A stretch of DNA of 64,000 bases from Saccostrea echinata (GCF_033153115.1 NW_026889751.1:31372001-31436000), one strand, 5' to 3'. Positions 1 through 64,000 are shown, counted from the stretch's first letter. Notes: generated by a model not told the origin, from the sequence alone. Made by a program: numbers and translations.

Positions 1-59
1 TGCTTATGAAAAATATACTTTTGAAATGTACTCTGTTTTATACCCGTGGATGGAGGTAG

Positions 60-460
60 AATTTATTTTGTGCGTATAACAGAGTCTGGCGCAGGTGATT
101 AATGAGGATTAATCTGAGAATTTTTGTGGAAATCTGTAAGAAGAGGTTGTTCTCTAACTGAATCTTGCTTGGGAAAAATGTGTGTTGGCTTTGTTTTAAT
201 ACAGATTACGATATTGTGTGGACAATACCCTCAAATTTGTAGGTAAGTTGAATTTCTCAGGAAATATTTTGTACCCGAGTAATACTATGACTTTTCCCAA
301 GGACATTTCGGTAACACAAGGATACGATTAGTTTATTTATATAACAAAATGTTAATAATTATTGTGTTAATCAGCTGCGCCGAAGCGATTTATATGAAAC
401 GCTTCAAAAAATTATAAATGACCGTCACGTGATCAACAAAGTCATGTAATATCATAACAA
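60..460. repeat. Interspersed non-autonomous repeat, with a second copy at ~49130-49520
   Basis: Collinear shared blocks: ctaactgaat(c/t)ttgct, gt(a/g)ggtaa(g/a)ttgaatttctc..gaaatatttt, ccgtcacgtgatcaaca(a/c)agtcatgt. Boundaries are approximate. Confidence 0.6.
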
Positions 461-1056
461 ATATGCCAATATATAGCCGAGGAAACCCTTTATATAAATT
501 GGAAGTACTAAAGTTCAATACTTATAAATTAAAACCAAAACTGACCTCGCAATGACATATTATGTTTTGAGCGCATTTTAAAGCTTCGGGAAGCCTTAAC
601 ATAGCTGCGAAGATTCCCTAAGAATATATTTTTTTATTGTCTGTGAAACCATCTTAAGTTTTTAAAAATACTTTGTAGAATTTTGTAAAATTTGAAAAGA
701 AAAATGAACGTAATATTTTTCTCTGGTTGAATTTTGTTTGCTTTCTGTTTTCTACATGCTGTTTCATTTTATATTTTCCAATTTGCTTTAGTGTTTGTTC
801 TATGTTGTAGAGAATCAGCCGGATTCTGGTTGTTTGGGACCTCAGAAAAGTGCTAACAGGAGTTGGGCCTGTCTCGGTGAGTTGGACCATTCTGGTAAAG
901 ACAGAGTAAGCAATGGTGCATGTTGCGTAGCTGGGTGTAAAGATTATCGCGATGAGGTTAGTAATTGCATAGATTTTGCTGGTTGTAAGGTAATTAAAGG
1001 TGAAATGAGGTTCGAATCAAAATTTGCTTCGTCACATGTGTTAGTTATCTCCAAAA

Positions 1057-2371
1057 TGGATGATTTAAATGAGTTGAAATTATTTGGGGAGAGCTTAGGT
1101 CTTCAAGCTTCAGACCTGACAAATTTTATTAAAGAGCAGCAAGCTATACAGAGAGATGAAAGACAAGCTCAGAGAGAGAGTTAGATAAGATCAAAATAAA
1201 TTCTCAAACTGAGGTTGAAAGAGAGAGACTAAGTTTTGAGTTAGAGAGAGAGAAAATGAGAAATGATATTGAGAGAATGAAACTAGAACAAAAGCCTATT
1301 TTGTCAGAAGAGGCAAAGGTTACAGTAGGTCATGTTTTTCCCAAAACACCCAAACTCCCTTTCTTTGATGATTCTCATGATGAGATGGATAGCTTTCTCC
1401 TTAGATTTGAAAGATATGCTGAAGCTCAGCACTGGGATATACCAACCTGGGCTATAAATCTTAGTGCATTGTTGAAGGGAAAGGCTTTAGATGTGTATGC
1501 GTTGATGCTCAAAACTTATGCCCTTGATTACATTACTCTTAAGACCGCTTTATTGAAACGGCTTGAATTGACCGATGATGGTTTTAAAAAGAAATTTAGA
1601 TCATGTAGGCCAGATCAATGTGAAACCTTTTCTCAATTTGCTGTTCGATTGAGCAGTTATTTTGATAGGTGGATTGAAATGGCAAACAAAACATATGAAG
1701 GTTTGTATGATCTTATGTTACGAGATCAATTTCTGCATGTATGTAGTCAAGATCTGAGATTATTTTTGAAGGAGAGAATACCTGAGAGTTTAACGAGAAT
1801 GGCAAACCTAGCTGACCAGTACAAAGATGCCCGCGACTTAAGTGCGCTTCAAGCTGCAGGTAAGGGTAAGATTTCTTTGTCAAAAAAGGTCGATCAGGTA
1901 AAGAAAGTGGATGTTGGTGAGAACAAAAGTTCATCTTTTGATAAGAAAAGATTCATACCCAAGTCAGAGCGTAAGTGCTTTAAATGCCACAAAGTTGGAC
2001 ATTTTGTATCAGAGTGTAGGTCCAAAACAACTTTTAACAACGTGTCGCATGTTGTGCAGGACGTTGGATCTTCTGAGCAAAAGGTATGTTTTGTTAGCAC
2101 AATGCCCTCAGACTCTGTTATAGATTCCACTAAATCATCTTTTCCAACTACGTCATTTTCATCTTGCCAAAGGAGCTTAGCTTCTAGTATGCCGATATCT
2201 GCCGGATATGTTAAAAATGTACCAGTGACAGTTTTGAGATATACTGGTTACAGCGGTATTGTCATAAGGAGGAGTAAAATACAAGAGGAAGACCTAGTAC
2301 AAGGTAGGAAACAGACGTGTTCTAGCGGATGGTTCCAAAATAACTGTTCCGATTGCAGAGGTTTCCATTAA
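1057..2371 (+). pseudogene. gag: gag (SCAN-like capsid, CCHC zinc knuckle) and protease start of the Gmr1-like element
   Basis: FLLRFERYAEAQHW...LSALLKGKALDVY; SCAN-like KFRSCRP...LADQY; knuckle CFKCHKVGHFVSEC; protease site degenerate (VLRYTGYS for the DTG motif). Contains stops and frameshifts. Confidence 0.85.
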
Positions 2372-2656
2372 CACTCCCTTCCTGAAAGGACAGTATGAGG
2401 TATGGGTGCTTGGAGAATCCTGTGTACGACTTGATAGTTGGTAATGTCCCAGAGGCCAAGCCAGCGACTCAACTAGACCCATATTGGCAGGCAAATGCTG
2501 TTGAGACCCGACAACAGAAACGTAACAAGAGCAAACCATACGCTCAGCTTAAAGTGCCAACCATCATATCTGATGATCTTGATCCATTGAAAATTAGAAA
2601 TGCACAAGAGCAGGATGTTACTCTGAAAAAAAGTTCGTGAATATGTTGAGAATCAC

Positions 2657-3739
2657 GTGTCTCAGATGAAAAAAAATGGTAATGTGAGTTGGTTTAGGAA
2701 AAATGGACTTTTATTTAGACAATATACTACTCATACTGGAGGACAAGAAAAGGTGTATACCCAGTTGGTTGTTCCTGCAAAGTTTCGGGACCAGGTAATG
2801 AAGCTAGCGCATGACTCTTTGTTAGCAAGTCATTTGGGGACGCAGCAAACCTTAGCAAAAGTTACATTTGAATTCTTCTGGCCAGGGATGCAGAGTGAAG
2901 TGCGACGATACTGTCAGTCGTGTGACATATGTCAACGCACAGTTCACAAAGCTAAGGTACAGAAAGTGCCATTGGAACGAATGCCACTCATAGATGAACC
3001 CTTCCAGAGAGTTGCCGTCGATCTTGTTGAACCACTTTACCCAACCACAGACAAAGGTAACCGTTATATTTTGACTTTGGTAGATTATGCCACTCGCTAT
3101 CCCGAAGCTATAGCTTTACCCAACATCGAGACAGAGAGAGTTGCAGAGGCACTTATGGACATGTTCTCGAGGATCGGTATTCCCTGTGAGATTTTGACAG
3201 ACATGGGAACACAATTTACTTCTTCCCTTATGTCAGAGGTGAGTCGACTTATTTCTCTTCGGCAATGGACAACAACACCATATCATCCGAGTTGCAATGG
3301 ATTGGTAGAACGATTCAACGGAACTCTGAAACAAATGTTGAAGCGACTTTGTTCTGAAAAACCTAAAGATTGGGACAAGTACCTGAGTGCAGTTTTGTTC
3401 GCCTATAGAGAAGTTCCACAGGAAAGTCTTGGATTTTCTCCGTTCGAGCTTGTATATGGCAGATCAGTTCGTGGACCAATATCTATCTTGAAAGAGTTCT
3501 GGACCACATATCAATACGTCCTGGATCTAAAAGACAGACTTCAATCTATGGCAGACTTAACCAAGGAGAGTTTAGAAAAGTCGTCTACCAGGTACATGTA
3601 TAAGAAAAACTATGACAGGAAAACGAGACATAGAAGTCTAAAGGTAGGAGAGAAAGCATTAGTTCTATTGCCAACTGAGAACAATAAGTTATTGCTTCAG
3701 TGGAAAGGACCGTTTGTAGTGACAAAGAGGGTAAATTAA
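2657..3739 (+). pseudogene. Retroviral-type integrase located upstream of RT
   Basis: HHCC (AHDSLLASHLG...CQSCDIC); DDE core (VAVDLV, LTDMG, NGLVERFNGTLK); GPF module (WKGPF). Confidence 0.92.
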
Positions 3740-3755
3740 GAGAGTAGATTATCAG

Positions 3756-5345
3756 TTGGATGTTCAAGGTAAGACGAAAAGGTTCCACATAAATCTATTA
3801 AAGAGGTATGTTGAGAGAACTTCTGATATGGTTTCGATGACGTGTGATGCAGGTGTACTTGGTTTGGTTAACGCATCAGTGGTTGATTGTGTAGATGACG
3901 AAAACCAAGAAGGCCAGTTAGACGAGTATCCTCAATCAAAGGTTAGTGGAAGTAATGTTAATATAAACCCTTCATTATCAACAGAGAACAGGGACAAGTT
4001 ATTGAAATTGTTGGGTCAGTACAGTGATGTTTCCCAAGACAAGCCAGGACTCACAAATGTCCTTGAGCACGACAGAAGAATGGCAAGTAGAAAACCCATT
4101 CATGTAAGAAGTCGTCAGATACCGTATTCTATGGAGGAGACAGTCAACAGGGAGGTAAGTGACATGTTGAGTGTGAACATTATTGAACCCTCCGACTCTC
4201 CGTATTGTTCACCCATCGTTATAGTGCCCAAGAAAGATGGAACAAATAGGTTTTGTACAGATTTTCGTCTGTTAAACAATTAGACTATATTTGATTCTGA
4301 ACCAATGCCTGACACTGACTAAATGTTTTCCAAACTTGCAGGTCACAAATTCTTTTCAAAAATCGATCTTTCAAAAGGATATTGGCAGGTAAAATTAACA
4401 GATGAAGCAAAACCAAAAACAGCTTTTAAAACGGGAAAAGGATTGTTCCAGTTTAGGGTGATGCCCTTCGGGTTGGTAACGACCCCCGCTACTTTCTCAA
4501 GGTTGATGCGCAAGGTTTTGCATGGTATGGAGAATGTAGACAATTTTATAGACGATATTTTGGTCTACACAAAGTCATTAGAACATCATTTTGTTGTATT
4601 GAATGAGCTTTTTCAGCGATTACGCCAAGCAGGTTTGACAGCCAAGCCTAGTAAATGTTCATTGGCTTATTCAAACATAGACTGCCTTGGACATATTGTG
4701 GGTAATGAGCAGTTGAAACCAGACTTAGACAAGGTTGATGCAAAACGTAATGCACCTGTCTAGCTTACCAAAAAGCAATTAAGGTCATTCCTTGGTTTAA
4801 TCGGGTTTTACCGTAAATTTGCGCCAAACTTTCCTCAGATTGCTTCACCTCTTACTGATTTGACTAGAAAAGGTTCTCCTACTAAGCTTCTTTGGGAAGA
4901 ATCTCATAATTTAGCATTTCAGACGTTGAAGAGTTCACTTACAAAGTGTCCCATTCTGAAACTTCCCAACATCAATGATACATTCATTCTACAGACAGAC
5001 GCTTCAGACAGAGGTCTGGGAGCAGTCCTCTTACAATGGGAACAAGGTCAAAAACTACCAACTGCATATGCTAGTAGGAAGCTTAAAGAGAGTGAGTGCA
5101 AGTATGCAACAGTTGAGAAAGAGTCCCTAGCAACAGTGTGGGCTATTCAAAAATTCCAAAACTATCTGTATGGGCAAGAGTTTGTGTTAGAAACGGACCA
5201 CAGTCCCCTTGCATATCTGAACAAGTCTAAGGTAACAAACCCAAGACGTGTGCGTTGGGCACTTAGCCTACAACCTTACAGGTTCAGAATTCAGGCCATT
5301 AGGGGCCAAGACAATGTGGGTGCTGACTACTTAGAGTCGTTTGTA
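3756..5345 (+). pseudogene. pol: Reverse transcriptase and RNase H of the Gmr1-like element
   Basis: SPYCSPIVIVPKKDG, KIDLSKGYWQ, VMPFGL, FIDD, QTDASDRGLGAVL, TDHSPL, NVGADYL. Several in-frame stops. Confidence 0.92.
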
Positions 5346-5436
5346 AATAAGTTATCTTCAGAGTATTCAAAAGTTCTTTTCGTGTATTTTAATGTGTATA
5401 TAAAGTACTGCGTACTTCTTTAAAAAGGGATATAAT

Positions 5437-6284
5437 TGTCAAATCAAAATCATCCTAGCATATTTTTGTTAATTTATTTTAAATTTTCATGTAAATATCC
5501 CGTGGGACACCCTTCCTTTTAAATGTTTTATTACTGTACATACCCTTCACTGAACCTCAATTCACTGGACCTTAAAACCCGCCAGTCCGTGCAAGTTTAG
5601 TTTGGACGCGGCAGTCCAGAGAGGAGGACGCCTTCATCTCCTCTCATATCTTTGTTTTTATACAAGTATGTACCCTGCGATTCATGGCAGTGCTTGCTCT
5701 GGTGTGATATTATTTTTAGCAGTGTAATGGTCCAGCTTTTCTAAGGTAAGGCTTATATTTATAATTCTATTTTAGTTATTTCTTACAAATTATTCATTTG
5801 TCCTAAAACATCCAGTCACCGCATTTCTCATCAGTTTTAGCATGTATATTTTGTTTAATGTGATTACTATATATAGCAACACGTATTTGAATATTTCAAA
5901 GTACGGTGTACAATTTCTGTCATAATAGTTTGTCCGTAAAGTAGCAATTCGCAATTTTGCATTTGTGTAAGAGTTGTATGTATAATTTAAACAACTCATG
6001 AGTGTAATTGAGTCTTATCTAAGACGTGTCCATTATCTATAGATCTGATAATGAGTGTAATGTGTATTTGTGTAAAGCCACTAGAGCTTGTAAGTAAAAC
6101 TTGTATTTATATGTTGGAGCAGGTTCCATCCATACGTCAGAGTTTTTTGTACAACAGTGAGGCCACCCAGTGCCTAAAGTCCGCCCATGGCGTGTAGTAG
6201 ATAGGCCAGCCAGCCTTGGAACCTAGAGTCCATCCTCCAGCCTGTGAGGTGGAAAAGCCAGCGGCGAGACGGGAAATTACGACA
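5437..6284 (+). repeat. 3' LTR of the Gmr1-like element
   Basis: Starts TGTCA shortly after the purine tract aaaaaggga and ends ttacGACA (TGTC...GACA inverted termini). No second LTR is available to confirm the ends. Confidence 0.65.
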
Positions 6285-6364
6285 AACAACAACAATGACA
6301 TTTGTATATAGTATCATCATTCATTAAAGATGTAAATTGTAAAAAAAAAAGCATTTGAGTTGTA

Positions 6365-7200
6365 TTTATACCCGCATTTTCTAAAGAAAGTTCGGGTATA
6401 TTGTTGTAACTCATGTCTGTCCGTCCGTCCGTCCGTCCGTCTGTCACACTCTTCTTTCTCAAATTCCTCTTACATTTTACAAAGTAGCCTAATCATCTTT
6501 TGGGAGATGGTTGGTGGTGTCATGTAGATATGCAGTAAGGTTTTGCAATTTTCATTTTCTTAATGGGGGTCAAATGGAGGTCAAAAAATGACGTTTTTTA
6601 TGCAAAAAGCCCCTGGTTCCCAGAACTCCTTACATTTTACACAGTAACCTAACCATCTTTTGGGAGATGGTTGGTGGTGTCATGTAGATGTGCAGTAAGG
6701 TTTTGCAATTCTCATTTTCACCCTAGGGGTCAAATGGGGGTCGAAAAATGATGTTTTTTTTATGAAAAAAGCCCCTGGTTCCTAGAACTCCTCTTACATT
6801 TTACACAGTAGCCTAATCATCTTTTGGGAGATGGTTGGTGGTGTCATGTAGATGTGCAGTAAGGTTTTGGAATTTTCATTTTCACCCTGGGGTCAATCAG
6901 GGGTAAAAAAAAAAAATAACGTTTTTATGCAAAAAGCCCATGGTTCCCAGAACTCCTCTTACATTTTACACAGTAGCCTAATCAACTTTTGGGAGAGGGT
7001 TGGTAGTGTCCTATAGATGTGCAGTAAGGTTTCGGAATTTTTATTTTCCCCCTGGGGGTCAAATGGGGATCAAATTTTTTTAAAAAAATATTTAACATGT
7101 TTAAACACCCTGGTTCCCAGAACTTCCCTTATATTTTATGCACTAGCCTTAAATCATGATCATTTGGAAGATGATTGATTTTATCCTGTGGATGTGTAAA
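6365..7200. mobile_element. Helentron-associated non-autonomous element (HINE-like) with a ~163-bp tandem satellite
   Basis: tttatacccgca end, (GTCC)n microsatellite at 6416-6445, then about 5 units of cttacattttacacagtagcctaatcatc...gtgcagtaaggtttt. A related copy lies in the opposite orientation at ~24560-24960. Confidence 0.75.
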
Positions 7201-7927
7201 ATGGTTTTCAAATTTGCATTTCCATGTGGATAGCAAATAGGGGCAGGAAAAAAATGGCCCCTCCCTAACCCATGGGGTCATGATTTGTACAAACTTGAAT
7301 CTACACTTCTTGGGAATGTTTCCATATCAATCATGCTTTTGTTGTTCTTAAAAGAAGAATTTTGAAGATTTTTTTCCTTTTTTTCCTATATAAAACTTTG
7401 ATCCCTTATTGTGGCCTGACCCTATCCTTGGGGGTCATGATTTGAAAACTAGAAATATGTCCATAGGACATAAATGCACCGCTGAATGTATACTACTAAT
7501 GCAACATGAAAATTTGTATGAGTGTATGAAGTTTGATGAGAATATCTTGAACAGTTTCTTTAAAATTGAAACTAAAATCTAAAAAAAATGGATATAGATG
7601 ATAAATTCTCACCAAATTATGTATAAGTGCATGCTTACATAAAAATATCTTAGATTGTTTCTTTAAAACTAACCAAAATACAAATTAAAGAGAAGGGAGG
7701 TCAAGGTCACAGGAAAGTGCAAGGTGAAAAGTTTTTGATGCAGTTGAATAGCTCTCACTAATACATATCAGCATATTAGTTTTGATAAAAATATCTTGAA
7801 TGATTTATTTAAAACTGAGCTTAACATTTATTTGAGAAAAGAGAGGTCAAGGTCAAAGGATAGGTTGAGGTCAAAATGTTGTTGCAGTTGAAAAGCTTTT
7901 ATCAGTAAGTATTTACTATTAGCATAT

Positions 7928-8058
7928 TGTTGATATGCCTAACAGGGCTTATAATTGATGAAACATCTCTGAGGTTGACACAACGTTTATTCAAGCATGG
8001 CGTCTCTTAAACATAACAAAATTATGAGCATTCCACGCCCGATCACAATACATCAACA
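7928..8058 (-). repeat. 3' LTR (131 bp)
   Basis: Direct repeat of 12404-12536, differing by 3 substitutions and one 2-bp indel. Adjacent to the PPT. Confidence 0.97.
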
Positions 8059-8183
8059 TCCCCCCTTCTGAGAAAGATGTACACAATGTAAACACTAAAA
8101 CTAAACATTTCCCAAATGAATGATCAATAACTGTGAACAAACTTCTTTACAAAATAATCAAATAGAATTAAACAGTATCTTAA

Positions 8184-11100
8184 TCAATTTTGTACATAGT
8201 CTTTCAAGTATGCTGGTTTCCTACGAATCCTTGTCGACGGTTCACGCGATATTGGCATTGCACGAGTATCTGGTATAATATCCTTGTAAGAAGGCTTGCT
8301 GACGACAGTTTCTGAAATCGAGTTTGGAACGCTATGTTGTTCATTCGAGCCTGCAACTACCGGTATCCGTTTGCTGGACATACACTCGCTTGTTGGTTCA
8401 CTAACTGGTTTTGGAAATTCACAGAGTTCACGTTTGTTGATTGGTTCTTCACGAACTGGAGATTGTTCACGAATATGGGTCTGTATTTTAGTTGGTCTAA
8501 AATGAATTCGGTTCCTTCGATATTCGACTCCTTGTTGGTCTGCAATAACGTATGTTCTCTGTCCAAGTATTTGGATCACTTTCCCAAGCTTCCAGTTTTG
8601 TCCTTCCCGGTGTTGGAAATAAACGGACTGTCCAATATCGACTTCAGGTAAGTTTCGTGCATTTTTGTCATGCGATTTCTTCACGGAAATCTGTCTGGAT
8701 CTGTGTTTGGATTTTGCTATTCCAAAATCATTGCTCACTCGAGATCTCATTGGGAGTGTAGCACGTATCTCTCTGTTGAACATCATCTGTGCTGGGCTTA
8801 GACCAGTATCCTGTCTTGGGGTACAACGTTGTTCAAGTAACGCTTCATACGGGTCTGTCCCATCCTCCTGTGTTTTTATCATCAGTGTTTTGATGATCTT
8901 CACTGCCGATTCAGCCTTTCCGTTTGCTTGCTGATGCATCGGAGATGAGAATTTGTGGTCGATCTTCCAGGTCTTCACAAAATCCTGAAACTCTTGACAT
9001 CTAAATTGTGGTCCACCATCCGAAATTATAACGTTTGGTATGCCAAATCTGGAGAACTGTTTCTTAAGCAACGAAATCACTCTTGTGCTTGTTGTTGTTG
9101 GAAGGTAATCTACCTCAATAAAATTGGAAAAATAGTCTACTGAAACCATGTAGTGTTTTCCTTGTATCTCAAATAAATCTAGTCCAATTTTCTGCCAGGG
9201 AAATTCACATGTTGAATGCTGAATTAAAAGTTCCTTACAATTTCTGGGTTTTCTTTCCTGACAAATCCCACAATAATCCGCAATCTGTTTTATATCGGAT
9301 TTCATCCCAGGCCAGAATATCACACCACGAGCTCTCCTAATCATACTGTCATATCCTAGGTGTGCTTTATGTAATCGAATCTTCATATCTGATCTAAGTG
9401 TCTTCGGAATGACGACTGCTTCACCTTTCAAAATGAGTCCATCTTCAATGCTTAGAGTGTCACGAAAATCGAAATAATGACGCACACTTGTTGGTAGATC
9501 TTGTTTGTTTTCAGGCCATCCATTAGCTATGGTGTTGACCAATGTTTGCATTTCTGCATCTTTAGCTGTTATATCGCGAATTTCTTGGATCCTGATATCT
9601 GGTATGTCATTATCCATTAATGTTGAAACAGATAGAATCCTGTGACGCTCATCCACACTTCCTTCTGTAGTCATGAGAAAAGCTCTGCTTAGCGTATCCG
9701 CTATCACAAGGTTAACTCCTTTCTTAAATACGAATTCTACGTCATATCTGAAGTAACGCATCATAATGTCTTGCAATCTTTTAGGTGCCTATCCTAATGG
9801 TTTGCGCAATATAGCAGATAATGGTTTATGATCGTTATGAATGAAAACTTTCCTTCCATAAGTGTACTGATCAAAACGTTCAAGTCCATAGAGAACAGAT
9901 AAAGCTTCCTTCTCTATCTGAGCCCATTTTCTCTCTGCCTGTGTAAGAGCTCTTGATGCGTACTCGACCGGCTTTCCATCTTGGAGTAGTACGGCACCAA
10001 TTCCTTCTTTGCTGCTGTCGACTTGCAGTGTGACATCCTTTGATGGATCAAAATAAGCTAGAACCGGTGTTTCCGTCAATTTACGTTTCATTGTCTGAAA
10101 TGCTGACTCGCATTTGCTGTCCCAGTTCCACTTTTGGTCTTTACGGGTAAGTAGTCGTAACGGTTCCAATATCTTTGACAAATCTTGTAGAAATTTCGAC
10201 ATGTATTGAACCATTCCACATAAGCGTTTGATTCCAGAGACATCAGTCGGTGCTGGCATTTCAAGGATAGCTTTCACTTTACTTTCATCAACCTTGATAC
10301 CATCCTTCGAAATTTTGTGTCCATGAAATGAAATTTCACGAAGTCCGGATTCTTCCTTATCCTTATTTAGTGTGATGTGTCTCTCTTCACATCTCTGAAG
10401 AACTTTTTGCATCTTGAGTTCATTGTCACGTTTTGCTGCTTCTTCACTGTCACCACATCCTGCAATAATAATGTCATCGACAATGCTAAAAACACCTTCC
10501 AGTCCCGATAATGCTTCGTCTAACCGTCGCTGGAAGATTTCACTCGACACTTTCAATCCGAAAGGTAAACGAGCCCACCTGTATCTCCCGAATGGCGTTA
10601 TCATAGTTGTAAGTTTGCTCGATTCGTCATCAAGGCGAACGTGCCAAAAAGCTTCTTTAACGTCAAGTTTGCTGAATACCTTAGCATTTGTAAGCTTTGG
10701 AAGTACGTCATCTAATACAGGTAATCTGTAGTACTCTCGTATCAGAGCTGTGTTCAGAGGTTGTGGATCTATACAAACTCGCAATTTTACGTCTGACTTG
10801 TGAGCAACTGCCATCTGACTAACCCACATAGTTGGTTCTGTAATTGGTATTAAAACACCTCGATCAACAAGTCTATCAATTTCCAGCTTCACTGAGTCCT
10901 GGATAGCAATCGGTATTTTCCTGCACGGAAGTACTTTGGGTTGAATACTTGGGTCAACTTTCAGAGTTGCAATGCCCAAATCACTAAGAGACTGTTCTAA
11001 TCCAACTTTTGATATGAACTTTTCACTGTTCACAGTCACAAGTCCCATGTCCTGAATTGCATCCATGCCAAGTAGACAGGTAAGATTATTTTGCACTACT

Positions 11101-12224
11101 ACAAATCTAAGTTTCTGAACTATGTTGGAGCGCATATTGATCACATCAAGATCAGCTTCACCCAAGGGTTTCATACGAGTATTGTTCCACATGTTTAGAC
11201 GAACATTAGATGAACGACACTGTTCTTTTTTCACATACTTCTGACAAATAGTATTTACATCAGCTGCACTGTCGAGCTGGAAACGTATGTCGCAATTATT
11301 TACATTCATTATCGCAGTGATGTCTTTGCTATGTGTGTCTTTGTTTTTCAACGCAAGGAGCCAACTGTCTTCCAACTCTGGACTGTCTTCATTGTCTTCA
11401 CCTACAGCATGTATTTTCTTACATCTGGACTTAAAATGATTTCGTCCGTTGCACTTGTCACATCTCTTGCCCCATGCTGGACAATTTGATTTACCATGTT
11501 CATGTTTATAACCACAGAAATCACACTCTTTCTTTTCCTTGCTCGAAGGCTGTGAATCACTTTTCTGTTTATGTGTCACTTTGTGCTTGGTGAAGTTTTT
11601 CTGTCTTTTGTTTGTAGATAGTTTATTCACCTTGCTCGATGAAGTAATGTTTTCTCGAAGCTCTTTCACATGTATGTTTGACTGTTCAAATGCCCTACAT
11701 ATCTGAATTGCTCTGTTCAACGTCAGTTTGTCTTCTCTTAAAAGTAGTTCTTGTAGCTTACCCGTAGCTGTAAATACAATCTTGTCACGCATCATCCTCT
11801 CCTGTTCCATGAAATTACACGATGCTGCACGTGTCCTTAATTCTGTAAGGAATTTGTCAAAAGGTTCCTGATAAGGTAACTTCCAAAATCTGTGAGACTC
11901 TAACACTTCATTGGAACGAGGATTACAATAAGCTTGTAGCTTCTCATATAACTTAGCAGGGTCATTCTTATGAGATTCGTCTTCCCACTGAAATTGGTCA
12001 TATATCTCGACTACATGAGGTCCACCACAACTCAAAATAATTGCTACTTGTACCTCTTTACTCTTGTCGATTCCTCCTGAAGCTGACATGTAAACTTCAA
12101 CTTGTCTTTTCCACTTTTTGTAGTTCTCGGAAACATTTCCAGAGGATAACTCAAGTTGGGGAGGTAATCTAAACGGACAATTGTACACCTGTACAGGTCC
12201 TACAGCTTGTTCCTGATCAACCAT
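8184..12224 (-). pseudogene. gag-pol: gag-pol polyprotein (gag, double zinc knuckle, protease, RT, RNase H, integrase) with one in-frame TAG
   Basis: ORFs 9789-12269 and 8184-9776 are in the same frame and read KPLG*APKRLQ across the stop. Motifs: CDFCGYKH...CDKCNGRNHFKSRC, LDSAA, IVDDI, VDSSKEGIG, HKAHLG...CGIC, ISDGGPQF, NGKAE. Confidence 0.93.
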
Positions 12225-12389
12225 TCCGAATAAAAATCTAAGGCTACTGAGTATCAAGTCTGAATCCAATGTGGCGGTTGTTTACAGAGCACGTGTTGAC
12301 AACAAAATTCAAAGTTTGACACTAAAAACTTACAAGAGTTCACGGAACATCACTTTCAGGGACGACCGGTAACACTAACAACAAGTTTG

Positions 12390-12403
12390 CACCGCTGTCA
12401 CCA
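12390..12403 (-). promoter_or_regulatory. Primer-binding site, tRNA-Leu-like
   Basis: TGGTGACAGCGGTG lies directly after the 5' LTR. It is one mismatch from the complement of the tRNA-Leu(AAG) 3' end as I recall it (TGGTGGCAGCGGTG). Confidence 0.75.
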
Positions 12404-12536
12404 TGTTGATATGCCTAACAGGGCTTATAATTGATGAAACATCTCTGAGGTTGACACAACGTTCATTCAAGCATATGGCGTCTCTTAAACATAACAAAAT
12501 TATGAGCATTCCGCGCCTGATCACAATACATCAACA
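12404..12536 (-). repeat. 5' LTR (133 bp)
   Basis: Direct repeat of 7928-8058. Followed on the minus strand by the PBS. Confidence 0.97.
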
Positions 12537-12989
12537 CATATGAAGTTCGATAAAAATATCATAAATGGTTTATTTAAAACGTAGATAAACACTAATTTAA
12601 AAAAGTAAGGTCGAGGTCAAAGGAAAAGTCACGGTCAAAAAAGTTGATGCAATTGATAGCTCTCAGCAGTATATATCAGCATATGAAGTTTGATAAATGT
12701 ATCTTGAATTGTTTATTCAAAACTGATCTAGACACTAATTTAAGAAAAGTAAGGTCAAGGTCAAAGGAAAGGTCAAGATCAAAAAGGTTGATGCAGTTGA
12801 AAAGCTTGCATCAGTATGTATCAGCATATCACGTTTGATTGAAGTCGGACTTACAAACTCTATATGCCTCGGCCATATTCATGGCAGGGCATAAAAAACT
12901 TGAATCTACACTATATGAGGATGTTTCCATAACAAAATGACTAACAAGCAAATTCAAAGAATTGTGGTCCCCTGCTTTCCGTGTCCTAG

Positions 12990-40034: not shown

Positions 40035-40966
40035 TATCAGGAAATATTACCCTGAAGCAAAGAAAATACATTCAGCTAAATAACGGTAGATTAAATGTTG
40101 GATTTTTCAGAACAAAAATCTTGTTGTTTTGCAATATAAACTTCTATGTTGCATACCAGATAAGAAATCTGTCCGAAGACACTAACATAAGTAAATGTGA
40201 TTTTTTTTTTATATAAAAGGTTAGATTTAGATGGTATATTATAGATTTTTAATTATAATGTTTTGTAAATGTGTCATAGAAAATATTTTATTTAAAAAGT
40301 TGAAGAACTCATGGGGTACTGAAGAGAAGGGGGTACGTCTCCAAACACCTGTGTGCGTGTCAAGTCTGTTATTTAAAAAAAAACCTTCAGTTACTCTACA
40401 ATGAAACGGGAAGGAGGGGGGGGGGGCAGTGTAATAATAATTGTTACAGATAACAGTAAGAGGTGTCCACGACAATATATGCAGACGCGCAGAATGCACG
40501 AGGCCAGCAGGTTCCGCTACCCATTACTTTTTTATGAGTATGGTCTATTCAGTATTGCTATAGTTTGATACAGCTTGTGCCCCAATTGTTGTTGCTGTAA
40601 GGTCGAGTATTGGCAAATTTTATATGAATTTATCAAAAAGTAAGAGTAATGTCCAATTCCCCCTACACACCCCACTAGATATTGATTGAATTTTTGACTT
40701 TTGAGACTGTTTTTCCCTTGTCAGATATTTTGGGAGGTCCCCCCCAGTCGTCGCTGACATTAAGGAGATCGACGATATTTAACACAACAGGAGCCTTAAA
40801 AGACCCTGTTTGACTTTGCAAACCGAAAGATGAATAATACAGATACAGCAATATGGAGTATTCCGGCTGTTTAACTTACAAATAATAGATACTGATTGTG
40901 AAAATGTATAAAAAGAATACGAAGAAAAATTTTACATTATATCAGTTTTCAAATATAAGTTTTAAC

Positions 40967-41020
40967 ATTTACCTTGTTTCAGTAATGGCGGCCGTATGTT
41001 CTGTAATCAGGTGACACACA
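40967..41020 (-). other. Probable non-coding first exon and splice donor of the TRIM-like gene; paralogous copy at ~22562-22620
   Basis: Minus strand CGCCATTACTGAAACAAG|GTAAAT; the homologue at 22562-22584 reads CGCCATTACTGAAAAAG|GTAAAT. Confidence 0.55.
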
Positions 41021-42346
41021 GGTATATCTTGCTTATCTATATGGTATAGTATTTATTTATCTTCATATAGAAGCTAAGGACATTTAGATATCTCCAGACT
41101 TTGTGCTCTACTGTCACACACTGTTAACCTGTTTACAGTTCAGCAACTTCACACTCTATTGAAGAGTATCTATAGAATGATGCTCCAATCGCTATTTGAT
41201 TTGGTCAACCTAAAAAAATGAAGAAAAAAATCATTAGCAATATACAACCTTGACATTCTTCGTTTGCAAATAATTGATAGAATGAAATAAAATAGGGAGG
41301 TTGTTCCAAACGTAACGTCACAACGCTAAATCTTTAATAATCCGACGTTTTCAACAATATTTGGAATGTTAATATCCCTTTCTATTGTTATTTTTGCCTA
41401 ACAATTTCATATCATTACGTAAGATACTTCTTTATAATAATAAGATAAACACAACCTTGGGTTCGTCTATCGTCCGGCACCGCAAGAATGGTACCGATAG
41501 CGTAATGACGTTACTTTTTGGCACTCATTTTCAGTTCAACCGCACATCTTTATGCCTTTCATGTGCTCTAATGCGCTTTTTCCAAATCTTTAATGCCATT
41601 TTGCTATAAATCGTCTTTGTTTTGATTTGCAGTATTATAATTAGTTGAATATTGTCCATATATATTTTCTAAATTTATTTATTTTTGAGTAAATGGTATG
41701 TATCATCAGATTCAAACGGGATATTAAATCCTTGTCGTGCTGAGAAAGACAAAATCCAACGCTGTGCTTATTCTTATATAATTCAATTTTAGTTGTGACA
41801 CGTCATTTGATCGGATAAAAGATTTCGTTTATATCGTTAAACATAAGTTACCTTCGTCACAATGAGTTACGTCAAAAACGCGTATTACTCGGCTTGACGT
41901 TACTTTTAAAATAGGCTCAATTTGAACCATTTTTGGAGGAAAAACTGTCTTATTTTGTACCTTGAAATTAAATTATAAGGAATGAAGCTTATTATAACCT
42001 ATGTTGTACGATATAACATAACTTGGGACAGATTACACTTTTTTTATAAACCGCTTCGCGGTTTATAAAGCGTTAACTGGATTTTTAACAGTTGTGATCA
42101 ATTTTATATCAACCCTCGATCGTAGTTTTCCTCCCTAGTGTAAGTCTGACTTTGTCAATAGAATATGTTTAATAAAAATCTATCTTAGTTGAAACTAGAT
42201 GTGCCCTGAGCGCTGAGCTCAAAAATGACCCTCCCCCCTTGCTCACATATGAGTATGATAGTAAAGTGATAATTTTGCTACAGAAACCCCAAATATATGT
42301 CCACTCAGAACAATATACCGGAGTGTACATGCTATGGTACTATGTA

Positions 42347-44040
42347 AACAAGAGGCTCATGGGCCACATCGCTCACCTGTGCACACTGGCTAGGAAGAAG
42401 CAGGAATCAGTTCAGTATGTTGAAAAGTTTTAAGGGGGGACAAACTTAAATTTACACTACCTCAATATGCTTCACTATCATTATCACTAATCATGGCTTT
42501 GCTGTTCTTAAACAGAAGAATTTTAAAGATTTTTTTCCTATGTATTCCTATGTTAAACTCTGATTGCTCATTGTGGCCCCACCCTACCCACCGTAAATTT
42601 GAACAAATTTGAATCTATCTACCTGAGGATGCTCCTATAATAATATGACTATAATCATGACTTTGCTGTTCTTGAGCAGCAGACTTTTTTTCAAGATGAT
42701 TCCCATATATTCTTTTATGCAAAACTTTAACCCTCTGTTGTGCCCCAACCCTTGGGGGTTCATGATTTGAACAAACTTGATTCTACAATACCTAAGGTTG
42801 CTTCTATATAAATATGACTAATAATGTCTTAGTTGTTCTTGAGAAGAAGATTTCAAATATATTTTCAACGTAACGTGTATGATCAGGTTCTTACAAGGGA
42901 TATATAGGTTTTCCTTTTCTTCTGTCTGAGTTAATGATTGGAATGATTATTAAGACACCTACAATATGTCTGAGGGTATATTAAATTGTACTAAAATTTT
43001 CTCTTATCTAGAGATGGGGACTGGGTAAGGTACTTCTTGCACCGTGTTTCTCCACTAGATTCCCAGTGATAGTTAAGAACGAGTTTTCTCAATCTTCTTC
43101 AGATTTATTACGCCCAGAACTTAAGTACTTACCAAAGATTATATTGAGGTCTATGGAGCATTTTTTTAAAAAAATAAAAATTCAAATAATAAGAATATCA
43201 ATAAATACTGTAGTGAAAAAATGCACTAAATAATACACATTAGAAATAGAATGACAATTGAAAATGATTGTTTTTACCAGGAAGATTTTTAAAATTGATT
43301 TTTTTCTTATTAATTAAAAACAGAGGAAGATAACTCATACCAAAATTCAAGGTAATAAATTAGGACACATCCCACCCTTAACTTTACTTCTGTATTGCTG
43401 ATTCATCATCCAACTTCTTCTGCTACCTTTTGAATGCTTGGCTTTCCCAAACCTTTGCATTATATACCCTTAGACTAGTCCATTCCAAGAGTTGTCAGGT
43501 CATTCCACTATTAGAAGTCTTCAATGCGTTTTATTCCAATGCCCCTTAACCATGACACCTATATATTTATATGTAAACCTTGTCCACTGTTGTGGCCCTG
43601 CCCTACCCCCAGGAGTTATGATTTGAACAAACTTGAATCTACACTACCTGAGGATACTTCTGATTTAATATGTCTAATACTGACCTAGCTGTTCTTTAGA
43701 ATAAGATTTTTAAAGATATTTCCTATATATTCCTATTGTAAACTTTGACCCCCTCCCCCGTTGTTGCCCTGCCCTACCCTCAGGTGTCATGATCCGAGCA
43801 AACCTGATTCTACGCTATCTGAGGATACTTCTATATTAATATGTCTAATAATGGCTAGCTGTTCTTGAGAAAAAGATTTTTAAAGTTATTTCTTATATAT
43901 TCCTATGGTAAACTTTGACCCCCCTGTTGTGGCCTCGCCCTACCCCCAGGGGTCATGGTTGGAACAAACTTGAATCTACACTACCTGAGGATACTTCTGT
44001 AATAATATGACTCCACTATCCAAGCTAGGGTATAAAAAAT
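42347..44040. repeat. HINE/Helentron element with ~170-bp satellite units, interrupted at ~42870-43560
   Basis: aacaagaggctcatgggccacatcgctcacctg start; repeated tgtggcccc.ccctacccc...catgatttgaacaaacttgaatctacactacctgaggat; ends gggtataaaaaa. Confidence 0.75.
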
Positions 44041-44359
44041 CAAAAATATATAACAATAGATATATTGATTGCTGATCTTTATTATCCTCTCTCAACGGAA
44101 ATGAAGGGGATAAAGTAACGCCCTTGTGTTTGTGTCTGTGTGTGAGTGTGTGTTAGTGGATGTGTTAGTGTGTGTGTTAGTTTGTCCTTGTGCGAAACAG
44201 AATTGAAGTGACGTAATTTGAATTAGAATCGATGTAGAATGCTGTATTGATTTATAGATATGCTATTTGTGAGGGGATGCTTCACTTTGCGGTACCCTTG
44301 TTAATTCTAAGTTTTGACAAGGCTAAAAATTTTGCAGAAAAGTACATTTTTTTCATATA

Positions 44360-45322
44360 CGAGGGGTGATCAAAAAGTTCGCGAACTATCTCTATATTTA
44401 CAAAACCACAATTCAGATCAGAATGAAATTTGGCACACATATAGTCATGCACATGTTCTATAAATAACAGATGTTAAATAATGTTTTTTCTCCGTGTTTG
44501 TGACGTCACAATGTGAAAATGACGTCAATATATAGGTCACTTGTGACAAAAAATGGTTGACTCAGTCGTACTCGAGCAACGAACGGCTGTAAAGTTTAAC
44601 GTATATCTTGGAAATTCTTTTGCAGTAGAAGATGATAAGTTGTACAAGGTTTATGAAGACAAAAGACTTACCAGACGTTCAATCATTAATTGGATGGGTT
44701 GTTTTAGTGAAGGCAGGGAGATGGTTAAAAATGATGTTTGTTCTGTTGCCCAGCGAGAGCAAGCCGGGGAAAAGATGTGTCCTTAGCTGAGCAATTTGTT
44801 GTGAAACATCGTCAAGTTACAATTAGAAAAATGGTTGAATATCTTAACAATACTATAATCAGTAAATCCCTAGAATATCGTTTACTTTAGACTTTAAACA
44901 TATGAGATATGATAAAAAGAATGCGCCCATACTTTATCCACATTGGATAAACGACGCTCCCGAGACAGAGAACTCGGGTTGTGATGGGTCACCATACTAA
45001 TTGTGGGAAGGGATATCCTTATCCACCCATCCTATTGCCGAGATTTGGCTATTTCTGACAGATGGACTGTTCTTGTTATAAAAAATTACTTGAGTGGTAA
45101 GAAATATAAGACTCGGAAAAATCTCTTAGCTTCTTTGAACAGACTGCTACGGAGCATGTCACGTGACTGCCTGGATCACGTGATTCGCGCATGGGCAGAA
45201 CAATGGAAGATGTGCATTTAAATTGGAGAGGACTACTTTAAAAATAATAAACACTGAAACCTCATTTTATGTCTTTTAAGGAAGTTATTCAATTAGTTCG
45301 CGAACTTTTTGATCACCCCTCG
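44360..45322 (+). mobile_element. Internally deleted mariner element
   Basis: Perfect TIR CGAGGGGTGATCAAAAAGTTCGCGAACTA; TA TSD; transposase relics EQRTAVKF and HPSYCRDLAISD (YSPDLAPSD-like). Confidence 0.93.
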
Positions 45323-45759
45323 TAGTATGCTCATAATTGACAATATTTCGTAGTTTTCGATCAGAAATTTTTACAGACATGATAATGCAAAATTACAATA
45401 TTTCTTAGTTTTACTTATGATATCTGATATCATTTCTCTTTTTTAAGTTTAAGAGGTCGACACTCTATTGGTATTTGAAAATACTACAGGAAAGACCCAA
45501 AGTTTGAATACAAATATAGTGTGCCCCACTTGTGAAGGAAGAGTTTCAGCTTTATACAGCATTATCAATGGGATTAAGCTATTATGTCTATTTCCCCTAT
45601 ATTGTTTATATACTTGGAACACTTCGGACACAAATTCTCTCAATTCACAAATATTTCGTTAACTTGTTTGTTGTTGCAATTCCATTGTCAAATTACAGTC
45701 TAGCTGCGAAAGTCATATTGTACCTACCCAGCAGCCCTGACTCTAGTTCCTCCATAGTA

Positions 45760-47010
45760 ATGAAAAAGGTGAAGATAACGAATACCGATCTATCTCTTAA
45801 AACCTATACAATTAAACAATATAATTCTGTAAACAGGGCACAAGCAAGGACTCTCAGAATTTTTAGAGGTTGGATCAGGTGCCTAGGAGGAGTAAGCATC
45901 CCCTGTTGGTCGCTCACAACCGCTGTGAGTTCTATGTATTGATCAAGTAAACAAAACATTTCGTAGTCAAATTTAGTATAAAAACAAAGACTTAATACAA
46001 TGCTCTGAAAAAAGTCAGCCAAACTACGAGCCAGCAAGGGGGTATCTTTGCTAATAACGTAAATACAAGAACCATTGAAAAGAACTGAACAACACGTATG
46101 ACGTAGCCCAAAAAGCATTCCCCGATAAATCCGACATACGTGTGTATAAATGAAAATGAACGGAATAATATGTAGTGTTTAACAGATTAGAAATGAACGA
46201 ATGAAATGTGACGATGTTTAAACATAATAATGATGCTCAAAAGTCAATCGAAACAGTACAAATTGTGAGCAGAACAAATTGAATATGCGATGGGTTCAAA
46301 GTCAGGACCTCGTTCTGTATGCGATATTCGCTTACATAAAATCATCAATGAAATTTGAAACAAGATTATTAAACGTGCGATGAGGTATAAAAAATTATTG
46401 AAATACCGGCACATTCTAAGAAATAAAAGGATCGCAATACAATCCTCCCTGAATAACCCATTGTGTCATTAAACACAATAAGAATCTGAGTGATATGCTC
46501 TCCTCTTAACTAATTTAATAATCTGTAAAACAGATGTGCAAATAGACTCCTGATGATGTCGGATTTGCAGCTAGTTAATAAACTATCAAAATCATAAATA
46601 TGTATCACACCGCCGAAACACTAGATTAGTGTCGCGTCAAGTGATTTGATGTACGTGGCTGATGGGAGTCACTTTCTTTGAAACTGAAACTAATGATGCT
46701 CAAAAGTCAATCGAAACAGTACAAATTGTGAGCAGAACAAAAATGGACCTTAAGAATAAACATCACGCTCGCCGTGTGTGCTTTGTCATGATCGGATAAA
46801 CGGAGAAATCCAATTCAATTTACTGTTACAACAATTGCCTAAAAATTATATGAAAGAGATCAGTCAGCATTCGACCTGACGACAGATTATATTTGCAAAC
46901 AAAATTATTGCATGGTCCATAGAATTTGCAAAATGTTGACGTTAAAGGAAATTTAAGTAAATACCCTTGATTCATCAACTTATTTGTCAACAGTCTATGT
47001 TCAACCTGAA
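45760..47010 (-). mobile_element. 3' end of a Naiad/Penelope-like element (RT C-terminus and 3' region)
   Basis: RLLTNKLMNQGY...FCKFYG...KYNLSSGRMLTDLFH at 46850-47000; 3' motif CAGGGGATGCTTACTCCTCCTAGGCACCTGATCC at 45872-45905. Confidence 0.7.
46228..46741. repeat. 51-bp exact direct repeat (46228-46278 and 46691-46741)
   Basis: taatgatgctcaaaagtcaatcgaaacagtacaaattgtgagcagaacaaa occurs twice. Confidence 0.9.
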
Positions 47011-47712
47011 TCTCCGAAGACACCTAAATTCATTTTTTATGAAGTGTTAAATCAAATTCTTTTTTACTTGTATCAACAAACTTGTAATTTATTTAGAATG
47101 GGTTGGGAAACCTCTACTTATCCTAATCATTTTTTTTTACTTTCACTTCCGATCGCATACAGAATACTAATACACAAAATTAATCTAGCTAATCTACAAT
47201 GTATGCTCTTTTAGTTCTGTTACATTTCACGTTCATACCTTCAGCTGTTCTAAGGGTAGGCAAATTTCAGAAATTGATCATAACTTGGAACAACTGCAAG
47301 TGAATTTTCCTTTTTTTTTTCTTATCAAGTTAATTTCATTGTACACTATATCTAAAAATTTCTTTGTAAACCATTTTAAAAATAGTTTTTGAGAAATCGC
47401 GTGCATGAAATTTGTGCCTAAAAAATAAAAATGACAGACTCACTATAAGGTCTTCTATGAAGACGGAATACCTTACTAAACAGAATGATTCAATAATTTC
47501 CAAACAGCCTTCGTAGTGAATACATTTCCAGGTTTCACAAAATATTTAATAACATTTGTTCTCTTTTCAAAACAAGTTCTCCCATTAGTTATAATCATTG
47601 TAAGTATATTTTCCGCATTTATTTCTACATTTTCCAGCCTTACATTTCCTGCAAAAGTTTACATTTAAAGAGAGCTTAAATTTTTACTATGTGTACTGTA
47701 ATTTTACTTAAG

Positions 47713-48365
47713 GGTGAGCTGGAACTTTTGATGATGGATGAAGATAAAGACAAAGGAAAGTATTTCAATCGGCACATAGTCGATCATAAAGGAATTAAAC
47801 AAAAAGAAGATATAAATAAACAGGGGGATTTTCAGGTATTTTAATTTATGATTATAGTTTTTGTTTTCTAATTCAGTTTTCTAAATGCGTTTTGTTTATA
47901 GTTCTGGATATTCTTCATTTTTATACTTTTGTTTAAATAAAATTCAGGGAAATTAATTTCAGAAATATTTCAATTATTAACTAAAACATGTACTTACTGA
48001 ATCAATTTTAGATATTTTTCAGAGGTTATTAAACAATTTCAAGTAGATTTTATTTTATTCATATTTTCAGATAAATGTGAAGAATGACAGGTTTATCGCC
48101 ATTTTTGATTCCCTGTATAACATTGATCCATCAGCTCCAGAATTAAAAAAGAATTAATCAATGGATGCAATAATTAGAAGAGAAACTGAAGCGAAGGATA
48201 TCAGGAAAAACCCAGAAAACTGTCAGCGGACAAAAACGGAAAACAGAGAGTGACAATACAAACACTGGGCATTAGCTAAATCTGGGAAGCTTGATTCAGA
48301 GAGTATCTATCTTTATTCATTCTTAAACACAGATTTTCATAGCAAGAAAATGAAGAAAAATATGA
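47713..48365 (+). pseudogene. ESF1: ESF1 last two exons (47713-47835 and 48071-~48365), disrupted
   Basis: ag|GELELLMMDEDKDKGKYFN...GDFQ|gt, then intron, then ag|INVKNDRFIAIFDSLYNIDPSAPELKKN*. Canonical in-phase splice sites; premature stop. Confidence 0.82.
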
Positions 48366-49218
48366 GGGAGAAATTGTTAAAGAATTTAATTAATGTTTTA
48401 AAACAACTGATAACAATTAATGAAATAAAAGAAATTATATAAATGTATATTTATTTATAAAAATCAAAAGGTTGTGCAGACAGCATTAAAGTCGGTTAAG
48501 TTAGAGTGGTCACATTCCTTAATTAAAAAAGCCGAATAAATATTTAGCTTCGTTAGTTAGTTAACCAAATGAATTGTTTTCTGGCCAATATGTTGTGAAT
48601 CTTTTTGTATATTGTTCATGTTGTTATACATTTAAAAATTGTTTCTATATAAATCTATACTTTGAAAAGTCTTACATTTCCAATGTTTTACTGAGCGGTC
48701 CAAAAAAATCTATGTTTGACCGTAAAGTTAGATATTGGGCCTCTCCGCGGCTAGGATAAGGCTATCCGATAAATATCACAGTGTACCAGCCGTTGTCACT
48801 TCTCTGAACTATCAAGATATGACGTCATAATAGAATATGACGTCAAGTCACTGCAAACTTGAGCAGTCATGTCGGGGAAAGTGTCATAACTTTCACATTC
48901 CTTCCCATAGCATTTGTATTTTATTTCGACGTTGATGTTTAAATCAGGTGTCTGGTTATTGGTTAAAGTTTCTTTGTGCTGTTATGACGGTGATTATTTG
49001 CAATACAATATAGTTATTCCTTTCTCTTTCTGATAATGTACGTATTCAAACAATTTCAAAAAATGAATAAGACACGCTCCCCCTTACACGTCCTTAGACA
49101 GAGTTAGAATTTATTAATCATGCAAATATTAGACTGGCACAAGTTATTTATAAAGATAAACTGAAGATGTTTTATGTGAATCTACTAGAGAAGTGTGTCT
49201 TCTAACTGAATTTTGCTG

Positions 49219-49251
<33 letters not shown>

Positions 49252-49653
49252 TAATTTATCCTATTTTGGATGAATTGCGATGAAGAGTGGAAAATGTCCC
49301 CTTGTATGTGGGTAAATTGAATTTCTCGTGAAATATTTTCTTATGAGGTAAAAATCAGACTTGCCCCCAGCACTTTACATGTACCCAACAATACGTTTAA
49401 TTGACTTATGTAACGAACTGTTCTCAATAATTTTGTTTTTCACTTGTGCCGATGGGATTTTTGTGCAACAATTAGGAAAATTTATAAGTGTCCGTCACGT
49501 GATCAACACAGTCATGTGACATCACAAATTTGCTTTTTCACAAAACCTTATCAAACTGTCTTCACAAATTTACTGCACATGTATACATAGATAAAAAATT
49601 GAAATCAAAATCTAGCTCAAAATATAACAGCCAATTTCTAATGCATATTAAGT

Positions 49654-50770
49654 AGTGGTCCCGGTAAGAATCATGCAAAAGGTGGCACATTGATAATCTT
49701 GGATTTTAATGAAACTTTCCACAAATCTTCATAATGATGACATATGAAGTCATGCAGAGTAAAAAAAGTGTGTAACAACGGTTGCTATGGAAAACGATAT
49801 CTTTATGTTTCCATAGCAACCACCTGTGTATAGTGATTTGTAAAATAACAAAACCCTACTTTTTAAAAATGCTATAAAAATGAAAATAACAAATTTTAGA
49901 ACATAACAACAATTTATTTAGGAGAGGCAAAGGTAAGCTAAAAATAAAAGTATACAATAATAATAAAATACAGCTTTATGGTGGTTGTAGAGGATATTGG
50001 AACTGGTACTGTTTCAATGTTTATCTATTATCTGTAAATTTGCCAATTTTGTTGTATTTCAAATACATATAAATATATTTATCGGAAATGTTGCAAATTC
50101 TGTTGCATATATTATAAACATTTATTAGAAGGTGTACTCAAAACAAAAAACAAAAGAGTCGGAAACACACACAGTAATGGTTGCTAGGCAACTCTTTCTG
50201 GCCCATTTCTAACACATTCAGACAAGAACATGTGCAATATATGCACTGAAATGCAAATATCTATTTAAAAAAATATGCATTAATCATGTTTAACAATAAT
50301 CTATTAATAATTTGGATCTCATGAATATATAAGGCTTGACTATATCACCATAGCAACCAACTTTCCATAGCAACGCATATAAAATTTCAAGTTGTATGAT
50401 TAATTGTACTGAAATGAAAATATAATGTAAATATACAACCAAATAATTTTCCACTGATATTAATTCCTCAAAGAAGACATCATTTCAAGTTTAGCCATTT
50501 CACCATAGCAACTAGTTTTCCCTGGCAACACTTAAAATATAGGTTGTACAATTCAACCATAATGAGAATATAATACAAAAATAAAACTATATATGATGCA
50601 AAAATAACACCATATACATGTATATTGACTTTTCAGACAATTTCGACACATCAACTGGTTTAATCATGTCTCCATAGCAACCAATTTTCCTTAGCAACAT
50701 GCCTAGATTTCAATTTGTATAATACAACTGCCCTGAAATGAGAGTATAATGAAATACTATAACCATATAA
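49654..50770. mobile_element. DNA-transposon-like fragment with iterated CCATAGCAAC motifs and ~160-bp tandem units
   Basis: Begins tagtggtcccggtaagaatc; about ten cc(a/t)(t/c)(a/g)gcaac or gttgcta motifs, paired at ~50350, ~50505 and ~50672. Confidence 0.5.
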
Positions 50771-52300
50771 TCGGATTTATTAGTCAGCCCGCGGGCTGAC
50801 TAGTTATCTTACGAAGAACTTCAAATGCGCTTGCGTGCTTTGGAATTCTGGGTAGTCTAGGTCACCTACACTCTTACCGCATCGTTTGAGTTGGGGATCA
50901 AACGACTTGCATGACCACCTGGGAAGAGATTTTTGAGTAATTCACTCCTGTTAATTTCGTTTCAGTAAAATCAATATTGGTTAAACTATGAAATCCCCAT
51001 TTTAACACCACATACCGGTAATCTGTTATTTGAACTTAAAACAGGAAGGCCTTTGATTTATTTTTTTTAAAAATCTTCCTATATTGAAGCTTAGTACTGT
51101 CTTGCAGTTTCAAGCTTTGTAAATTGGTTCTCATGAAACGTGTGTTCTGCGCAGCGAAATATTAAATTGCATAAATTCATTTAATGCAGTGTTTGGTGTG
51201 TCATTTAAAACTGTTTTGTAAAGTATATCTTCAAATTATTTTACACGTGTATATAAGCAAATCAGCAATATAAATATTGGTTTATTCCAGATTTTGAAGC
51301 CGTTTATTTTTTTTTTCTTGTTTTACTTTCGTTTTGAATAAAGCATTTCGATCCCGATGTCAATTACCGAGTTGCCCAATAAGATTTGTAAAGGTATGCA
51401 GCGGATAGACTTGGTAGACAGAGCTGACTTCGCTTTTTTATTTTGCATGGGATCTCCAATATGTTCACCTGTTTATCATTTAATTAGAGCATTTAATTTA
51501 TGGAAATTTAGGTTTTGGGTTGTTTATTTTGTTTCAATTCTACTTTATTTCAAATCAAATGAAGTTAGGTTCAATTTTGAAAGTCAGCATACTAAAATAT
51601 AAAATATAACACAAAGTTAAGACTAAAAGAAGGCCCCTTTTTCAGCAAATATTTATTTTCATTTTCTAATAATTTCAATAAGGACGTTAAGTATGTCTGT
51701 CAAGGAATCGCGGGGATAAAAATGTCTCTTCCATTACCTAAATGCAGTTGCCGAGAGTGATTCAACCGAGACAATATCTAGCAGAGAGCATCTTGCAAGC
51801 TGGTCGGGAATTGCTGACGTGAAAACTTCATCGCTCCTGGAGTTTTTAAGTTTGTTGGATAATACGTTGTATTTGATTATATTCCTCGAGTTCTTTGTTG
51901 TTAATTATTGTGTTTTTGAAATCTATTAAGGACAGGTGATACAAATTTTTATCAAAAATCATGAAAATAACAAACAATCGTATCTTCTTGGGTCTCTCGG
52001 CAAAAACACCTCGAATGTATTAACATCAGCGGATGAAAAATAATATACAAAATGGAGTCGCTTCCTATTTATTAAAGTATTCGATAGACCAAGTTGAAAG
52101 TCCCGTCTTTGGTATATTTCATTTTATATTTTTACATTCAATAAAGTTTAACTCTATACTGATAACGGATCAATCTACATTTATTTCAAAGTTCATGAAA
52201 AGGGGTTTATCATGGACGCCTAGGTAGCACATTCGAGGTTATTTTTCCGCTTGTCTGAAAGGCCTGAGAATTGGCGCTTGAACTAAAGTCATCTTTTTAG

Positions 52301-52504
52301 TCTGTGCAATTTTTTTTCACTTAAAATCACTTTATTGTGAAACGGAGAATGAAAAATAAAAATCTATGAGGTCAAAATTATTTATTTTACTTATGTAAAA
52401 ACTTTTTACATAAGTAAAATAAATAATTTTGACATCATAGATTTTTATTTTTCATTCTCCGTTTCACAATAAAGTGATTTTAAGTGAAAAAAAAATTGCA
52501 CAGA
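52301..52504. repeat. Near-perfect 204-bp palindrome with a 1-nt spacer
   Basis: Arms of ~101 bp centred on C52402; one substitution and one homopolymer-length difference. Confidence 0.95.
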
Positions 52505-54382
52505 TTAATAAGGATGATTTCAGAGGATAGAATTTTAAATGTCATAGAAGGTTTACAATTTCTTAATACATGTATTTTAGAAATTTTAAATTCACATCAT
52601 TTACAACCTAAAAAGGTCCAAAAATATATACCAATCCAGGCGTCCATTTTTTTTTGTCTGTATCATCTGTCATTATGTCTTATGAATGCGCATCTTTAGC
52701 TTTTTTTAATAAATAACAATAAATGTAACCTTTGAGTAAATGTCAAGATTAAAGGGCAGATCCACAGGCGTGGTGATCCAGGAGGTTCGAACTTATGAAT
52801 GTCTTAAGATCAAAGAAAGAGGTCATAATAAGAAAACTTTATAGAAAGATTTAAAACTAGCTAGAGGTTGTTACGTTCTAGAGCATAAGCATTGTAAATG
52901 GGATAGGGAGTTAGAGGGTTGTGAAAACTATACCTAGATACGTCTATGTGGCGACCCCCTCCCCCTCTATTGTATTCATAAAATCCTAGATCAGGCTAAT
53001 GAGATCAGCTTTACTGACTTTTTAGGGAATTAAGCTACGTGAATTTGAATTTCGGTAGTTAAACCTTCCGTTTTGTTTTTAATTGACAAAATAATGCAAA
53101 CCTCCCCTCCCATGCCGAAAAACTACCGGGGTATTAAGAAAAAAGTTCAAAGTGACCAGTTCCGCTTTATATATATACAAATAAATTCTGAAAACATTTT
53201 TTCTTCAACCAAACTTCTGTTTCCCGATTCGGAAATAGAAAAATCCACTGGCTGACTCTCTAAGCTTTTTTCAAAAGCTAAACTTGTGTAGCGAATGCGT
53301 TATAAATCCATTTATCACAGCGCCCCACGTGGAAGGATGCGCGCGCAATATATGCGCAGGCATTTGTACATTCCATTCTCACATCATTTCCAAATGTTGC
53401 ACGTTTAGGGTTTGCTGTGATTTTTTAAGAAAATTTAGAATATTGCACAATGACATTGTCAAAAGACTGTGGGTGTACAAAGACGAGGTTTTACTGATTG
53501 TTTGCACTAATTGTACCGTTAGTGTACCTCAACATGCTAGAGTTTTTGACTTCGCGCCGAAGGGCTGTAAGGAGCGTATGGACGTTAGCCGAGGCTCTTA
53601 CTTGTAGGAGTATTGTTGCTGTAAATATTGACCAAGATGTCCACAACATCTATAGTCGCCAAAGCCAAACAAGGCATTACAAAATGGAGAGAGAGAATAA
53701 CGTCAATACCAGCAATGAGGAGGACATGCATAATACTACTACACACAGCACAAACGGTATGTCATCTTGTATGCCTACATCAATTATTAGTATAATGTTT
53801 TCACTGTTGTTCCAATTACATTTTTAAAAAATGCACAAGAAAATACTAAATGTTCAGTTAATCGATCATTCTGTTAAAATCAGTGGGAAAAGGCAAAGAA
53901 TAAGCTAATCATTACAATTGGTTTTATTGTATTTAGTAGAATCTAAATTTAAGCACACCCCCTTCAACCACAGAGTTTAGAGCAATATAAATATAATTAT
54001 GCACACGTTAAGATTGGGTTCCATAAACTCCCATTGTCTTGAATTAATTTAACCTCATACTCTTAAGATCACGCACTCGGCATCGTCGGTCATTGTTCCG
54101 ATGTTGTAAGCGCCCGAGTATATACTTCATGGAGCCTTAATGTTATCGATATATGAGGCTCTAATAATAAGACTAATTTATTTATTCACCAATCAATGAG
54201 CTTTGAAAGGGGGGGGGGGGGGCATATATACAGTACCTGGCCATAATACAGTACGCAAAATGGCCGCCGTTATAAAAATATACGTGCACACTTGCAGTTT
54301 TGAATGTTGTTTTTTCAAATTGATATATAATAAAATTTATCCTACCTTACTAATACTTGGTTATGTAACCTTTTGCTTTTAT

Positions 54383-54546
54383 TTAAGGAATAACTGTCTA
54401 ATTTTTTGGATTCATGATGTGATCAATCGAGTGGCTTGCGTGATAATTTGCATAAACGCCGAAGGCGTTTATGCATAAAATTATCACGCAAGCCAATCGA
54501 TTGATCATCGTCATGAATCCAAAAAATCTGACAGTTATTCCTTATA
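54383..54546. repeat. Long imperfect hairpin (Crypton-like terminal palindrome) inserted in the Tc1
   Basis: taaggaataactgtc...gcataaacgcc gaa ggcgtttatgc...gacagttattcctta. Confidence 0.75.
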
Positions 54547-54729
54547 TTTACATGCTTCTGATTCTGCAAATTCCCGTGCTAACAGCCCCGCTTCTGTCTC
54601 TATTTGTCCCGCCCCGCACATGATTTTTTTTAACCGCGCCTATCGATGAACCAGTAGATTTATGTAGAAATAAAGTATTTTTACATTTTGTAATTTTATC
54701 TCGGACAAAGACATTGGAAATGTAAATAT

Positions 54730-55739
54730 TACAGCTTGTAATCGTGTTGGTATTGATATGTACAGTTTTCTAATCGTCTCCAAATCGATAGGGGCCCATA
54801 TGTCCTTCACAATACGCACTAGGTCTTCGCGTTTTTTAATTTCGTCCAGGCGATGTTCTAATCTGATCTTAATTGTCCTCCACACATTTTCAATTATGTT
54901 AATGTCTGGTGATTGACTAGGCCAGGTAAGTGTAGGGATGTTGTTTGTCGTTTTCCATTCAACCGTCTGTCTGGACTGGTGCACCGGACAATTATCCTCC
55001 TGTAGAATCCAGGGACTTGCAGGAAACTCTTTTGCAACAAGAGGCCACAAATTATAATCTAGGACCGAAATATATTTCTCGGAGTTTATATTTCCTTCTA
55101 CTTCAGTCAAAGTTCCAACACCATTAAAAGATAAACACCCCCAGAACATAGCCGATATGCCGGAGCGGGGCTAATGACTACTATACTGTCCAAGACAATC
55201 GGGTTGAAATCTTTCTCCAGGTTTTCTCCAGACGTAAATTTTTCTATCCTTTCCTAAAACAACTTTCATCTCATCACTAAAAATGACCTGACTCCAGTTT
55301 TCCTCCACTGTCCACCCTAATTTGGATCGACACCACAAAACACGGTTTTGACGATTTGGTTTCGAGATTGTTATTTTCTTTGAAACGGAGCATCTTTGAT
55401 ATTTCTGTTCTTTTAATCTCCTTCTTACAGTTCTATTAGACACTTTCTGTGGTACAGATTCATTAAATTTATCAGTTAAATCTGACAGAGTCTGTCGACG
55501 ATTTTTCTTTACCAACCTTGACAAGACGCGATCACCTCTTTCGCCCACGAATCGTTTTCTTCCCGGTCTTTCTCTGTTTTCCACGGAACCCCTTTCAGCA
55601 TTCGTTTTACAACCTTCTGTATGGAATTTGGACTTATTCCGATAATTTCCGAAATTTTCAGGCTACTTAAACCACTCTCATTCAATTTAATTATCGTCTG
55701 CTTTTGCTCGGGTGAAAGGTCTTTCCCCCTCGGAGCCAT
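54730..55739 (-). pseudogene. Tc1 DDE transposase with one frameshift and one stop; 3' end interrupted
   Basis: MAPRGKDLS HTH, RPGRKR, VIFSDE, MFWGC, LQEDN, WPSQSPDINIIENVW. Confidence 0.92.
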
Positions 55740-56061
55740 TTTGATTTACGTATGTTATGGTACTAAAAATAAATCTACGGAACTTCCTATGTGTGTGACG
55801 TCAGATATGACGTTCATGTATGGATGTGTGTAGTTGTCATTATTTTTTTATCATATTACAATCGATAAAATGAAGAGGAAAAACATTGTATGTTAATTTT
55901 AATTTTAACGGCGTCCATTTTGCGTACTNNNNNNNNNNNNNNNNNNNNNNNNNNNNNNNNNNNNNNNNNNNNNNNNNNNNNNNNNNNNNNNNNNNNNNNN
56001 NNNNNNNNNNNNNNNNNNNNNNNNNNNNNNNNNNNNNNNNNNNNNNNNNNNNNNNNNNNCA

Positions 56062-57260
56062 AGTAATGGCTGTATTACGTGCAATATTAACCTGATCCTC
56101 ACTTGTAATATTTAACTGTCCACGCTAGCATCCTTCATACAATTGAAAGACTAGTGTTTTGATGCCAAATATCGTTACTTATTGTGTATATATGTGCACA
56201 TTGTTATAAAATATGTATTTTAAGCTAGTTCTCCCTTCGATTAACATCTTCGTGTCCGTCCTCAACAAATCAGCAACCCCGGCCTGGGGAAACACTTTTT
56301 GAAACAGAAAACCTTAAATTTCGTTACTCCTACGCATTCAATTAATAAACATCGGTCATTCTTAAGTAAATGTTATAGTTTTAATTGCTGTGTTTGATTT
56401 ATATTGTCCTCGCTCAGCTAGTGAGGGTCCAAATATGAGCAACTTGTGTTCAGCCTCTGTATGCTGGCCTTAAAGGAAGACAAGTTGTATAAAAAGTTCA
56501 GATATTTTATTAACAAGAAACCGCAACTCAAATAAAAATCAAAGTAATAATTTAACAAAACATTCTGAAAATAAAAATATTAATAATTATGAACATTTAA
56601 ACTTTTTCTCTTTTTTACAGAATTCTGTTTCATAATAATTTTACAAAGCAGTTTCAAGTAAACAATTTATTAGCATTTCACCGATTCTAAAATGATGAAT
56701 ATACTTAGATATATATTTATACAATAAAACATACGTACCTTAAAGGAAGACAAGTTGTATAAAAAGTTCAGATATTTTATTAACAAGAAACCGCAACTGA
56801 GGTTGTCAGGGCGCGCACTGCCGTTTTATACCCCAGAACCGGTTTCCATGACATTTTCACAACTTGTCGACCTTTCCAGCACCCATGTGATAAGGATTCA
56901 TTCGGACAACACGCGACCATTGTTTTATGAGTAAATTAATTAAAATCTCAACTGACATATCTAATTCTTTATGCCTGGCCGGCTATATTCGTTTGATACG
57001 AAATATCTTATATGTCCGAATGATTGAATGTGTTTATGGTTACCGTGCCTGATCTATGTGTTACAGTTTATAAACAAAAGGAATACATGTCATGTTGACC
57101 TTCTTTACAATTGAACCAATTAATCTACTGCCTAACTCTGCACTTAAACCACAAACACATACGTGTAGTACAAAATAATGATAAAAATAGAAATAATCAG
57201 TGATATTAAATTATTAAGGTAAAAAATGAAAATAATACAAAAAATTCTATATTAATTACT
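56062..57260 (-). repeat. 3' LTR with AGTAAT...ATTACT termini
   Basis: Inverted hexamer termini; preceded by G-rich ACGGGCGCGGA; first ~60 nt repeated at 61517-61573; contains TATA box, initiator and AATAAA. Confidence 0.72.
56796..56830 (-). promoter_or_regulatory. LTR core promoter: TATAAAA plus TCAGT initiator
   Basis: Minus strand TATAAAA at 56830-56824 and TCAGTT with the A at 56798, 32 nt downstream. AATAAA follows ~17 nt later. Confidence 0.65.
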
Positions 57261-57912
57261 TCCGCGCCCGTAAAAATTTGGTGCTCCAAATTTAAATAAA
57301 ATTTACTCGAGTGCCCATAAAATATATTATATCATAACTCTTTCTTTTAAAACATAGAAAAACATAAAACATAATAGGATCAGTAATTGTGCATAAATGC
57401 ATAACATCTCACTAGGGAATTGTCACAAGAATTCACAGTTCACCACTATTAAAAGTTCACAATATTCACTGTTCGTATATTGTTTGTACAGTCACATAAG
57501 CAGAGTTTATGGATGAACACAGGTATTGCAACATCACACATTTTAATAAATTTTTGCGTAATCCTTTTTGGTAGCGTCAGTGAGAATTGTATGCAGTCTT
57601 TTTGGCACTCGGTCAATTGGATTTTGCACCTTGGGCGGGTTGTTATTCCATCATCAGTAGAAAGGTACATGAAATATATGAAAAATAATACAGTTAGTAC
57701 ATCTATGAAATCCTTGATTAAAATACATACATATAAAATCCTTATTTATATATATCGATATATATATCCTCACGATTCCGACTTCACCTCTCCAACAAAA
57801 TAATTGTTTATATGTTCTGCTCCAATTTAAAAAAATTACATGCAAATGTGACTATCATATAAAACAAACATGAAGATGAAAATGTTAAGTAAGCATTAGA
57901 AGACAAATGCAA

Positions 57913-60347
57913 TTAGGTTTTGTAATAATCAAGATATTTTTGGATATTTTGTGAAGGAAGCGGCATTGTTATATTTCCATGTTTCAACAATATGTATGCC
58001 ATATATGGTTGTTTCATAACTTGCTTGACTCGATAGCGATTAATCCATGAAAGTTTAGTACAGGGGGGAATTTCAATGGTTGAATATTGCAATTTGTTTG
58101 TAACTTTAAAATCTGTCCAGTCAGTAATCAGAATTCGCGAAGGCCAATCTTTAATGTACATATTTGAAATTGACGATGGTGGATTTATCTCGAGCAAGGA
58201 TGGACACAACGACAAGGAAAGCAGAGGAATTATAGCACAAGTAGTACCTGATGTAAGTTCCAGTATGATCGTTGTTCCACAACGATGACGCTTACTCATA
58301 TCAAGTAGTACTAAAACACAAGTGATGAAGATAAGAATGGAGAGAGCAAATATAACATGATCCCACTTCAAAGTGTCTTTAATTACATCCAAAATATGTG
58401 TCGGGTTTTCAGTAGTAGATTTGTGGAATATGTATTCATTTCCCAAAGCTTTGGTGTATGGTGTTTGTTTTAAAACAGAAATTATGAACAAAAGTTTTCT
58501 TTGTCTGATAAATAATAATCCACAAATCAGAGATATAGTTATTGCAATGACAAAAGAAATATAAGTTAAAACATCATTGGTAGTAGGCCAATCAGAATTT
58601 AAATCAATATCTCCATTTAACAGAGGTTCTGACAGTGACTGAAAAATTTTCTCATTACGTTTGGTAGCATCAGCCATTTTTTTCATGTTGAAATGAAGTC
58701 GGGAATCTGCAACTAACCGTTTCTGAAAATCATGCTTATAAATTTCAAATCCAGGAATCTTGACAGTTAAAGACGAAGCAAATGTGCTGTCCGCTTGCAA
58801 AGCCAGTAATTTTGAGTCATTAAAGAATTGTTGCAATAATGCCAAATTAACAGGATGAAATACTTGAACATTTGAATGTACTTGACATTTGACTAGTCTA
58901 GGTGGTAGATACCAAAATTTTGTGGTAATCGAACATCTGCAAGGTAATTGTATCATGCACATCGAACATCCATGCAAAATTGATTTATTGTTAGGGCAAT
59001 CTATGACCAGGTTATAACTGTTGTAAATTAACGTGGAGCCTGCAGATAATTCTATGGCGGTGGGGTTTAGTAAATTTTGTTGAAACCTGAAATTACACAA
59101 TTCATTAACAGCTTTTTAACATTGGCAAACAAACTCATAATGCAAGATTTCTGAGTGACCGGCATGAGCGCTTTGTTTAAATTACAAAGATAGAGTTGGT
59201 GTTTGTGACATGTTGCCATGTCATTCTTATCCAAAAGTAAATAGTATTGTTGATGTGATGTAATGGCTAAGTAGTTTGGTAAGTCTAGTAATTGCGTAGC
59301 ATGAGTGGACGTTTCATTTACAGGTACTGGCATGGATATTACTTGATATAGTCGGAGAGGATGTTTTTTCATGAGAGAGTGGAAATTTTAGTGTAATGTA
59401 TATTGCACCAAAACGTCTCCCAAATGCAAATTGACCATGCTTATAATAATATTCTGGATCCTTAAATGTTAGATAAAAATTAGAATACTCTTCTGTGAGG
59501 ATTTTAGAAATTTCTTTAATTGTTTTTGTGATTATTGGTGTAGAAATAAGTATTGGTGAAAGTTTTCCTTCAATTAGATTACTTAACGAATTCTTGAAAG
59601 CAGAGTATTGATTTACCAATTTATGAGAATCTTCTAAATGTGAATTATAAAGTTCCGAAAGTTTGAGAAGTCCGTCTTGAAAATTCTGAATTTGTTCAGT
59701 TATAACTTGTGATAGGTTTGTGATAGCCAAAAAGTTTTGTTTTACATTTTCCTGAATGTTGTCAAATCTGTTGTTCGTTGCTGTCATAAATGAGGAAAAT
59801 TGATGCGATTGCATTTTGATAAATTTAGTAACTTGAATGTTATTTTTGATAAGGGAATTAACATGTTCTTTGAGGATGTTTACATCTTCCATAGTCGCTG
59901 TGCCAAACAAAGTTTTAGATAAGTCCCCAACAAAGGACAAGAGAGATTTCTTTTGTCTGTTTGAAATATGAATAAATGGTACATTGTCATCAAGAAATTC
60001 ATATGTATGATTAAATTCTGAAAACGTGCGCGAATCCAAATCTTCAATTTGGTGTATAAACCTAGTAAAACTCAAACAAGCTTTTGTTGGGAGAGTGATA
60101 CAGTCATACTTAAGGTTTGATTTTTGAGGTAATTTTGGGAGTACAATTTCATATGTTTGTCTCCAATACTCATTTGTTAAAACTAAACTTTTTTCACCTT
60201 TAAACACAACACCGTAATTAAGCCGTTGCATTGAGTTTGGAATGATCAGGGGACGGGACCCTTGCATTTCTATCCCAATTACCGACACATGGAACAATCC
60301 GCTCCATAACATCATCACCATTAATAGAATTGTGGGCCATCGAATTT
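57913..60347 (-). pseudogene. env: Envelope glycoprotein, class I F-type fusogen, two frameshifts
   Basis: Signal peptide WPTILLMVMMLWSGLFHVSVIG; QRLNYGVVF; RQKK|SLLSFVGDLSKTLFGTAT (cleavage site and fusion peptide); heptad region; Cys-rich C-terminal half; hydrophobic segments VLTYISFVIAITISLICGLLFI and HVIFALSILIFITCVLVLL. Confidence 0.85.
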
Positions 60348-60511
60348 CTACAAATAGACGAAAGAGAAAAAAATTAGTGGTGTTCATTCAAAATGTGTTG
60401 ATCAGGCACAAGTTGAACCACTTTATTTTAGAAAAAGGTCCAAAGTGAAAAAAAAAATATTTTAGTGGAGATTCTAAAGCACACGATTTTTAATGGATTT
60501 ATGATAATAAT

Positions 60512-61516
60512 TTATGGTTTTTTAAGCGTGGAAGGAAATTTGCTCTGCCTCCCTTGTTTTGTATGTGTCACAAAGTATTCCCGTATTAGTTCTTGGCTTA
60601 AATTATCTTCTGGTTCCCAAGATTTACTTCCATCTTCCCACTTTACATAAAATTCCCTCTTACCTGCCCGTTTCCTGAGCTTGATAAGTTTATCGACTGG
60701 ATAATATGTATTATCTTGCTCGTTGTCAACATTGTTATCAGGGAGGACATTAAAATTCTCCCGATCAGGTGCAATAGTTTCTTGATTACAATTACCTACC
60801 TCATCAAACAATCTGCCAATATCCTGCTCAGGATATTGATCTCTGATGTCTGTACCTGGCATGTAATCTTTTAATCTACTTGCATTTACGTAAGACTTCA
60901 ATTCATTGTGATTTGAACACTTTCGTAGTTTGTAAGTAAAATTTGGTCCTATTTCAGAAATGTAATATGGACCATCATATTTGTCAATGAGTTTAGGTGA
61001 TTTACCTACTGGGGTTTTAAATTGCTGTAAAAGAACCATTTGATTTAATCTGAACTCAGGCTCTTTAGCTCGCGCATCAAATCTTTCTTTAGATTTCGCT
61101 TGTTTTATCGCGATGTTTTCGTTAGCTAACTCATGCGTGATTTTCAAATTTTCAAGAATGTCGCGAATATGCTCTTTAGCGTCTGGTTGTAGCGCGTCTT
61201 TCGGTGTTACTCGAAGATCAAAAGGCAAATTCATTTCTCGACCAAAAGTCATATAGTACGGAGAATGATCCGTAGATTGAGTGCACGGCGAATTTCTTAA
61301 AGCCATTAAAATACCAGGAATCAGTTTTGGCCAATTGTTTTGCTCCTTATCGGTATAAGCTCGAATAGCTTGTAAAATCGTACGATTATTACGTTCACAA
61401 AAACTATTTGTCTGCGGATGATACGCTGACGTGAAATGTTTTTTGACATTGAAAATTTCACAAAGGGACAAAATGAGATTTGATGTAAATTGTTTTCCTA
61501 AGTCAGACACTAATTT
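60512..61516 (-). pseudogene. Integrase C-terminal half with GPY module and chromodomain
   Basis: VSDLGKQFTS, TSAYHPQTNSFCERNNRT, SPYYMTFGRE, KYDGPY; chromodomain YPVDKLIKLRKRAGKREFYVKWEDGSKSWEPEDNL at ~60570-60706. Confidence 0.9.
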
Positions 61517-64000
61517 CAGTGGTATTAAATTATTAAGGTAAAAAATGAAAATAATACAAAAAATTCTATATTATAAATATTAAACTACTTCCAATATTTA
61601 TGCATGTCATGTTCCACCAAAGCAAGAATTAGGCGATGAGTTGAGAAATGGTTTTAATTTAATTTAGGGCGCATGGAGTGAAGAGCAAATTAATTAATTA
61701 ATTAATTGAAATTAATTTCAGTAGATCTGTATCAAGACAAATTCAGAATATGTTGCTGATTGAAATAGCTATGGGCGAATGGCTGTTCCATTTTCCTTAA
61801 CACCTCTATCAAAACTAGGCCCATAAATCATGGAGGGGGATCAATATCCACATAACAATAAACCCAAAAATTTTATAGATTGAGGGCCATAATCGGTATG
61901 ATAGCACCATTAATAAGATCTTTACCTGGCAAAATGGATACAAAAAATCGTTTTTGGACTATTGTCTAGAAAACCAGATGATTTTTTGCGTACTTGGCTT
62001 CGAATAACTACTATGTCAAACGCCTTCCATTTGTTGTTACACATCGTCACAAATAAATAAAATAATAAAGTGATTAATAAATTAATTAAACACAAATGAA
62101 ATATTATCTTTTTTCAATGGGTCGTCAGGTCACAACCTGGTTCGAAATACGAAACGCATTTATTTATCTTGATGTCTTTCTATTGTGCAAGTTCAGCTCA
62201 CGCCAACATTTGCTCAAAATTGATGACACGTTTGGCGATTTTGGTCAGCATTGGGAATTCTTCAATGCGTTGAACATTTGTTCCCGTCACAAAAGTTAAT
62301 TCATCTGGGTTTGGAAATTGATACATGTCAAGTTTGTATTCTGACGAAAAGCTAATTAAACCTAAGATTTTGCTGATAGGAAGGGCCAATAAATCTTAAA
62401 AGTCACTTCAAATGATATGCAATTCTTTCAGTGCCGTCTTACCGCGCTGTTGCCAGCGTTCCCACGATGCAATGATTTGCATAAAAAATGCAGCAACTTT
62501 TCATTTGTATAAAGACCATTTGTTTTTATGTCATTTAAATTTTGAATCACTTTATATTTATTTCTTTACGATATGGCTGATTAAGCAGTAATATTCTTTA
62601 GCTTAGCACGGTAAGCGCAGACGGAAGGCATACTGGCTGCGGGAAAGCCAGCATATGGTTATACAACTATAATTGTAGTAAAGTTATTTTGGTTACGATT
62701 AGATCACACAACTTTATAAACAGACGTCAAAATATGTAAGATCTATACAGTTTGATTTGATGTTTAGTATATTTATAAATGACTTATACACGTTTTTAGA
62801 TTTTACCTTATTAAATTGAGATCTCCATCTTAAAATTACTTGATCACACTTCACATGTTATCATCACGGAAGTACTATTTCATTTATCAACATTACTTAC
62901 ATATACAGTGTCAAATTTTACAACATACAAATACATGTATAGATTATTTAGTATGTATACACATAAATTGTTTGTACTGTTTGTAATTGTAGAAATCATG
63001 CTTGTTGTTTGTGATGCCTGAAAGGGCCCTGATTTGGAAATAAAGAATCTTACCTACCATACTATCATCATCAATAAATAAATAAATAAATAAATAGTGT
63101 ATTCCATCTCATGTTCTCATTAATGTTAATATGTATCCAACAGTAGATAATTAACTATCTTTAGTAAGAAAACCTTTTTATACTAAGCACTTTAGGTTTA
63201 AACTCGGCATTGCATAAGTAGAACCTCGTTATATAAAACGAGTACTTTCATCATGTAGATGTTAAACTGCAGGGGGGGGGGGGGGGGGCAGTAGGGTAAA
63301 GAGACACAGTTACTCTCTGTATTGTTAATTATTAGTCATACACCATTGTTTACGAATCAGAGCAAACATTCCTGATAATTTATTATTTATATTAACCTTA
63401 AACTAGATTGTTGCGTCTCAATATAAATATATGCACTATACATGTAAATTATATTCTTTTAGAACTTGAAAAGCTACTTACTTTCATGCGAATCAATTCA
63501 ATTACTTGGAAGAGAACAGTTTAAATGTTATCATTCATAGATTATAAACCCTGCAGTTCAATAGATTAAGAAAGACATTTGAACTTTTTCTCTAGATATT
63601 TGGTACATCTGTTCATTTTAATCACAGGCTTCTATAGCAGTAAATTTTAGTATGTTGTAACAAAGCAAGAGAGGAATGTGCTAGAATGGGGTTCCTAATC
63701 CGATATTCTATTGCGGGGCAAATGACCTTGGCTGTGTAAAGATATGCATTGATAAAACTGCCGAATCCTTAAATAGTTCAGTAAACTATAGGGTCGTTTC
63801 CAGATGTGATGGGAAGTTCGATCAGGAAAAAGATCGCAAAAGTAATTAACTCAGTTACCAAGCATAATTAATCTAGTTACAACAGAGGATATTTTATATA
63901 TACAATTCTTCTGGCAGTAAGCTAAAATTTTTAAAAAGCGGGCTTAAAAGCATAGTGAACTGCCAACTTGATTTAATATTATCATTTATAGTAGTAGTAG

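Follow-up and report, generated by a model that had tools for sequence, protein, structure and literature searches.

Insect errantiviruses such as Drosophila gypsy and ZAM carry an F-type env 3′ of pol, have LTRs with AGT-type ends, and generate 4-bp target-site duplications (TSDs); we know of no insect errantivirus with a chromodomain. Chromodomains are found in chromoviruses, where they follow the GPY/SH3 module of the integrase. An operational definition treats all env-containing Ty3/gypsy elements as errantiviruses (Chary & Hayashi, PMC13524379), and the main text of that article describes a Cnidaria/Mollusca/Annelida errantivirus clade with chromodomains that is basal to the known chromoviruses. 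In the same article, 12 of the 19 molluscan entries tested positive for a chromodomain, and ENV_F was present in 11 of these 12, including all nine bivalves. The “ancient errantiviruses” are described there as having an RNase H and a “mini” domain bridge, a region that is deleted at the locus reported here.

The window, i.e. the whole stretch of 64,000 nt that was analysed, contains on its minus strand, like all features below, an internally deleted Ty3/gypsy copy with a chromodomain integrase and a frameshifted F-type env, inserted into a host repeat with a 4-bp duplication. It probably belongs to the published mollusc-annelid-cnidarian clade of “ancient errantiviruses”. Features by which errantiviruses are recognised in PMC13524379 are present, i.e. 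an env after pol that is of the F type (F-type or gB-type in that definition), LTRs and, in relatives, the pol order and a PBS-like sequence, and the chromodomain lies C-terminal to the integrase, as in the Cnidaria/Mollusca/Annelida clade. Members of this clade, e.g. Cari_2, Cari_4, Csin_3, Dpol_2 and Mare_1, have the same Ty3/gypsy pol, chromodomain after the integrase, F-type env and long LTRs. The preliminary description of the locus had left open whether the family was catalogued; the combination of chromodomain and F-type env, seen in nine bivalve entries, is already published, so that the window copy adds only a further member, and the structures at the ends of the element matter more.

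The integrase is represented by its C-terminal half (60512-61515), with a remnant of the DDE core and the previously noticed GPY motif at 60973. The matches to rve_3 (E = 0.003) and SH3_Tf2-1 (E = 0.057) are both below the Pfam cut-off, and the same region is 86% alike to an unbroken public pol protein of 1313 aa with RT, RNase H, IN and Chromo domains. The chromodomain that had been proposed at the integrase end was recovered by Pfam at 60575-60700 (PF00385, E = 1.3e-7, 31.8 bits versus a cut-off of 25.1), and its best PDB sequence match is HP1 (1kna, E = 3.3e-7). The position after the GPY/SH3 module is the same as in chromoviruses; in contrast to these, the element carries an env and its methyl-lysine cage is incomplete. 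The methyl-lysine cage of HP1 consists of three aromatic residues, two of which, the first Tyr and the Trp, have counterparts here, whereas a three-residue gap takes the place of the third. Among ten aligned integrase tails, the W-W-P motif is invariant, and two keep this third aromatic residue (W-L-G-Y). A likely and plausible role of the chromodomain is to tether integration complexes to chromatin, and the lineage may be chromatin-targeting as suggested before; reading of methylated H3K9 is doubtful for the window family, its chance being somewhat short of even.

The element had initially been delimited at 56062 and 61589, with AGT...ACT LTR ends, and AGT termini had been named as typical of insect errantiviruses. 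An AGT at 61589 and an ACT at 56062 are indeed present, and an F-type env is common to insect errantiviruses; however, both trinucleotides lie inside a high-copy host repeat of at least 2.8 kb, whose left arm (61578-63084, ~98% alike to five other copies) and right arm (56062-56366) are outside the element. A genome search with 56062-57300 was split in two at this border: LTR copies match up to 56371, where their homology ends, and another repeat matches beyond it. For 24 of the 42 matches the coverage is restricted to 56062-56375, representing this separate high-copy repeat. Both flanks, the left one as far as the point of insertion, are matched at ~98% by five other copies of the host repeat. 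In this empty-site comparison the two matching parts overlap by 4 bp, which places the element at 56371-61573, with TA...CA ends (TAATATAG...CTATAACA) and the TSD TTTA at 61574-61577 (5′) and 56367-56370 (3′). The complete 3′ LTR (56371-57254, 884 bp) has the same two ends and is 97-98% alike to seven genomic LTR copies. Perfect 4-bp TSDs flank TA...CA ends also in three independent solo LTRs among these seven (two loci sharing a flank were counted once); one of the others has a TSD matching at three of four positions, and another two lack the appearance of solo LTRs. The AGT...ACT ends are thus ruled out by the empty-site comparison, and an insect-type errantivirus with such termini that acquired a chromodomain is highly improbable. 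The element shares the F-type env and the 4-bp TSD with insect errantiviruses and differs from them in its chromodomain and its TA...CA ends. An apparent bias of insertions toward repeats was noticed.

Upstream of the 3′ LTR, at a distance of 4 nt, lies a purine-rich tract (57259-57269) that is predicted to be the polypurine tract. On the opposite side, only the first 58 bp of the 5′ LTR are left (61516-61573, 98% alike to 57197-57254). A 6-nt microhomology marks the junction between LTR base 58 and the integrase, in agreement with the large deletion noted earlier, by which the remaining 5′ LTR sequence, the PBS, gag and the greater part of pol were lost.

The window copy arose by deletion and lies within another repeat, so that its parts, i.e. 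a piece of a chromovirus, a glycoprotein gene of viral origin and an LTR, might have been brought together by chance. An env query gave 62 matches among 98 genome candidates, and 20 regions around env matches were fetched. Ten of these contain open frames for gag, pol (at least 1300 aa) and env (at least 797 aa), with chromodomain integrase, F-type env and LTR in the same order, and the LTR pairs are at least 99% alike over at least 1.1 kb in eight of the 20. Over the integrase, the env and the 3′ region, the nearest genomic copy is 79% alike to that of the window. This recurring linkage rules out a chance juxtaposition, the probability of which is negligible, and shows that the three parts form one element, of which unbroken relatives exist, as had been anticipated. 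Pfam Chromo is above the cut-off in four of 12 pol pieces of relatives, near it in two and missed in six, and Baculo_F is above the cut-off in four of the nine envs of relatives, which align at ~35%.

The order protease-RT-RNase H-integrase is seen in the relatives L088 and L090, of which the window keeps only the integrase half. All 14 relatives compared have an in-frame gag-TAG-GGR-pol junction, and Pol would very likely be made by UAG readthrough. A PBS-like sequence starting with TGG is found in relatives 2-3 nt after the 5′ LTR. The primer may be tRNA-Ala; a search for the primer tRNA with one pattern found nothing, and a looser pattern found two places. Some of the entries shown in PMC13524379 have a mismatched tRNA-Ala-type PBS ending, as do the relatives of the window element. 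None of the 98 env candidates is an unbroken member of the window's own family, and its three near copies are broken; an unbroken pol at 84-86% occurs in public contigs. Codon comparison with the nearest genomic copy gives mostly synonymous differences (synonymous/non-synonymous 61/15, 87/56 and 80/39) and shows that the lineage has been under purifying selection. Except for a few metagenome-bin labels, the homologues that carry a name come from bivalves and one limpet; the host is thus likely a mollusc and may be a bivalve, as proposed before.

The env (57913-60321) is distributed over three frames and contains heptad helices and a cysteine-rich region. Its proposed length of ~800 codons is borne out by an unbroken public protein of 800 aa, to residues 1-799 of which the window positions 60312-57919 align at 72%, and the two suspected frameshifts are located near 59370 and 59110. 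Several features ascribed to the protein were found again, i.e. a signal-like N-terminus, a motif of a fusion peptide at 59946 and, as predicted transmembrane segments, two strongly hydrophobic helices (58563-58507 and 58359-58303). The first of these is predicted to anchor the F ectodomain. The furin consensus ends in Arg. The basic cleavage site was confirmed in part: a basic RQKK precedes the fusion peptide, but it is without the final Arg of this consensus, whereas R-x-x-R is present at this site in five of the seven unbroken relatives tabulated.

The first env frame matches Baculo_F (PF12259) above the cut-off (E = 6.8e-7). The env of an unbroken relative was modelled with a pLDDT of 61.7 and a pTM of 0.37. 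A fold search with this model, of the kind proposed in the preliminary description, gave pneumo- and paramyxovirus F proteins as all of the PDB matches listed (best E = 1.2e-9), with TM-scores near 0.2. With the whole env, F-like glycoproteins of an abalone herpesvirus (A0A145VUZ2) and of chu-related viruses rank highest in a search of predicted viral structures (E = 2e-26 to 1e-22, with only 11-16% identity), and baculovirus F comes next. Because of the fold search and the Baculo_F match, the prediction that env encodes a class I F-type fusogen is well supported. The lineage may be infectious, as suggested before.

Between the two helices lies a predicted internal segment resembling a signal peptide, i.e. 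basic, hydrophobic and small-x-small (58447-58506). The pattern was found in 48 of 53 homologues with a regular expression that was written after the data had been seen and that has no null expectation. It is followed by a conserved beta-rich C-terminal domain of ~110 aa (57916-58275), which has a weak structural likeness to matrix proteins of Mononegavirales (Borna M, NDV M, VP40). By sequence, alignments of 11 and 50 rows of this domain gave no match in Pfam or PDB, and no usable match was found in the Atlas. A profile of it matches 604 representatives, and those named ones that were looked up are mollusc proteins. A search with this domain alone is topped by chu-related glycoproteins (E = 0.01-0.06).

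Env could be a polyprotein from which signal peptidase releases a class I fusogen and a small protein anchored in the membrane, which we consider somewhat probable, and the cytoplasmic domain of the latter may, tentatively, act as a matrix scaffold. Drosophila errantiviruses are described to spread from soma to germline by means of env. The env of the window family might likewise serve only for spread between cells of one animal, and its C-terminal domain would then be a lumenal or extracellular accessory unrelated to matrix proteins. This has nearly even chances: the congruence of pol, env and host described in the main text of PMC13524379 and two near-invariant cysteines in the C-terminal domain are compatible with it, and the two strong helices alone would place the domain on the lumenal side. 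In contrast, the third, signal-like hydrophobic segment is conserved, and Mononegavirales matrix proteins occupy eight of the top 11 rows of a wide structure search with the domain. If real, a matrix-like env domain would tie the envelope module to negative-strand RNA viruses and would bear on the origin of F-type env.

LTR elements must avoid polyadenylation in the 5′ LTR and must offer defined ends to the integrase. The window LTR contains two identical copies of a 60-nt segment. R1 (56739-56798), in which AATAAA is found, begins with an initiator-like TCAGTT and reaches to a splice donor, AAG|GTACGT; a TATA box (56824-56830) lies ~25 nt upstream of it. R2 (56469-56528) is not followed by a donor and ends in a pyrimidine tract and AG, so that an intron of 270 nt (56469-56738) is predicted from the GT after R1 to the end of R2. 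An R1/R2 pair was identified in 14 of the 17 regions examined, and three had none. Eleven families with differing R sequences were compared. In all of them GT follows R1, R ends in a pyrimidine tract and AG, a crude donor score favours the site after R1 over the one after R2, and a YCANTY motif is seen by eye at the left edge of R; the R1-R2 spacing ranges from 231 to 1154 nt. AATAAA is located within R in ten families. Eight near-identical LTRs were compared, and three had one substitution in both R copies, never in one alone.

The sequence pattern suggests the following cycle for an unbroken element, which we regard as fairly probable. Transcription would start at R1 of the 5′ LTR, and splicing of the cap-proximal LTR intron would rid the 5′ end of R2 and of the poly(A) signal in it. 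In the 3′ LTR, transcription would continue past R1, and polyadenylation would take place in R2. The strong-stop DNA of the minus strand (U5 and R) would then be transferred to R2, rebuilding U3-R1-intron-R2-U5, and R2 would be rewritten from exon 1 in each cycle, which would keep R1 and R2 identical.

Alternatively, R1 and R2 could be an old duplication that is kept identical by template switching and has no role in splicing, or the functional splice could use an acceptor upstream of R2. A TATA box is present in only three of the 11 families, and the window and its nearest copy do have a further acceptor upstream of R2, which allows this rival splicing pattern. However, initiator-like motif and GT donor coincide with the repeat edges in all 11 families despite differing R sequences and spacings, and the only family without AATAAA in R has it solely just upstream of R2, which makes these alternatives unlikely. 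Five runs guessed to be RNA contain part of a sister family as contigs. Four of these contig sets were compared over the 5′ region of the sister family and contained no splice joint; because contigs are blind to transcript starts and ends, and an R1-to-U5 splice reads like genomic R2-U5, this is no evidence for or against the predicted splicing. A duplicated R around an intron in 11 diverged families would be a distinct and testable answer to the problem of 5′ LTR polyadenylation.

The main text of PMC13524379 does not contain “splic-”, “target site”, “polypurine”, “matrix”, “readthrough” or “frameshift”; the R1-intron-R2 LTR, the TA/CA/AA ends, the readthrough junction and the env tail are thus undescribed there. 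The LTR intron, the matrix-like tail and an inversion of the U3 tip in sister families were not found in the literature searched, a partial set with most subscription journals, Repbase and Dfam outside its scope, and they are undescribed in the parts consulted of PMC12440569, PMC10886601 and 10.1101/2024.03.25.586562. Within this scope the three features are apparently new, and a predicted intron that separates RNA start from RNA end within an LTR looks unreported.

The inversion was seen in two sister lineages, in which 11 of 12 distinct 5′ LTR starts of integrated copies have an inverted U3 tip, comprising its first ~52 bp. One of these lineages and the window lie together in a supported integrase clade (99/98) of a tree of 62 of 100 sequences that comprised genome copies and database matches and left out three sequences without a long core match as well as lower-ranked database matches. 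The window's own family does not flip. The RNA inherits U3 from the 3′ LTR, so that the flip arises anew at each insertion. Its outer end is precise and its inner junction ragged. This fits an integrase that acts at an internal site in inverted orientation, after which the host joins the ends, and fold-back by reverse transcriptase is a rival. With a flipped U3 tip, the two LTRs of a new insertion are not identical, contrary to the usual rule, and both LTR dating and annotation based on TG...CA would be misled.

It seems unlikely that all parts of a joint reading hold together, i.e. that the LTR intron separates the R1 start from R2 polyadenylation and strand transfer, that env combines a fusogen with a membrane-anchored Mononegavirales-type matrix domain as a module common to chu-related viruses, and that in at least two sister lineages the integrase uses an internal inverted attachment site, flipping the first ~52 bp of U3 per insertion and shedding palindromic mini-insertions of ~100 bp. 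A hairpin at the U3 tip was rejected as the sole cause of the flip, being weak in the flipping families (10-11 of 200 shuffles) and present likewise in two families that do not flip (9 and 12 of 200). The same U3 segments form palindromes of 90-108 bp with TG...CA ends and 4-bp TSDs, and by way of the flip MITE-like palindromes could arise from an LTR element.

In two sister lineages related to the window's element, the 5′ LTR opens with ~52 bp that are the reverse complement of the ~52 bp adjoining the polypurine tract in the 3′ LTR of the same element. The loci with this inverted tip of U3, the first part of the LTR, in the genome searched for relatives (G000; loci L091-L130, L149, and L150) include C9:43.90M, C40:2.79M, C42:5.50M, C85:0.40M, C6:7.33M, C25:21.82M, C4:0.49M, and C14:10.83M (contig and Mb position). 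The inverted segment starts with TG and has the target-site duplication (TSD) outside it, while its junction with the remaining U3 is variable. The inversion is present in 11 of the 12 distinct 5′ LTR starts of the sister lineages in this genome, a count that leaves out five internal or tandem junction rows. At C25:1.72M, the inverted piece matches its own element at 100%, versus 92% when compared with C9. On the integrase tree (62 sequences, i.e. copies from G000 and database matches), the character requires two changes, with the states of C38 and C17 assigned by family. The inversion is absent from the window's own family. It is likely to arise via a putative internal inverted attachment site and end-joining.

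Eleven further loci (L131-L141) are palindromic insertions of 90-108 bp, which consist of two segments of the inverted U3 type arranged head to head, with the ends TG...CA. For the 10 of these 11 that were parsed, the 4-bp TSD is perfect in six cases and agrees at three of the four bases in the other four.

Among relatives in G000, the LTR ends differ between families (TA...CA, TA...TA, TG...TA, TG...AA, and TG...CA), and relatives with both flanks intact have TSDs of 4 bp. Together, these sequence features suggest that end recognition is relaxed in these relatives. In 14 of 14 relatives, the terminal TAG of gag is followed by an in-frame GGA or GGG and pol, and thus the gag-pol junction is probably passed by stop-codon readthrough. 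The env frames of L073, L077, and L079 have no methionine upstream of the signal-like segment, suggestive of a spliced env start; an acceptor-like TTTGTAG is found at 60348-60354 of the window.

When the predicted model of a relative's unbroken env was compared with predicted viral structures, the top match to the whole env was an uncharacterised 801-aa protein of abalone herpesvirus (E 2e-26, 16% identity), and glycoproteins of chu-related viruses ranked below it.

Several relatives (L011, L038/L039, L045, L023, and L046) lie inside or adjoin other repeats, which include tandem repeats, a TA microsatellite, and genes with a putative resemblance to Maverick/Polinton capsid genes. The window's element is itself inserted into a high-copy repeat (56062-56366 and 61578-63084) of at least 2.8 kb, the copies of which are 98-99% alike. 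The window also contains a broken Tc1/mariner transposon (54250-55928) with 26-nt inverted ends and with DDE_3 and HTH_Tnp_Tc3_2 above the cut-off, as well as near-perfect, MITE-like inverted repeats (52310-52494 and 54381-54547) with arms of 92 nt and nested arms of 37 and 30 nt.
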